NCBI GenBank assembly: GCA_965228735.1
Contig: OZ245838.1
Span: 1,152,001-1,216,000, forward strand
Length of the DNA: 64,000 nucleotides
Direction: 5' to 3'
Source of the DNA: Planctomycetota bacterium
GTDB lineage: Bacteria > Planctomycetota > UBA1135 > UBA2386
Each line of letters opens with the position of its first letter. Position 1 is the stretch's first letter. The notes beneath the pieces are model-generated. The model was not told the origin of the DNA and made no database searches. It saw only the letters and a program-made list of their open reading frames with translations. The position numbers were made by a program, and so were the translations under genes. Shown one piece after another: positions 1 to 64,000 of the stretch.

Positions 1-2
1 TC

Positions 3-572
3 CTCGATGCGGTCTCGGGGGAACTCATCGGTCTGCACTACTCGGTCCGGCCGGGCGTCGGCGCGTTCGACCTGACGCACCACGACGCGCTCGATCTGGA
101 TCCAGCCACCCCGGATCAGCTCGTACTCGATGCCGCGCTGCCCGTCTACGCGAGCGCCACGATCGGGGGCAGGTTCCTGCACATCGAACCCGCGCAGGGA
201 CCGAACGGCGTCCTCGCGACCGACGCGTTCTGGTGCACGGGCGGCCGCGCCGACATCGGCGCGACGATGACGGTGTCGATGTTCGCCCCGTGGGGCAGCG
301 GTCCGCACCTCTCCGTGCTGGCCGCCGCGAGCAGCTTCGCCGCGGTCGGGGCATCAGTGCCCGGCGCCCTCGGTCAGTTCGGGCTCGGCCCGACGCTTTG
401 GGTCAGCACACCGCAGCTGCACGATCCGCAGAACGGTGAGGGCCGCGTGAGCATCACCGTGCCGAACGTGCCGGCGCTGCGTGGCGCGCGCATCCCGTGT
501 CAGGCCGGAACGCTCGAAGTCCCGGCCGGGACGGTTCACCTCGGCAACACGGCGCTGCTCCGCGTGGAGTAG
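3..572 (+). CDS. Partial (5'-truncated) hypothetical, probably exported protein
   Basis: Frame is open from position 3 (LDAVSGELIGLHY...) through ORF 267..572; beta-rich C-terminus ending VPNVPALRGARIPCQAG...GNTALLRVE; no function assignable. Confidence 0.7.
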   Translation, partial: LDAVSGELIGLHYSVRPGVGAFDLTHHDALDLDPATPDQLVLDAALPVYASATIGGRFLHIEPAQGPNGVLATDAFWCTGGRADIGATMTVSMFAPWGSGPHLSVLAAASSFAAVGASVPGALGQFGLGPTLWVSTPQLHDPQNGEGRVSITVPNVPALRGARIPCQAGTLEVPAGTVHLGNTALLRVE

Positions 573-599
573 CCGCACCGCGGCGGTGCGCCCGCGCGG

Positions 600-2942
600 C
601 TACTTCTTCGCGGCCTTCTGGTCGTCGAACTCGATCTTGAGGACGTTCTTGAACTGCGGGATGTCGCGGATGTCGCCGCCGACGGCCTCGAGCAGCGTCC
701 GGACCGCTTCCTGCAGCTGGGCGTCCTCCTGCGGGTCGCCGAGCGCGCGGTTGCCCGGGTAGACCGCGCCGCGCAGATCGCTCACCTGGTCGCGGACCTC
801 GTAGCGCAGCCAGCGGCGCACGTCGTCCTTCGTGAGCTGCGTCTCGAGCCCCTCGTAGAACTCGTCGAAGCCCGGGTAGCGCGAGGTGTCGCCGTCGTCG
901 CCCTCGGCGAGCTGCCGGAACAGCGCCTCGTTCTTCGGCAGCTCCTCCTTCACGTAGTTGCGAAACACGCCCTTCTTCAGTAACGCGAAGACGGCCGCGT
1001 TCTTCCACGCGTCCTCCGGCTTGCGCTCCAGCAACTCGATCTTCTTGTCGGGGATCACGCCCCAGTTGGGGTCGACGATCCGGCCTTCCTTGTCGAACGC
1101 GCGGTGCGGCGTGCGGCCGCTCGGCAGGTGGTAGAGCGCGACCGTGAGCTTGATGCGTGAGCCGGCGTCGTACTTGCCGTTCTTGTTGGCGTCCTCGTAG
1201 GGCTCGCCGTCCTGCCAGGCGCGGTCCCGATTCACGTCGGAGAACCGCTCCGGCGGGTCGGTCTCGAGCGGGATGATGTTCTGCACCGAGCCCTTCCCGA
1301 ACGTGCGCTCACCGATGATCGTCGCGCGCCCGTGATCCTGCAGCGCGCCGGCCGTGATCTCGCTCGCCGACGCCGAGAAGTTGTTCGTCAGCACCGCGAG
1401 CGGCATGTCGGTGACGAAGCGCCGCGGCCGCGTCAGGTATTCCTGGCGATCCTCCGACGGGCCCTCGGTGTAGACGACGAGCTTGTCGGCCGGCAGGAAC
1501 TTCTCGACGACGTCGACGGCCTTGGTCAGGTAGCCGCCGGTGTTGTTGCGGACGTCGAGCACGAGCCCCTTGGCGCCGCGTTCCATGAGGTCGTCGAGCG
1601 CGACCTGCAGCTCGCGGCTGATGTTCGCGCTGAACGTGATCAACTCGATGTAGCCGATGTCGCCCGGCAGCATCGCCCAGTTGACGGACGGCACCGAGAT
1701 CTGATCGCGCGTGATCGTGAAGTCGGCCGGCTCCTGGAAGCCGAGGCGGTAGACGTTGAGCTGCACGTCGGTGCCCGGCTTGCCCTTGAGCCGCTTGATG
1801 ATCTCGTCGGACTCGCGTCCGTTGGTCTCCCAACCGTCGACCTCGAGGATCTTGTCGCCGCTGCGCAGGCCGGCCTCGTAGGCCGGGCCCGAGTAGATCG
1901 GGCGCACGATCGAGAAGTCGCCGTCCTGGTCGAAGTTGACGAACGCTCCGATGCCGCCGTACTCGCGGTCGAGATCGAAGAAGAACCGCTTGTACTCGTC
2001 GCTCGTGAAGAACGTGCTGTGCGGGTCGAGATTCTGCAGCATCCCCTTGGCCGCGAACTCGAGCAGCTCTTCGTCGGTCAGTTCGCCGCCGCGCACGTGG
2101 TTGTAGCGGATGCGGCTCTTGATCTCGTCGAGCAGCCGGTAGCGCTCGTTGCCGCTGCCGTCACCGCTGCTGTGCAGCCGCTCGGCGATGCGCGCGAGGT
2201 CGCGTTCGAACTCGCGCCGCATCTGGGCGCGCTGGAGGTAGAGCCTGGCCTGGCGACCGTAGTCGGTCGGGTCGTCCTGGATCTCGCGCAGCACCGACCA
2301 CGCGCGGCCGCTCTCGACGTTGATCCCGGCGAGCGCGAGCGCGCCGCGGACCTGCAGGTCGCGGTCGCTGCTGCGCAGGAACTGCTCGAGCGTCGTCTTC
2401 GCGACGGCGCGTTGGCTGTTGCTGCCGACTTCCCAGAGCGCGAGCGCGGCCTCGATGCGCACGAGCGGCGGCACGAGCTCGTCCGTCGCGTTCTTGCTCA
2501 GCAGATCGCGCACGTCCGGCAGGATCCGGCTGTTGAACTTGTCGGGGTCGCCGAGCAGCGCGAGCGCCTTGCCGCGCACGCCAGCGTCCTCGGATTCGGC
2601 GAGCGGCTGCAGCAGCGCGAGCAGGTCCCGGCCGTAGGTGGCGTCCTCCTTGAGCCCGTTCAGCGCGACCGCGGCCACGAGCCGGCCCTTGTCGCTCTGC
2701 CCCTCGATCGCCGCCATGAGCGCGTTCTTGAACGCATCGTCGCTCTCCGGAGCCTCGTCGAGCAAGCGGTTGCCGACCTCGAAGAGCTGGTCGACGGGAG
2801 CAGCTTCGGCGGTCGCGAGCGCCGTTCGGATCGAGCGTTCGAGGTCCTGCGCGAACGCCGGGGCGCCGAGCGCCAGGCTGGCCAGGAGAGCGAGAAGGGC
2901 CGGAACACCGAGGACCGGCCGAAGGATCAGAGCTGCAGACAT
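600..2942 (-). CDS. ctpA: S41 carboxyl-terminal processing protease with signal peptide, N-terminal HEAT-like repeats and PDZ domain
   Basis: Signal peptide (...APAFA-Q); LDPHSTFF, YGGIG PDZ entry, GPAYEAGLRSGDKI, LVLDVRNNTGG, catalytic SASASEI and TFGKGSVQ motifs. Confidence 0.92.
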   Translation of the reverse strand: MSAALILRPVLGVPALLALLASLALGAPAFAQDLERSIRTALATAEAAPVDQLFEVGNRLLDEAPESDDAFKNALMAAIEGQSDKGRLVAAVALNGLKEDATYGRDLLALLQPLAESEDAGVRGKALALLGDPDKFNSRILPDVRDLLSKNATDELVPPLVRIEAALALWEVGSNSQRAVAKTTLEQFLRSSDRDLQVRGALALAGINVESGRAWSVLREIQDDPTDYGRQARLYLQRAQMRREFERDLARIAERLHSSGDGSGNERYRLLDEIKSRIRYNHVRGGELTDEELLEFAAKGMLQNLDPHSTFFTSDEYKRFFFDLDREYGGIGAFVNFDQDGDFSIVRPIYSGPAYEAGLRSGDKILEVDGWETNGRESDEIIKRLKGKPGTDVQLNVYRLGFQEPADFTITRDQISVPSVNWAMLPGDIGYIELITFSANISRELQVALDDLMERGAKGLVLDVRNNTGGYLTKAVDVVEKFLPADKLVVYTEGPSEDRQEYLTRPRRFVTDMPLAVLTNNFSASASEITAGALQDHGRATIIGERTFGKGSVQNIIPLETDPPERFSDVNRDRAWQDGEPYEDANKNGKYDAGSRIKLTVALYHLPSGRTPHRAFDKEGRIVDPNWGVIPDKKIELLERKPEDAWKNAAVFALLKKGVFRNYVKEELPKNEALFRQLAEGDDGDTSRYPGFDEFYEGLETQLTKDDVRRWLRYEVRDQVSDLRGAVYPGNRALGDPQEDAQLQEAVRTLLEAVGGDIRDIPQFKNVLKIEFDDQKAAKK

Positions 2943-3114
2943 CGAGTCTCCGTGAGATCAGGGGGCACGAGCGCCCCGCAGGACGTCCCATCGGGCCCTG
3001 GGGCGGGCCGACGGGACCATGACATCACCTATACGTTGCCACCGGGAAGTTGCCGAACACGTTTTGTCCACGGGACATGGTCCGGCCGGCCACACCGGGG
3101 CTACGCTCGGGTCG

Positions 3115-3660
3115 ATGAGCGATCCGAGCCGCGGAGCGAATGATGCCGGGCTGACCCACCTGGACCGGCGCGGGCGGGCCCAGATGGTCGACGTTTCCGA
3201 GAAAGCGGCCACCCGCCGGGTGGCGCGCGCCCGCGCGGACTTCCGCCTGAATCCGGCGGTCCGGGAACTCCTCCTGACCGGGCAACTCGAGAAGGGCGAG
3301 GCGCTGGCCGTCGCCCGGGTGGCCGGCATCCAGGCCGCCAAGCTCACCGATCGGCTGATTCCGTTGTGTCATTCGCTGGCCCTGAGCAAGGTCCGGGTCG
3401 AGTTCGAACCCGTGGACGAAGACGGCATCCGCGTGACGACCGAAGCGATCACGACGGGCCCGACCGGGGTCGAGATGGAAGCGCTCACCGCGGCGTCGGT
3501 CGCCGCGTTGACGCTGTACGACATGGTGAAGGCCCGTTGCCGTGGAGCTCGGATAGAACGCGTCGAACTCGTGCACAAGTCCGGCGGCAAGAGCGGCAGC
3601 TGGGACGCCGAGGGGACCGCGGACCCGGCTGCGCCCAAGACCGACGGCGGCAACCCATGA
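3115..3660 (+). CDS. moaC: Cyclic pyranopterin monophosphate synthase MoaC
   Basis: LTHLD...MVDVSEK, LIPLCH, TGVEMEALT, YDMVKA, KSGGKSG motifs; start taken at ATG 3115. Confidence 0.96.
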   Translation: MSDPSRGANDAGLTHLDRRGRAQMVDVSEKAATRRVARARADFRLNPAVRELLLTGQLEKGEALAVARVAGIQAAKLTDRLIPLCHSLALSKVRVEFEPVDEDGIRVTTEAITTGPTGVEMEALTAASVAALTLYDMVKARCRGARIERVELVHKSGGKSGSWDAEGTADPAAPKTDGGNP

Positions 3661-4652
3661 GCGCGCACGTCGCGATCGTCGGGGCGACCGGGGCCGTCGG
3701 GCGCGATCTCCTCGCGGTGCTGGCCGCGCGCGAGTTCCCGGTGGGTCGCCTGCGGCTGCTCGCGAGCCCGCGCTCGGCCGGGCAGCAGCTCGAGTTCGGC
3801 GGTGAAACGATCCGGGTCGAGCCGCTCGGGCCCGACTCGTTCCGCGGCGTCGATCTCGCCCTGTTCTCGGCCGGGGGCATCGTGTCGCGGGAGTTCGCGC
3901 CGCGCGCGGTCGAGGCCGGCGCGATCGTCGTCGACAACAGCTCGGCCTTCCGCCTCGACCCCGAGGTGCCGCTCGTCGTGCCGGAGGTCAACCCGGACGC
4001 CGCAGCGAACCATCAGGGCATCCTCAGCAACCCCAACTGCTCGACCATCCTGCTCACGCTGCCGCTGGCGCCATTGCATCGAACGGCCGGGCTGCGCGCC
4101 ATCGTCGTCGCGACCTACCAGGCGGCTTCCGGCGCCGGCCAACGCGCGATCGACGAGCTCCGCCAGGGCGCCGACGCGATCCTGCGCGGACGCGAACCAG
4201 AGGGCGATGTGTTCCCGCACCCGCTCGCGTTCAACCTGCTGCCCCACGTCGACGTCTTCCAACCCGACGGCTACACGCGCGAGGAGGACAAGATGCTGCA
4301 CGAGACGCGCAAGATCTTCGCGCTGCCAGAACTGGAGGTCGAGGCCACGTGCGTGCGCGTGCCCGTCGAGCGTTGCCACAGCGAGGCCGTGACGGTGCAC
4401 CTCGAGAACGAGCTGAGCGTCGCCGAGGCCCGGGAGCTGTTCGCGACCGCCCCTGGACTCGAGCTGGTCGACGATCCGGCCGAGCAGCGGTACCCGATGC
4501 CGCGCGCGATGGCGGGCCGCGACCCGGTCGCCGTCGGTCGCGTGCGCCAGAGCCGGGTCTTCACGCCGGGACTGTCGTTCTGGCTCTGCGGCGACCAGCT
4601 GCGCAAGGGCGCGGCGCTCAACGCCGTGCAGATCGCCGAGCTGGTCCGTTGA
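3657..4652 (+). CDS. asd: Aspartate-semialdehyde dehydrogenase
   Basis: [30 protein letters not shown] (catalytic Cys), [26 protein letters not shown] overlap with moaC stop. Confidence 0.97.
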
Positions 4653-4737
4653 GTCTCCCGGAAAGCCTGGACTCTGCGCACCGAAGTCCCTTCACTTGCG
4701 CGCCAACGTTTTCGCCTCGTCCGTACTACGAGACCGC

Positions 4738-5388
4738 ATGCCCAAGAAGCGCGTGACCAAGAAGTCCACGAGCGCGGCCAAGAAGCGCGCCGCCAAGAAG
4801 ACCCCGACCAAGCAGGCGCCCGCCAAGAAGCGGCCAGCCGGTAAGGCCGCCAAGAAGGCCACGAAGAAGGCTCCCAAGAGGGCCGCCGCACGTAAGCGCG
4901 TGGCAGCGGGGGCCGACAGCGCCGGCTCCGCCCAGCTGGAGAACCTGCAGCGTTTGATCGAGCTCATGGTCGAGAAGGAGGTCGTCGAGGTCGAGATCGA
5001 GGAGGAGGGCGCGCGCTGGCGCGTGCGTCGCGCCGAGGCCCCGGCCGTCCACTACGCCGCGGCCGCGCCGATGCCGATGCCCGCCGCGCATGCGCCGGCC
5101 ACCGGTCCGGCACCGGCTGCCGCCGGTGCCGAGGCGGCCCCGGCCGAACCGCAGGGCGAGGTCTTCAAGTCGCCCATGGTCGGCACCTTCTACCGCGCGC
5201 CATCGCCGGACGCCGAGCCGTTCAGCAAGCCGGGCGACAAGGTCTCCGCCGACTCGACGCTCTGCATCATCGAGGCGATGAAGGTCATGAACGAGATCAA
5301 GGCCGAGCGCGAGTTCGAGATCCTCGACATCCTCGTCAAGGACGGCGAGTCGGTCGAGTTCGGCCAGCCCCTGTTCACGATCCGGTAG
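4738..5388 (+). CDS. accB: Acetyl-CoA carboxylase biotin carboxyl carrier protein with Lys/Ala-rich N-terminal extension
   Basis: [13 protein letters not shown] and [11 protein letters not shown] biotinylation motif, VEFGQPLF; directly upstream of accC. Confidence 0.95.
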
Positions 5389-5392
5389 TCGA

Positions 5393-6742
5393 ATGTTCCA
5401 TCGCATCCTGATCGCGAACCGCGGCGAGATCGCGCTGCGCATCCAGCGCGCCTGCAAGGATCTCGGCATCGAGACCGTGGCGGTCTACAGCGAGGCGGAC
5501 AAGGACTCGCTGCACCTGCGCTACGCCGACGAGACGATCTGCATCGGGCGGGCGCCGAGTCCCGAGAGCTACCTCAACATCCCGTCGATCATCGCCGCGG
5601 CGGAGATCGCGGACGCCGACGCGATCCACCCGGGCTACGGCTTCCTCTCGGAGAACGAGCACTTCGCCGAGGTCTGCCACAGCTGCAACATCAAGTTCAT
5701 CGGGCCGGCGGCGTCGGCCATCAAGGAGTGCGGTGACAAGGTCGCCGCCAAGAAGCTCGCGGTCGCCGCCGACGTGCCGACCGTGCCGGGATCGGACGGC
5801 CCGATCTCGAGCGAGCAGGAGGCCCTCGAGATCGCGCGCGAGATCGGCTTCCCCGTGCTCATCAAGGCGGCGGCCGGCGGCGGCGGGCGCGGCATGCGCA
5901 TCGCGCACAACGAGCCGAGCCTCGCGACCGGCTACCACTCGGCGCGCTCCGAGGCCGAGAGCGCGTTCAAGGACTCGACCGTCTACCTCGAGAAGTTCAT
6001 CGAGAAGCCGCGCCACGTCGAGATCCAGATCATGGCCGACACGCACGGCAACGTGGTGCACCTCGGCGAGCGCGACTGCTCGCTGCAGCGGCGCCACCAG
6101 AAGCTGCTCGAGGAGAGCCCGTGCCCGGTGCTCGACCCCGCGACGCGCGCGGCGATGGGCGAGGCCGCGGTCCGGCTCGCCAAGGCCGCGAACTACCACT
6201 CCGCGGGCACGGTCGAGTTCCTGCTCGACCAGGACAAGAACTTCTACTTCATCGAGATCAACTCGCGCATCCAGGTCGAGCACCCGGTGACGGAGATGGT
6301 CACCAACACCGATCTCATCCGCGAGATGATCCTCGTCGCCGCCGGCCACCGGCTGTCGATGACGCAGGACGACATCGAGCTGCGCGGCCACGCGATCGAG
6401 TTCCGCATCAACGCCGAGGATCCGGACCACAACTTCCAGCCATCGCCGGGTCGGATCGAGACGTTCGTCGCGCCGGCCGGACCGGGCGTCCGCTGGGACA
6501 GCCACATCTATCAGGGCTACTCGGTGCCGCCGCACTACGACTCGATGGTCGGCAAGCTCATCGTGCATCGCCCGACGCGCAAGCAGGCGATCGAGGTCGC
6601 CCAGCGCGCGCTGCAAGAGCTCACGACGGACGGCATCAAGACGACGACGAACCTCTTCAAGCAGATCCTGCGGCACTCGGACTTCACGTCCGGCCAGGTC
6701 GACACGGGCTTCATCGACCGCTACTTCACGCCGCGCGGATGA
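5393..6742 (+). CDS. accC: Acetyl-CoA carboxylase biotin carboxylase subunit
   Basis: [68 protein letters not shown]. Confidence 0.98.
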
Positions 6743-7806
6743 CCTCGGACGACCGGCCGATGCGCGTGGGGGTGCTGACCGGCGGCGGCGATGCCCCGGG
6801 TCTCAACGCCGCGATCTGCGGCCTCGGTCGCCGATTGCTCGCGGCGAACGCCGAGCTCATCGGCTTCAAGGACGGCTGGCACGGCCTCATCGAGGACGAC
6901 ACGCTGGCGCTCGATGACGTCAACTTCCAGCACCTGCTCGTGAAGGGCGGCACCCTGCTCGGGAGCAGCAGCGCCAACCCGTACTTCGACCCGGACCGGG
7001 ACGTCCCGAAGGTCCTCGCCAACCTGCAGCGGCACCGCCTCGACGCCGTGGTCGCGATCGGGGGTGACGGCACGCTCGGGGCCGCCGACCGGCTGCACCG
7101 CGAGCACCAGGTCCCCGTCGTCGCCGTGCCGAAGACGATCGACAACGATCTCGAGGCGACGGACTTCACGTTCGGCTTCTTCTCGGCGGTCGAGGTCGCG
7201 ACCCGCGCGATGGACGACCTGCGCAGCACGGCCGATGCCCACGGCCGCGTCATGGTCGTCGAGTGCATGGGCCGCCACGCCGGCTGGATCACCGGCTACG
7301 CCGGCGTCGCCGCGGGAGCCGAAGCGATCCTCGTGCCCGAGCGGCCGGCCGACATCGACGAGCTCTGCGACAACCTCGCGTCGCTGCGCGCGGCCGGCGC
7401 GCGGTCGGCGATCGTCGCCGTGGCCGAGGGCGTCCGCATCTTCGAGGGCGGGGCGTGTCTGTCGTCGAGCGAGAAAGACCGCTTCGGCGAGTTCCGGATC
7501 GGCGGGGCGGCGCAGACCATCGCGGCGTGCGTGCAGCGGCGCCTCGGCTGGGAGGCGCGGCACCTCGTGCTCGGCCATCTGCAACGGGCCGGGCAGCCGC
7601 TCGCGTTCGACCGCCTGTTCGCGCTCCGGCTCGGCGCCCGCGCCGCGCGCCTCGTGCTCGAGGGCAGGTTCGGACTCATGGCCGCGATGCAGAACGGCGA
7701 GATCGTAGAGGTCCCGCTGGCGAGCGCCGTCTCGGCGCGTAAGACGCTGCCCGCGCGCTTCCTCGACCGCTACGGCTCGTTCTTCCTGCCGATCGACGGC
7801 CCGTGA
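6739..7806 (+). CDS. pfkA: 6-phosphofructokinase (PfkA family, GGDG type, probably ATP-dependent)
   Basis: [44 protein letters not shown] overlap with accC. Confidence 0.92.
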
Positions 7807-7880
7807 TGCCGATGCAGGCCTGACTGGCCGAGCGGGTCCTGACGCCCGGCGGCCCGCCGCTTACACTCCACGGATCGAGC

Positions 7881-9206
7881 ATGAACCGAGTCGAACTCAG
7901 CGTGAGCCGCGTCCTCCCGACTCTCGGGGTGCTCCTCGCACTCGGCGCCCCAGCCGTGAGCCAGGTCGGGGGCACCCAGAATCCCGCCGGCAGTCAGGCC
8001 CCGGGTGCTCAGCAGGGACCGGGTGGCCAGGGGCCGGGTGGCCAAGGATCGGGCACCGGCGTGCCCGTGCGCGTCCCGGGACCGGGCGCGGTCGACCCCA
8101 ACGAACGCCCGATGAGCACGGGCGACGCGGAGCTCGACAACCTGATTCCGGTGTGGCAGCAGGCGCCGACCCGGCAGGCGTTCCGCGGCTTTCCGATCTT
8201 CCCGAACGAGTTCCCGGGCTACGGCGGCTATCCGCGTTCGTTGTCGGAGATCGCCACGTCGGGTGAGATTCCGGCGCTCAGGAACCTGCCGGTGCCCACA
8301 GCGCCGCCGCAGACGGGTTGGCCGGTGTGGCTGGAGAACCTCAGCAGTGAACCGCTGCCGTACCAGCCCGACCGCGCGCTGCTGCTGCGCACCGTCGGCC
8401 GCGTGTGGCTGCAGACGCCGGCCGATCCGGTCTTCACGCCGCTCTACTTCCACGACAAGTTGCGCAACGTCGCGCCGCAGACGGCGGTCGAGGTGCGACA
8501 GGTCGGCGAGTTCGAGTTGCTGCTCTACGGCGGCAGCCGTTTCGTCTCGCACGGGCCGGCCCGGCTGCACGTGCGCGAGCTCACCGACGAGCACGTCGTG
8601 ATCGACCTGCGGGAACTGACCAACGTTCGCTTCGAGGGCTACGGCCGCGAACATCGCGTGCAACTGCCGGACGGCTCGACGCTCGTCGTCTCGCCAGGTG
8701 AGCGTCCGATCCCGTCCGACGCGCCAGTCCCGCCGCCGCCGACGCTCGGTGGGTTCGGCGGCCTCGGCGCGTTGCTCGGTGCGGCCGGCGCCGGGCTCAG
8801 CGGTGCACCCACGGGGCCGCAGCCGGCCCTGCTCGTGCTGGAGCGCGCCGACGAGCCGGGTCGTCACAGCGGCCGTGCGACGATCTGGAACGGCGGCGCG
8901 GAGCCGGTCGAGTGGCGGCACGCGTTCGGCACGACACAGATCGGCAGCGGCGAGCGGGTCACGTTCTTCCTTGCACCGCCCGCGACCGGGCTGCCGGGGG
9001 GGCTGTCCGCGGCGGGGGTCGACGTCGCGCGCGACGGCACGGCCCGGCGCTGTCAGTCGCCGGCCGGCGGCGCGGTGACCTGGTCGGGCGCGAGGTTCGA
9101 CCTCGCCGGCGGCGCCGTTCTGCGGCTCGACCCGCTCCAGGGGGACCCGTTCGCCGCGAAGAGGACCGACCCGCCGGCAGCTTCGGGGCCGGAGGGCACG
9201 CGCTGA
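7881..9206 (+). CDS. Secreted hypothetical protein with Gly/Gln/Pro-rich linker and possible FecR-like beta domain
   Basis: Signal peptide, PGAQQGPGGQGPGGQG low-complexity stretch; middle segment (GRVWLQ...AVEVRQVGEFELLLYGGSRF...PARLHV) resembles the FecR pattern by eye. Confidence 0.65.
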   Translation: MNRVELSVSRVLPTLGVLLALGAPAVSQVGGTQNPAGSQAPGAQQGPGGQGPGGQGSGTGVPVRVPGPGAVDPNERPMSTGDAELDNLIPVWQQAPTRQAFRGFPIFPNEFPGYGGYPRSLSEIATSGEIPALRNLPVPTAPPQTGWPVWLENLSSEPLPYQPDRALLLRTVGRVWLQTPADPVFTPLYFHDKLRNVAPQTAVEVRQVGEFELLLYGGSRFVSHGPARLHVRELTDEHVVIDLRELTNVRFEGYGREHRVQLPDGSTLVVSPGERPIPSDAPVPPPPTLGGFGGLGALLGAAGAGLSGAPTGPQPALLVLERADEPGRHSGRATIWNGGAEPVEWRHAFGTTQIGSGERVTFFLAPPATGLPGGLSAAGVDVARDGTARRCQSPAGGAVTWSGARFDLAGGAVLRLDPLQGDPFAAKRTDPPAASGPEGTR

Positions 9207-10183
9207 GTTCGCCGCCGACGACGCAGCTGGCGGCGGCCGTCGGCGATGCCGCGGCGCGACTCCGTGACCATGTCGAACGCACCCCGCTCGTGACGGCCGA
9301 CTGGCTGTCCGATCGGAGCGGGGCCGAGGTCCGGTTCAAGCTCGAGAACGTGCAGCGCACCGGTTCGTTCAAGGTGCGCGGCGCGACTCACGCGCTGCTG
9401 TGCCTGCCATCCGACCGGCGGGCGCGCGGTGTCGTCGCGGCGTCGTCGGGCAACCACGGCCTCGGACTCGCCGCCGCCGCGCGCCGGCTCGACGTGCCGG
9501 CGCTGGTGTTCGTGCCGGAGACGACACCGGCAGAGAAGCGCGCGGCGATCGCCGACCAGGGCGCCGAGGTGCGGGTGCACGGCGCCGACTGCGTCGACAC
9601 GGAGGCCCATGCACGGCGGTTCGCCGCCACCGACGGGCGACATTACGTCTCGCCCTACAACGACGCCGACGTCATCGCGGGGCAGGGCACGGTCGCGGTC
9701 GAACTGCTCGAGCAGTGGCGTGACGTGCAACGGCTCTACGTCGCGGTCGGCGGCGGGGGGCTGATCAGCGGCATGGCGGCGTGGGCACGCCGGATCGTGC
9801 CCGACATCGAGATCGTCGGCTGTTCGCCCGCCGCATCGCCGGCCATGGCGGAGTGCGTGCGCGTCGGCCGCATCCACGATGTCGAGTGCGGAGAAACCCT
9901 GAGCGACAGCACGGCTGGCGGGGTGGAGGCCGGAGCGATCACGTATCCGCTGTGTCGCGACCTCGTCGATCGGTTCGTCGACGTCGACGAAGACGCGATC
10001 GCGCGCGCACTCATCGCCACGCTCGAGCACCAGCACCTGCTGGTCGAGGGCGCCGCGGCCGTCGCGGTTGCCGGCCTGCTCGCCGATGTCGCGGCCGGCC
10101 GGCCGGCGCGGCGTTCGGCCGTCGTGATCTGCGGCGGCAACCTGCCGCTCGCGACGCTGCGCAGGGTTCTCGGTTCGCACTGA
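9203..10183 (+). CDS. PLP-dependent threonine/serine dehydratase family protein (no ACT domain)
   Basis: KLENVQRTGSFKVRGA (PLP Lys), SSGNHG, GQGT, VGGGGL, GGN; likely CTG start overlapping the upstream stop, with GGAGGG 6 nt upstream. Confidence 0.9.
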   Translation: MSSPPTTQLAAAVGDAAARLRDHVERTPLVTADWLSDRSGAEVRFKLENVQRTGSFKVRGATHALLCLPSDRRARGVVAASSGNHGLGLAAAARRLDVPALVFVPETTPAEKRAAIADQGAEVRVHGADCVDTEAHARRFAATDGRHYVSPYNDADVIAGQGTVAVELLEQWRDVQRLYVAVGGGGLISGMAAWARRIVPDIEIVGCSPAASPAMAECVRVGRIHDVECGETLSDSTAGGVEAGAITYPLCRDLVDRFVDVDEDAIARALIATLEHQHLLVEGAAAVAVAGLLADVAAGRPARRSAVVICGGNLPLATLRRVLGSH

Positions 10184-10276
10184 GCGCGCCGGCAAACGCT
10201 CAAGCGCCGGAGTTCCCCGGACCGATAGTCCCCTTGGCATGGCTACAGCCACTGCCGCGGCGTGCGAGGCCGCTAC

Positions 10277-11578
10277 ATGGAGATCGAAGTCCAGGAACGA
10301 GAGGGAGCGGCGTTCGTCGCGTTGGTGCTGTGTGGCGGTCTCGGCACGCGGCTGCGGCCGACGATCAGCGACCGGCCGAAGCCCCTCGCGCCGGTGGCCG
10401 ACGAACCGTTCCTCGTCCACGTCCTCGACCAGCTCGTCGCCGCCGGTTGCGCGCGCGCGATCCTGTGCACGGGGCACCTCGGGGACCAGATCGAGGCCGC
10501 GTTCGGCACGGATCACGACGGCATGGTGCTCACGTATTCGCGCGAGCCCGAACCGCTGGGGACGGCCGGAGCACTCGCGCTCGCGCGATCCCACCTCGAC
10601 GGCGAGGGGGCCGTCGTGATGAACGGCGACTCGTTCGTCGACGTCGACCTGCGGCAGTTCGTCGCGTTCGCGCGCCGCGCCGAGAGCTGCGCCGCCATCG
10701 TCACGACGACCGTCGGTCCCGAGGGCGCGACGCGCTACGGAGCGGTGAAGGTCGACGGCGCGGGCCTCGTCACGCGCTTCTGCGAGAAGGGCGCCGAACA
10801 AGGCGCCCGACCGGGCGACGGCCCAGTGCGGATCAACGCCGGCATCTACTGGTTCGGTGCGGACGTCCTGAGAGCGATCCCGTCCAGCGGCCCCGTGTCC
10901 CTCGAACGCGAGGTCCTGCCGCCACTCGCGGCCGGTGACGACCTCGCGGCGTTCACGACGGCGGCGGCATTCCTCGACATCGGTGTGCCGTCGGACTACG
11001 CCCGCGCCCCGGCGTTCTTCCAGGCGCTCGAGATCGGGCGGCAACGACCGCGACGCGGTCTGCTCGTGGTAGACCGCGACGGCACACTGATCGAGGAGAA
11101 GCACTACCTCGCCGACCCGGCGGGGGTCGCGATCCTGCCGGGCGTCGTGGAGGGGCTGCGGTCGTTCTGCGCGCAGGGCTACGACGTCGCGATCGTGACC
11201 AACCAGTCCGGCATCGGCCGCGGCTACTTCGACGCCGCGGCCGCCGACGCCGTGAACGCGGAGGTGCTGCGCCGCCTCGACGAGGCCGGCATCCCGATCC
11301 GTGGCGTCTACGTGTGTCCGCACGCGCCCGATGCCGGCTGCGACTGCCGCAAGCCTGCTCCGGGGTTGGCGACCCGCGCCCTCACGGACCTCGGCTATTC
11401 ACCCGACGACTGCCTCGTCGTCGGCGACAAGCGGTGCGACATCGACCTCGGCGCCCGTCTCGGAACGCGCACGGCTCTCGTGCGGACCGGCTACGGCACC
11501 GCCACGGAGCGCGATGCGATGTGTGCGCCGGATGTGGTCGTCGACGGGCTCGTCGAACTCGCGGAGTGGGCGCGATGA
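10277..11578 (+). CDS. gmhB: Fusion of HddC-like heptose-1-phosphate nucleotidyltransferase and GmhB-like HAD phosphatase
   Basis: N-terminal CGGLGTRLR...PKPLAPV, EPLGTAGA, NGDS, FLDIGVP; C-terminal DRDGTL, TNQSGIGRG, CPH...CDCRKP, VGDK. Confidence 0.9.
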   Translation: MEIEVQEREGAAFVALVLCGGLGTRLRPTISDRPKPLAPVADEPFLVHVLDQLVAAGCARAILCTGHLGDQIEAAFGTDHDGMVLTYSREPEPLGTAGALALARSHLDGEGAVVMNGDSFVDVDLRQFVAFARRAESCAAIVTTTVGPEGATRYGAVKVDGAGLVTRFCEKGAEQGARPGDGPVRINAGIYWFGADVLRAIPSSGPVSLEREVLPPLAAGDDLAAFTTAAAFLDIGVPSDYARAPAFFQALEIGRQRPRRGLLVVDRDGTLIEEKHYLADPAGVAILPGVVEGLRSFCAQGYDVAIVTNQSGIGRGYFDAAAADAVNAEVLRRLDEAGIPIRGVYVCPHAPDAGCDCRKPAPGLATRALTDLGYSPDDCLVVGDKRCDIDLGARLGTRTALVRTGYGTATERDAMCAPDVVVDGLVELAEWAR

Positions 11579-12771
11579 TCGTCAGCCGCACCCCGTTCCG
11601 CGTGTCCTTCTTCGGTGGCGGCACCGACTATCCGGGCTGGTATCGCCAACACGGTGGCGCGGTCATCTCGACGACGATCGACAAGTACTGCTACCTGAGC
11701 TGCCGCTACCTGCCGCCGTTCTTCGACTATCGCTACCGCGTCGTCTGGTCCAAGGTCGAGAACTGCCGCACGGTGCAGGAGATCGAGCACCCCGTCGTGC
11801 GTTGCCTGATCCAGCACCTGCGGATCGATCGCGGGATCGAGGTGCACCACGTCGGCGACCTGCCGGCGCGCAGCGGCATGGGGTCGAGCTCGGCGTTCAC
11901 CGTCGGACTGCTGCACGCGTTGCATGCGCTGCAGGGTCGGATGGTGAGCAAGCCCGAGCTGATGAACGAGGCGATCCACATCGAGCAGGACCTCCTGCAG
12001 GAAGTGGTCGGTTCGCAGGATCAGGCGTCGGCCGCGTGGGGCGGCTTCAACAAGATCGCCTTCGACCCGAGCGGGCAGATCCAGGTGCATCCGATCGTGC
12101 TGCGGCCCGGCCGTCAGGAAGAGCTCGACGGCAACCTCATGCTGTTCTACACGGGCATCGTGCGGACCGCGGCCAAGGTCGCGTCCGGCTACGTCGGCGA
12201 GCTGTCGCAGCGTCGCCGACAGCTGCGCGTGTTGCGGGATCTCGTCGACGAGGGGATCGATTTGCTCGCCTCGGATGGGGCGATCGATGACTTCGGCGTG
12301 CTGCTCGACGAGGCGTGGCAACTCAAGCGCAGCCTTGGCGACGGCGTGAGCAACTCCGAGGTCGACACGATCTACGCCCGGGCCCGCGAGGCCGGCGCGA
12401 TCGGCGGCAAGGTGCTGGGAGCGGGCGGCGGCGGCTTCCTGCTGCTGTACGTGCCCACGAGCCGGCAGAACGAGGTGCTCACGGCGTTCCCCGACCTCGT
12501 GCACGTGCCGTTCTCGTTCGAGTCGTCGGGGAGCCAGGTGATCTTCTACGACCGGGAACAGGACTTCTCGATGGCCGAGGCCGCCCACCGTGGCCGCCTC
12601 ATCCGCCCGTTCCGCGAGCTCGGGGCCGAATCGGAACCGACAGCCGCGACCCCTCCCGGACCCGGTCCAGATCACACCGCGGCCACGGGGACCTGGCCGA
12701 TTCCGTATCCGATCGCAGCCCCCGCGCTCGATCCCGCAGGCAGGAGCAAGACCGATGGCAAGCTCGATTGA
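11575..12771 (+). CDS. hddA: D-glycero-alpha-D-manno-heptose-7-phosphate kinase (GHMP family)
   Basis: SRTPFRVSFFGGGTDY, DLPARSGMGSSS, GSQDQ, GGKVLGAGGGGF; adjacent to the hddC-gmhB fusion. Confidence 0.9.
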   Translation: MIVSRTPFRVSFFGGGTDYPGWYRQHGGAVISTTIDKYCYLSCRYLPPFFDYRYRVVWSKVENCRTVQEIEHPVVRCLIQHLRIDRGIEVHHVGDLPARSGMGSSSAFTVGLLHALHALQGRMVSKPELMNEAIHIEQDLLQEVVGSQDQASAAWGGFNKIAFDPSGQIQVHPIVLRPGRQEELDGNLMLFYTGIVRTAAKVASGYVGELSQRRRQLRVLRDLVDEGIDLLASDGAIDDFGVLLDEAWQLKRSLGDGVSNSEVDTIYARAREAGAIGGKVLGAGGGGFLLLYVPTSRQNEVLTAFPDLVHVPFSFESSGSQVIFYDREQDFSMAEAAHRGRLIRPFRELGAESEPTAATPPGPGPDHTAATGTWPIPYPIAAPALDPAGRSKTDGKLD

Positions 12772-13738
12772 TCCCGAACGCCCCTCCACGATCAAGCGCG
12801 AGGACGCGCGGTGGATGCTCCAGCGGATGCGGCTCGTCCGCCAGGTCAGCGAGCGCATCGCGGCGCTCTATCCGACGGACGTGATGGAGACGCCGGTGCA
12901 TCTCTGCATCGGTCAGGAAGCCGTGTCCGTCGGGCTCTGCCGCCATCTCCGTGATGCCGACAAGCTCTTCCTCGGCCATCGCACGCACGGTCCGGCGCTC
13001 GCGAAGGGCCTGCCGCTGCGCCGGCTCATGGCGGAGCTCTACGGCCGCACGACGGGCTGCTCGCACGGCTTCGGCGGCTCGATGCACCTGATCGACCTCG
13101 AGCACGGTTTGCCCGGCTCGTCCGCGATCGTCGGCGGCAGCATCGCGCTCGGCGTCGGCGCCGGCCTCGCCGCGAGCCTCATGGCCCAGCGGAGCGGCGC
13201 GACCACACCCGACTTCATCGGCGTCTCCTACTTCGGCGACGCGGCCACGAACGCGGGCGTGTTCTACGAGAGTCTCAACTTCGCGGCGCTGCGGCGCCTG
13301 CCGGTCGTTTTCCTCTGCGAGGACAACGGCTACTCGAACGTGATGCCGAAGAGCGCGCATTCGGCGCACGACATCGTGAGCCTGGCGGCCCAGTTCATGC
13401 CGAGCTTGCGGGCGGACGGCACCGACGTGCTGTCCGTCTACGACCAGGCCGGTGAGGCCGTGGCGCGGGCGCGCAGCGGTGCCGGCCCAGTTTTTCTGCA
13501 CTGCGAGACCAAGCGCTGGATGAAGCACCAGGGCCACGAGGCGTGTGACGTGCGCGAGGACATCGATCGCGATCGTGATTGCCCGATCCGAAAGCTCGAG
13601 GGGTTCATGCTCTCGAGCGGAATGGCGACGGCGGGCGAGCTCGCCGCGATTCGCGGCGAGATCGAGTCCGAGATCGACGTCGCGATCGAGTTCGCCGAGA
13701 GCTCGCCCCGCCCCGACCCTGCGATCCTGGAGGTCTGA
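12755..13738 (+). CDS. TPP-dependent dehydrogenase E1 alpha-like subunit
   Basis: HLCIGQEA, HRTHG, GGSMHL, TPP-binding GDAATNAG...EDN. Confidence 0.9.
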   Translation: MASSIDPERPSTIKREDARWMLQRMRLVRQVSERIAALYPTDVMETPVHLCIGQEAVSVGLCRHLRDADKLFLGHRTHGPALAKGLPLRRLMAELYGRTTGCSHGFGGSMHLIDLEHGLPGSSAIVGGSIALGVGAGLAASLMAQRSGATTPDFIGVSYFGDAATNAGVFYESLNFAALRRLPVVFLCEDNGYSNVMPKSAHSAHDIVSLAAQFMPSLRADGTDVLSVYDQAGEAVARARSGAGPVFLHCETKRWMKHQGHEACDVREDIDRDRDCPIRKLEGFMLSSGMATAGELAAIRGEIESEIDVAIEFAESSPRPDPAILEV

Positions 13739-13739
13739 G

Positions 13740-14801
13740 ATGCCCTGGAGCCGATTCGACCGTGACTACGCCGCCCCGTCCGGGGGTGAGCGCGAGCTGA
13801 GCTACTGCGCGGCGCTGCGCGAGGCGATCGATCAGGCGATGACGATCGATCCGCGCGTGTTCGCGATCGGGCTGGACGCCGACGACAAGTTCGGCGTCTT
13901 CGGCTCGATGCACGACCTGACGCATCCCGAACGCGTGCTCGGCACGCCGATCTCGGAGAACGCCATGACGGGGGTCGCCCTCGGCGCGGCGCTCAGCGGT
14001 CTGCGACCGATCCACGTGCACCTGCGGAACGACTTCCTCATGGTCGCGATGGATCAGATCGTGAACTACGTCGCGAAGTGGCAGGACATGTTCGACCACC
14101 AGGTCGACGTCCCGCTCGTGATCCGATCCGTCGTGGGTCGCGGCTGGGGCTGCGGCGCCCAGCACTCGCAGACGCTGCACGGCATGTTCGCGCAGATCCC
14201 CGGGCTCAAGGTCATCACGCCCAGCACGCCGTACGACGCCAAGGGCCTCATGCTGTCCGCGGTCAAGGACGACTCGCCCGTGCTCTTCTTCGAGCATCGC
14301 TGGCTCTACAAGAACACCGGCGCCGTGCCCGCGGAGGCCTACACGCTGCCGATCGGCAAGGCCGCGCACCTGCGCCGTGGCAACTCGCTGACGGTAGTCG
14401 CGCCGTCGCTCGCGGCGATCCACGTCCTCAAGGCGTGTGAGCTCGGCGGCCTCGACGTCGACGTCATCGACCCGCGCACGATCAAGCCGCTCGATCTCGA
14501 GACCATCGTCGAGTCCGTCGAGCGCACGGGCCGCCTCATGGTGGTGGACTACGACTTCCCGTTCGCGGGCTTCGCCGCCGAGGTCTGCGCGGCCGTGACG
14601 GAACGCGCGTTCGACTCGCTCCGGCAACCGCCGCAGCGGATCGCGTTCCCCGACCGCGGGATGCCGTCCAGTGGCGTCCTCGAGCGCCGCTACTACCCGA
14701 CCCCCGAACGCATCGCCGATGCGATCACGGCCATGCTGCAGGGCGACAACTCGGACGCCACGATCGCTGCCGACGACCTGACGCCCGCCGGCCGTTCCTG
14801 A
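13740..14801 (+). CDS. TPP-dependent dehydrogenase E1 beta-like (transketolase C-terminal) subunit
   Basis: TPISENAMTGVALGAA, AMDQIVN, GAQHSQ, PSTPYDAKGL, DPRTIKPLD, TGRLMVVD. Confidence 0.9.
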   Translation: MPWSRFDRDYAAPSGGERELSYCAALREAIDQAMTIDPRVFAIGLDADDKFGVFGSMHDLTHPERVLGTPISENAMTGVALGAALSGLRPIHVHLRNDFLMVAMDQIVNYVAKWQDMFDHQVDVPLVIRSVVGRGWGCGAQHSQTLHGMFAQIPGLKVITPSTPYDAKGLMLSAVKDDSPVLFFEHRWLYKNTGAVPAEAYTLPIGKAAHLRRGNSLTVVAPSLAAIHVLKACELGGLDVDVIDPRTIKPLDLETIVESVERTGRLMVVDYDFPFAGFAAEVCAAVTERAFDSLRQPPQRIAFPDRGMPSSGVLERRYYPTPERIADAITAMLQGDNSDATIAADDLTPAGRS

Positions 14802-14823
14802 GTCTCGACGTTCCCGACGCACG

Positions 14824-16362
14824 ATGAGCAAGCCCGCCCTCGATGTCCTGTTCGTGAATCCCGGCGGCCAGCGTCGGATCTACCAGAACCTGAGCCAGAA
14901 CCTCGCGGCGAAGGAACCGCCGATCTGGGCCGGGCTGCTGGCGACGTACCTGCGCCAGAAGGAGCGCACGGTCGCGATCCTCGACGCCAACGCGCTCGAT
15001 CTGTCGCCCGAGGAGGTCGCCGAGCGGGTTGCCGAGCTGCAGCCCCTGCTCACCGTCGTCGTCGTCTACGGCCACAACCCCAACGCGTCGACGTTCGCGA
15101 TGCCGGGCGCAGGCGCGGTCTGCACGGCGATCAAGCAGCACGATCCCACGGCCCAGGTCGCGCTGCTCGGCGGCCACGTCGCGGCGTTGCCGAGCCGCAC
15201 GCTCGCGGAGGAGGCCGTCGACTTCGTCGTCGGCGGCGAGGGCGCGGTCACACTGGACCAGCTCGTCGGTGCCCTGCGCGGCAACCAGAGCCGCCCCGAG
15301 CTGCACAAGGTCAAGGGGCTGTGGTGGCACCACGAGAGCGCCCAGGTGCAGAACGCGCCGGCACCGCTCGTCCGCGACCTCGCGACCGAGATGTCGGGCA
15401 TGGCGTGGGACCTGCTCGACATGACGCGGTATCGCGCCCACAACTGGCACTGCTTCGGGCGCGAGAACCGCGAACCGTACGCCGCGCTCTACACGACGCT
15501 CGGGTGTCCGTTCACCTGCACGTTCTGCTGCATCCAGGCGCCGTTCAAGTCGGGGGAGGCCGCGGCCGGCTTCGACCCGAAGCAGAACAGCTATCGCCGA
15601 TTCGATCCCGACCACGTCGTCGAGCAGATCACGATGCTCTGGCGCGATCACGGCGTGCAGAACATCAAGATCGCCGACGAGCTCTTCCTGCTCGATCGCA
15701 AGCACGTGACGCGCGTCTGCGAGGGGCTCGCTGCCCTGAACAAGGACTGCGACGCGGATCTCAACATCTGGGCCTACGCGCGGGTCGACACCTGCCGCGA
15801 CGGGGAGCTGCTCGAGCTGATGCGCGCCGCCGGCGTCCGCTGGCTCGCGATCGGCATCGAGTCGGCAAATGAACGCGTTCGCGCGGACGTCGACAAGGGC
15901 TACCGACCCGAGGCCATCGAGCGCGCGATCGGCCTCGTGCGCGCGGCCGGCATCCACGTGATGGGGAACTACATCTTCGGGCTGCCCGAGGACGACCTCG
16001 AGTCGATGCAACAGACGCTCGACTTCAGCAAGTCGCTGAACACCGAGTTCGCGAACTTCTTCTCGGCGATGGCGTACCCGGGCTCGCAGCTCTACCGCGA
16101 AGCGACCGAGAAGAACTGGCCGCTGCCGGACTCGTGGGCCGGCTACTCCCAGCACAGCAAGTCCTGCCTGCCCCTGCCGACCCGGCACCTGTCGGGCGGC
16201 GAGGTGCTCGCGTTCCGCGACCGGGCGTTCGTCGACTACTTCGACCGCGATGAGTATCGCGCGATGGTGCGGGCGACGTTCGACCCAAGGGCCGAGGCCG
16301 CGATCGACGCGATGCTCGGCCACAGCCTCGAGCGCGACCACGGCGCGACCCAGAAGGTGTGA
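14824..16362 (+). CDS. Cobalamin-binding radical SAM protein (class B methyltransferase-like)
   Basis: N-terminal B12-binding-like domain (LGGH, GGEG); CxxxCxxC as GCPFTCTFC; IGIES, YIFGLP, YPGSQLY. Confidence 0.9.
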   Translation: MSKPALDVLFVNPGGQRRIYQNLSQNLAAKEPPIWAGLLATYLRQKERTVAILDANALDLSPEEVAERVAELQPLLTVVVVYGHNPNASTFAMPGAGAVCTAIKQHDPTAQVALLGGHVAALPSRTLAEEAVDFVVGGEGAVTLDQLVGALRGNQSRPELHKVKGLWWHHESAQVQNAPAPLVRDLATEMSGMAWDLLDMTRYRAHNWHCFGRENREPYAALYTTLGCPFTCTFCCIQAPFKSGEAAAGFDPKQNSYRRFDPDHVVEQITMLWRDHGVQNIKIADELFLLDRKHVTRVCEGLAALNKDCDADLNIWAYARVDTCRDGELLELMRAAGVRWLAIGIESANERVRADVDKGYRPEAIERAIGLVRAAGIHVMGNYIFGLPEDDLESMQQTLDFSKSLNTEFANFFSAMAYPGSQLYREATEKNWPLPDSWAGYSQHSKSCLPLPTRHLSGGEVLAFRDRAFVDYFDRDEYRAMVRATFDPRAEAAIDAMLGHSLERDHGATQKV

Positions 16363-16365
16363 GGC

Positions 16366-17745
16366 GTGGGGGAGGCCGCGCGAACGGTCCTGCTCGTCAT
16401 GTACGGGTGGGACGACAGCGGCGGCGGCACGATGCTGCCGCGCGCCTTCGCGCACGAACTCGCGCAGCAGGGTGATCGGGTCATCGTGTTCTCCGCGGCG
16501 GCGCGACGTTCGGCCGAGCTGCCGGACTACGGGACGCGCGTCACCGACGTCGACGGCGTGCTGCACATCGCGCTGCACAATCGCCGAGCCGACTTCATGG
16601 CCACGGCAGCGCCGCTCGACGACATCGACGACCCCGGGGCGCGGAGCGCCTTCGCGGCCGTGCTCGACGACCACCGCCCCGACGTCGTGCACTTCTGGAA
16701 CCTGCACGGCCTCTCGATGGCGCTGCCCGCCGAGTGCAAGACGCGTTCGATCCCGACCGTTCTCAGCACGAACAACTACTGGTCGATCTGTCCGCGCCTC
16801 TACCTCGTGAGCGAACGGCTCGAGCGCTGCGACGGCCCGAGCGCGTGCGGGACGCGATGTCGCACCTGCCTCGGCGAGGTCGCCCCGGCCGCCGAGTACG
16901 GCGATCGGCGGGCGGCCGGCGTCCGGATGCTGCGGTCGGGGATCGATCTCCACCTCGCCGTCTCACGCCGGGTCCGCGACCTGCACGTGCAGAACGGCGA
17001 CGACCCCGACCACGTTCGCGTGCTAGCTCAGGAGCCGCCGAACGTGACCGCGATCTGGGAACGCACGGGTTCGACCCGTGCCCTGGGCTGCCCGAGCGGT
17101 CGGCCGCTGCGCGTCGGCTTCATCGGCTCGGTGATGCCGCACAAGGGCGTGCACGTGCTCGCCGCGGCGCTCCAGCGGCTGCCCGTCGGCGCCGTGGAGG
17201 CCGTCGCGCTCGGCGACGTCACCGCGGATTACCTGCAGGTGCTGCAGGGCATCGATCCGGCGGGGCGACTCCAGCTCACCGGCCGGTACGACGCGGCCCG
17301 GTTGCCCGAGCTGCTCGCGGCGCTCGACGTCGTCGTCGTGCCGTCGGTCTGGGACGACTGCGCGCCGTTCGTCGTCGCGGAAGCGCTCGCGGCGCGCTGC
17401 CCGGTGGTGGGAGCGCGGATCGGCGGCATTCCGGACTTCGTCACCGACGGCGAGAACGGGCTGCTCTGCGCTCCGGGTGACGCGGAGGGCCTCGCGCGCG
17501 CCCTCACGCGGCTCGTCGAAGACCGCGAACTGCTGCCGCAGCTGCAGCTCGGGATCGCGCCCCCGCGCGGACTCGCGCGCTTCACGGCCGACGTGCGCGA
17601 GTGTTACGCCGAGCTGACCGGCACCGGCCGGCGGGCCGCCGGCAGCAGCGCCAGCGCGGCGAGCGCCACGGCGATGGCCGAGGCCAGCAGCGTGAGTTCG
17701 AGTCCATGCGAGGAGCCGGGACCCGCGCCCCTGCCCTGCTCGTAG
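16366..17745 (+). CDS. Glycosyltransferase family 4 (GT-B)
   Basis: SGGG, PDVVHFWN, GFIGSVMPHKGVH, VVPSVWDDCAPFVVAEALAARCPVV, GGIPD; last ~47 codons overlap arsJ on the opposite strand. Confidence 0.88.
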   Translation: MGEAARTVLLVMYGWDDSGGGTMLPRAFAHELAQQGDRVIVFSAAARRSAELPDYGTRVTDVDGVLHIALHNRRADFMATAAPLDDIDDPGARSAFAAVLDDHRPDVVHFWNLHGLSMALPAECKTRSIPTVLSTNNYWSICPRLYLVSERLERCDGPSACGTRCRTCLGEVAPAAEYGDRRAAGVRMLRSGIDLHLAVSRRVRDLHVQNGDDPDHVRVLAQEPPNVTAIWERTGSTRALGCPSGRPLRVGFIGSVMPHKGVHVLAAALQRLPVGAVEAVALGDVTADYLQVLQGIDPAGRLQLTGRYDAARLPELLAALDVVVVPSVWDDCAPFVVAEALAARCPVVGARIGGIPDFVTDGENGLLCAPGDAEGLARALTRLVEDRELLPQLQLGIAPPRGLARFTADVRECYAELTGTGRRAAGSSASAASATAMAEASSVSSSPCEEPGPAPLPCS

Positions 17746-18824
17746 AGGTACCCCGACAGCAGCAGTCCGGCGAGCCGGCCACCCGCGTTCGCGGCGTAGT
17801 AGAACCCGACCCGTTCGACGACGGTGTCGGCGCCGGCGAGCGCCACCACGAGCCAGCTGTGCAAACTGCTCGTCAGCGCGAAGAGCGCGCCGTAGATCAG
17901 CAACCCGGCGAGCGTGACGGCGCGCGGCAGATCGAAGTGCAGGCCGGCCCACGTCCACCCGAGCGGCAGCAGCAGGGCCACGGTCACGATCACCGTCCGC
18001 CGCAGCCCGACGTCCGTCCGGTCCGTGCGCACCAGCCGCGGCGCGAGCGCCTGCACGAGCCCGTAGCCGATGACCCAGAGCGCGAGGAACGCGCCGACCC
18101 ACGTCGAGGTCCAGCTCCACGACGAGACCAGGAAGAGCGGCAACGCGACGGCGAACCACGCGTCGCGCGAACCGAACAGGAAGAGCCGGGCGGCGGCGAG
18201 CCAGTTCACCGCGGCGTCGTGCGCGAACACCCCACGGAACGTCGCGCCGCGCTTGCCCGGAGCGCGCGGCAGCAGGATCGCCGACAGCAGCAGCGCCAGC
18301 GCCAGGCCCGCCGCGAGCGCCGCGTTGGTGTAGCGGAAGCCGGCGGCCGCGAGCAGCGCACCGCCGACGAAGAACCCCAGGCCCTTCAGCGTGTTCTTGC
18401 TCCCCGTCATCAGCGCGACGAGCCGGAACAGCGGCCCCGACTCCGCGGCCGGCGCGAGCGCGCGCACGTAGCTCTTCGCCGCGGTCTTGGCGAAGTCCTT
18501 GGCGACCCCGGACAGCACCTGCGTCACCATGACCCAGCCGAGGGTCAGCATCGCGGCGTCGACCGTGAGCATGAGGCATGCGACGACCTGCAACAGCAGA
18601 CCCAGCAGCAGGATCGGTTTGAGCCCGAAGCGCGCGCCGGCCCAGCCGCCGACGAGATTCGTGACGATCCCCGCGACCTCGTAGGGCACGAGCAGCAGCG
18701 CGAGCGCCCATGCCGTCTGGCCCTGCGCGTGCAGGTGCAGCAGCACGAGCATGCGCAACGCGCCGTCGCTGAGCGTGAACGCCCAGTAGCTCGCGGTGAC
18801 GACGAGGAAGCCGGGGGTCTGCAC
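17604..18824 (-). CDS. arsJ: Organoarsenical (1-arseno-3-phosphoglycerate) efflux MFS transporter ArsJ
   Basis: YWAFTLSDGALRMLVLLH, LSGVAKD, LMTGSKNTLKGLGFF, RLFLFGSRDAWFAVALP, SSLHS, VGFYYAANAGGRL are ArsJ-type motifs; directly downstream of a gapdh. Confidence 0.9.
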   Translation of the reverse strand: MQTPGFLVVTASYWAFTLSDGALRMLVLLHLHAQGQTAWALALLLVPYEVAGIVTNLVGGWAGARFGLKPILLLGLLLQVVACLMLTVDAAMLTLGWVMVTQVLSGVAKDFAKTAAKSYVRALAPAAESGPLFRLVALMTGSKNTLKGLGFFVGGALLAAAGFRYTNAALAAGLALALLLSAILLPRAPGKRGATFRGVFAHDAAVNWLAAARLFLFGSRDAWFAVALPLFLVSSWSWTSTWVGAFLALWVIGYGLVQALAPRLVRTDRTDVGLRRTVIVTVALLLPLGWTWAGLHFDLPRAVTLAGLLIYGALFALTSSLHSWLVVALAGADTVVERVGFYYAANAGGRLAGLLLSGYLYEQGRGAGPGSSHGLELTLLASAIAVALAALALLPAARRPVPVSSA

Positions 18825-18836
18825 GAGCGCGGCCTG

Positions 18837-19838
18837 CTACCCGCCGGTCATCCGTTGCGCCAGATCGACGAGACGGTTGGCGTAGCCCCATTCGTTGTCG
18901 TACCAGGCGAGGACCTTCACGAGCGTGCCGTCGACGACCCGGGTCGAACCCGCGTCCACGATGCCGCTGCGCGGGTCGCCGACGAAGTCCGAACTGACGA
19001 GCGGGCGCTCCTCGTAGCCCAGGATGCCGAACAGCGGCCCCGCTTCGGCCGCGGCAGCGAGCGCCGCGTTCACCTCGTCGACCGTAGTGGGACGAGCCAT
19101 CGCGAACGCGCAGTCCGTGATCGACGCGTTCAGCACCGGCGCGCGCACCGCGATGCTGTCGAGTCGCCCTTTCAGTTCCGGGATGATCATCGTGACCGCG
19201 GTCGCGGAGTTGGTCGACGTCGGGATCAGGTTGACGAGCGCCGACCGCCCGCGGCGCGGGTCCTTGTCGGCGCGGTCCGTCACCGTCTGCGTGTTGGTCG
19301 GATCGTGGATCGTCGTGACGACGCCACGTTCGATCCCGATCGCGTCGTGCAGCACGCGGACGACGGGGGCCAGGCAGTTCGTCGTGCACGAGGCCGCCGT
19401 GACGAGCCGTTCGTTGCCGAGGTCGAACGTGTCGTGGTTGACGCCGTAGACGATGTTGGGCGCATCGTCGATCGCGTGGCTGGCGAGCACGCGGCGCGCG
19501 CCGGCAGTGAAGTGGAGTTCGGCCCGCGTCTTGTCGCGCTTGACCCGGCCGCTGCACTCGACGACGAGGTCGACCTCGCGCTCGCGCCACGGCAGCGCGT
19601 CCCAGTCGGTGGTCTGGGTCACCGTCACGGTCCGGTCACCGATCCGCAGGTCCGCGTCACCGGCCTCGACCGCCCGGCTCCAGCGGCCCTGCACGGAATC
19701 GAACTCGAGCCCGAGCGCGAGGTTCTCGACCGTGCCCGCCGGCTCGTTGAGCGCAACGACGTCGAGGCCGCGGTCGATGGCGGCGCGGCAGAAGAGACGG
19801 CCCATGCGGCCGAACCCGTTGATCGCGATGCGAGTCAC
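18837..19838 (-). CDS. gap: ArsJ-associated glyceraldehyde-3-phosphate dehydrogenase
   Basis: INGFGRMGR, ASCTTNCLAP, WYDNEWGY; 12 nt upstream of arsJ on the same strand. Confidence 0.93.
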   Translation of the reverse strand: MTRIAINGFGRMGRLFCRAAIDRGLDVVALNEPAGTVENLALGLEFDSVQGRWSRAVEAGDADLRIGDRTVTVTQTTDWDALPWREREVDLVVECSGRVKRDKTRAELHFTAGARRVLASHAIDDAPNIVYGVNHDTFDLGNERLVTAASCTTNCLAPVVRVLHDAIGIERGVVTTIHDPTNTQTVTDRADKDPRRGRSALVNLIPTSTNSATAVTMIIPELKGRLDSIAVRAPVLNASITDCAFAMARPTTVDEVNAALAAAAEAGPLFGILGYEERPLVSSDFVGDPRSGIVDAGSTRVVDGTLVKVLAWYDNEWGYANRLVDLAQRMTGG

Positions 19839-19843
19839 GGCGG

Positions 19844-19850
19844 TAGTATC
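19844..19850. promoter_or_regulatory. Putative overlapping bidirectional -10 elements (TAGTAT on +, GATACT on -) for leaderless transcripts
   Basis: Each hexamer lies exactly 6 nt before a GTG start of the divergent genes (19856 and 19838); the intergenic gap is only 17 nt. Confidence 0.5.
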
Positions 19851-19855
19851 TGGCG

Positions 19856-20656
19856 GTGATCCGATCGCGCCATCTTGTCTCTGCCGCGTTGGCGATGTTC
19901 GTCATTTCTTCATGTCGCGATGACCCGTCGGCTGCGGCAGGTCGGACCGGCGAAACGGCGCCGTGGGCCGTTGAACTCGCGGCTTTGGACCCCGCCTTCG
20001 GAGGACGCGCTGCCGTCGTCGCGTGGGTCGACCGCGGTCCGCTGTGGACGTGGCGCGGGGAGCCGCGCGCCCGCGAAGCGGCGATGACGAGGTTCTTCGG
20101 CGAGCTCGACGAAGCCGCGTTGGCGCGATGCCGGGCGCAACTCGACCCGGTCGTCGCCGAGGCAGCTCTCGCGTTCCTGCGCACGGATGCCGGCCAGGCG
20201 ATGATCGAGGCGGAACTGCTGGCGATGTCGACCTTCGGTTGGCACTACGATGACCTGCCGACGCGACTTGCCGCGTGGCTCGGCGACCCTGGTCGGGTCG
20301 GACCGCACGCGCAGGAGGTCTTCCGCGAGGCCACAGAGAGCGTGATGGACGGCGGGTCCGGGTCACCGATGCAGCTCGCCCTGGTCCTGGCCGCGCGAGT
20401 CGTCGGGGAGGCCGAGGCCGGGGCCATCGGCGCGTTCCTGGCGACCGACCGAGGAGCGGCCTGGCTCGCCGGCCGCACGAACGCGTGGCCCGAAGCTCGC
20501 GACGAAGGTCGACGAGCGCTGCGGAAGCTTGCCGATGCCGGGTTCGCCCGCAACGCGACGGCGGACGCGATGGACGATCTCATCCTACCGAGGGCCGAGT
20601 TCTCGGCCCCGGCAACGGCGGAAGGGACGATCGAAGGAACGGACAGGGGGCGTTGA
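19856..20656 (+). CDS. Hypothetical lipoprotein, paralog 1
   Basis: Lipobox-like VISSC; clear similarity to the next ORF; two F-L-x-T/S-x-x-G helical motifs. Confidence 0.75.
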   Translation: MIRSRHLVSAALAMFVISSCRDDPSAAAGRTGETAPWAVELAALDPAFGGRAAVVAWVDRGPLWTWRGEPRAREAAMTRFFGELDEAALARCRAQLDPVVAEAALAFLRTDAGQAMIEAELLAMSTFGWHYDDLPTRLAAWLGDPGRVGPHAQEVFREATESVMDGGSGSPMQLALVLAARVVGEAEAGAIGAFLATDRGAAWLAGRTNAWPEARDEGRRALRKLADAGFARNATADAMDDLILPRAEFSAPATAEGTIEGTDRGR

Positions 20657-20684
20657 TCCAGCGGCAGCTCGTTACCATCGCGGC

Positions 20685-21449
20685 ATGTCGTTCGTTCGCT
20701 GCTGCGTCGTCCTTGCGGTCTCATTGCTGTGCTTCGCGTGCTCCGAAGAGCCCGCCGCGACGGCGCCGCCGGTCGAGGCCGACTGGGCCGGCACGGTCCT
20801 CCGCACGGATCCGATGTTCGGCGGCGGGATGGCGGTCGTCGAGCGCGTCGAGGCGGCGCCGCAGCTGCGGTGGGCCGGTGCGGCCGAAGAACGGGCGGCG
20901 CTCGTCGAGCAGTTGATGAAGGAGCTCGACGCAACGGCGCGCGCCGACGTCGAGGAGCGCCTGCGACCCGAGGTCGCCGCGGCCGGGAGCGAGTTCCTGC
21001 GGTCCAAGGCGGGCATCGCGTTGCTCGCCGCCGAGGCGACGGCCGTCGCGGGTGGAGCCGGAATGTTCGACGACCTGCCGCAGCGGCTCGGGCACCGGGC
21101 CGGGGATCCGGCGAAGGTGAAGGACGCCGCCGAGCGCTTCCAGGCGGTCTCGGAGAAGCACGTCGACCGGGGCGCGGTCTCGCCGTTCGTCCTCGCGGAG
21201 CTGCTCGCGCTCTCCCGCATCGAGGCCGCTGAATCGACCGCGATCGGCACGTTCCTCGCGACGGACCTCGGCGCGGCCTGGCTGCAGGCCCGCACCGGTG
21301 CCTGGCCCGAGGCGCGCCGGCGCGTCGACAGCGTGCTGGCGATCCTGCAGAAGGACGGCTTCGTCGAGAACACCCTCGAGGGCCGGCTGCCGGACCTGCT
21401 GCTCCCGGGCCCGGAATCGGTTGAGGCGGAGGGCGGGACCGGCCGATGA
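20685..21449 (+). CDS. Hypothetical lipoprotein, paralog 2
   Basis: ATG 20685, lipobox-like CFAC; shares DP.FGG, DDLP.RL...GDP, IG.FLATD.GAAWL..RT.AWPEAR with paralog 1. Confidence 0.78.
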   Translation: MSFVRCCVVLAVSLLCFACSEEPAATAPPVEADWAGTVLRTDPMFGGGMAVVERVEAAPQLRWAGAAEERAALVEQLMKELDATARADVEERLRPEVAAAGSEFLRSKAGIALLAAEATAVAGGAGMFDDLPQRLGHRAGDPAKVKDAAERFQAVSEKHVDRGAVSPFVLAELLALSRIEAAESTAIGTFLATDLGAAWLQARTGAWPEARRRVDSVLAILQKDGFVENTLEGRLPDLLLPGPESVEAEGGTGR

Positions 21450-21458
21450 CATCGGCGT

Positions 21459-21977
21459 ATGAAGTTCGAAAGGACCGAACTCGAGGGCGTGCTGCGCCTC
21501 GTCCCCGAGGTCTTCGAGGACCAGCGCGGTCGCTACGTCGAGATCTTCGACTCGGAGAAGTATCGCGCGGCGACGGGCGGCGTCGAGTTCGTGCAGGACG
21601 ACGTGTCCGTGTCCTGGGCGAACGTGCTGCGCGGGCTGCACGGTGACTGGGAGACGACCAAGCTCGTCAGCGTGCTGAGCGGCCGCGGCTACGCGATCAT
21701 CGCGGACAACCGGCCCGAGTCACCGACCTACCGCCACTGGCAGTCGTTCGAACTGTCCGGCGAGAACCGCGTGCAGCTGCTGCTGCCGCCGGGCATCGGC
21801 AACTCGATCCTCGCGCTCGAGGGGCCGCTGGTCTACTGGTACAAGCAGGACACGCACTTCGAACCCGGGCGGCAGTTCACGATCCGCTGGGACGACCCGG
21901 AGTGGGGGTTCCGTTGGCCGATCGAGGATCCGATCCTCAGCGAACGCGACCAGGCGGGCGGCTATGTCCACGCGTGA
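21459..21977 (+). CDS. RmlC-family NDP-4-keto-sugar 3-(or 3,5-)epimerase, heptose-modifying type
   Basis: F.DQRG, NVLRGLHGD, SPTY, PPGIGNS, WP...PILSERD; HGD and GN variants resemble Campylobacter DdahB/MlghB more than RmlC (recalled, not searched). Confidence 0.85.
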   Translation: MKFERTELEGVLRLVPEVFEDQRGRYVEIFDSEKYRAATGGVEFVQDDVSVSWANVLRGLHGDWETTKLVSVLSGRGYAIIADNRPESPTYRHWQSFELSGENRVQLLLPPGIGNSILALEGPLVYWYKQDTHFEPGRQFTIRWDDPEWGFRWPIEDPILSERDQAGGYVHA

Positions 21978-23028
21978 CGGCGACGGGAACGACCCGGTGA
22001 TCCCGCGTGCGCCCAAGCAGGCGCCGCGCTGCCTCATCACCGGCTTCACCGGCATGGTCGGCAGCCACCTCGCCGACCACCTGCTCGCGACGACGGACTG
22101 GGAGGTGCACGGCTTCCTGCGCTGGAACGACGACCTCAGCAACGTCGAGCACCTGCTCCCGCGCGCCAACGCCGGCGACCGCGTGCAGCTCACCTACGGC
22201 GACCTCAACGACCTGCCGTCGCTGCAGCACGCGGTCCGCACCATCCGGCCCGACTACGTCTTTCACCTCGCGGCGCAGAGCTATCCGAAGACCAGCTTCG
22301 ACGCGCCGCTCGAGACGCTGCAGACGAACATCCTCGGCACCGCCAACCTGCTCGAGGCGATCCGCCACGGCCCGGTCGAGCCGGTCGTGCACGTGTGCGC
22401 GAGCTCCGAGGTCTTCGGTCGCGTGCCGCAGGAGCTGCTGCCGATCCACGAGGATCGACCGTTCCACCCGGCGTCGCCGTATGCGATCAGCAAGGTCGGC
22501 ACCGACCTCGTCGGCCGCTTCTACGCCGAGGCCTACGGCATGTGCGTGATGACGACGCGCATGTTCACGCACACGGGTCCGCGGCGCGGCGACGTGTTCG
22601 CGGAGTCGACGTTCTGTAAGCAGATCGCGCTGATCGAAGAAGGGCGGATCCCGCCCGTTCTCAAGACCGGCAACCTCGATTCGCTGCGCACGTGGAGCGA
22701 CGTGCGCGACGCCGTGCGCGCGTATCACCTGCTCGTCACGAAGAACCCGACGCCCGGCGCCTACTACAACATCGGCGGCACGTTCAGCTGCACGGTGGGC
22801 GACATGCTGAACCACCTGCTGTCGCTGTCGACGCGGGACGACATCGAGGTCGTCACCGACCCGGAGCGGCTGCGCCCCGTCGACGCGGACCTGCAGGTGC
22901 CGGACACGACGAAGTTCACGAAGCACACGGGCTGGCAACCCGAGATCACGTTCGAGCAGACGATGCAGGACCTGCTGGACTACTGGCGCGAACGCGTCTC
23001 CACGGGGCGCGAGTTCCTCGTTCGCTGA
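21964..23028 (+). CDS. wcbK: GDP-sugar 4,6-dehydratase, most like GDP-manno-heptose 4,6-dehydratase (WcbK/DmhA type)
   Basis: LITGFTGMVGS, HLAAQSYPKTSF...ETLQTNILGT, SSEVFG, SPYAISK, THTGPRRGDVF, RLRPVDAD; heptose kinase and transferase genes in the same region. Confidence 0.82.
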   Translation: MSTRDGDGNDPVIPRAPKQAPRCLITGFTGMVGSHLADHLLATTDWEVHGFLRWNDDLSNVEHLLPRANAGDRVQLTYGDLNDLPSLQHAVRTIRPDYVFHLAAQSYPKTSFDAPLETLQTNILGTANLLEAIRHGPVEPVVHVCASSEVFGRVPQELLPIHEDRPFHPASPYAISKVGTDLVGRFYAEAYGMCVMTTRMFTHTGPRRGDVFAESTFCKQIALIEEGRIPPVLKTGNLDSLRTWSDVRDAVRAYHLLVTKNPTPGAYYNIGGTFSCTVGDMLNHLLSLSTRDDIEVVTDPERLRPVDADLQVPDTTKFTKHTGWQPEITFEQTMQDLLDYWRERVSTGREFLVR

Positions 23029-23046
23029 GCGCGAACGAGCAGGGCT

Positions 23047-24594
23047 TCACACCTCGACCATGCGCCGCGTCAGGTCGACGCGACTGCGACCGCCGCGATA
23101 CCAGTAGTTCGCCGGCCGGTGGATCGCGAGCGGATCCGGCCGGTCGGTGCCGTTCGGCAGCACGTCGTCGCGGACGAAGTAGGCGTTCACGCCGGCCTGG
23201 TTGCAGTAGACGAGCGTGTAGCCCTTCTCGCGACCGAGCTTCTCGAGCGCGAGCAGGCTCGCGCCGTAGTAGTCGCTGCCGTCCCAGCGGTGATCGGGGT
23301 CGTAGGGCATCGTCAGCGCGCGGTCCTTCGCGAGGTTGCCGTTGTACTCGGCGACGACGACCCGCGGTCGCCGCTCGATCGCGCGCCACACCCAGTAGTC
23401 GTTGCCGTCGAGGTCGATCGACATCAGGTCCGGCTCCGCCGGCACGCCGTGCTGATCGAGCAACGCGTTGATGTTCTCCGCCGTGATCCACGCCTGGTGG
23501 ATCGTGACATCGGCAGCGCCCGGTTCGACCGCGCCGTCCATGAGCACGCCGGACCAGCCCGCGAGCTGCAGCTGCCGCGTGTTGCACTCGACGCCGTCGC
23601 CGCAGCCGAACTCGACGTAGGACCGGTCCGTCGTGCCGAGAAGCTCGAACAACGCAGCGAGCACGCCGTCGTCTCCGCACTGGCTCGTGACCTTGCGCTC
23701 GAAGCGCTCGAGGTCGAACGGCGAGGCCAGCGGCGCATGGATCGGCAGGTCCGCGGTCGAGAGCGGCGGGTCGAACACATCGTCAGCGTCGCTCTCCGGC
23801 GCCGGAGCATCCTGCGCGAACAGCTCGAGGACCTCGTCGTTCGCGGTGCGCGGCAGCGGCGCGAGCTCGGCGCGCTGCCAACCGCGGGCGTTCGCCGCGC
23901 CCTGCATCGCGCCGTGCAGCCAGCGCCGGCTGGCGCGAATCAGCAAGCGACCGCCGGGCCGCAGAGCACCGCGCAACGAGTCGAGCAAGACCGGGAAGAA
24001 GTGGGCCGGGACGTCCTCGACGACCTCACTGATACAGACCACGTCGAAGCCGTCACCGGCCGCCGCGAGCAGCTCACCGATCCCGCCTGCCGTCACCTCG
24101 TGGCCGCGCGCGCGGGCCGCCGCGACCTGCTCCGGGTCCTGCTCGAACCCGTGAACCGCGACGCCGCGCAGCGCCAACGCGTCGAGCAGACGACCCTGCC
24201 CGCACGCGAGCTCCGCGACCAGCGAGTGGCCGACGAGCCGATCGGCGAACGCGCCGACGACGTAGCCCGGAGCGTCGGGCAGATCCTCCGCCGGCAGCCG
24301 TTCGCCCTGGATGCGGCCAGCGCGCCGCACCGCGAGCATGCTGCCGGGCAACAGCGCCTCCCGGACCGCGGCCAGGACCGCCTCGTGCGCGGCCGCGGGC
24401 AGCGCCTCGAGGTCGACCACCGCGCCATCGAACCGCTGGCGGAACGGCCGCAGGGTCGCGGCGCTCGCCGCGTCCGGCGACAGCGGCACCGTCGGGATCC
24501 CGGCCCCGGACAGGGCCGCGGCGAGCCGGTCGGACTCGCCCATGAGCGCGAGAACCATGCGGCAGCCAGCGAGCGCTTCGGCGAGTTCACGCAT
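23047..24594 (-). CDS. Multi-domain SAM-dependent methyltransferase (class I domain plus FkbM-like C-terminal domain)
   Basis: Middle ELACGQG...FDVVCISEVVED...LRPGGRL; C-terminal SQCGDDGVL, EFGCGDG, SIDLDGNDYWVW, GASLLAL, GVNAYFV. Confidence 0.8.
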   Translation of the reverse strand: MRELAEALAGCRMVLALMGESDRLAAALSGAGIPTVPLSPDAASAATLRPFRQRFDGAVVDLEALPAAAHEAVLAAVREALLPGSMLAVRRAGRIQGERLPAEDLPDAPGYVVGAFADRLVGHSLVAELACGQGRLLDALALRGVAVHGFEQDPEQVAAARARGHEVTAGGIGELLAAAGDGFDVVCISEVVEDVPAHFFPVLLDSLRGALRPGGRLLIRASRRWLHGAMQGAANARGWQRAELAPLPRTANDEVLELFAQDAPAPESDADDVFDPPLSTADLPIHAPLASPFDLERFERKVTSQCGDDGVLAALFELLGTTDRSYVEFGCGDGVECNTRQLQLAGWSGVLMDGAVEPGAADVTIHQAWITAENINALLDQHGVPAEPDLMSIDLDGNDYWVWRAIERRPRVVVAEYNGNLAKDRALTMPYDPDHRWDGSDYYGASLLALEKLGREKGYTLVYCNQAGVNAYFVRDDVLPNGTDRPDPLAIHRPANYWYRGGRSRVDLTRRMVEV

Positions 24595-24652
24595 GCGGGG
24601 ATCATCGCCGAGCCGCTGGTATCACAGAACCGGCGACTCCATGCTTTCCGCG

Positions 24653-25324
24653 ATGTCGCGCCGCTTCGCCCTCGCTCTGCTTCTCGCCGCCGCCCTCGCC
24701 GGCTGCGCCCTCGGCCCGATGCCCGAGGGCACCGCGCGCGGGCTCATCGCGTTCGATCCCACGCCACCGAGCGGCGCCGAAGTCTGGGACCGGCCGAGCT
24801 TCCGGGTCGGCGACCGCTACACGCTGCTGCAGGGCGGCGTGCGGGAGCTGCCGTTCGCGGTCGTTCAGGCGGACGACACCGGCGTGGTGGTGCAGGACGC
24901 CCGCGGGTTCTTGCTCCGGCGCGACCCGGACCTCGGCTATCTCGGCCAGTGGAACCCGAAGGGCGAGCCGCTGCGCCTGCTGACACCGGTCGACGCGCGG
25001 TTTCATTGGCCGCTCTGGGTCGGCAAGTCGTGGCGCTGCGAGATCCTCGACCGCCGGCGTGAGCGGCCGTCGCGCCGCATCGAGGTCGAGTATCGGGTCG
25101 AGGACCAGGACCGGATCACGGTGCCGGGCGGCACCTTCGACACCCTGCGGATCGCGCGCGTCGAGCGGCTGCTGATCGAGGGCGAGACGTTCCTCGAACG
25201 GACCTCCCTGACCTGGTATGCGCCGGCGATCGGTCTCGAGGTGCGCCAGCTGAACGCGACGGCCGCGGGCACGATGTTCGAGCTCGCGAGCTGGACGCGG
25301 GCGGCGGATCCGGCAGGTTCGTAG
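24653..25324 (+). CDS. Hypothetical lipoprotein (beta-rich)
   Basis: Lipobox LAGC; RPSFRVGDRYT, WPLWVGKSW, ITVPGGTFDT, WYAPAIG pattern; alternative start at 24641. Confidence 0.8.
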   Translation: MSRRFALALLLAAALAGCALGPMPEGTARGLIAFDPTPPSGAEVWDRPSFRVGDRYTLLQGGVRELPFAVVQADDTGVVVQDARGFLLRRDPDLGYLGQWNPKGEPLRLLTPVDARFHWPLWVGKSWRCEILDRRRERPSRRIEVEYRVEDQDRITVPGGTFDTLRIARVERLLIEGETFLERTSLTWYAPAIGLEVRQLNATAAGTMFELASWTRAADPAGS

Positions 25325-25390
25325 ACTGGTTCGCAGGCTGGGCATAGCCACCGGCCGCGAACGGCCAGCCCGAACGGCCCGTACAAGGCG

Positions 25391-25478
25391 CCGCCCCGGT
25401 TAGCGAAGCCGCTCAGCGAAGCCGAGCGGCCGCGTCGAACCGGGGCGGTGCGGTCGAGCAGAGACCTGACTGCTCGAC
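25391..25478. terminator. Nested inverted repeats between convergent genes (terminator or REP-like)
   Basis: CCGCCCCGGTT 25391-25401 pairs with 25438-25448; inner GCCGCTC/GAGCGGC; second hairpin GTCGAGCAG 25453-25461 / CTGCTCGAC 25470-25478. No U-tract. Confidence 0.5.
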
Positions 25479-25828
25479 TACATGCCGCCTTCGGCCGTGA
25501 GGAACTTGCCGTCGCCGATCAGGCTGCCGACGGCGCCGTCGGTGGCCTCGATGTTGGCGTGCTTGAAGCCCGTGCCCTTGCCGTCCCAGGCGTCCTTGAA
25601 CCAGAAGAAGTAGGCGTCGCCGACGAAGAAGTCGCCGATGCCGGCGCCGAAGTTCATCAACGGGATGACCGGGATGACCCAGAGCGCCGCGCTGATCCAC
25701 GGCTGGTTCACGTACATCTTCTGATCCCAGTCGTCGACCGTGCGCTTGAGCTGGTGCGGACCAGCGAGGCACGAGGTCAGCGATAGAGCGGCCGTGCAGG
25801 CCAGTGCAGTTGCGAAGTGCTTGCGCAT
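25478..25828 (-). CDS. Small membrane lipoprotein, DUF3332-like
   Basis: Lipobox LTSC; hydrophobic W...IPV...GD.F..D...FW pattern. Confidence 0.75.
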   Translation of the reverse strand: MRKHFATALACTAALSLTSCLAGPHQLKRTVDDWDQKMYVNQPWISAALWVIPVIPLMNFGAGIGDFFVGDAYFFWFKDAWDGKGTGFKHANIEATDGAVGSLIGDGKFLTAEGGM

Positions 25829-26140
25829 GTTTCTCTGAAACCTTGGTTGAGGTAGCGGAGCGCCGGGCCCCCTGGGGCGGCGCCACCGGTGACAGGCGAG
25901 ACGCTAGACGCGGCTGGAACGGCCCGCAAGCCTGAACTCGCATTGCCATCGCGGTTTGGGGTGTTCCCGCACCCTGGCCCCCCGGAAGTGGAGGCAGAAG
26001 GGCGGACCGCCCGGCAAAGAAATCGCTGAGCTTCCGCCCGGGCACCCCGTTGCCCGTTCGGCACGCTAGGATACGTCCCGGCGAACCACGTCGGCCGTTC
26101 CCAAGGACCCCGAGGCCGACGCCAGCGGAGGCAGGCAAGG

Positions 26141-27208
26141 ATGCAGACCCGATCGAGCTTCTTGGCACGCACGGCAATCGTCGTCGCAGCCGTTCTCGTG
26201 GCGAGCGCGGCCGCACCGACCCCGCACGGCAGTCCGCGCGACCCGGTGACCCCGCTCGCGCGTTCGACCGCGGAGGAGGGCCTGCAGTGGCTCCTCCGCG
26301 TGCAGAACCACGACGGCTCGTGGGGGCGCGACCGCGGCATGCGGGGCGAGATCGGCAACACGGCCGTCGTCGCGCTGGCGCTCATGAGCAACGGCAGCAC
26401 GCCGTCACGCGGACGGCACTGGCGGCCGTTGCGACGCGCGCTCGACTGGCTGCGACCGCGGACCCGGCACTACGGCGAGCACCGCCAGCTCGACAGCGGC
26501 ACGTTGCTGCAACGCAAGCTCGGCCCGCACGCACCGCTGTATCTGTGCGCGCTGCTCTACGCCCAGGTGCTCGGCTTCAACGCCGACCGCCGCGAGGACG
26601 AAATGATGCGCGAGGACCTCACGGCGATGATCGCGCACATCTCGTCGCTGCAGCGCGAGGACGGCCAGTGGGAGACGAGCTACGAGCCGATGCTCACGAC
26701 GATCAGCGCGTGGCTCGCGCTCAAGCAGGCGAGCTCGACCGGCATCGCGATCGACCAGGCGTCGCCGAAGAAGGTCATCCAGTACCTGCTGCGTTGCCTC
26801 GAGAAGCCGACCGGCATCTTCCGCGAGGCCAAGTGGAACAACCAGGAACGGTTCGTGACCCAGAGCGGCGGCGTGCGCGTGCTGCACGGCGAGAACCTCG
26901 GCCACACCGAGGACGCCAAGAAGGCCGCGCGCGTCATCGCGAAGATGCGGTTCGACCAGGACGTCGGCGGCCGGCAGGGTGGTGAGGAGTTCCTCGGCGC
27001 GCTGTTCGCGGTGCAGGCGCTGCTCATCGAACGCGGGCCCAACTACGACAACTGGTACCCGCGCATCGTGAAGGCGCTCGATCGTTGTCAGGATGCGGAC
27101 GGCAGCTGGATCGGGCATCACTGCATCACGGACCGGGTGTTCTGCACCGCGTGTGCGGTGATGACGCTGCTCACGCCCGACAAGTTGCTGCCGATGAGTG
27201 AGCGTTGA
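26141..27208 (+). CDS. Secreted prenyltransferase/squalene-oxidase repeat (QW motif) alpha/alpha-barrel protein
   Basis: Signal peptide; WLLRVQNHDGSWG, QREDGQW, QDADGSW repeats; no DxDD. Confidence 0.85.
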   Translation: MQTRSSFLARTAIVVAAVLVASAAAPTPHGSPRDPVTPLARSTAEEGLQWLLRVQNHDGSWGRDRGMRGEIGNTAVVALALMSNGSTPSRGRHWRPLRRALDWLRPRTRHYGEHRQLDSGTLLQRKLGPHAPLYLCALLYAQVLGFNADRREDEMMREDLTAMIAHISSLQREDGQWETSYEPMLTTISAWLALKQASSTGIAIDQASPKKVIQYLLRCLEKPTGIFREAKWNNQERFVTQSGGVRVLHGENLGHTEDAKKAARVIAKMRFDQDVGGRQGGEEFLGALFAVQALLIERGPNYDNWYPRIVKALDRCQDADGSWIGHHCITDRVFCTACAVMTLLTPDKLLPMSER

Positions 27209-28350
27209 GCTTGCGTTTTCGGATCGTTCTCGGCGCGTTCGGAGTGGTGTTCGCCGGCCTATTGATCGGTCTGCTCGGGGGAGTTTTCGGCGCGTCTTAT
27301 CTGGCGGAGCATCGGGCCGGTTTCGAACCAACACCCGCAACTCGCGCGCTGCACTGGTTGTGGGCTCAGCAGGCACCCGATGGCCTTCTCGAAGCCGATC
27401 AGTACGCGGTGCTCCGGCGCGGCGAGTCGGTTACTGCCGCCGCGCTGCTCGCAACGGCACACTGCCAGCCGAAGGAACGGTCGCGTCACAATCGCGCCAT
27501 CCGACGAGCGTTCCGAGCGCTGTCCAAGTGCGCGGAACGCGGCAACGCGCGCGACGCGTCGACCGACTACCCGTGCTACACCATCGCGTGTCAGCTGCAC
27601 GCGCTGACGATACTGCAACCGAAGGACTGGCAGCCGACCGCGCGGCGTCTGCTCGCGCGCCTGCGGCTGCTGCAGTTCAACCCGCAGAACGGTTGGTCCG
27701 AGACCGAACCCGCGTTCGGCGGCTTCGGGCTCGGCGATCGCCCGCCGACCGCGAAGGACGCGGCCGAGCTCGTGACTTTGTCGACGACGGTCGCGGCGCT
27801 CGCCGCGGCGCGCGCCGACGGTGTGCAGGTCGACGATCCGCTCGTCGTGCAGGCCAGGACCTACATCGAACGCTGTCAGCACTTCGATCCGAGCAACGGC
27901 GATCTCGATCGCCACGGCGGCTTCTTCGCGGCACCGACCGACGAGTGGCGCGGCGGCAAGGGCGGCAGCTACGACGACGGCGGCGAACGCGCCTACGGCA
28001 CGGCGACCGCCGACGGCCTGCGCGGGCTGTTGCTGTGCGGTCACGCCAAGGGCGCGCCGCGTGTGCAGGCAGCGGCCGCGTGGCTCGCTCGCCAGGCGGA
28101 CCTGCCGGTCCCCGGACTCCTCAGCGAGTTCGAGCCCGCGTTGCGGTGCTACTGGGCCGCCGCGCGCGCCCAGGCCGCGGTTGCCCTTGGCCATGAAGCG
28201 CCGCCGGCGCCGGCATGGCTGCTCGTGCGCCAGCAAACCGACGGCGAGTCCGCCGGCGCGTTCGTCGGTTTCGGCGCCGCGATGAAAGAGGACGAGCCGG
28301 TCGTGGCGACGATCCTCGCGCTTCGGGCTTTGCGGCCCGGAACGCGCTGA
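27205..28350 (+). CDS. Membrane-anchored prenyltransferase/squalene-oxidase repeat protein
   Basis: TTG start overlapping the previous stop; N-terminal TM; WLWAQQAPDG, RCQHF...GGFF, YGTATADGLRGL, RQQTDG, KEDEPVVAT. Confidence 0.78.
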   Translation: MSLRFRIVLGAFGVVFAGLLIGLLGGVFGASYLAEHRAGFEPTPATRALHWLWAQQAPDGLLEADQYAVLRRGESVTAAALLATAHCQPKERSRHNRAIRRAFRALSKCAERGNARDASTDYPCYTIACQLHALTILQPKDWQPTARRLLARLRLLQFNPQNGWSETEPAFGGFGLGDRPPTAKDAAELVTLSTTVAALAAARADGVQVDDPLVVQARTYIERCQHFDPSNGDLDRHGGFFAAPTDEWRGGKGGSYDDGGERAYGTATADGLRGLLLCGHAKGAPRVQAAAAWLARQADLPVPGLLSEFEPALRCYWAAARAQAAVALGHEAPPAPAWLLVRQQTDGESAGAFVGFGAAMKEDEPVVATILALRALRPGTR

Positions 28351-28355
28351 AGCGG

Positions 28356-29540
28356 TCACGCTGCGGCCGCGACTGCTTCGGCAACGCGCTGCTCGAACTC
28401 GGCCAACATCGACGGCAGGGCGTGAAGCCGTCGCGCCTTCTGCAGAAACCAACGGGCCGCTCGCGCGTCTCCCGAACTCGCGTGAGCGAGCGCGAGATAG
28501 AGCGCGGTCAGGGCTCGCCCCATCACCGAGTCCGGCTGGCGCCAGGCGCCGCGCAGCATCGTGATCGCCGGTCGGAGGCGCCCGAGTTCGAGCAGGTAGA
28601 GACCCAGAGTCCGCGCGACAGCGACGTCTTTCGCTTGCTTGCCGAGCTGCTCGGCGATCGCAGCCGCTTCGCCGCCCGCTCGGTCGCCATCGCGACGGAC
28701 CAGGAAGAACAGCCGATTAACGCGCAGGGCAAGCTCGTAGTCGCGCCGGGCCGGCGCGCTCAGGTCAGCGTCCCCGAACGAGTTCTCGGCCGCGCTGAGT
28801 TCGGCGAGCGCGGCGTCGGGGCCGTCAATGGGCCAGGTGAAGATCGCTCGGTCCATCGACCGGGCGAACTCGGTCCCCGGCGCGAAGGCGACGCCCGCTA
28901 GCAGCTCGCGAGCCAAACCAGGGTCACCCTCCAAGAAGGCGCGCCAGGCTAGATGATGGCGCCGCGTGCTCTGGAACTCCTGGGCCGCCAACTCGACCTT
29001 CTGGCGATCGAACCGCGCCATTCGAGCAAGGGCCAAGACGTCGCTAGCCACTTCGATTCCCGCGAGCCGAATCTCGAACGGCAGCCATGCGATGACGGCG
29101 GCAACGGACCAGGACACGGTCGCGGTCAGAAGGAACGCCGGAATCGTCATGCTCCAGCTGCCGCGCGGCTCGATGTCGACATCCAACAGCAAGAACACCA
29201 GCGCAATGGCGCCCAGAGTCGAAGTGACGGGGCCGGCAAGGAGCATCAGCGCGGTTCGCGTGCGCCACCAACCCGGCGAATCGAAGCCGCCCATCATGAG
29301 ACCGTGGCTCCAGAACGGGCGTAGTTCGACGGTCGTCGCGCCGATCGCACGCGACCACACGAAGCGACCGGAGCCGACGTCGATCGCGTTGACCTTGCCG
29401 CCGAGCATCAACGTGACACCGGCGTGCGCGAGTTCGTGCAGCAGGATCTGAAGCCACACGGACGCGAAACCCGCGACGGCGGCCAAGAGGCCCGATGCAA
29501 CTCCCAACGCGTCGCCGAGGATCTCGAGCAGATCGCTCAC
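28356..29540 (-). CDS. M50 family (site-2) membrane metallopeptidase with helical, TPR-like C-terminus
   Basis: HELAH in a TM segment, LLAGP, WLPF...SD; 4 predicted TM helices. Confidence 0.8.
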   Translation of the reverse strand: MSDLLEILGDALGVASGLLAAVAGFASVWLQILLHELAHAGVTLMLGGKVNAIDVGSGRFVWSRAIGATTVELRPFWSHGLMMGGFDSPGWWRTRTALMLLAGPVTSTLGAIALVFLLLDVDIEPRGSWSMTIPAFLLTATVSWSVAAVIAWLPFEIRLAGIEVASDVLALARMARFDRQKVELAAQEFQSTRRHHLAWRAFLEGDPGLARELLAGVAFAPGTEFARSMDRAIFTWPIDGPDAALAELSAAENSFGDADLSAPARRDYELALRVNRLFFLVRRDGDRAGGEAAAIAEQLGKQAKDVAVARTLGLYLLELGRLRPAITMLRGAWRQPDSVMGRALTALYLALAHASSGDARAARWFLQKARRLHALPSMLAEFEQRVAEAVAAAA

Positions 29541-29549
29541 TGCGGCGCG

Positions 29550-30950
29550 CTACAGCCGCTTGATCCGAAGATTCCGGAACGCGACCTCGTTGCCGTGGTC
29601 CTGCAGCGCGAGGCGGCCCTTGCCCGACTTGCCGAACGGCCAGTTGCGGAACTTGCTCCTGCCGATCATCTCGTCCCACGCCTCACCCTTGCACGGCGTC
29701 TCGAGGAGCAGCTTGCCGTTGAGCCAGTGCTGCAGCGTGCCGTTGTCGATCACGATGCGGCCGTCGTTCCACGCACCCGCCGGCCGGACAGGCTTCTCGG
29801 CCGCGGACACGAGGTCGTAGAGCGCACCGACCGCGTGCTTGGGATTCAGGTTCGGGTAGCCCGCGTCATCGAGCACCTGATACTCGGGCCCGGTCTTGTA
29901 GGTCTGATCCTCGGTCTCGAGCACGTGCCAGATCACGCCGCTGTTGGCCTTGGGCGCGACGCGGAACGAGAACCGGAAGTCGAAGTCCGCGTACTCCTCG
30001 ACGGTCACGAGGTCGCCGCCGCCGCCTCGTTCTTCGTGCACGATCGCCGCGTCGCGCACGACCCAGCCCTTCTCCGGCAAGCCCTCGGCGCGGTAGGCCC
30101 GCCAGTGTTCGATCGTCTTGCCGTCGAAGAGCAGCTCGAACCCCGCCTTCTGCTCTTGCTGACTCAGCCGGTTCAGCGGCGTCGGCGACAGCGTCACGAC
30201 ACCGGTCGCGGCCCACTCGGTGCCGCGCGCGACGAGCCGCCGCAGCTGCGGGTCCGCCCAGCTCGCGCGCGACGGGATGTTGCCCTTCCACACGTGCCCG
30301 AGCGGCGTGTGGAAGACGCGCCCCTTGCCGTATTCGGACACGAGCACCATCGGTTCGTGCCGGCCCGTGCCGCCCGTCTTGGGGTGACTGTAGGCGCTCA
30401 TGAGGATGCGAAACTCGGCGCCCTCGCCGAGGACGAGCCGGTGATAGAGCTCGTCCGGGTGCATCGTCATGTCGGCCATCCCGAGCGTGATCGGGTGGTG
30501 GTGGTCGATCACGTTCACATCGAACGGGTGAAACCGGCCGTGCCCCGTGCCTTTCCGCCAGAGCAGTCCGACCATGCGCTCGTACTCCCGCCAGCCGTCG
30601 AACGCGTTGTTCGCGGCGTGCAGCACCGCGACGCCGCAGCCGTTCTCCACGGCCTGTAGAAAGCTCTTCTCCGCCGCCTCGGGCCAGCGGTTACGCCGGT
30701 TGTAGTCGAGCACGATCACGTCGACCTCACCGCTGCCGTGGCGTTCGGCCAGGCCGACCAGGTCCGTGTCGGGCTCATGGGTGATCTCGACCTGAAAGCG
30801 CCCGGTCTCAGAGAGCGCGCGGCCGATCTCGGGCGAGGTCCACTGCCAATCGTGGTTGTTGGCGCCGCTCACGACGAGCGCCTTGACGGGCGGCGGCGGG
30901 TCCTGCGGAACCGTGGCGAGGGCGAGAACGGCAGCGGCGACGACGAACAT
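29550..30950 (-). CDS. Secreted ThuA-like plus DUF1080 (3-keto-disaccharide hydrolase-like) fusion
   Basis: SGANNHDW, DELY, YGKGRVFHTPLGH (ThuA); LLFDGKT, NSGV, GPEYQVLDD, LQDHGNEVAFRNLRIK (DUF1080); start at ATG 30950 preferred. Confidence 0.88.
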   Translation of the reverse strand: MFVVAAAVLALATVPQDPPPPVKALVVSGANNHDWQWTSPEIGRALSETGRFQVEITHEPDTDLVGLAERHGSGEVDVIVLDYNRRNRWPEAAEKSFLQAVENGCGVAVLHAANNAFDGWREYERMVGLLWRKGTGHGRFHPFDVNVIDHHHPITLGMADMTMHPDELYHRLVLGEGAEFRILMSAYSHPKTGGTGRHEPMVLVSEYGKGRVFHTPLGHVWKGNIPSRASWADPQLRRLVARGTEWAATGVVTLSPTPLNRLSQQEQKAGFELLFDGKTIEHWRAYRAEGLPEKGWVVRDAAIVHEERGGGGDLVTVEEYADFDFRFSFRVAPKANSGVIWHVLETEDQTYKTGPEYQVLDDAGYPNLNPKHAVGALYDLVSAAEKPVRPAGAWNDGRIVIDNGTLQHWLNGKLLLETPCKGEAWDEMIGRSKFRNWPFGKSGKGRLALQDHGNEVAFRNLRIKRL

Positions 30951-30998
30951 CGCGACAACGGTATCGAACGCGGCACCGGCATCGGATAACAAACCCGT

Positions 30999-32459
30999 AT
31001 GCGGTGGGTGTGGTCTCGCGGAGCGTCGCTCTGGTGCGGCGCCGTTCTGTCCGGCATCGTGCTATCCGGTATCGGGACCGACGTTGCCGTCGCGCAAGCG
31101 ATCGAGCCGCCGGCACTCGACGCGAGTGCCGGTCGGACGTGGCAGCCGTCGTCCGGGATCCGCGACGGCATCGCTGCCGCGCAGAAACACGGCGCGATCA
31201 GCGGCGTCTGCGTGATCGACGACCGCGGGCAAATCGTCTACGAGAACCAGGCGGACCGGTTCTTCGCACCGGCGAGCAGCCTCAAGGTACTGACGGCCGC
31301 CGCGATCCTGCGCGGGCTCGGTCCGACCTTCCGATTCGCGACGCGCTTCGAGATCCAGGGTGGTGCGCTCGTCGTGCACGCGAGCGGCGATCCCAACTGG
31401 ATCACGGACTCGGTGCATCGGCCGGAAGTGCGCTTCGGCGAGGTCGTCGCCGAGCTGCAGCGGCGCGGGATCACGCGATTGCGCAGCGTGCACCTCGATC
31501 CCGGCCCGTTCACGGGCCCGGCGCGCCCGTCGACGTGGCCGCAGAACCAGCTCTACGCCTATTACTGCGCGCCGACGGGGCCGTTCGTGCTCGATCAGGC
31601 CGTGTTCTGGCTCGCGATCGATCCGCGCGGGCGGAGCGGCCGACCTGCGGTGCGTTGCGACGGCCCGCTCGTCGGCCCGCCGCTGCAGAACAGGGTGCAG
31701 CTCGTCGGCAAACGCGGCGTGTCGTCGTGCGGCGCGATCGACTACGGCGATCGGCTGCTCGTGCGCGGCAAGTTGTCTCGGGGCGCGGTCGTGACCCGGA
31801 TCCGCACGGCCGTGAAGGATCCGGCGACCTGGTACCGCCGCGCGCTGCTCGACCTGCTCGCGCGCGCCGGCATCACGGTCGGTGGGGCGGGGCCGTTCCC
31901 GCAGGACGGTCACGTGCACACGGTCACGACGACCCTGCCGCCCGCGATCTTGCGCATCCTCGAAGAGTCGTCGAACTTCGACGCCGAGCAGTGCCTGCGC
32001 GTGCTCGGCGCGCGAACGCGGCGCGATGGCACCCTCGCGGGCGGGCTCGATGCCATGCGAGAGCAGCTCACCGCGATGCAGGGTCAGCTGCCGAGCGGGT
32101 TCGTGCTCGCGGACGGTTCGGGACTGTCGAAGAACAACCGGGTGTCCGCGCGGCTGCTCGCGCGCGTGCTGCACGACGCGAAGCGGCGACCGTTCGGGGT
32201 CGCGCTGCGGCAGGCGCTGCCGATCGCGGGGCGCACCGGCACGCTCAGCAAGAGGTTCCGCGGCACCGGACTCGAGGGCCGCGTGCGCGCCAAGACGGGT
32301 TGGATCCGCGGCAGCTCGTCGCTGTCGGGCTACGTCGACGTGGACGGCCGGACGTTCTCGTTCGCCGTGCTCATGGGCTACGATCCGAAGAAGAGCGGCG
32401 TGAACAAGCACCTGAAAGTGGCCCAGGAACGCATCGTGGCGGGGATCGCCGGCCGATGA
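30999..32459 (+). CDS. dacB: D-alanyl-D-alanine carboxypeptidase/endopeptidase (PBP4, S13)
   Basis: PASSLK (SxxK), SGDP, SSNFDAE (SxN), DGSGLS..N, AKTG. Confidence 0.92.
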   Translation: MRWVWSRGASLWCGAVLSGIVLSGIGTDVAVAQAIEPPALDASAGRTWQPSSGIRDGIAAAQKHGAISGVCVIDDRGQIVYENQADRFFAPASSLKVLTAAAILRGLGPTFRFATRFEIQGGALVVHASGDPNWITDSVHRPEVRFGEVVAELQRRGITRLRSVHLDPGPFTGPARPSTWPQNQLYAYYCAPTGPFVLDQAVFWLAIDPRGRSGRPAVRCDGPLVGPPLQNRVQLVGKRGVSSCGAIDYGDRLLVRGKLSRGAVVTRIRTAVKDPATWYRRALLDLLARAGITVGGAGPFPQDGHVHTVTTTLPPAILRILEESSNFDAEQCLRVLGARTRRDGTLAGGLDAMREQLTAMQGQLPSGFVLADGSGLSKNNRVSARLLARVLHDAKRRPFGVALRQALPIAGRTGTLSKRFRGTGLEGRVRAKTGWIRGSSSLSGYVDVDGRTFSFAVLMGYDPKKSGVNKHLKVAQERIVAGIAGR

Positions 32460-33313
32460 CCGCGCAGCAGGAACGCGACGTCCGCGACGAGATCCTCGAC
32501 CGCGCGCGCACGCTCGCGCTCGGGCTCTCGCGTATGGCCGGCGTCATGCTGCTCGAGCGGCGCGCCGCCGCGCAGTCGACCGTCGAGTCCAAGGGCCGCC
32601 GGCGCGAACTCGTCACCACGGCGGACCGCGAGGCCGAGGCGATGATCGTCGGACCGCTGCTGCGCGAGTTCCCCGATCATGCGGTGCTCGCCGAGGAAGG
32701 CGCGATGACGGCGCAGGGCGAGGCGCACCAGGACTCCGAATGGACGTGGATCATCGATCCGATCGACGGCACGACCAACTTCGTCCACGGGCTGCCGTTC
32801 TTCGCCGTGTCGATCGCGCTGGCGCACCACGACGTGCCGGTGCTCGGTGTCGTGCACGCGCCGGCGCTCGGCGAGACGTTCGTGGCGAGCCTCGGTCGGG
32901 GCGCCGAACGCCATCGCGGGGATGCCATCGAACCGCTGACGGTCACGAGGACCAGCGAGGTCGCCGACGCGCTGCTCGCCACCGGGTTCTCCTACAACCG
33001 CAACGAACCGGGGCGCGACGACAACTCGGCCCGGCTCGCGCGCGTGCTGCCGCTCTGCCGCGACCTGCGCCGGCTCGGCTCGGCCGAGCTCGACCTCTGC
33101 CTCACGGCGGCGGGCGTCTACGACGGCTATTGGGAGCTCTACCTGCAGCCCTACGACGTCGCGGCGGGCGCGGTCATCGTGCAGGAGGCCGGCGGCCGCG
33201 TGACCGACCTCGACGGTGGTGACGACTGGCTCTACGGCGGCCAGGTGCTCGCGACGAACGGCTTGCTCCACGACGCGCTGCTGCCGCTCGTGGGACCGGC
33301 ACCGACCGGGTAG
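32456..33313 (+). CDS. suhB: Inositol monophosphatase family protein
   Basis: LVTTADREAE, AEE, WIIDPIDGTTNFVHG, RRLGSAELD, YDVAAG..IV.EAGG. Confidence 0.92.
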   Translation: MTAQQERDVRDEILDRARTLALGLSRMAGVMLLERRAAAQSTVESKGRRRELVTTADREAEAMIVGPLLREFPDHAVLAEEGAMTAQGEAHQDSEWTWIIDPIDGTTNFVHGLPFFAVSIALAHHDVPVLGVVHAPALGETFVASLGRGAERHRGDAIEPLTVTRTSEVADALLATGFSYNRNEPGRDDNSARLARVLPLCRDLRRLGSAELDLCLTAAGVYDGYWELYLQPYDVAAGAVIVQEAGGRVTDLDGGDDWLYGGQVLATNGLLHDALLPLVGPAPTG

Positions 33314-33324
33314 GGGCGGACCGC

Positions 33325-33684
33325 TCAGAGCGTCTCGCGCCGCGTGCGGCGCACCCCGTCCGGGTCGACCACGGCGAGTTCGAACGCCGCTCCCTCGCGA
33401 AAGCGCGACCGCGCGATCACCGGCCGAATGACCGCGACGGTGCGCTCCGGCGCCTCGCCGCCGAAGAACAGATGGCATTCGGAGTTGCCGAGTTCGGCGC
33501 CCTCGAACTCGCCGGCGCCCTCACCCGCTGCGACCAGCGCATCGTCGAGATCCTCCTCGAGCTGATCGAGCGCGTCCTGCTCGCTCTTGCTGCCAACACT
33601 GCTGCCGAGGCGAACGATCGCGACGACGCTCGGCTGCTCGTCGGGCTCCATGGGGAGGTCGGCGGGTTGGGATCGTTCGGTCAT
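33325..33684 (-). CDS. Small acidic hypothetical protein
   Basis: ORF fills the gap between convergent suhB and divergent uvrA; LEEDLDDAL...GEFEG...CHLFF; start at ATG 33684 preferred. Confidence 0.7.
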   Translation of the reverse strand: MTERSQPADLPMEPDEQPSVVAIVRLGSSVGSKSEQDALDQLEEDLDDALVAAGEGAGEFEGAELGNSECHLFFGGEAPERTVAVIRPVIARSRFREGAAFELAVVDPDGVRRTRRETL

Positions 33685-33869
33685 CGGCGCGCGCTTCGGC
33701 TGGCCAGGGCCTTTGCCCGGGTGGTCGCCGCCACTCGACCGAGCGACGGCAAGTCGGCAAACTAGCATGAGTTGGAAGCGCGGTCACGCCCGCGGCGGCG
33801 GCCCGATCGCGTTCCTATCCGTGTCGCTGGCCAAGCGGGCACCCCGCGCTATGCTGCGGGGTTCGGCCT

Positions 33870-36800
33870 GTGGTGACGAACTCGAAAACGACCCCTCCGA
33901 ATGGCGCCCGCAAGCCCGGGAAACGGGCTGCCCGAGCCGCCGCAAACGGTGGCGTCAACACGGATTCGGTAGTCGTTCGCGGCGCCCGCGAGCACAACCT
34001 GAAGGGGGTCGACGTCGCGTTCCCGCGCGACAGCCTGACGACCTTCACGGGCGTCTCGGGCTCCGGCAAGTCGAGCCTCGCCTACCACACGATCTACCAG
34101 GAGGGGCAGCGGCGCTTCCTCGAGAGCCTGAGTTCGTACGCGCGGCAGTTCCTCGGGCGCATGGAGAAGCCCAAGGTCGATCTCGTCGAGGGCCTGTCGC
34201 CGACGGTCTCGATCGACCAGAAGTCGACAAGCCACTCGCCGCGCTCGACCGTCGGCACGCTGACCGAGATCGGCGACTTCCTGCGCCTGCTCTACTCGCG
34301 CCTCGGCGATCCGAGCTGCCCCGAGTGCGGGGCGGCGATCGAGGCCTGGTCGCCCGAGCAGGTGACCAACGCGATCGTCGAACAGCACGACGGCCACAAG
34401 GTCATGGTGCTCGCTCCGGTCGTGCGCGAGCGCAAGGGCGAGTACCGCAAGGAGCTCGCGGAGTGGGCGGCCAAGGGGTTCGTGCGCGCGCGCATCGACG
34501 GCGAGGTCCGGCGCCTCGACGAGGACATCCAGCTCGAGCGCTACGTCTACCACACGATCGAACTCGTCATCGATCGCCTGACCGTCGAGGCCGACAAGCG
34601 ATCGCGACTCGCCGAGGCCGTCGAACAGGCCGTGCAGCTCGGCGAGGGGATGGTGGGGCTGACGTTCGCGGACGGCGGCGGCGAACCCGAGTTCCGGCTG
34701 TTCTCGACGCTGCGCAGTTGTCCCAACGGTCACGGCGCGCTGCCCGAGATGGAGCCGCGCCTGTTCTCGTTCAACAGTCCGATCGGCGCGTGTCCCGAGT
34801 GCGACGGACTCGGTCACACGTTCGGCTTCGCCCCCGAGCTCATCGTCAAGGACCCGGACAGGTCGATCCGCGAGGGCGCGCTCTACGCGTTCAACGACGA
34901 CGGCAAACTGGTCTACGGCACGCTGACGCTGAAGCACATGGAGAAGGTCGCGGCCGCGTTCGGCTTCGACCTCGACAAGCCGTGGAAGAAGCTCGGCAAA
35001 CGTGCCCAGAGAGTCGTGCTCTACGGCTCGGGCAGCAAGAAGTTCGAGTTCAAGTGGCGGCGCAGCTCGTCGATGATGTCGACGTCCGGTAGCGACCGCA
35101 TCGCGTTCCCGGGGATCATCCGGCACTTCGAACGGGTGTATCGCCCGTCGCGCGCGCGCAACCTCGACCGCTTCCGGGCCGCGACGCCGTGCGGCGAGTG
35201 CGAGGGCACCAGGCTCACGGCCGCGGCCAACGCCGTGACGTTCGACGGCCGGACGCTGCCCGACGTGCTGGCGCAGTCGATCGATGACGCTGCCGCCTGG
35301 ATCCAGGGCCTCGAACTCACGGGCTCGGCGGCCGTGATCGGCGAGCCGATCGTGAAGGAGATCGATCGGCGCCTCACGTTCTTACGCGACGTCGGCCTCG
35401 GGTATCTGACCCTCGCGCGCCGCGCGCCGACGCTGTCGGGCGGCGAGGCGCAGCGCATCCGGCTCGCGGCCCAGGTCGGCGCCGGCCTGCGCGGCATCCT
35501 CTACGTGCTCGACGAGCCGAGCATCGGCCTGCACGCCCGCGACCAGGAGCGGCTGCTCCGGACCCTCGAAGCGCTGCGCAACCGCGGCAACACGGTCGTC
35601 GTCGTGGAGCACGACGAGGAGACGATGCGACGCAGCGATTTCCTCGTCGACGTCGGTCCCGAGGCGGGCGTCGACGGCGGGGAGGTCGTGGTGGCCGGCG
35701 ATCCCGACGAGGTGGAGCGCAGCGCCCGATCGCTCACGGGGCGCTACCTGCGCGGCGAGCTCAGCGTGCCGATGCCGGAGCAGCGGCGCGCGGGCAACGC
35801 CGGCGTGCTCCAGATCCAACGCGCGCGCCACCACAACCTGCAGGGCGTCGACGCCGAGATCCCGCTCGGTCGGTTCAGCGCCATCACCGGCGTGTCGGGC
35901 TCGGGCAAATCAACGCTCGTGCACCACGTGCTCGTGCCGTGGCTCAAGCGCGAGCTCATGGGCGCGGACGCCGGGCCGTCGCACTGCAAGTCCATCGCGG
36001 GCGTCGATCAGCTCGACAAGATCGTCGAGATCGACCAGGCCCCGATCGGCCGCACCCCGCGCAGCAACCCGGCGACCTACACCGGGGTCTGGACGCACGT
36101 GCGCGACCTGTTCGCGATGCTGCCGGAGAGCAAGCTGCGGCAGTACGAGAAGGGGCGCTTCTCGTTCAACGTCACCGGCGGGCGCTGCGAGGCGTGCGGC
36201 GGGGCGGGCGTAACGACGCTCGAGATGAACTTCCTCGCGCCCGTCGAGGTCGTCTGCGAGGAGTGCGGGGGCGCGCGCTTCAACGCCGACACGCTCGCGA
36301 TCCGCTGGAAGGACAGATCCGTCCACGACATCCTCGCGATGTCGATCGACGAGGCCGTCGCGTTCTTCGGCGAACAACCGAAGATCGTTCGCGGACTGCG
36401 GGCACTGCAAGATGTCGGACTCGGCTACGTGCGCCTCGGGCAGCCGTCGACGACGTTGTCCGGCGGCGAAGCCCAACGCGTCAAGCTGGCCACGGAGCTG
36501 CAGCGACCGGCGACCGGCAGGACGTTCTACGTGCTCGACGAGCCGACGACGGGGCTGCACTTCCACGACGTCGCGAAGCTCCTCGACGCGCTGCAGCGGC
36601 TCGTCGATGCGGGCAACACCGTGCTCGTCATCGAGCACAACCTCGACGTCGTGCGGGCCGCGGACTGGCTCATCGAGCTCGGGCCCGAGGGCGGCACGGG
36701 CGGCGGGCGGGTCGTCGCGACCGGCACCCCGGAGGATCTGGCCGACGGCGACGAGTCGCACACCGGCACGGCCCTGCGTGCGATCGGGCTCGGCAGCAAG

Positions 36801-39800
36801 CGAAAGAAGCGCTGCGCCAAAGCCAGCCAGAACGGCAAGAACGGGAGCGGCAAGAGCGCCGTCGGGCGCGCGCGCAAGCTGACATCGATCGCGGTGCGCG
36901 GCGCCACGACGCACAACCTCGCGGGCGTCGACTGCGACGTCCCGCTCGGCGAGTTCACGGTCGTGACCGGCCCGTCGGGCTCGGGCAAGTCGAGCCTCGC
37001 GTTCGACACGATCTTCCAGGAGGGACAGCGGCGCTTCCTTGAGAGCATGTCGACGTATGCGCGCCGCTTCCTCGGACGCCTCGACCGCGCACCCGTGGAG
37101 ACGATCGAAGGGCTCGGCCCGGCGATCGCGATCGATCAGAAGCGCACGGCGCGCAGCCCGCGATCGACCGTCGCGACGACGACGGAGATCCACGACTACC
37201 TGCGCCTGCTCTACGCGCGCATCGGCCGCCACCACTGTCCGGAGCACGGCGGCGAGCTGATCGCGTGGTCGCCGACGAAGGCCGCGAAGAAGGTCGCCAC
37301 GGATCACGCCGGCCGGCGGGCGCATCTCATGGCGCCGATCGCGGTGCCCTCCGATCTCCGGGACGACGGGGCACGCGCCGGGCCGTGGCTGGAGGCGCTG
37401 TGGCTGGAGTGGCGTCAGCAGGGCTACGTCCGGGCGTTCCTCGACGGCGACGAGGTCCGCATCGACGCGACCCGTCCGAGTGCGGTGCCGGACGAGTTGC
37501 TGCTCGTGATCGACCGCGTCGCGATCGCCAGCGCCGACGACAAGGGCGGCCTCACGCGGCTCAGCGACTCGATCGAACAGGCTCAGGTCGCCGCCGCGGC
37601 GCACGGTGGGGCGCCCGCCGCGATCGTCCAGTTCGCCGACGACCGCGAACGCCTGTGGTTCCGCACCGCGGCGGCGTGTGCCGAGTGCGGCTTCGAGGCG
37701 CCCAAGGACCCGCATCCGCGCTGGTTCTCGTTCAACCATCACAGCGGTGCGTGCCCGACGTGTCTCGGCCTCGGCGAGGTCGTCCTCTGCTCCGAGGCCA
37801 TGCTCGTCAATCACCCGGACAAGCCGACGTTCGGGGGCGCGATCAAGCACCGCGGCGCGGCCTTCACGTTCCTCACGAACCCCGAGGGGTGGTATGCGGC
37901 CGTCGCGCTCGAAGTCGCGGAGAAGCACGGCTTCGATCTCGACACGCCGTGGCAGGACCTGCCGCGGGCCGCCCGCGACCTGCTGCTGCGCGGCACCGGC
38001 AAGGAGCGCCACGAGGTCGTGTTCACGAAGCGCGACGCCAGACGCAAGCGCGAGTGGCGCATGTCGGTCGCGTGGAAGGGGCTCGCCCGCCAGGTCGAGG
38101 AGTGGTTCCACGGCAAGGGCTCCGACGAGGGGCAGAGCGGCGGCGACGAGCGCTACCGCGACGTGATGCGCAGCCAGCCGTGCCCGGATTGCGCCGGCGA
38201 ACGCCTCATGCCGGGACCTCGACACGTCAAGGTTTCGGGCGTGCGGCTGCCCGAGCTCCTCGCGGCGACGGTCGACGCCGCCGCGGAGCGGATCGAACGC
38301 TTCCGGCTGAACAAGACCGAGGCCCGCATCGCGGCCGATGTGCTCAAGGAACTCGAGCACCGGTTGTCGTTCCTGCGCGAGACCGGGCTCGGCTATCTGA
38401 CGCTCGATCGTTCGGCCGCGACGTTGTCGGGCGGGGAGGCCCAGCGCATTCGACTCGCCACGCAGCTCGGCAACAAGCTCGTCGGGGTGCTCTACGTGCT
38501 CGACGAACCGACCGTCGGCCTGCATCCGCGCGACACCGAGCGGCTGCTCGCGACGTTGCTCGAGCTGCGGGATCTCGGCAACACGGTCGTCGCGGTCGAG
38601 CACGACGAGACGATGGTGCGCGCCGCGGATCACGTCCTCGACCTCGGGCCGGGCGCGGGTCACCGCGGCGGCCGCATCATCGCGCACGGCACGCCGGCCA
38701 AGGTCGCGCGCAGCAAGGGGCTCACGGGCCAGTGGCTGCGCGGCGAACTCGTGCTGCCGGCACCGACCGAACGCCGCACCCCGCGCGGTCACGCCAGCCT
38801 GCGCGACGTGCGCATCCACAACCTGAAGGGCGTCGACGTCGACGTACCGCTCGGTTGTTTCACCGCGATCACGGGGGTCTCGGGGTCGGGCAAGTCGACG
38901 CTGATCATGGACGCGCTCGTGCCCGCGTTGCGGGACCAGCAACCGATCGTCGAAGTCGACGGCGAGGAGCAACCGCGCTACCAGCTCGTCGTCGTCGACC
39001 AGAGTCCGATCGGCAGTTCGCCCGCGAGCAATCCCGCGACCTACACGGGTGTGTTCACCGCGATCCGCGAGCTGTTCAGCAAGACCAATCTCGCGCGCCA
39101 GAAGGGCTTCACCCCGGGGCGGTTCTCGTTCCACGTCGCCGCGGGCCGCTGTCAGCACTGCGAGGGCAAGGGCCAGATCCAGGTCGAGATGCACTTCCTC
39201 GCCGACGTCTGGGTCGAGTGCGAGATCTGCCGCGGCAAACGCTACAACGCCGAGACGCTGAGCGTCGACTACCGCGGCAAGAACATCGCCGACGTGCTCC
39301 GCATGGAGGTCGACGAGGCCCTCGCGTTCTTCGGCAACCATCCGAAGATCAAGCGCCCGCTGCAGCTGCTGCACGACGTCGGCCTGGGCTACCTGCAGCT
39401 GGGTCAGCCGGCCAACACGTTCTCGGGCGGCGAGGCGCAACGCATCAAGCTCGTCACCGAGCTCGCGACGAGGCCACGAGCGCACATGATCTACGTGCTC
39501 GACGAGCCGACGACCGGGCTGCATCTCGACGATGTGAAGAAGCTCACGGGCGTGCTCGAACGGCTGCTCGACCGCGGCGACTCCGTGCTCGTCATCGAGC
39601 ATCACCTCGATCTCATTCTCGCCGCCGACCAGGTGCTCGAGCTCGGGCCCGAGGCGGGGGCGGATGGCGGCGAGGTCGTGGCGCAGGGCACGCCCGAGGA
39701 GGTCGCCGGCGTGGCGTCGAGTCACACCGGGCGGTTCCTCGCCGAACGGCTCGGGTTCGGTTCTGCGAAGAACGAGGCGGCGCCGCGACGGCCGGCGAAG

Positions 39801-39935
39801 CCCAAGAAGAACGCCAGGAAGGCCAAGAAGGCGACCAGAAAGACCGCGACGACCCGCAAGGCGAAGAAGGCCACGGCGCCGGCGGCGCGGCGGCGATCGC
39901 CGCGCGGCAAGAGCTCGGCAGGAGGCAACGCGTGA
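33870..39935 (+). CDS. uvrA: Double-length (tandem-fused) excinuclease ABC subunit A
   Basis: Two complete UvrA units: four Walker A motifs (GVSGSGKSS, GVSGSGKST, GPSGSGKSS, GVSGSGKST), four SGGEAQR signatures, four LDEP Walker B motifs, Zn-finger CxxC pairs, FSFN motifs; second unit starts at ~36879. Confidence 0.97.
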   Translation: MVTNSKTTPPNGARKPGKRAARAAANGGVNTDSVVVRGAREHNLKGVDVAFPRDSLTTFTGVSGSGKSSLAYHTIYQEGQRRFLESLSSYARQFLGRMEKPKVDLVEGLSPTVSIDQKSTSHSPRSTVGTLTEIGDFLRLLYSRLGDPSCPECGAAIEAWSPEQVTNAIVEQHDGHKVMVLAPVVRERKGEYRKELAEWAAKGFVRARIDGEVRRLDEDIQLERYVYHTIELVIDRLTVEADKRSRLAEAVEQAVQLGEGMVGLTFADGGGEPEFRLFSTLRSCPNGHGALPEMEPRLFSFNSPIGACPECDGLGHTFGFAPELIVKDPDRSIREGALYAFNDDGKLVYGTLTLKHMEKVAAAFGFDLDKPWKKLGKRAQRVVLYGSGSKKFEFKWRRSSSMMSTSGSDRIAFPGIIRHFERVYRPSRARNLDRFRAATPCGECEGTRLTAAANAVTFDGRTLPDVLAQSIDDAAAWIQGLELTGSAAVIGEPIVKEIDRRLTFLRDVGLGYLTLARRAPTLSGGEAQRIRLAAQVGAGLRGILYVLDEPSIGLHARDQERLLRTLEALRNRGNTVVVVEHDEETMRRSDFLVDVGPEAGVDGGEVVVAGDPDEVERSARSLTGRYLRGELSVPMPEQRRAGNAGVLQIQRARHHNLQGVDAEIPLGRFSAITGVSGSGKSTLVHHVLVPWLKRELMGADAGPSHCKSIAGVDQLDKIVEIDQAPIGRTPRSNPATYTGVWTHVRDLFAMLPESKLRQYEKGRFSFNVTGGRCEACGGAGVTTLEMNFLAPVEVVCEECGGARFNADTLAIRWKDRSVHDILAMSIDEAVAFFGEQPKIVRGLRALQDVGLGYVRLGQPSTTLSGGEAQRVKLATELQRPATGRTFYVLDEPTTGLHFHDVAKLLDALQRLVDAGNTVLVIEHNLDVVRAADWLIELGPEGGTGGGRVVATGTPEDLADGDESHTGTALRAIGLGSKRKKRCAKASQNGKNGSGKSAVGRARKLTSIAVRGATTHNLAGVDCDVPLGEFTVVTGPSGSGKSSLAFDTIFQEGQRRFLESMSTYARRFLGRLDRAPVETIEGLGPAIAIDQKRTARSPRSTVATTTEIHDYLRLLYARIGRHHCPEHGGELIAWSPTKAAKKVATDHAGRRAHLMAPIAVPSDLRDDGARAGPWLEALWLEWRQQGYVRAFLDGDEVRIDATRPSAVPDELLLVIDRVAIASADDKGGLTRLSDSIEQAQVAAAAHGGAPAAIVQFADDRERLWFRTAAACAECGFEAPKDPHPRWFSFNHHSGACPTCLGLGEVVLCSEAMLVNHPDKPTFGGAIKHRGAAFTFLTNPEGWYAAVALEVAEKHGFDLDTPWQDLPRAARDLLLRGTGKERHEVVFTKRDARRKREWRMSVAWKGLARQVEEWFHGKGSDEGQSGGDERYRDVMRSQPCPDCAGERLMPGPRHVKVSGVRLPELLAATVDAAAERIERFRLNKTEARIAADVLKELEHRLSFLRETGLGYLTLDRSAATLSGGEAQRIRLATQLGNKLVGVLYVLDEPTVGLHPRDTERLLATLLELRDLGNTVVAVEHDETMVRAADHVLDLGPGAGHRGGRIIAHGTPAKVARSKGLTGQWLRGELVLPAPTERRTPRGHASLRDVRIHNLKGVDVDVPLGCFTAITGVSGSGKSTLIMDALVPALRDQQPIVEVDGEEQPRYQLVVVDQSPIGSSPASNPATYTGVFTAIRELFSKTNLARQKGFTPGRFSFHVAAGRCQHCEGKGQIQVEMHFLADVWVECEICRGKRYNAETLSVDYRGKNIADVLRMEVDEALAFFGNHPKIKRPLQLLHDVGLGYLQLGQPANTFSGGEAQRIKLVTELATRPRAHMIYVLDEPTTGLHLDDVKKLTGVLERLLDRGDSVLVIEHHLDLILAADQVLELGPEAGADGGEVVAQGTPEEVAGVASSHTGRFLAERLGFGSAKNEAAPRRPAKPKKNARKAKKATRKTATTRKAKKATAPAARRRSPRGKSSAGGNA

Positions 39936-41635
39936 CCGAACCGCCGCTGATCGTTCAAACGGACTGCACGGTGCTGCTCGAGACCTGGCACGACGACTAC
40001 GAGGCCGCGCGTGACCGGCTCGGCCGCTTCGCCGAGCTCGAGAAGTCGCCCGAGTACGTGCACTTCTACCGGCTCACCCCGGTGAGCATCTGGAACGCCG
40101 CGGCGCTCGGGGAGACCGCGGAGGACACGCTCACCTGGCTCGAGGCGAACGCGCGCTACCCGGTCGCGCCCGCGGTGCGGAAGCGCCTCGAGGACTGGTT
40201 CCGCCGCTACGGCCTGCTGCGACTGACGCCGGGCCCGGCCGGCCGCCTCGTGCTCGAGTGCGAAGACGACGAGGTGCTCGATGAGCTGCTCGAGGACGAA
40301 CGCGTCGCCGAGCTCGTGGAGTGGGACGATGACGAGCGCGCCACGATCGCGGCCGCAGCCCGCGGCGAACTCAAGCAGGCGCTAGTGCGGGCGGGGTATC
40401 CCGTCGACGATCGCGCGGGTTACGCGGCCGGCAACGAGCTCGCGTTCGGGTGGCGTGACCGCACGACCTCCGGCTCGGCGTTCGCGCTGCGTGACTATCA
40501 GACCGAGGCCGCGGCCGCGTTCCACGCCGGCGGATCGGATCGCGGCGGCTGCGGTGTCGTCGTGCTGCCGTGCGGTGCCGGCAAGACCGTCGTCGGGATC
40601 GCGGCGATGCAGTTGCTGCAGAACAACACGCTCATCCTCACGACGAACACCGTCGCGGTGCGCCAGTGGTGCCAGGAACTCCTCGACAAGACCGACCTGC
40701 GGCCCGAGGACGTCGGCGAGTACACCGGTGACCGCAAGGAGATCCGACCGGTCACGGTCGCGACCTACCAGATGCTCACGCACAGGAAGGGGAAGACCGA
40801 CGAGTTCACGCACCTGGGCCTGTTCGACAGCGGCGGCTTCGGCCTCGTGATCTACGACGAGGTCCACCTGCTGCCGGCGCCCGTGTTCCGCGCGACGGCC
40901 GGGATCCAGGCCAGGCGCCGGCTCGGGCTCACCGCGACGCTCGTGCGCGAGGACGGGCGCGCGGACGAGGTGTTCTCGCTCATCGGACCGAAACGGTTCG
41001 AGGTGCCGTGGCGACAGCTCGAGGACGGCGGCTTCCTCGCGACCGCGCACTGCGCCGAGGTCCGGGTGCCGTTGAGCGCGGAACGCGAGGCCCGCTACGA
41101 GGCCGCGACCGCGCGCTCCCAGATCCGCATCGCGGCCGACAACGAGCAGAAGATCGACGTGACGGGCGCGCTTCTCGAGTTGCACCGCGACGACCGCGTG
41201 CTCGTGATCGGCCAGTACATCGAACAGCTCCGGCAGCTGGCCCAGGTTTTCGGCATTCCGCTGATCACCGGCCAGACGCCCAATGCGGAGCGGGAGCGCC
41301 TCTACGAGAGGTTCCGCGTCGGCGAGCTGCCGCGGCTCATGGTGAGCAAGGTCGGCAACTTCGCGATCGACCTGCCCGATGCCAACGTCGCGATCCAGGT
41401 ATCCGGGACGTTCGGCAGCCGGCAGGAAGAGGCGCAGCGCCTCGGGCGGGTGCTGCGCCCCAAGGCCGATGGCCGCGCCGCGCACTTCTACACCCTGGTA
41501 TCGGCCGCGACCCGCGAGCAGGAGTTCGCCCAGAAGCGGCAGCTGTTCCTGACCGAGCAGGGCTACGGCTACGCGATCCTCGAAGCCGATGAACTGTCAG
41601 AACGCGCCCGCAAGCTGCGGGAGGAGCGTGCATGA
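39932..41635 (+). CDS. xpb: XPB/Ssl2/Rad25-family DNA repair helicase
   Basis: GTG start overlapping the uvrA stop; PLIVQTD...FAELEKSPEYVHFYRLTPVSIWNA N-domain; LRDYQ, LPCGAGKT, DEVH, RLGLTATLVRED, SRQEEAQRLGRVLR. Confidence 0.94.
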   Translation: MTEPPLIVQTDCTVLLETWHDDYEAARDRLGRFAELEKSPEYVHFYRLTPVSIWNAAALGETAEDTLTWLEANARYPVAPAVRKRLEDWFRRYGLLRLTPGPAGRLVLECEDDEVLDELLEDERVAELVEWDDDERATIAAAARGELKQALVRAGYPVDDRAGYAAGNELAFGWRDRTTSGSAFALRDYQTEAAAAFHAGGSDRGGCGVVVLPCGAGKTVVGIAAMQLLQNNTLILTTNTVAVRQWCQELLDKTDLRPEDVGEYTGDRKEIRPVTVATYQMLTHRKGKTDEFTHLGLFDSGGFGLVIYDEVHLLPAPVFRATAGIQARRRLGLTATLVREDGRADEVFSLIGPKRFEVPWRQLEDGGFLATAHCAEVRVPLSAEREARYEAATARSQIRIAADNEQKIDVTGALLELHRDDRVLVIGQYIEQLRQLAQVFGIPLITGQTPNAERERLYERFRVGELPRLMVSKVGNFAIDLPDANVAIQVSGTFGSRQEEAQRLGRVLRPKADGRAAHFYTLVSAATREQEFAQKRQLFLTEQGYGYAILEADELSERARKLREERA

Positions 41636-43548
41636 GTCGTTTGAGTCTGAGAGCGTTGCTGCAGCGCGCGGACCAGGAGTCGGTCCGTGACTGCGTTGCG
41701 CATTGGGTCGAGAAGAACCCGCCTGCGCAGCGCCGGATCGCGATCCAGCGGGCCGCGGCGGCGATGGAGGACGAAGCCCTCGTCTTGCGCCGGATGGGCG
41801 CGCTGCCGCGCAAACTGCAGGACCTGCTCGAGGTGTTCTTCGGCGAGAACGGCGCCGTCCGGTGCGTGAAGGAGCTCTACGCCGAGCTCGGCGAGTCGTT
41901 CAAGAGCCGCTTCGATCTCGAGGCCACGCTCGCGGCGCTGCATCGCGAGGGCTTCCTCTGGCAGGCGACGGACAAGCGCTGGGCCGAGGAGGACAGCCCC
42001 GCGTGGGGTGTGCCCGGCGAGCTCGTCGAGTGCGTCCAGCAGTATCGGCGTCGCAGCGAGCGGCAGCTGCAGGACTCGATCACGCTGCAGGGCTATCTCG
42101 ACGCGCGCTACTTCCGCGATCGCGAACAGGCCGGCGACGGCGACCAGAACGGCGCGACCAACGCAAATGGCAGCGACGATGGCAGCCGGAAGAACGGTCG
42201 TGCTGCGAAGAACGGGTGCTCGGCCAAGGACAAGGCCGCGGATCACGCGCGCAAGATCTACAAGCTCTACACGATGGATAGCTCGATGCGGCAGCGACTC
42301 GAGAAGCTGCCGGATACGCTGCGGACGGTCGTCGACGAGGTGCTCGGTCGGCACGGGGGCATCTGCGCCTGGGACGAGCTCGCCGAGGAGATCGAACTCT
42401 CCGAAGGCGCCGACGCCGACTTCGTGAAGAAGGGGCTCGAGGAAGCCATGATCGGCACGGTCGGCACCCTCGACCTGACCCGGCTCGGGATCCAGGCCGT
42501 CGACCGCGGGGTCATCGTGTTCCACGAGGTCGCGCTCTTCGCGATCCGCGCGCGCGGCGAAGCCAGCATGCCCCAGGTCACCGAGGAGCTGGTCTGCGGC
42601 GGCGACTTCGCCACGAACGTCGCCCGCTTCCTCCGGGAGCTGCAGCAGAGCAAGGTGATGTTCACGGCCGATGGCAAGCTGTTCAAAGCCTCGCAGAAGC
42701 GCATCGCGAACACCCTGCTGCCCGTGCCCGGCGAGTTCCTGCCGCCGGAGTCGCTGCTCGAGCAGCTCTACCGCTTCTGCCTGCAGCGGCGATTGATCGA
42801 CCGCCGGGGCGAACGTTCGCTGCGCCCGACGCCGGCCGGGCAGGAGTTCGACCGCAGCGCGCTCAACGACCAGACGAAGATGCTGCTCGCGCACTTCGTC
42901 GAGGACCGCGCGCTGCCCGGCGAAGGCTATCACCAGGTCCGCATGCGGCGGGTTCTGTTGCGTCTGCTCCGCCGGGCCGAGCCGATGCTCTGGCAGGACG
43001 CCTCCGTGCTGCCGTTTCTCGCCCGCAACGCCTACCTCGCGCAGCTCGACGGCAAACAGACGGAGGAGTTCTTCGCGACGCGCTTCCAGGGTGGTGGCTA
43101 CGCCCCGAGCGAGACCCTCCAGCAGATGTGCTGGAACCTGCTCGTCTGGGTCAAGAAACGGCTGTTCCCGCTCGGCATCGTCGACCTCGGCCTGCACTCG
43201 GGTCGCCTCGTGGCGATGCGGCTGTCGCAGCTCGGCGCCGAACTGCTCGATGCGGAGCCGGCCGGCAAGGTCGGCGGCACGCGCAGCAGCCTGATCGTAC
43301 AGCCGGACTTCGACGTGCTGTTGTTCAGCGGCGACGACGTCCACGACGCGGTGCACGTGCTCGACCGCTTCGCGCGGCGCATCAAGAGCGACCACGTGCA
43401 TCAGTTCCGACTCGAGCAGCAGAGCGTCGAAGCCGGCCTCGCGGAGGGCCTCACGATCGCCGAGATCGTGCAGGAGCTGACCGACCGCGCCCGCGTGCCG
43501 ATCCCGCAGAACGTGCGCTACAGCCTGGAGGAGTGGGGTCAGCAGTGA
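41632..43548 (+). CDS. Helicase-associated (Helicase_C_3 / XPB N-terminal-like clutch domain) protein, p52/Tfb2-like
   Basis: ATGA overlap with xpb; C-terminal LIVQPDFDVLL...LDRFA...FRLEQQSV..GL..G...PIPQNVRYSLEEW aligns by eye with the XPB N-domain. Confidence 0.85.
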   Translation: MSRLSLRALLQRADQESVRDCVAHWVEKNPPAQRRIAIQRAAAAMEDEALVLRRMGALPRKLQDLLEVFFGENGAVRCVKELYAELGESFKSRFDLEATLAALHREGFLWQATDKRWAEEDSPAWGVPGELVECVQQYRRRSERQLQDSITLQGYLDARYFRDREQAGDGDQNGATNANGSDDGSRKNGRAAKNGCSAKDKAADHARKIYKLYTMDSSMRQRLEKLPDTLRTVVDEVLGRHGGICAWDELAEEIELSEGADADFVKKGLEEAMIGTVGTLDLTRLGIQAVDRGVIVFHEVALFAIRARGEASMPQVTEELVCGGDFATNVARFLRELQQSKVMFTADGKLFKASQKRIANTLLPVPGEFLPPESLLEQLYRFCLQRRLIDRRGERSLRPTPAGQEFDRSALNDQTKMLLAHFVEDRALPGEGYHQVRMRRVLLRLLRRAEPMLWQDASVLPFLARNAYLAQLDGKQTEEFFATRFQGGGYAPSETLQQMCWNLLVWVKKRLFPLGIVDLGLHSGRLVAMRLSQLGAELLDAEPAGKVGGTRSSLIVQPDFDVLLFSGDDVHDAVHVLDRFARRIKSDHVHQFRLEQQSVEAGLAEGLTIAEIVQELTDRARVPIPQNVRYSLEEWGQQ

Positions 43549-43674
43549 CCGGATCCCGGAGCCGGGACCGCTGCATCGCATCTTCACACGGCCGATGACA
43601 GCGGCGCTTGCAAAGCAGCCGGCATGCCGTTCAGGTTCTGCGCCGATACTCGACCTCGCCTCCTCGCCTGATTG

Positions 43675-45120
43675 ATGGAACCCGAAACACTCATCCTCGG
43701 CGCCGGACCCGCCGGTCTCGCCTGCGCCATGGAGCTGTCGCGCAAGGGCAAGCCGAGCGTCGTCATCGAGAAGGACGCGCAGATCGGCGGCCTCGCGAAG
43801 ACGCTGCGGATCCCGGTGGGTGACCAGGAGTTCCTGACCGACATCGGGCCGCACCGGTTCTTCTCGAAGAACCAGTACCTCTACGACTTCATCGAGGACC
43901 TGCTCGACGAGGAATGGCGGCTCGTGCCGCGGCAGACGCGGCAGTTCATCGACGGAAAGTTCTACGACTACCCGGTGAAGGCGATGCAGACGTTCAAGAA
44001 CCTGGGGCCGCTGCGCAGCGCCAGGATCCTGTTCGACTACTTCGCGGCCCGCATCACCTACGGCGTCTTGGGCAAGAAGCTCGAGACGTTCGAGGACTAC
44101 GTCGTGTCGAACTTCGGCCGCTCGCTGGCCGAGTTCAGCATGATCAACTACTCGGAGAAGATCTGGGGCATCCCGGCCGCCGAGATCCACCCGGACTGGG
44201 CGCGGCAGCGCATCAGCGGCCTCAACCTCTGGAGCGTGTTCAAGAAGGCGATCGGCCTCGGCGGCGGCAAAGGGCCGAAGTCGCTCGTCGATCAGTTCTA
44301 CTACCCGCAGTTCGGCACGGGCCGCATCTACGAGGAGATCGGCAAGCACCTCGTCCAGGAAGGCGGCGAGATCCACACGGCCAGCGAGCCGGTCAAGGTG
44401 CGCCACGAAGGCGGGCGGATCACCGAGGTCGACGTCAGGGCGCCCGACGGCAGCGTGCACACGTATCGCCCGGACAACCTCGTCGAGTCCGTGCCGTTGA
44501 CGCGCTTCCTGCACCTGCTCGATCCGCTGCCGCCGACCGAGGTGCTCGAGGCCGCCGCCGGCCTGCGCTGGCGCGCGCAGGTCTACCTGTTCCTCACGCT
44601 GAACAAGGAATCGATCACGCCGGACAACTGGATCTACTTCCCCAACAAGGACATCCCGTTCGGCCGCACGAGCGAGATGAAGAACTTCAGCAAGGACATG
44701 TGCCCCGCGGGCAAGACGTCCTTCTTCGTCGAGTTCTTCGCGTTCGAGGAAGAGGCGATCTACTCGATGACCAAGGAAGAGGTCTTCGAGCTGTCGATGC
44801 CGTACTTCGAGAAGTGGGGCTTCTTCTCCCGCGACGAGGTGGAGAGCATCCACCTGATCAAGCGGCCGAACGTCTACCCGGTCTACGACCTCGAGTACGA
44901 TACGCGCCTCGCAAAGGTGCGCGACTGGCTCGACGCGATCGAGAACCTGATCTACATCGGCCGCCCCGGTCGCTTCCGCTACACCAACCAGGACCACAGC
45001 CTCGAGATGGGCATCCTCGCGAGCCGCATGATCCTCGAAGGGCGCAAGTACGACCTCGACACGATCGGGGCCGAGAACGAGTACTTCGAGAAGGGGCCGA
45101 TCTACGAGAAGCGCATCTGA
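43675..45120 (+). CDS. FAD-dependent oxidoreductase (protoporphyrinogen oxidase/UDP-galactopyranose mutase-like superfamily)
   Basis: ILGAGPAGL, GGLAKT, DIGPHRFFSK, FYYPQFGTG, WIYFP, YPVY, IGRPGRFRYTNQDHS. Confidence 0.88.
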   Translation: MEPETLILGAGPAGLACAMELSRKGKPSVVIEKDAQIGGLAKTLRIPVGDQEFLTDIGPHRFFSKNQYLYDFIEDLLDEEWRLVPRQTRQFIDGKFYDYPVKAMQTFKNLGPLRSARILFDYFAARITYGVLGKKLETFEDYVVSNFGRSLAEFSMINYSEKIWGIPAAEIHPDWARQRISGLNLWSVFKKAIGLGGGKGPKSLVDQFYYPQFGTGRIYEEIGKHLVQEGGEIHTASEPVKVRHEGGRITEVDVRAPDGSVHTYRPDNLVESVPLTRFLHLLDPLPPTEVLEAAAGLRWRAQVYLFLTLNKESITPDNWIYFPNKDIPFGRTSEMKNFSKDMCPAGKTSFFVEFFAFEEEAIYSMTKEEVFELSMPYFEKWGFFSRDEVESIHLIKRPNVYPVYDLEYDTRLAKVRDWLDAIENLIYIGRPGRFRYTNQDHSLEMGILASRMILEGRKYDLDTIGAENEYFEKGPIYEKRI

Positions 45121-45809
45121 TGCCGGCGCCGCGCGACAGCTCCGGTCGCCTCGATCCGGCACTCCTCGAGGTCGTCATGATCAGCGACGGCCGCGGCGAC
45201 CTGCCGCGCCTCGAACGCACCGCGGCGGCAGTGATCGAGGCCGGCGTTCGCTGCGTGCAGATCCGCGAGTCGCGCTGGACCGCGCGCATGCTCGTCCAGG
45301 CCTGCGAGAGGCTGCGCCCGTTGCTCGACGCCGTGGCTGGCGTGCTGCTCGTCAACGACCGGGTCGACGTGGCCGCGGCCGGCGTCGCACACGGCGTGCA
45401 CCTCGGCCATCGTTCGTTGCCGATCGACATGGCGCGCCAGGTCCTCGGCCCCGATGCGGTCATCGGTTACTCGGCGCACGACACCGCGGAGCTCGAGCTG
45501 GCGGCCGTCGCACGCGCCGACTTCGCAACGCTGTCGCCGGTGTGGCCCACGAGCAGCAAGCCCAACGCACCGACGGTCGGGGAGAGCCGCGCCATCGCGC
45601 TCACCGGCAACGCGCGGCTGCCCGTCGTCTGGCTCGGCGGCATCACGACGCGCGAAGCCGCGTCGATCGCGCGCTACACCGATGGCCCGCAGCCGGCCGG
45701 GGTGGCGGTGCGTTCCTTGTTCGGCGACGCCGAGGACCCGGGGTTCACCGCCACCCGGCTGCTCTCGGCGCTGCGCGGTGACGGCGCCGTGGACGGCGCG
45801 ACGGACTGA
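45120..45809 (+). CDS. thiE: Thiamine phosphate synthase (ThiE/TenI family)
   Basis: VQIRE, LVNDRVDVA, GVHLG, GYSAH, SPVWPTSSKP, LGGI. Confidence 0.85.
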   Translation: MPAPRDSSGRLDPALLEVVMISDGRGDLPRLERTAAAVIEAGVRCVQIRESRWTARMLVQACERLRPLLDAVAGVLLVNDRVDVAAAGVAHGVHLGHRSLPIDMARQVLGPDAVIGYSAHDTAELELAAVARADFATLSPVWPTSSKPNAPTVGESRAIALTGNARLPVVWLGGITTREAASIARYTDGPQPAGVAVRSLFGDAEDPGFTATRLLSALRGDGAVDGATD

Positions 45810-45844
45810 CGGTCGGCAGCGACAGCCGGTCGCCAGCCGTTGCC

Positions 45845-46426
45845 CTACTCGTCCTCGGGACCGGCCGCGACGATCGGGAACCCGGCGCCGTCGGCTTCGA
45901 GGTAGGCCGCCAGGGTCTCGCTGTCGGGCGCCTTCAGCGTGCGACCACCCGGTCCCGAGTCAATGTGCACTGCATGCTGGCGCGGCGGGCCGTCCGCGAG
46001 GAACGCGGCGTGCTCCGGACTGTCCGCGCGGAAGACCCACACCCGGTCGTCGACGACTTCCACTCGGAACCCGACGCGCGAGCAGAGGTAGGCGTCGATC
46101 GTCGCTCCGGAATCGGCGCAGATCGTCATGCCGTCCGGACCACCGTCGTTGATGCGGACAGCGCGCGCGAGCGACGGGCCGTTGGCGACGAACTCCTCGC
46201 ACGCCGGGCTGTTCGCCTCGAAGACCCAGAGCCGGTCGCCGCGCACGAACGCCGAGTAGCCCGGTCGCGCGAAGCTCGGCTGTTCGACGGTGACCTCGGG
46301 CGCGGCGTCGGCGAAGAGGGCCCCGGCCGGGCGTTCCGCGGGACCGCCCGCGCAGCCGGCCAGAGTAGCCAGAGCAGCCAGACCCGAGAGGGCGAGTGAG
46401 AGAGACAGCGTGCGGAACTGCATCAT
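45845..46426 (-). CDS. Lipoprotein with two internal ~58-aa repeats
   Basis: Lipobox LAGC; GGAG RBS upstream; repeats GY...DRLWVF...GPDGMTI...TIDAYL and GF...DRVWVF...GPGGRTL...TLAAYL; directly downstream of pstS. Confidence 0.8.
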   Translation of the reverse strand: MMQFRTLSLSLALSGLAALATLAGCAGGPAERPAGALFADAAPEVTVEQPSFARPGYSAFVRGDRLWVFEANSPACEEFVANGPSLARAVRINDGGPDGMTICADSGATIDAYLCSRVGFRVEVVDDRVWVFRADSPEHAAFLADGPPRQHAVHIDSGPGGRTLKAPDSETLAAYLEADGAGFPIVAAGPEDE

Positions 46427-46440
46427 GGAATCTCCGTCGG

Positions 46441-47565
46441 TCACTTGAACTTGGCGCGCTGGGACGCAGCCGCCCGGAACGTGAGTGGCAGGTAGCCCGC
46501 CTCGACGACGTCGAGCTGGCCCTGGCGACTGAGCACGTAGCTCAGGAACTCGCGGCGCAGCGGATCGAGCTCACCGTCGCGGTCGTAGTTGACGTAGAGC
46601 AGCAGGAAGCGGCTCAGCGGGTAGTCGCCCGAGTAGGCGTTCTCGGCCTCGGGCGCGAAGATCTCGCCGCGCTCGCGGTCGGCCTCGGCACGCGCGAGCG
46701 GCACGGCGCGCACGGCGTCCGAGAGCAGCCCGATGCCGCTGTAACCGATCGCGTAGCGGTCAGCGGCGACGGCGCGCAGCACGGCGTTGCTCGTCGGCTG
46801 CTGCTTCACGATCGACCGGAACCGGCCGCCGCCCAGCGCATGCTCGCGGAAGTGCGCGTAGGTGCCCGAGCTCGCGTTCCGGCCGTGCAGCCGAATCGTC
46901 TGGTCTGCCCACGTCCCCGTTAGCCCGAGCTGCCCCCACGTGCGCGTACCGGGCTCCCGGTCACCCGACGTGTCACGGATGACGACACGCCCGTCCGCGC
47001 GCCGCGCCGGCTCGGGCGCCGCGCTGCCGCTCGGCGCCGGCCCGCCGAAGATCGCGGCGAGTTGCGCCAGCGTCAGGTCGCGAATCGGATTGTCCTTGTG
47101 AACGTAGATCGCGATCATGTCGACGCCGGTCGCGATGGGCGTCGGGCCGTACCCGAACTTCTTGCGGAACGCCCCGACCTCCGCCTTCGTCATCGAGCGG
47201 CTCATCGGCGCGAAGTTCGCCGTTCCCTGGGTGAGTGCCGGCGGAGCCGTGCTCGAGCCCTTGCCCTCGACGGCCACCTTGATCTCGGGGTAGAGCTTCA
47301 CGAATTCCTCGCCCCAGAGCGTCATCAATCCGTTCATCGTGTCCGAACCGACCGCTCGAATCGTGCCGGCCACGGCGGCGGCTCGCGTGTAGGGCGGCAG
47401 CGCCCGATCGACGCGGGCCGAGGCTTCCTGCGGAACGCCGCGTTGGCTGGCGGGCTGCTGACCTGGCACCGGCGACACGAGCAACGACAGGGCGCCGATC
47501 ATCACGAATCGATCGACGCGCGACCGGCCGCCGCAGGGCAGAACACGCAGAAGGCTGGCGAACAT
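46441..47565 (-). CDS. pstS: Phosphate ABC transporter substrate-binding protein (PstS family); start uncertain (47502 or 47565)
   Basis: GSDTM, GKGSSTAPPAL, PMSR, VHKDNP, GRNASSGTY..F, IGYSGIG, YPLSRFL. Confidence 0.92.
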   Translation of the reverse strand: MFASLLRVLPCGGRSRVDRFVMIGALSLLVSPVPGQQPASQRGVPQEASARVDRALPPYTRAAAVAGTIRAVGSDTMNGLMTLWGEEFVKLYPEIKVAVEGKGSSTAPPALTQGTANFAPMSRSMTKAEVGAFRKKFGYGPTPIATGVDMIAIYVHKDNPIRDLTLAQLAAIFGGPAPSGSAAPEPARRADGRVVIRDTSGDREPGTRTWGQLGLTGTWADQTIRLHGRNASSGTYAHFREHALGGGRFRSIVKQQPTSNAVLRAVAADRYAIGYSGIGLLSDAVRAVPLARAEADRERGEIFAPEAENAYSGDYPLSRFLLLYVNYDRDGELDPLRREFLSYVLSRQGQLDVVEAGYLPLTFRAAASQRAKFK

Positions 47566-47632
47566 GGTTCGGGTTGGCGCCGACCGGCGGGAGCCGTCGG
47601 CCCGGAGCACCGATCCGAACGCTAGGTAGCCG

Positions 47633-47649
47633 TGTTAAGGAGTCGTCAA
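47633..47649 (-). promoter_or_regulatory. Possible Pho-box-like direct repeat upstream of pstS
   Basis: Minus strand TTGACG-actcc-TTAACA: two related hexamers with an 11-bp period in an AT-richer patch. Confidence 0.35.
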
Positions 47650-47767
47650 GACTGTTTGAGGGGACGCGGTATTCGCGATCCTCGAGGCCGCGGCGGGTGC
47701 GGAATCGGCTGGTAATCCGCCAAATCCACACGGATGGCATCAGTATCCGGGGCATGCTACGGGCGTC

Positions 47768-48199
47768 ATGACCGCTGCCGATCTACCGGCCCACGAACGC
47801 GCGATGAGCCGCGTGCGCCTCGCCAAGCGCATCCGCCGCTGGACGTTCCTGCTCGGAATCATCGCGATCGCGTGGTCCTGGCTGTGGTTCGGCGGCCGCT
47901 GGGTCCCCGAGGGCATGGACACCGTTCCGGAGATGCCCCCGGGAACGTTCTGCTTCATCGCGAAGCGGAGCGGCGGCGTGGCGGTCGACAGCCACGTCTT
48001 CATCAAGATCGGCGGCGGGGACGTCGTGCTCTCCCGCGTGGTCGCCGTGGATCACGGTGCCGGCACGGTCTCGATCCGGCACCCGAACCCGGACTCCAGG
48101 GTCCCGGACAGCCGCGCCCTCGGGGCCCTGCCGCTGGCCGACGTCGAGGGGTTGGTCATCGGCTCGTTCAAGCCGAACACCGGCGATGGCGGGCGCTGA
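47768..48199 (+). CDS. Membrane protein with degenerate S26 signal-peptidase-like fold
   Basis: One TM, then WVPEGMDTVPEMPPG, VLSRVV, PDSRALGALPLADVEG, matching S26 boxes but lacking the catalytic Ser and Lys. Confidence 0.65.
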   Translation: MTAADLPAHERAMSRVRLAKRIRRWTFLLGIIAIAWSWLWFGGRWVPEGMDTVPEMPPGTFCFIAKRSGGVAVDSHVFIKIGGGDVVLSRVVAVDHGAGTVSIRHPNPDSRVPDSRALGALPLADVEGLVIGSFKPNTGDGGR

Positions 48200-49121
48200 A
48201 CGCGCGTTCACGGCGCAGCTCGCGCGCTTCTTCCGCGCCGCGCCGCGGCTGCCCGTCGACCTCGGCGACGACGCGGCCGTGGTGCCCAACCGCGGCTCGC
48301 GTTCGGTCCTGTGCTGCGATCCCGTGATCGGGGACGTGCACTTCACGGCCGCTGACCCGAGCCGGCTCGTCGGCAAGAAGGCCGTGAACCGCAACCTCTC
48401 TGACCTCGCCGCGATGGGGGCGCTGCCCGACTGGCTCCTCGTCAGTCTCGTCCTCGCCCGGAGCACCTCACGAACGTGGACCGACGGCCTGCTGCGCGGC
48501 ATCCGCGACGCCGCGCGTGCGGCCGGCGCGCGAGTCGTCGGCGGCGACGTCGCCGTGCACGACGGCCCGATCGTCGTCACCGTGAGCGCGATCGGGCACC
48601 TCGCCGGCAAGCGCGCCCTCGTGCGCAGCACCGCCCGGGCGGGGGACACGATCCACGTCTCCGGTCCGCTCGGCGGCTCGCGCGCCGGCCACCACCTGCG
48701 CTTTCGCCCGCCGCTCGCGGTCGGCGCCTGGCTTGCCCGCCAGAACGGTGTCGGCGCCGCGATCGACGTCAGCGATGGCCTGCTGCTCGACCTCGCGACG
48801 GTCCTGTCCGCGAGTTCGGCTCGCGGCGCCTCCCTCGGCGCCGAACTCGATGCCGCGCACCTGCCGATTCGCGCCGCCGCCCGCCGCGCCGCCGACGGCA
48901 ACTTCGAGGCCGCCTGCGAGGCGGCGCTGACGGACGGCGAGGACCACGAACTGCTCTGGACCCAGCGGCGATCGCTTGCGGCCGGCGGCCCGTTGTCGCG
49001 GCGCGCCCGCGGCCCGATCGGCCGGGTGACGAAGGCGCCCGGGATCTGGCTCGTCGGTCGCGACGGCGAACGCCGGCGCCTCGCGGCGCGGGGGTTCGAG
49101 CACGCGATCCGGCGCCGCTGA
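48186..49121 (+). CDS. thiL: Thiamine-monophosphate kinase
   Basis: GDDAAV, VHF, NLSDLAAMGA, VGGD, IDVSDGL, GEDHELL. Confidence 0.94.
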   Translation: MAGAERAFTAQLARFFRAAPRLPVDLGDDAAVVPNRGSRSVLCCDPVIGDVHFTAADPSRLVGKKAVNRNLSDLAAMGALPDWLLVSLVLARSTSRTWTDGLLRGIRDAARAAGARVVGGDVAVHDGPIVVTVSAIGHLAGKRALVRSTARAGDTIHVSGPLGGSRAGHHLRFRPPLAVGAWLARQNGVGAAIDVSDGLLLDLATVLSASSARGASLGAELDAAHLPIRAAARRAADGNFEAACEAALTDGEDHELLWTQRRSLAAGGPLSRRARGPIGRVTKAPGIWLVGRDGERRRLAARGFEHAIRRR

Positions 49122-49184
49122 CCGGAATTCGGCGCCCCGCCCTTTCCTCGGATCCGGCTGCTGGTTTGAGTGTGGATCGCCACG

Positions 49185-49691
49185 ATGTCCGCCCCGATCA
49201 CCACCTTCGAACTGCCGAACGAGCCGGCCGCGACCGAACGGCTCGGCGAGTGGTTGGGCGCGCACCTGCAGCCCGGCGACACGCTGGCCCTCGTCGGTGA
49301 GCTCGGGAGCGGCAAGACGACCCTGGTGCGGGGGCTGGCCCGCGGACTGGACCTCGACGACCCGGACGCGGTTGCCAGTCCGACCTATTTGCTCGTACTC
49401 GAGCATCCGGGACCGAAACCGTTGCGGCACGCCGACGCCTACCTGCCCGACAAGCTCACGGGCTTCCTCGAGGACGGCGGCCTGGACTACCTGCTCGACG
49501 GTGACTCGGTGGTCGCGGTCGAATGGGCCGACCGCGTGCGTGACATGTTGCCGGAGCGCACGTTGTGGCTGACCCTGAGCGTCGCCCCGAACGGCGGCCG
49601 GCTCGTGGAGCTGCGAACCGCTCGGCCCGAGGATTTCTCGTTCGCCGCAAATCCGCCGGACGACCGCCCGCAGGGTGCTGGGAACGCGTAA
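49185..49691 (+). CDS. tsaE: tRNA threonylcarbamoyladenosine biosynthesis ATPase TsaE
   Basis: GELGSGKTT, VASPTY, HADAY, VEWA. Confidence 0.93.
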   Translation: MSAPITTFELPNEPAATERLGEWLGAHLQPGDTLALVGELGSGKTTLVRGLARGLDLDDPDAVASPTYLLVLEHPGPKPLRHADAYLPDKLTGFLEDGGLDYLLDGDSVVAVEWADRVRDMLPERTLWLTLSVAPNGGRLVELRTARPEDFSFAANPPDDRPQGAGNA

Positions 49692-49817
49692 GATACGTCG
49701 CAACGACAGGTCCCCGGCAGGTCCGATCCGGGCCCGGAATTCCCGCTCCCGACTGAACCACCGCGGGCCGATCGTCGTTCCCGCAGAGGTCCCGCAGACC
49801 CCTCGAATCCGAACGCC

Positions 49818-50519
49818 GTGAAGCACCCGGCCCGCACACCACCTGCAGACTCGCCGACGGTCGATGTCGACCTGTTGGCGGCGTATCGCGCGGGCGACTC
49901 GCAGGCATTCCGCCGGCTCGTCGACCAGTTCCGCGACCGCATCGTGCAGTTCTTCTACCGCCTGTGCTGGGACCGCGACAAAGCGGAGGACCTGGCGCAG
50001 GAGCTGTTCCTCAAGCTGCTGATCGGCAGCAAGCGGTATCGCCCCGAGGGCAAGATGGTGACGTTCGTCTACCGCGTCGCCACCAACCTCTGGATCGATC
50101 ACTACCGGCAGATGCGCCCGCGGCCGCGCTTCCACTCGCTCGACCAGGTGACGTACCCGGACGGCGAGACGCGCAAGGTCGAATACGCGAACGACGACAA
50201 GGCGCCGGCCGAGCAACTGCAGGACGGGGAAGAACGGGCGGCGCTGCGCACGGCCCTCGAGTCGTTGACCGAGCCGCACCGACTGGTGTTCGAACTCGCG
50301 GTGTATCAAGAACGGCCGTACGCGGAGATCAGCGAATTGCTGAGCATCCCCGTCGGCACGGTCAAATCGCGGATGCACAACGCCGTCGCGGCGCTCAAGC
50401 AGATGCTCGGCGCCAGCGACAGTTCGGCGGGTGCGGACGGCCACGATACTGGCGCTCGGGAAGCTGGCCCATGGCAAGCTGGCGGTGGGGCGAGCGACCG
50501 CAAGGCGGGCGGCGCCTGA
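49818..50519 (+). CDS. ECF RNA polymerase sigma factor
   Basis: AEDLAQELFL, YRVATNLWIDHYR, YAEISELLSIPVGTVKSRMH. Confidence 0.93.
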   Translation: MKHPARTPPADSPTVDVDLLAAYRAGDSQAFRRLVDQFRDRIVQFFYRLCWDRDKAEDLAQELFLKLLIGSKRYRPEGKMVTFVYRVATNLWIDHYRQMRPRPRFHSLDQVTYPDGETRKVEYANDDKAPAEQLQDGEERAALRTALESLTEPHRLVFELAVYQERPYAEISELLSIPVGTVKSRMHNAVAALKQMLGASDSSAGADGHDTGAREAGPWQAGGGASDRKAGGA

Positions 50520-50546
50520 CGGCGTCACGATCCTGAAGCCACGATC

Positions 50547-52298
50547 ATGAATCCGGACAGCGACACGAACGACTTCGACGGCCTCGACGCGCGGCGCGGT
50601 CTCGCCCCTCGGGACGAGAACGGCGCGGGCTCGGACCTCGAGCCGATCGACCTGCTGTTGCGTGCGGGCAGCCCGGAGGAGCTGCAGGGCTTCCGCGATC
50701 GCGTCGGCCAGGATCCGCTGCTCGCGCTCGAGCTCGCGGACACGGTCGCGCTCGTCGAGCGGCTGCGGACGGTGCGCGTCGAACCGGATGCCGCGTTCGC
50801 GGGCAAACTCGCGGATGTCGTGCAGCGCGCCGAACGGCGCATGACGCCGGAGAACCAAGCCGGGCCGTGGCTCGCCGCGGCGGCGCTGATGATCGTCACG
50901 TTCGGCCTGCTCGCGTGGCTCGACCCGCTCGACCTGCGGCGCGACGACGCGGTGACCGGCGGGATGGCGGCGCTGCTCGCGAACGCCCCCCTCGGTAATA
51001 CTCCACTAGGCGGCGCAGCCGCAGCCGTGCAGGCCGGGGTCGCCGGGGCGACGGATGACGATCGGACGCCGACGGACGAGACCACGACTGGGTCGCAGAA
51101 CCGCGCCGACGCCGCGGCCTCGCCGGCTCGACGTGACGGCTCTGGGCGTCACAGAGCTGGGTTCGATTCGGAGCGCTCGCGGGCCGAGCGACCTGTACCG
51201 GAGCTGCCGGCGGTGGCATTCGACGAGGTGCCGACCGCCGACGAGATCGAGCACGAGGATGCGCTGCGCGTGATCCGCGAACGGTTCGAGATCGAATCGG
51301 CCGAGCACATGACCGCGGCGCTCGATCGCGCCCTGGCGGCAGCCGAGCCGTCCTCGGCCGACCAGCTCTCACGCTGGCTCGATCCGCAGAATGCGCTCGC
51401 CCGGCTCGCGCTCGATCACGAACTGCGCGAGAGTGTGGAAGTGCGGCGCGCGGCGCTGCGCAGCCTCGGCGCGATGATCGCGGCCGACAAGCGCGCGCAA
51501 GACCTGGCGGACGGCGTCGCGTCGGAGCTGCGCGCCGATGACGGCTCGCTGTCGACGACGACGGTCGCCCTCGGCGTGCGCGCGATCGTGGCCGCGGGGG
51601 CTTCGTCCCCGAACCGCCGCGCCGCGCTCGAACGGGGCACCGCGCGACTCGCGCGCGACGTGTCGCAGCTGATCGGCGGGGAGCGGGCGGCGGTGCTCGC
51701 GGCGCTCGTCGAATCGGCCGCGGTCGAACGCGTCCACGCGGGCGGCATCCGCGCGACCGGCGAAGCACTCGTCGACGAAGTGCTCAAGCTCGACGACGAG
51801 ACCTGGCGCCGCCGGCGGCCGGAACTGCTGTCCGCCCGCGTCGCGGCCGCGACGATCGGCGAAGCGGGCCGCACGCTGGCGCTGTTGCCCGCGTTCGGCG
51901 TGACCGGGGAACGCTGCACGCTCGTGCGGCGACTGCTCCTCGGCGAGTTGTGGGAACGGCGCAGCCGCACGGCCGGTGAGCGCCCCGAGGTCCTCGCCGC
52001 GATGCTCTACGGCTTCGCCGACCTGCTCGGGGACCGCGACTGCAACGAGCTCGTGCGGCAGCTGCGCCGCTGGAAGCCGGCGCATCTCGCGCCGGACTTC
52101 ATCACGGTGCAGCAGACGGCGTGGGGCGTCGAGCCCGGCCGCCTCGGCTTCACGGCGCTGCAGCGTGACCTGCGTCAGCTCGTGATCCTGCCCGAGCCGG
52201 TGGACCTGGCGCAGCGCGCGACACTCTGCATGTGCCTCGCGACGAACTACGCCGCGCACCGCGCCGAGTCACTGGCGCGGTTCACCGGCGGCCGCTGA
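50547..52298 (+). CDS. Putative membrane anti-sigma factor with large helical extracytoplasmic domain
   Basis: Directly downstream of the ECF sigma; short acidic N-terminal domain, single TM (WLAAAALMIVTFGLLAWL), low-complexity linker, helical C-terminus. Confidence 0.65.
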   Translation: MNPDSDTNDFDGLDARRGLAPRDENGAGSDLEPIDLLLRAGSPEELQGFRDRVGQDPLLALELADTVALVERLRTVRVEPDAAFAGKLADVVQRAERRMTPENQAGPWLAAAALMIVTFGLLAWLDPLDLRRDDAVTGGMAALLANAPLGNTPLGGAAAAVQAGVAGATDDDRTPTDETTTGSQNRADAAASPARRDGSGRHRAGFDSERSRAERPVPELPAVAFDEVPTADEIEHEDALRVIRERFEIESAEHMTAALDRALAAAEPSSADQLSRWLDPQNALARLALDHELRESVEVRRAALRSLGAMIAADKRAQDLADGVASELRADDGSLSTTTVALGVRAIVAAGASSPNRRAALERGTARLARDVSQLIGGERAAVLAALVESAAVERVHAGGIRATGEALVDEVLKLDDETWRRRRPELLSARVAAATIGEAGRTLALLPAFGVTGERCTLVRRLLLGELWERRSRTAGERPEVLAAMLYGFADLLGDRDCNELVRQLRRWKPAHLAPDFITVQQTAWGVEPGRLGFTALQRDLRQLVILPEPVDLAQRATLCMCLATNYAAHRAESLARFTGGR

Positions 52299-52409
52299 GT
52301 CCGCGCTCCGGAACGCCGAGGATCGCCCGAGCGGGCCAGCCCCGGTCAGTTTTGGCTGGGCTCGCGTGCCACCACCGGGTACTTCCGTTGCTGCACGTAG
52401 CGACGGTCC

Positions 52410-53990
52410 ATGAATCGAACACCACTCGTCCTCGTCTGCGCTCTCGCTTGCATGGCTTTGTTGCGGGGTCAGCAAGGCGGCCGGCCCGATGCGGCCGCCA
52501 CGGGTGGTCCGGATCCGCAGCCAGGCGTTCGTGAGCAGGACCCGCAAGAATCCGCGCCCGTCCCGACCGACGCCGAGGCCGATCAGCGCGGCAGTCCCGT
52601 CCGCGCCCTGTCGCTCGAGGATGCGATGCGCCTCGGCCGCACCAACAACGCCGACCTGCAGGCCGCCGAGCTGCTGCCGGAACAGGCGCGCCTGGATCTG
52701 CTGTTCGCCGAGGCGGGTTTCGAGCCCGAGGCGTACGCGAACGCGACGTACAGCGAGTCCGCGTCGCCCCAGCGCAACGCGTTCCAGCCGTCGGTGCAGC
52801 GCGAGCAGATCGACGCCACGCTCGGTTGGCGCCAGCGCGTCGTGACCGGCGGCTTGTTCGACCTCGCGTTCCGGCCCGCGCGCCTCGTGACGTCCGGCTC
52901 GGCCGCGTTCCCCGACAAGCTCTACACGGCCGAGTGGTCCGCGAGCTTTCGGCAGCCGCTGCTGCGCGGAGCGTGGACGGACTACAACCTCGGTCCGGTC
53001 AACTCGGCGCGCTACGCCGCGACCCAGGCGCGGCATGATTTTGACTTCGCGGTGCAGGACACGCTGATCGCGATCGTCGAGGCCTACTGGGAACTCGTGT
53101 TCGCGCGCGAGAACTGGCGCGTGGTCGGTTCGGCGCTCGCGGTCGCGGAAGAACAGCTCCGCATCACCGACGAGCGCATCCGCGTTCGGCAGCTCGCGGC
53201 CCGTGACCGCATCGCGGACGAAGCCGAGGTCGCGCGTCGGCGCGAGGAGCTCATCGTCGCGGAGAACTCGATCCGCACGCGTGAGGACGATCTGCGCCGC
53301 CTGCTCTTCGAGTCCTCGGACCCGCGGTTCTGGCAGGTCAACCTGCGCCCGATCAGCCCGATCGACATCGAACCGCCGCAGGAGCAACGCGCGTTCGAAC
53401 CGCTCGTCGGCGTCGCGATCGCCAATCGGCCGGACCTGCGCAGTCAGCGGGCCGCGATCGCGCAGGCCGAGGTCGCGCAGCTGCAGGCCGAACGCGACAC
53501 CCTGCCGGGGCTCGAGCTCGTCGGCAATTGGTCGAGCGACGGCGCCCGTGACAGCTTCCATCGCGCCTACGGCGACACGGTGAACTTCAACTTCCCGGAC
53601 TGGAGCGTCGGCCTCGAGTTCGCGATGCCGATCGGCAACAGCGCCGCGGAGGCCACGCAGCGCCGCGCCCAGCTCGAGGTCGAGCGCCAGCGCCGGCAGC
53701 TGCACGCGGCCACCCTGGAGGCCACGCGCGAAGTGCGGGCCGCAGCGCGCAACCTCAACACCCTCTCGGAGAGCATCCGGGCGAGCGCCGAATCGGTGCG
53801 GCTGGCGCAGAGCGACCTCGAGACGGAGCAGGTCAAGCTGCGCGTCGGCTCGTCGACCGCGTTCGAGGTGCAGCAGCGCAATCAGGATCTGCGGGAGGCT
53901 CGATCGCGGCACCTGCGCAACCTGCTGGACTACCACGTGGCCGAGAGCCGGCTGCTCTACGTCCAGGGCATTCTCGAAACGCCGCGCTGA
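52410..53990 (+). CDS. TolC-family outer membrane protein
   Basis: Signal peptide; LSLEDAMR...NN.DL, QPLLRG, AYWELV, RPDL, LP.L.L, WSVGLEFAMPIGN, G.STAFEV. Confidence 0.9.
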   Translation: MNRTPLVLVCALACMALLRGQQGGRPDAAATGGPDPQPGVREQDPQESAPVPTDAEADQRGSPVRALSLEDAMRLGRTNNADLQAAELLPEQARLDLLFAEAGFEPEAYANATYSESASPQRNAFQPSVQREQIDATLGWRQRVVTGGLFDLAFRPARLVTSGSAAFPDKLYTAEWSASFRQPLLRGAWTDYNLGPVNSARYAATQARHDFDFAVQDTLIAIVEAYWELVFARENWRVVGSALAVAEEQLRITDERIRVRQLAARDRIADEAEVARRREELIVAENSIRTREDDLRRLLFESSDPRFWQVNLRPISPIDIEPPQEQRAFEPLVGVAIANRPDLRSQRAAIAQAEVAQLQAERDTLPGLELVGNWSSDGARDSFHRAYGDTVNFNFPDWSVGLEFAMPIGNSAAEATQRRAQLEVERQRRQLHAATLEATREVRAAARNLNTLSESIRASAESVRLAQSDLETEQVKLRVGSSTAFEVQQRNQDLREARSRHLRNLLDYHVAESRLLYVQGILETPR

Positions 53991-54020
53991 TGGCCGCTCG
54001 GCGCCCATCCCCCAGACCCC

Positions 54021-54090
54021 CGGTTGGGCCAGGTTGGGTCCGGCTGGGCCTGGTTGCGCCTCGTTGGGCCCGGCCGCGCCGGGTTGGCGG
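54021..54090. repeat. Degenerate 10-bp tandem repeat, about 7 copies (consensus nGGTTGGGCC)
   Basis: cggttgggcc aggttgggtc cggctgggcc tggttgcgcc tcgttgggcc cggccgcgcc gggttggcgg. Confidence 0.7.
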
Positions 54091-54155
54091 CGAGTCCCGC
54101 CGCCGGCTTGCCGATAGGGAGTTTTGACCCGTGACGGTCGGTTGTTCCTGAACTA

Positions 54156-55913
54156 ATGCCACTCCCGATGCCGCGTTCGCTGTCCGCCTTTCGTTCCCCC
54201 CGGTCGGGTGCCCTGCCATGGCAGCGCGGGCTCGGCGCCGTGGCCGCGGCGATCCTGTTCGTCGGTTCCGCGATGACCCAGGTGGTGGCTCAGGCACCGC
54301 TCGAGGCGCAGGCGCCGCGCGTCAGCCAGTCGGACAACCCGTACGGCCTGCAGCCGTTCTACCCCGACTTCCCGGTCACGCTCGACTATCCGGACCACAC
54401 CAACATCGAATACGACCGCACGCGGCGCCAGGTCGTGGAGCGCATCGTCAAGAACCTCGAAGGCGCGGGCCGGCGCGAGGCCTGGAAGTTCGCGACCGAG
54501 TTCTTCTGGAACGCGACGGACGAGTTCATCGAGCCGCTGATCGAGGAGATGGACCGCGCACTGCTCGATCCGAGCCGCACGGACATGGTGCGCAACTGCG
54601 CCGAGGCGATGGGGCGGATGGGGCGCCCCGAGTTCGACGCGGCGCTGCGGCGCGCGCTCGAACACAAGAACGACAAGGTCCGGCAAGCGGCGCTCGGCGC
54701 GCTGGCGCGCTCGAGCACGAAGGACACGCTGCGGGGCATGGCACGGCTCTACCCGAGCATGAACGCGCGCGGCCGCCAGGCGTGGCTGCTCGCCGTGCGC
54801 GAACGGCTCGAGCCGGCCGAGGTCGTCGAGATCTACACGCCGCTCATGATGGCCAACGTCGCGCCGTCGATCCGCGACGAGGTCCTCCGCGAGACGATGA
54901 AGCTGCCGCCCGAGTTCGCCGCGCCGATCCTGCGCGGGCGCTGGGACGGGGCGCTCGGTGAGTTCAAGGCGATCATCGCGGGCATCCTGCACGCCGCGGG
55001 GGACACGGCCGGCACGACGTGGCTGCGGGACGCCCTGGGCGGCACGGACCTGCAGACCCTGACCCAGGCCATTCGGCATTCCCGCTTCGGCGAGCTCGGC
55101 CTGCTGCGCAACGACCTGCTGGCGCTGTCGACGCACCCCCGCGGCGACATCCGCCTCGAGCTCGCCCGGCTCCTGCGGCACTACGACGGCGACGACATCG
55201 CCGACGTCTACGAGGTCCTGAGTCAGCCCGAGGAGGCCTGGGAGATCAAGAGCCTGAGCCTGCGCGAGCTGCGCCGGCGTGGTCGAACCGCCGTCGCGAG
55301 CGCGCTGCTCGACGAGGTCAAGACCGCGAAGGGCACGCGCCTCCAGCGGGTGCTCGACATGCTCGGCGCAACGGCCGATCCGCGGGCCGTGCCGATCTTC
55401 AAGCAGCGGTTCGAGGCCGCCCCGGAAGGTGAAGGGCGCCCGTTCCTGCAGTCCCTGGCAGTGCTCGGCGGCGAAGCGTCGGCCCGCGCGATGCTCGACA
55501 TCTTCAAGGCCGAGGAGAAGGTCGTCGATCGCAAGGGCAACGCCGGACAGCTGACGACGATCAACTACATCCCGCTGCTCCTCATGAACGTGCGCGGGAC
55601 CGAGCAGCTCATCGTCGAGACGTTCCAGCAGCTCGACAAGTCCGACTGGCGACGCCGCGCGGCGCTGATGCCGACGATCCTCGGCATGGCCGCCGACAAC
55701 ACCGATCCGATCGTGAGTCAGCAGGCCGCGGAACCGATTCGCGCCGTCCTGTTCGATCGGAGCCAGGCCCCGCAGCTGCGCGTGCTCGCGCTCAACCTGC
55801 TCGCGCGCCGGCACCTCACGGTCGACGACGTGATGAAGCTGAAGAACCGGCGCTTCGACGAACAGCCCGGCCTGCGCACGCTGCTGTCGGACTTCCTCGT
55901 GCTCTTCTTCTGA
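54156..55913 (+). CDS. Secreted HEAT-repeat protein; start uncertain
   Basis: Hydrophobic N-terminal segment; repeated VR..AAEAMG.MG, VRQAALGALA, DPRAVP motifs; typical codon usage. Confidence 0.8.
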   Translation: MPLPMPRSLSAFRSPRSGALPWQRGLGAVAAAILFVGSAMTQVVAQAPLEAQAPRVSQSDNPYGLQPFYPDFPVTLDYPDHTNIEYDRTRRQVVERIVKNLEGAGRREAWKFATEFFWNATDEFIEPLIEEMDRALLDPSRTDMVRNCAEAMGRMGRPEFDAALRRALEHKNDKVRQAALGALARSSTKDTLRGMARLYPSMNARGRQAWLLAVRERLEPAEVVEIYTPLMMANVAPSIRDEVLRETMKLPPEFAAPILRGRWDGALGEFKAIIAGILHAAGDTAGTTWLRDALGGTDLQTLTQAIRHSRFGELGLLRNDLLALSTHPRGDIRLELARLLRHYDGDDIADVYEVLSQPEEAWEIKSLSLRELRRRGRTAVASALLDEVKTAKGTRLQRVLDMLGATADPRAVPIFKQRFEAAPEGEGRPFLQSLAVLGGEASARAMLDIFKAEEKVVDRKGNAGQLTTINYIPLLLMNVRGTEQLIVETFQQLDKSDWRRRAALMPTILGMAADNTDPIVSQQAAEPIRAVLFDRSQAPQLRVLALNLLARRHLTVDDVMKLKNRRFDEQPGLRTLLSDFLVLFF

Positions 55914-55920
55914 TCGGGTC

Positions 55921-55935
55921 GCCCGCTTCGCGGGC
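55921..55935. terminator. GC hairpin between convergent genes
   Basis: GCCCGC-TTC-GCGGGC; reads GCGAAGC core on the minus strand. Confidence 0.45.
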
Positions 55936-55943
55936 AGGCGCGT

Positions 55944-56142
55944 TCAACGTTCGATACGCGCATGCACGATCCAGCGTGGTCCTGCGCAGGACGCGGGCTC
56001 AACGTTCGATACGCGCATGCACGATCCAGCGTGGTCCTGCGCAGGACGCGGGCTCAACGTTCGATACGCGCATGCACGATCCAGCGTGGTCCTGCGCAGG
56101 ACGCGGGCTCAACGTTCGATACGCGCATGCACGATCCAGCGT
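55944..56142. repeat. Perfect 55-bp tandem repeat, 3 full copies plus a 34-bp partial copy
   Basis: Units start at 55944, 55999, 56054 and 56109; unit = tcaacgttcgatacgcgcatgcacgatccagcgt + ggtcctgcgcaggacgcgggc. Confidence 0.97.
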
Positions 56143-56732
56143 TCGTCGTCCTGCCCGTAGTAGGACGTCGTCCATTCCCACAGCGCCTGGCGGCGCTGCG
56201 CGCAGCCCGGCCGGGGATGCTTGTCGAGGCCCGCGTACTTGTCCTTGAGGTTGCGGGTGTAGGCGGGCAGCGCGTTGCTCGGGTGGAAGAACACGCTGTG
56301 GGCCGGACCGATCTGGCGCGCTGGCCAGGCCATCACCTCGTAGGCCGGGATCGCGACATCGGACGGGGCCTCGGTGCGCGCGCACGGGCTCGGAGCCAGG
56401 TGGAAGAGGTAGTGCTTGTTCTGCAGGGTGAGCAGCGTGCCGGGGAGCGCAGGCTCGACGACCTCGAGGTCCGCGGTGTAGATGCGCTGGCGTTCGGCGT
56501 GCCGCCAGAACTTCGCGAGCGCGATGTGGGCGTCCTCGGGCGTCAGCTCGAAGTCCCATTCCAGCATCGAATCGAGCAGCAGGGCGGCGATCGTGTCGGC
56601 GCGCTGCTCGACCCGCGAGTTGCGGCGCGCGGTCGCGAACGGGGCCCACAAGCTGCCCGCGAGCAGCGTGACCCCGATCGTCAGATACCAGGTCGCCGGA
56701 TTCAGGAAGCCTGCCCACCGCAGCCGCACCAT
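56109..56732 (-). CDS. Hypothetical membrane-anchored protein (pilin-like architecture possible)
   Basis: ATG 56732; N-terminal TM then helix; HYLF...AYEVMAWP...VFF segment; its last 34 nt form the tandem repeat. Confidence 0.72.
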   Translation of the reverse strand: MVRLRWAGFLNPATWYLTIGVTLLAGSLWAPFATARRNSRVEQRADTIAALLLDSMLEWDFELTPEDAHIALAKFWRHAERQRIYTADLEVVEPALPGTLLTLQNKHYLFHLAPSPCARTEAPSDVAIPAYEVMAWPARQIGPAHSVFFHPSNALPAYTRNLKDKYAGLDKHPRPGCAQRRQALWEWTTSYYGQDDERWIVHARIER

Positions 56733-56754
56733 GCCTGCAGTATCGTGCCGCGCG

Positions 56755-58116
56755 ATGCGTGTTGCCAGACCCGAACTGCCAGCCGAGATCCCCGGCGCCG
56801 TGCGCGCGGTCGTCGATCGCGTCGTCGCGGGCGGCGGCCGGGCCTGGCCGGTGGGTGGGACGGTGCGCGACCTCGTGCGCGGCGTGGCGCCCCGCGACTT
56901 CGACATCGCGACCGACCGCACGCCGGCCGAACTCCTGGCCGTGATCCCCGACGCCGATGCGGCGAACGCGCGCCTCGGCAGCGTGCGGGTCGACACCGCG
57001 GTGGGCGAGGTCAGCCTCACGACGCTGCGCCGGGAGGCCGACTACTCCGATCATCGGCGACCGGACACGGTCGAGTTCGTGCGCGACCTCGACACGGACG
57101 CGGCGCGCCGCGACTTCACGATCAACGCGCTCTACCTCGACTGCGGCGCTGGCGAGATCATCGATCCGACGGGCGGCCTCGCGGACCTCGAGGCCGGCGT
57201 CCTGCGCACGATCGGTGAGCCCGTGACGCGCTTCACGGAAGATCACCTGCGGCTCCTCCGCGCCGTGCGGTTCGCCGCGCGATTCGACCTCACGATCGCG
57301 CCCGCGACCGCGAGCGCGATTCGGCAGACGGCGAACCACCTCGCGACCCTGGCCCCGGAACGCGCGTTCTCCGAGCTCACCGCCATGTTCACGGGTCCGG
57401 GTCGCGGCCGCGCGCTGCGGCTGCTCGTGGAACTCGGCATCGCCGCGGTGCTGCTACCGGAGGTCGCCGCGATGGACGGCGTGACCCAACCGCCGGAGTA
57501 TCATCCCGAGGGCGATGTCCTCACGCACGTCGCACTCGTGCTGGACCATGTGCCCGCGGGCGACGCCGAGCTCGCGTGGGCCGCGGTGCTGCACGACATC
57601 GGCAAGCCGCCGACGTGGCGCCAGGCCAAGGACCGGATCCGATTCGACGGGCACGACGCGCTGTCCGCCCGCATGGCGGTCGACGTGCTGCAGCGCTTCC
57701 GGGCCAGCCGCCGCCTCACCGATCTCGTCGCCGACATCTGTCGCGACCACATCCGGTTCGCAGCGCTGCCGTCGATGCGGCCCCGGCGGCGCGAGCGCTG
57801 GCTGCGGTCTCCGGATTTCGAACGGCACCTCGCGTTCCACCGCGCCGACTGCCTCGGCAGTCACGGCAAGCTGCAGATCCACGACTTCGCGGCGCGCGAA
57901 CTCGCGGCGCTGCCGCCGTTGTCGGAGCCCCTCGTCACCGGCAAGGACGTGCTCGCACTCGGCATTCCGCCGGGTCCGCACGTCGGGAAAATCCTGCGGG
58001 AGGTCGAGGCGCGCGCCGACGAAGCGACCATGCCACCGGACCGTTCGGCCGCGCTCGTCCTGCTGCGAGAAGCGGTCGAGCGCCGACGTCAAGCCGGCGA
58101 GCTCCCGGCCCGATAA
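56755..58116 (+). CDS. cca: tRNA nucleotidyltransferase (CCA-adding/poly(A) polymerase family) with HD domain
   Basis: VGGTVRD, DFDIAT, RRDFTINAL, EDHLRLLRAVRFAAR, HPEGDVLTH, LHDIGK. Confidence 0.92.
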   Translation: MRVARPELPAEIPGAVRAVVDRVVAGGGRAWPVGGTVRDLVRGVAPRDFDIATDRTPAELLAVIPDADAANARLGSVRVDTAVGEVSLTTLRREADYSDHRRPDTVEFVRDLDTDAARRDFTINALYLDCGAGEIIDPTGGLADLEAGVLRTIGEPVTRFTEDHLRLLRAVRFAARFDLTIAPATASAIRQTANHLATLAPERAFSELTAMFTGPGRGRALRLLVELGIAAVLLPEVAAMDGVTQPPEYHPEGDVLTHVALVLDHVPAGDAELAWAAVLHDIGKPPTWRQAKDRIRFDGHDALSARMAVDVLQRFRASRRLTDLVADICRDHIRFAALPSMRPRRRERWLRSPDFERHLAFHRADCLGSHGKLQIHDFAARELAALPPLSEPLVTGKDVLALGIPPGPHVGKILREVEARADEATMPPDRSAALVLLREAVERRRQAGELPAR

Positions 58117-58164
58117 CGGGAACAGGTCGGATGTCGCGTTCCGCGGCAGCCACCGGGAGGAGAT

Positions 58165-59073
58165 ATGTCGTTCGGCAGTATTGATTCAGACTTCGACCGC
58201 TACCGCAAGAACCGGATCCGGCACCAGACCCGGAAGAGCTCGGTCGGTACCGCCAGCGGCAACCCGTACGAGAACCAGGCGCTGCGCGAGCTCGAACAGG
58301 TCGAGGCACGCGAGCTGCAGGACCGCAAGCTGACGCGCGAGGTCCACGACTTCTTCGCCGACGCGACGCGGCAGGCCGCGACGATCGTCGAACGCATGGC
58401 GCAGCACGCCGAGGCGGAGAACGAGCAGAAGATCGACACCGAGATGGAGTCGTTCCTGCTCGACTCGTTCTCGCGCATGAACGGCCTCGTGATGCACATG
58501 CTGCAGCAGCGCCGCGGCCAGGGCGGGGAAGAGAAGATGGAGCCCAAGGTCGCCAACCTCGTGGGCCAGATGCTCGACGAGTTCCGCTGGGAGGGCACGG
58601 CCGACCTCAGCGACAAGCACATCGGGCAGGATCCGTTCGACACGGACCTCGACGAGGTGCGCCGCGAGTTCTTCGAACAGGTCGGCGAGTCCGAGATGGA
58701 CACGGACAAGACCGATCACGATGCGGCACCGATCGAGGACCACCTCGTCGCGACGGTCGCGGACGACGAGGATGCGCCCGTCCAGACCGCGGACGACATG
58801 CCGCCGGTCGAGGTCGTCGACGAAGCCGACGACGCAGTCGAGGACGAATCGGCGTACGCCGAGAACCAACCGGCACAGCCCGCGCCGCAGCCGGAGGAGG
58901 TCGCCCAGCCGACGGGCGCCGCCGCGGTGGCTGCCGGCAGCCCGTCGCGCGCCGAGCTCGAGCGCTTCCGCGAAGCCCTCAAGAGCCTCGTTCGCCAGGG
59001 CACGATGTCACGCGATGAAGCGCGCGCGGCGTGGTCCGCGCGCCTCGAGAAGCTCGGCCTCGCGCGCGGCTGA
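58165..59073 (+). CDS. Acidic hypothetical protein with coiled-coil N-terminus and disordered linker
   Basis: Strong RBS GGAGGAG upstream; typical codon usage; no family recognised. Confidence 0.82.
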   Translation: MSFGSIDSDFDRYRKNRIRHQTRKSSVGTASGNPYENQALRELEQVEARELQDRKLTREVHDFFADATRQAATIVERMAQHAEAENEQKIDTEMESFLLDSFSRMNGLVMHMLQQRRGQGGEEKMEPKVANLVGQMLDEFRWEGTADLSDKHIGQDPFDTDLDEVRREFFEQVGESEMDTDKTDHDAAPIEDHLVATVADDEDAPVQTADDMPPVEVVDEADDAVEDESAYAENQPAQPAPQPEEVAQPTGAAAVAAGSPSRAELERFREALKSLVRQGTMSRDEARAAWSARLEKLGLARG

Positions 59074-59097
59074 GGCGGCGTTCGCGGCGCCGGGCCG

Positions 59098-62000
59098 TCA
59101 ACGCGGCAGGGTCCGAGTGACCTCCTGTGAGGTCGCCGTGACCTGTCCGAGATCCAGTTCGGGCGCTTCGGCGCGAGGATCCTGGCCCGGCGCGAAGGCC
59201 CGCAGGTGCAAGCGACCCGGAGGTGCCGGGTCGAACACGATGCGGCCCGCGCTGTCCGAGCGTTCGCCCCAGCGCCAGGTGCGACTCAGGTGCGGATGAT
59301 CGAGCAACTCGGGCACGACGCGCACGTCCGCAGCCGGTGCGCCGGTCGCGTCGCGCACGGTCAGCACGAGGCGACTGGACGCGATCACCGGGCGGACGTC
59401 GACGATGCCGCCGGCGTCGACGGCGATCGGCGCGAGGTCGTACGCGTAGCGGTCGACGTCGGGCCGCGGCTCGAAGTGAGCGAAGGCCAGGTAGCGCCCC
59501 GGCTCGAGCCACGGCGAGACGTAGACCCCGTGCGCGTCGCGCGTCGCGTTGACGTGCCGCACACCGCCGTCACGCGTGAGGCGCGCGAACCCCGCGACCC
59601 CGGCCCAGGCCTCACCGTTCACGAAGAACGTGCCACGGACCCGCGCTGGCAGGTGTGCCGCGGCGTCGAGCGCGACCTCGACCGGAGCGCTGCCCGGCTG
59701 CACGTCGACGACGGCGAGCGGACCGTAGTTCTGGCCGCTGCCGCCCCGCGGCCCGGAACGGACGATGACCTTGGCCCAGACCTCGAACTGCCCCGCGGGC
59801 AAGCCGGTGAGTTCGAAGTTGCCTTGGGCATCGACGTAGGTCGCAGCCAGATCGTGATCCTCGCCGGCCGCACGCAGCAACACCTCCGGGTAGTCGTCGG
59901 CGAAGCGTTCCGCCGGGGGCGCGCCGATGCCTTGTTCGAACTCGGTGCGCGCGGCCTGCAGACGATCGGGGGCCGGCCCGAACCGGGTGACGAACGCCGG
60001 CGGACCGAGGACGCCGCGCACCCGCATCGCGGGATCCACCTCGATCCGCAGCGGCTCACCGGGCGCGGGCAACCGCACCGCGCGATCGGTGCGGGCGAGG
60101 CAATCCGGGCCGCTGACGAACACGACCAGCGGCGCGGCGAACTGCGGGACCTCGAGTTCACCGCGACCGGCACCGTTCGTCGTCGTGCTCGCGAGCACGA
60201 TGACGCTGCGGTGCGAACTGCTGCTGCCGCGCTTGCGCGCGCCGCGCAACGACGTCCGGTAACGGCCCAGGTCCGGCACGTCGATCGCATCGGCGGGGAC
60301 GACCTTGGCGATCTGGATCTCGACGCCGGCCATCGGTTCCGTCGTGCCGCGGCGGTGCGCGAGCACGTCGATCGAGCGGACGGGGGCGACCTCGATCGTC
60401 ATCGACTTGCGTTCGCCTTCCGCGAGCTCGATCGGGATCTCGCCGCGATCGCCGTACGGCTCGGCGGGGAACACCGACACCATCGCGCCGCCCGGCATGA
60501 GGTCCTCGAACTCGCGCACGCCGCCCGGATGCGAACGCACGGGCTGTCCCTTCAGCTGCGGCGAAGCGCCGTGCCGGAAGGTGTCCGACCAGCAACTCGC
60601 GCCGAACCATTCGACCGGCTCACGGCTCACGGCATCGATGACCGTGATCCGCAGCGTCGCCGGCGCGCGGCGACGCACGACGAGGCGCAGGTCGTCCGCA
60701 CCCCAGGTCAGCTCGCCGCCGTCGTCGATCCACTCGAGGTCGCGGCGGCTCTTCGGCAGGCGAAAGCGCCATGTCCCGCCGGACTCCCACGGCTTGTTGA
60801 TCGCGAAGAGGAAGCTGCCGTCGCTGGCGGTCCGAACCGGGTAGTAGCCGTAGCTGCCAGGCACGGGCAGCTGCAGCTCGACGTCGGGCACGGGTTCGCC
60901 GCGCTGGTCGACGAGGGTGCCACGCAGCGAGAGCTCGCGCGGCGGCGCCTGCAGCGCGATCGTGACGACGTGCCTATCGAGCTGCCGCGGCACCGTGAAC
61001 TCGCCGACGCGCGGGCCCGCGAACTCACATTCGAGGTCGTAGTGCCACGGCCCCCAGCCGACGACCCCGAGCTCGACGCGACCGCGCTCGTCCGTGTTGC
61101 CGTACCAATGCGTGCTCGTCGTCTCAGCGTCACGATCGATCGGCGCGGCGTTGAGCGGAATACCGGCGGCGGGGCGCCCGTCCACGCTGACCTCGACGAC
61201 GATCGGCGTGCCCGGCTCCAGCTCGAGGTCGCCGAGGTCGACGTCGGCACCGTCCGCGATCGAGTCCAGTCCACGGTGCGCGCTCTGGCGCCCGAGCGCG
61301 TCGATCTCGACCTGAAAGAACAGCAAGGGCGACGACGCGAAGCGGTACGCGAACGTGCCGTCCGCCGCGGTCTGAACGGTCCTCGGCTCGTGCCACTCGC
61401 GGGCGAGTGCCGCCGCGGTCCCGTTCCTCGGGTCATCACGGCCCAGTTCGTCCGCCCGCGACTGTTCGAGCGTCGCGCGCAGCATGACGTCGGCCAGCGC
61501 CAGCGGTTGGCCCGACTCGCTCGCGATCGCGCGGCCCCGAAGCACCGTCAGTTTCGGCTCGTCCGTTCGCTCCGGTATCGCCACCGCGGTGCGCTCGGCG
61601 TCACCGACCCGGGCGCTCGATCGTTGCCCGGGTTCGGCAGCGTCCATCGCGGCCGCGTTCGCGAGGCTGGCGCCCGGGACCTCGTTCGGTGGCGGCGCCG
61701 GCGCGCTCGCCTGCTGCACGACGAACGTGCCTGCAAGCAAGATCAGGATGCCGGCGGCCGCGAGCAGGTACTTGCCGGTGAGGGAGACCCCTACGACAGA
61801 CCCGGTCGCGGTGAGCGCCCCGAGGACCTCGGCACGGATCGCCGGCAGCCCGTCGCGCGCCAGCGCCACCTCCTGCGCGAGCACGGCGAGCAGGGCCGGG
61901 GCAGCGAGCCCGGGCGGCAGCGCACTGCGGAGCATCTCGAGGCCGCGCCGCAGCTTCGTGCGCACGGTCGCCGGTGGTTGACCCAGCGCGTGGGCGATAT

Positions 62001-62511
62001 CGACGGCGCGCAGGCCGTGGACGAGTCGCAGCGCGAGGACCTCGCGGTAGCCCTGCGGCAGACCATCGAGCGCGCTGCTGATCTGCGCGCGGGTCTCGCG
62101 GTCGATCGCGACCCGTTCGGGATCGGGCGTCGCATCGACGTTTGCGACGCTACCTGCGACAACAGTGGCGGGCACGGCACGCGCCTCACGCCGGCGGCGC
62201 CGCTGCGTCGAACGCCGCTGATCCTGCGCCCGGTGATTCAGGATGCCGAGCAGCCACGGCAGCACGGGCCGATCACCGTCGTGGTCCGCCGCGTCGCGCA
62301 GGACCTGCAGGAAGACGGTCTGCACGAGATCCTCGGCGAGCGCGGCGTCGTCGGTCAAGTGCATCGCGACGAGCAGCAGGCGTGGAGCCGCCGCATCGAA
62401 CACCCGACCGAGGTCCTCGGGTGACCGGGTGCGTTGGAAGCGCTTGAAGTCGCGGTCGATCGAGCTGGCTGCACTGCTGTCCGAAGAGCTGTCTTGCTGG
62501 GGAGCGTTCAC
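59098..62511 (-). CDS. ECF sigma factor fused to a TM helix and long extracytoplasmic carboxypeptidase-regulatory-like/beta-sandwich repeats
   Basis: N-terminal AEDLVQTVFL, PWLLGI, IAHALG.P.ATVRTKLRRGL; TM YLLAAAGILILLAGTFVV; repeated G.V.D..G.P, T..DG.F motifs. Confidence 0.88.
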   Translation of the reverse strand: MNAPQQDSSSDSSAASSIDRDFKRFQRTRSPEDLGRVFDAAAPRLLLVAMHLTDDAALAEDLVQTVFLQVLRDAADHDGDRPVLPWLLGILNHRAQDQRRSTQRRRRREARAVPATVVAGSVANVDATPDPERVAIDRETRAQISSALDGLPQGYREVLALRLVHGLRAVDIAHALGQPPATVRTKLRRGLEMLRSALPPGLAAPALLAVLAQEVALARDGLPAIRAEVLGALTATGSVVGVSLTGKYLLAAAGILILLAGTFVVQQASAPAPPPNEVPGASLANAAAMDAAEPGQRSSARVGDAERTAVAIPERTDEPKLTVLRGRAIASESGQPLALADVMLRATLEQSRADELGRDDPRNGTAAALAREWHEPRTVQTAADGTFAYRFASSPLLFFQVEIDALGRQSAHRGLDSIADGADVDLGDLELEPGTPIVVEVSVDGRPAAGIPLNAAPIDRDAETTSTHWYGNTDERGRVELGVVGWGPWHYDLECEFAGPRVGEFTVPRQLDRHVVTIALQAPPRELSLRGTLVDQRGEPVPDVELQLPVPGSYGYYPVRTASDGSFLFAINKPWESGGTWRFRLPKSRRDLEWIDDGGELTWGADDLRLVVRRRAPATLRITVIDAVSREPVEWFGASCWSDTFRHGASPQLKGQPVRSHPGGVREFEDLMPGGAMVSVFPAEPYGDRGEIPIELAEGERKSMTIEVAPVRSIDVLAHRRGTTEPMAGVEIQIAKVVPADAIDVPDLGRYRTSLRGARKRGSSSSHRSVIVLASTTTNGAGRGELEVPQFAAPLVVFVSGPDCLARTDRAVRLPAPGEPLRIEVDPAMRVRGVLGPPAFVTRFGPAPDRLQAARTEFEQGIGAPPAERFADDYPEVLLRAAGEDHDLAATYVDAQGNFELTGLPAGQFEVWAKVIVRSGPRGGSGQNYGPLAVVDVQPGSAPVEVALDAAAHLPARVRGTFFVNGEAWAGVAGFARLTRDGGVRHVNATRDAHGVYVSPWLEPGRYLAFAHFEPRPDVDRYAYDLAPIAVDAGGIVDVRPVIASSRLVLTVRDATGAPAADVRVVPELLDHPHLSRTWRWGERSDSAGRIVFDPAPPGRLHLRAFAPGQDPRAEAPELDLGQVTATSQEVTRTLPR

Positions 62512-62520
62512 GACATCGAA

Positions 62521-62547
62521 TGCGTCACCGGCAGCCGGAACGTTTCA
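62521..62547 (-). promoter_or_regulatory. Possible ECF-type promoter (autoregulatory) for the sigma fusion gene
   Basis: Minus strand TGAAAC-N17-CGCA, ending 9 nt before GTG 62511. Confidence 0.35.
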
Positions 62548-62585
62548 CATTCCGCTCCTGCCCGCGTGTTCGAGTCTAACCGCTC

Positions 62586-63470
62586 CTACGTCAACGCGAT
62601 GCGGCGGGCGATCCAGCGCGCCGGCAGGATCACGCCCGCAATCGCCCCGGCTTCGACCCAGCGGCCGGCGGCCACCGCGAGCAGCGCCGTGTAGAGCATC
62701 GTGCCGAGCAGCAGATACATCATCGACCGGCGAATCGCGGCCTGGTCGAACTCACGAGTCTTCGTGTTGCGCCGCCCGAACCACAGGATCGGCACCAGCG
62801 CGATCGCGGGCGCGGGCCACAGACCGCCCTGCACCGCGAGGATACCGACGAGCGCGGCGAGCGGCGGCGCGGACTGGATGGACTGGACCGCGCGCGTCGA
62901 CACCGACTTCCGATCCTCGTAGATCCCGAGCACGGTGACCGCGCAGATGTAGATGAAGTAGCACAGCGCCGCGATCCGCAGATCGAGCCCGCGATCCATC
63001 CCCTCTGCGATGTCGAGGTCGAGGCCGGCCGGCAGCAGCAGCGCCGTCATGAGGTTCAGCCCGCGCAACGTGCCCATCGCGAGCGCGCCGAGCCAGTCGA
63101 TCTTCTTCAGCGCGAAGTCGTACGCGAGCACGAGGCCCGCGAGGAACAGGTGGAAGTAGCGACAGGGCGAGGCGATCAAACCGCCCGTGAGCAGCAGCGT
63201 CCCGAGCAGAACGGCGAACCACAGCGGCAGCGCGCCGCTCGGCAGCGGCCGCTCGGGCCGCTGCACGGCGTCCAGCTTGCGGTCCGCGACGTCGTTCCAC
63301 ACCATGCCCGCGGCGTAGATGCAGACGCTCGCCGCGACCGCGCGCCCGGCGTCCTGATCCCACGGCAGCCCGAGGATCGCGAGCGACGCGGTGACGTCGG
63401 CGGCGGGGGAGAACAGCGTGCCGACGCGCAGCAGCCGCAGCGTCGCGAGCACCTTCGAACCGTCGGTCAC
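62586..63470 (-). CDS. UbiA family prenyltransferase (EboC-like)
   Basis: YAAGMVWNDVADRKLDAVQRPERPLPSG Asp-rich motif, YD..LK, MGTLRGLN; multiple TM helices. Confidence 0.9.
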   Translation of the reverse strand: MTDGSKVLATLRLLRVGTLFSPAADVTASLAILGLPWDQDAGRAVAASVCIYAAGMVWNDVADRKLDAVQRPERPLPSGALPLWFAVLLGTLLLTGGLIASPCRYFHLFLAGLVLAYDFALKKIDWLGALAMGTLRGLNLMTALLLPAGLDLDIAEGMDRGLDLRIAALCYFIYICAVTVLGIYEDRKSVSTRAVQSIQSAPPLAALVGILAVQGGLWPAPAIALVPILWFGRRNTKTREFDQAAIRRSMMYLLLGTMLYTALLAVAAGRWVEAGAIAGVILPARWIARRIALT

Positions 63471-64000
63471 AGCAGGCGCAGGATGTCGTTGTAGGTCACG
63501 AACAGAACCAGCAGCAGGACGAACACGAGGCCGACGATCTGGCTGTAGCCGAACACCTTGGCGCTGACGGGCGAGCCCTTGACCTTCTCGATCAGCAGGA
63601 AGAGCAGGTGGCCGCCGTCGAGCACCGGGATCGGCAGCAGGTTGACGAACGCGAGGTTGACGCTGATCAGCGCGAGGAAGTACCAGAACCAGGACGGGCC
63701 GCGCTGCGCCGCCTGGTAGCTGACCTGCGTGATGCGGATGATGCCGCCGAGGTTGTTGGCGCCGACGTCACCGGTGATCAGCCGCTTCAGCGTCACGTAG
63801 CTCTGCTTGATGAGATCGAGCGAGCAGACCGTGCCGAGGTAGAGCGCGTCACCGAAGCCCTCGGCGCGGATCTCCTGCTGGACGATCGGCGCCACCATCG
63901 CGAACCCGTAGTCGAACTGATCGGGACGAACCGGATCGACGGTCACCGTCAAGGTCTGGCCGCGGGGCAGATCCCGCTCCGCGGCGTCGAACCACGCCGA
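63467..64000 (-). CDS. rseP: RIP metalloprotease RseP, C-terminal part (5'-truncated by window)
   Basis: LALISVNLAFVNLLPIPVLDGGH, TYNDILRL; frame is open to the window end. Confidence 0.9.
   Translation of the reverse strand, partial: SAWFDAAERDLPRGQTLTVTVDPVRPDQFDYGFAMVAPIVQQEIRAEGFGDALYLGTVCSLDLIKQSYVTLKRLITGDVGANNLGGIIRITQVSYQAAQRGPSWFWYFLALISVNLAFVNLLPIPVLDGGHLLFLLIEKVKGSPVSAKVFGYSQIVGLVFVLLLVLFVTYNDILRLL

Follow-up and report, generated by a model that had tools for sequence, protein, structure and literature searches.

What does it mean for bacterial excision repair when a uvrA gene is joined to genes for an XPB translocase and a p52/Tfb2-like protein? This question is raised by a three-gene run, in the order tandem uvrA, xpb and p52-like partner, on the + strand of a 64,000-nt stretch of DNA from a planctomycete (hereafter, the window). 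The earlier note described the genes as joined by 4-nt stop/start overlaps, and the ORF coordinates and the junction letters agree with this description (GTGA at 39932 for uvrA/xpb, ATGA at 41632 for xpb/partner). Sigma-70-like promoters (0 sites) and terminators (none) were also sought between the three genes on the same strand, and both of these results are at the level of chance. The note had likewise reported that uvrB and uvrC are missing from the window, which is correct because the single copies of both genes lie approximately 0.9 Mb away.

The products of the three genes

The first gene (33870..39935, + strand) encodes a protein of 2021 aa, which can be classified from its sequence as a class I tandem UvrA, i.e., the single-chain dimer that had been proposed. 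One ORF holds two full TIGR00630/PRK00349 matches, the TIGR00630 scores of the halves being 1267 and 1046 bits against a cut-off of 729.8, and four full sets of Walker A, signature, Walker B, and H motifs are present. The UvrB-binding (PF17760) and insertion (PF17755) domains each occupy two stretches. In the first half, the UvrB-binding domain (34350..34661, + strand; residues 161-264) is canonical and matches solved UvrA domains with E values from 1e-22 to 6e-16; it is followed by the DNA-binding insertion domain (34833..35150, + strand). In the second half, a diverged UvrB-binding domain (37221..37724, + strand), for which no match to solved UvrAs was found at E<=1, precedes another insertion domain (37842..38144, + strand) recognized by profile matches and domain occupancy. 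The contact residues are R246/E252 in the first half and R1230/E1236 in the second, the likely equivalents of E. coli R216/E222, and the R1230 arginine is conserved in 70/70 second UvrB-binding domains.

A check of the genome for uvrB, uvrC, and an ordinary uvrA found the first two, together with mfd, elsewhere in the genome, and the tandem protein of the window is its only UvrA with UvrB-binding domains. Another tandem UvrA, at C1:5260662-5265650, is without both of these domains. In the portions available of a study of planctomycete tandem UvrAs (PMC8567305), uvrA is likewise described as two copies fused into one, with four ATPase sites in all and with uvrB, uvrC, and mfd present; XPB is nowhere mentioned in that paper. 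Here, in contrast, uvrA overlaps xpb, and there are relatives whose linked forms have lost insertion domains and ATPase sites.

The second gene (39932..41635, + strand) encodes a superfamily 2 translocase of 567 aa with a eukaryote-type N-terminal domain. It reads as an intact XPB, in line with the XPB helicase of the note: it passes the NF045503 model with 813.5 bits against a cut-off of 610, its Walker A, DEVH, RED, and motif VI are intact, and the PF13625 N-terminal domain is present. The family and motifs are those of the XPB of M. tuberculosis, for which a 2012 paper, in the parts available, states that no bacterial homologues of p52 had been found and that XPB in bacteria probably functions in the absence of any TFIIH-like complex (PMC3353954). 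The present locus differs in that xpb is coupled to a p52-like gene and that both lie behind uvrA. Corynebacterium glutamicum also has a PF13625 match.

This third gene (41632..43548, + strand) encodes 638 aa comprising winged-helix repeats and a C-terminal clutch domain (residues 547-638, the end of the protein), with a PF13625 match at residues 554-636. The partner is predicted to fold like p52, the TFIIH partner of XPB. In a Foldseek search with its structural model (pLDDT 88), 19/19 matches at E<=0.001 were p52/Tfb2-type chains, aligned over 257-466 columns. The clutch resembles the N-terminal domain of XPB (Z 15.9, rmsd 1.6 A), and that of a relative's partner resembles p52 301-399 (Z 14.3, rmsd 1.6 A). 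Outside the clutch, residues 313-540 superpose on the N-terminal crystal structure of p52, 6TRU (Z 10.7, rmsd 3.2 A, 150 residues). Residues 226-638 align with p52 48-397 with a Z of 14.9 but an rmsd of 17 A, and the whole-chain fit is poor (TM 0.13-0.19, rmsd 15-20 A). The Pfam Tfb2 profile PF03849 does not match the partner of the window; it matches 7/28 members, at best with 24.3 bits (E 1.8e-5) against a cut-off of 34.5. A C-terminal p8-binding domain is absent from the window partner, which stops at the clutch, and so is a C-terminal domain of approximately 70 aa carried by more distant relatives. The C-terminal extension in the relatives aligns to the XPB damage-recognition-like domain, and its match to the tail of p52 is ambiguous. 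The earlier proposal of a p52/Tfb2-like clutch protein is thus supported by the model for the clutch and the preceding winged-helix part, at scores below the Pfam Tfb2 cut-off.

The closest known arrangement is the XPB-p52 (Ssl2-Tfb2) pair of TFIIH (6NMI, 6TRS/6TRU, 8EBU), in which, according to the accessible part of PMC6422496, the N-terminal domain of XPB has the clutch fold and its partner carries winged-helix repeats and then a clutch with that fold, the arrangement also seen here. The partner described here differs in its length of 638 aa, an extra N-terminal winged helix, the lack of anything after the clutch, and its sub-cut-off Tfb2 score. The label "TFIIH-like system" given to the locus is overstated, as the XPB-p52 sub-module alone is seen. 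A search of the genome for the XPD family (PF06777) gave no match, and the controls gave no match either.

The uvrA-xpb junction and its neighbours

The 4-nt overlaps by themselves are not beyond chance because, by rough gene calls, 636/2260 close co-directional gene pairs of the same genome overlap likewise. The signal that is beyond chance is the retention of the uvrA-xpb junction across many families. The survey of gene neighbourhoods that had been suggested showed the adjacency to be conserved in relatives: uvrA adjoins xpb in 30/35 loci of the same taxonomic order (27 of these with the 4-nt overlap), in 15/16 loci of a second class, and in 11/38 loci of other orders. Outside Planctomycetota, it was found in 0/50 decidable loci. 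The junction is old within Planctomycetota.

Old operons can also persist without any joint action of their products, and a ThiE/TenI-like paralogue (45117..45809, + strand), identified by profile matches and by the neighbour order in relatives, was used as a control for such inertia. It is the usual next operon gene in relatives. Among loci decidable at both ends, which were not de-duplicated, 80 have both uvrA and the ThiE-like gene, 16 have uvrA only, 3 have the ThiE-like gene only, and 16 have neither. Adjacency alone is therefore weak evidence, since the ThiE-like gene is nearly as faithful and 4-nt overlaps are common. The FAD-dependent oxidoreductase gene (43672..45120, + strand; profile matches) is confined at this locus to one sub-group of family f1, and is probably an insertion outside the system.

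It is consequently a real, if doubtful, possibility that only operon inertia or shared regulation holds these genes together. On this account, a tandem UvrA, general in Planctomycetes according to parts of PMC8567305, and an XPB-partner pair of wide distribution sit in one ancient operon, much as the ThiE-like gene does, with no joint action; the stripped UvrAs of relatives serve Mfd-dependent repair or simply tolerate their losses. It draws on the co-conserved ThiE-like gene, the common overlaps, and mfd, which is present in 40/41 genomes. In family f7, moreover, the xpb-partner pair and an intact tandem uvrA are kept apart, and 7/24 genomes of family f1 have no PF13625 match and thus no xpb; a decaying xpb is found in one f1 genome. 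Against it, the uvrA link extends to five families where the gene after the partner is not ThiE-like (f12, f69, f45, f18, and f63, the last undecided).

The xpb and partner genes move as a pair: in two family members without xpb, the ThiE-like gene lies directly 3' of uvrA. In most lineages the pair occurs without uvrA, and most XPB-bearing bacteria have no uvrA alongside xpb. The occurrence of the pair without uvrA would also suit a motor whose targets are RNA polymerase or other proteins that block the DNA, with a part in promoter opening or the clearance of stalled complexes like that of TFIIH in transcription, and which meets UvrA only indirectly through co-induction by damage. Eukaryotic XPB-p52 has both roles, as stated in part of a 2026 review (PMC13024598). 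Such a motor is nevertheless improbable here, as no transcription gene was the next gene on the downstream side in the 53 loci scanned, and it leaves the remodelling of linked UvrA unexplained.

Stripped UvrA in related families and the place of UvrB

The strongest new clue is that stripped UvrA is tied to xpb in sister family f9. This family retains uvrB (49/49 genomes) and uvrC (48/49), and the search for a standard UvrA turned it up in no more than 2/49 genomes; 44/49 carry a stripped UvrA in which the insertion domains are gone and half of the ATPase sites are dead. Gene xpb directly follows the stripped UvrA in 30/30 f9 loci and 3/3 f2 loci read. None of these 33 loci had stripped UvrA without xpb, but repeated losses of xpb are seen beside intact UvrA, a difference that argues against inertia. 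The first-half insertion domain is lost in the linked UvrA of f2, f5, f8, and f9 and the second-half one in f2, f5, and f9, which on the tree comes down to a single loss or at most three, so the 30/30 of f9 should not be taken as 30 independent tests. ATPase motifs are lost in f2 and f9. Both UvrB-binding folds are retained, and the stripped UvrAs are under purifying selection (two unsaturated pairs gave dN/dS values of 0.19 and 0.35, and their C-halves gave 0.21 and 0.37).

The note had also raised the possibility that the XPB module acts instead of UvrB. In the strong form of this idea, UvrA would hand the lesion to XPB and its p52-like partner, with a separate nuclease. The divergence of the second UvrB-binding domain could be read in this way. 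However, uvrB is present in 39/41 genomes as well as throughout f9, where three UvrB copies have an intact beta-hairpin and domain 2; uvrC and mfd are retained as noted, and the contact arginine occurs in both UvrB-binding domains. The replacement of UvrB is thus very improbable and largely refuted. Two related ideas, that the second UvrB-binding domain switched to XPB and that stripped UvrAs lost UvrB binding for want of the RKG motif, are both weakened by the retained contact arginine.

Archaeal XPB-Bax1 is a helicase-nuclease, and its xpb also lies beside the gene for a dedicated partner. In the present system, that partner has a p52-like fold and no nuclease match. The genome does contain an orphan DUF790 gene (C1:445921-447228), which we take to be Bax1-like and which would suit a UvrB replacement, but DUF790 occurs in just 8/41 genomes and at the xpb coordinates in none. 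A Bax1-like nuclease was therefore rejected as the missing partner, being patchy and unlinked to xpb. Natural UvrA-XPB fusions (P0005, P0006) were also rejected as evidence of a complex. P0006 and an XPB-partner "fusion" (P0004) contain out-of-frame stretches, and P0005 (G212) is probably a one-base indel, since no in-frame window of the gene scores as low as its 11 junction codons, and a stop codon closes the alternative frame 7 nt ahead of the start of xpb.

A possible accessory motor for UvrABC

The explanation that we favour, although it falls somewhat short of probable, is that XPB and its p52-like partner form an accessory translocase that assists UvrABC and does not replace it. The intact single-chain UvrA dimer likely still loads UvrB, and the retained residues suggest that both halves could do so. 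By analogy with TFIIH, XPB and the partner would bind each other via their matching clutch domains to give a double-strand DNA motor, which may help UvrA-UvrB to reach a lesion or help to open the helix at that site. For the present genome such a motor would be an optional extra, and family f9 may require it.

Transcription-coupled repair provides a precedent. Parts of PMC3025350 indicate that UvrA delivered by the translocase Mfd needs its insertion domain and one ATPase site less, and that loss of the insertion domain is tolerated with Mfd. The explanation follows this Mfd model: those are the kinds of parts that linked UvrA loses in relatives, and XPB belongs with Mfd to the superfamily 2 translocases and would similarly take over the search for damage from UvrA. 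The systems differ in that Mfd binds UvrA via a UvrB-like module (PMC3025350, in part), which was not seen by domain search in XPB or the partner, and Mfd is also present beside XPB. Because both UvrB-binding domains retain the contact arginine, XPB gets no evident freed surface on UvrA.

Counted in favour of the accessory motor were the partner fold, the xpb-partner pairing, the conserved junction, the f9 gene set, purifying selection, and the retained UvrB-binding folds. Counted against it were the retained contact arginine, the ThiE-like linkage, the separation in f7, the f1 genomes without PF13625, the poor whole-chain p52 fit, the few loss events, and the many bacterial xpb genes without uvrA; Mfd, given its frequency, could itself explain the stripped UvrA.

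A bolder form of the accessory motor, which we consider rather unlikely, would be a third entry route to nucleotide excision repair in bacteria. In it, a two-subunit counterpart of XPB-p52 is attached to the single-chain UvrA and powers the search for lesions or the opening of DNA on behalf of UvrB, the part that XPB plays for XPD. An entire family would depend on this route, with its sensor-less, half-dead UvrA serving as an adaptor between motor and UvrB. If this is true, p52 has a bacterial origin or a sister already engaged in excision repair.

No account of the uvrA-xpb-partner triad or of a bacterial p52 was found in the open-access literature, and the role of bacterial XPB is called elusive in the accessible part of the 2026 review (PMC13024598). 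The small p52-like partner is an obvious candidate for the missing activator in assays of bacterial XPB, and the TFIIH motor could be modelled with it in minimal form. Family f9 offers a natural experiment on UvrA, as it retains UvrB and UvrC with a UvrA that lacks insertion domains and half of its ATPase sites. Therefore, either the lost parts are dispensable or another motor searches for damage, and either outcome bears on how UvrA finds damage.

The uvrA-xpb-partner locus and the repair genes of its genome

The window's uvrA (33870..39935), xpb (39932..41635) and partner (41632..43548) genes, all on the forward strand, are three open reading frames joined by both claimed 4-nt overlaps. Such overlaps are ordinary for this genome, a single contig of 7.19 Mb; by rough gene calls they occur in 636 of 2260 close co-directional gene pairs. 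The single UvrA chain comprises two full copies of class I UvrA, a double length already known for Planctomycetes (PMC8567305). XPB scores above the bacterial XPB model cut-off, has every motor motif intact and finds its nearest named relatives in Planctomycetota. The sole domain match of the 638-aa partner is the C-terminal PF13625, its clutch. Elsewhere in the window (49818-52298), the gene after that of an ECF-type sigma factor encodes a large candidate anti-sigma protein that has no Pfam match.

The earlier note had proposed that XPB and the partner act with UvrA alongside or instead of UvrB. Both uvrB and uvrC are present in the genome, away from the locus, as is mfd; among the window's genome and 40 relatives, uvrB occurs in 39/41 and mfd in 40/41. 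A second tandem UvrA (G000:C1:5260662-5265650, class II) has a UvrB-binding domain in neither half, so the window's UvrA is the genome's only candidate UvrB loader. A similar tandem UvrA occurs in G013 (L048). In another tandem form, unlinked to xpb (L047 and L049, in G028 and G036), it is the second half that carries the canonical-looking UvrB-binding domain, the first half having the diverged one.

The UvrB interaction surface of E. coli UvrA is made up of R216 and E222 (PMC3025350). Alignment to solved domains, from which the numbering is inferred, places their counterparts in the window's UvrA at R246/E252 (first half) and R1230/E1236 (second half). Across linked UvrAs, those adjoining xpb, the arginine is kept in 70/72 first and 70/70 second UvrB-binding domains, and the glutamate in 48 and 55 of the same set. 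Structure 4DFC is of E. coli origin. Since the arginine is kept in both halves, both probably still bind UvrB. The proposal that XPB and the partner replace UvrB, which ranks last, is very improbable, with uvrB and uvrC in the genome and the contact arginine kept in both halves.

The most likely reading, held tentatively, is ordinary UvrAB(C) chemistry, to which XPB and its p52-like partner would add an accessory dsDNA translocase for UvrA-UvrB delivery or DNA opening. Ranked third, and unlikely, is a role of XPB and the partner in transcription or at roadblocks. The genome also carries an orphan DUF790 gene of Bax1-like type (G000:C1:445921-447228) that has no helicase neighbour; DUF790 genes occur in 8/41 genomes.

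Likeness of the partner to p52/Tfb2

An AlphaFold model of the partner, built with 28 sequences, reached pLDDT 88. Foldseek gave 19 matches at E<=0.001, every one a p52/Tfb2-type chain (6TRS typed by title, the others by inference from length and residue range), though with a whole-chain TM of only 0.13-0.19. In VIA alignments, residues 226-638 matched p52 48-397 (Z 14.9, rmsd 17 A), residues 313-540 the p52 N-terminal crystal structure (Z 10.7, rmsd 3.2 A over 150 residues) and residues 547-638 the XPB N-terminal domain (Z 15.9, rmsd 1.6 A). The modelled likeness to p52 thus spans the winged-helix part and the clutch, with other domain angles. In TFIIH, the clutch folds of XPB and p52 form a pseudo-symmetric dimer (PMC6422496), and by analogy the partner's clutch may pair with that of XPB.

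The label p52/Tfb2-like stands for architecture, but two features of p52 were not found. The sequence-level link is weak: only 7/28 family members match Pfam Tfb2, all below cut-off, and a search with the family profile reaches yeast Tfb2 at E 0.036. A C-terminal domain of ~70 aa, folded like the XPB damage-recognition-like domain, is absent from the window's partner and present in most distant relatives; a script scored it as missing in 44/139, in a few cases solely because the sequence is truncated. In family f2 (L027, L037), the partner is shorter by its first ~140 residues (the N-terminal winged helix), and the linked UvrA has lost its second-half ATPase motifs.

According to a 2012 paper on XPB (PMC3353954), bacteria had yielded no p52 homologues. 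In the open-access literature searched, neither the triad nor a bacterial p52 is described. In three archaeal records (L120, L137, L162; one titled Thorarchaeota), a partner-like gene lies close to an XPB of bacterial type, which bears on the origin of p52.

Conservation of the neighbourhood

PF13625 matches, nearly always paired ~3.3 kb apart, occur in 34/41 close genomes and 75/151 phylum-wide. The xpb regions of 33/33 PF13625-positive relatives were compared, together with 40 phylum-sample loci picked for family spread and contig context. The adjacency is present in relatives: across locus sets that share a few genomes, uvrA adjoins xpb in 30/35 loci of the order (27 at -4; 2 do not, 3 undecided), 11/38 of other orders, 15/16 of a second class (the remaining locus is too short to score by script, with both genes visible) and 44/80 metagenome loci (2 do not; 34 undecided or without xpb). 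Outside Planctomycetota it was found in 0/50 decidable loci. Linked and unlinked loci interleave in the XPB tree, whose deep support is weak.

A ThiE-like gene (45117..45809) served as a control for operon inertia. It is the next gene in 20/53 loci scanned. Where both ends of a locus could be decided, uvrA and the ThiE-like gene are both present in 80 cases, uvrA alone in 16, the ThiE-like gene alone in 3 and neither in 16; this tally is not de-duplicated and mis-scores the fused G212 locus as lacking uvrA. In two classes, a gene without known repair role has thus been retained for just as long, and adjacency alone is therefore insufficient as an argument. The link also breaks: f7 keeps uvrA and xpb-partner apart, and 7/24 f1 genomes, including assemblies of 2 and 8 contigs, have no PF13625 match, with the ThiE-like gene directly after uvrA in 2/3 such loci read. 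Both observations favour the second-ranked explanation, possible though doubtful, that UvrA and XPB-partner are operon neighbours without joint action.

The ThiE/TenI-like paralogue falls below the ThiE cut-off, matches the Nudix-ThiE fusion model PRK08999 and often overlaps the partner gene; a better ThiE is encoded elsewhere in the window's genome. At L022 (G014), xpb and partner behind an intact uvrA are strongly diverged, with a long branch and a shortened N-terminal region, and are apparently in decay. In family f8, L034 (G031:C9) and G038 carry a further xpb, unlinked to uvrA, near several genes that contain PF13625. At L260 (G212:C86), uvrA-uvrA-xpb forms one 2512-aa frame annotated UvrA; codon usage at the junction suggests that a one-base indel is the probable cause, and a natural fusion was rejected.

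Remodelled UvrA in related families

In f8 the linked UvrA no longer has its first insertion domain; in f5 both insertion domains are gone, and in f2 the second-half ATPase motifs as well. That of f9 is reduced further, to about 1335 aa, again with neither insertion domain and with the ATPase motifs of its second half dead. A standard UvrA is encoded elsewhere in f5 and f2. In the 49 f9 genomes (69-92% complete), scoring of just 14 candidates per genome revealed a standard UvrA in 2; stripped UvrA is present in 44, uvrB in 49 and uvrC in 48. The xpb gene directly follows stripped uvrA in 30/30 f9 loci read (best 30 of 44) and in 3/3 of f2. In three f9 UvrB proteins, beta-hairpin and domain 2 are both retained. 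For stripped UvrA, dN/dS is 0.19 in an f5 pair and 0.35 in an f9-like pair (C-halves 0.21 and 0.37); a second f9-like pair is saturated.

When Mfd brings UvrA to damage, the insertion domain and one ATPase site of UvrA are less important (PMC3025350). A UvrA reduced to UvrB-binding domains on a scaffold therefore looks like one delivered by a motor. Candidates for that motor are XPB-partner, the constant neighbour of this UvrA, and Mfd, whose gene is present in both f9 genomes searched. These reductions represent one to three evolutionary events and are not independent tests. In most of the 49 f9 genomes, which keep uvrB and uvrC, the stripped UvrA (L042:791-4798, L277-L306) is the only UvrA-like gene found, and it merits study of its own.
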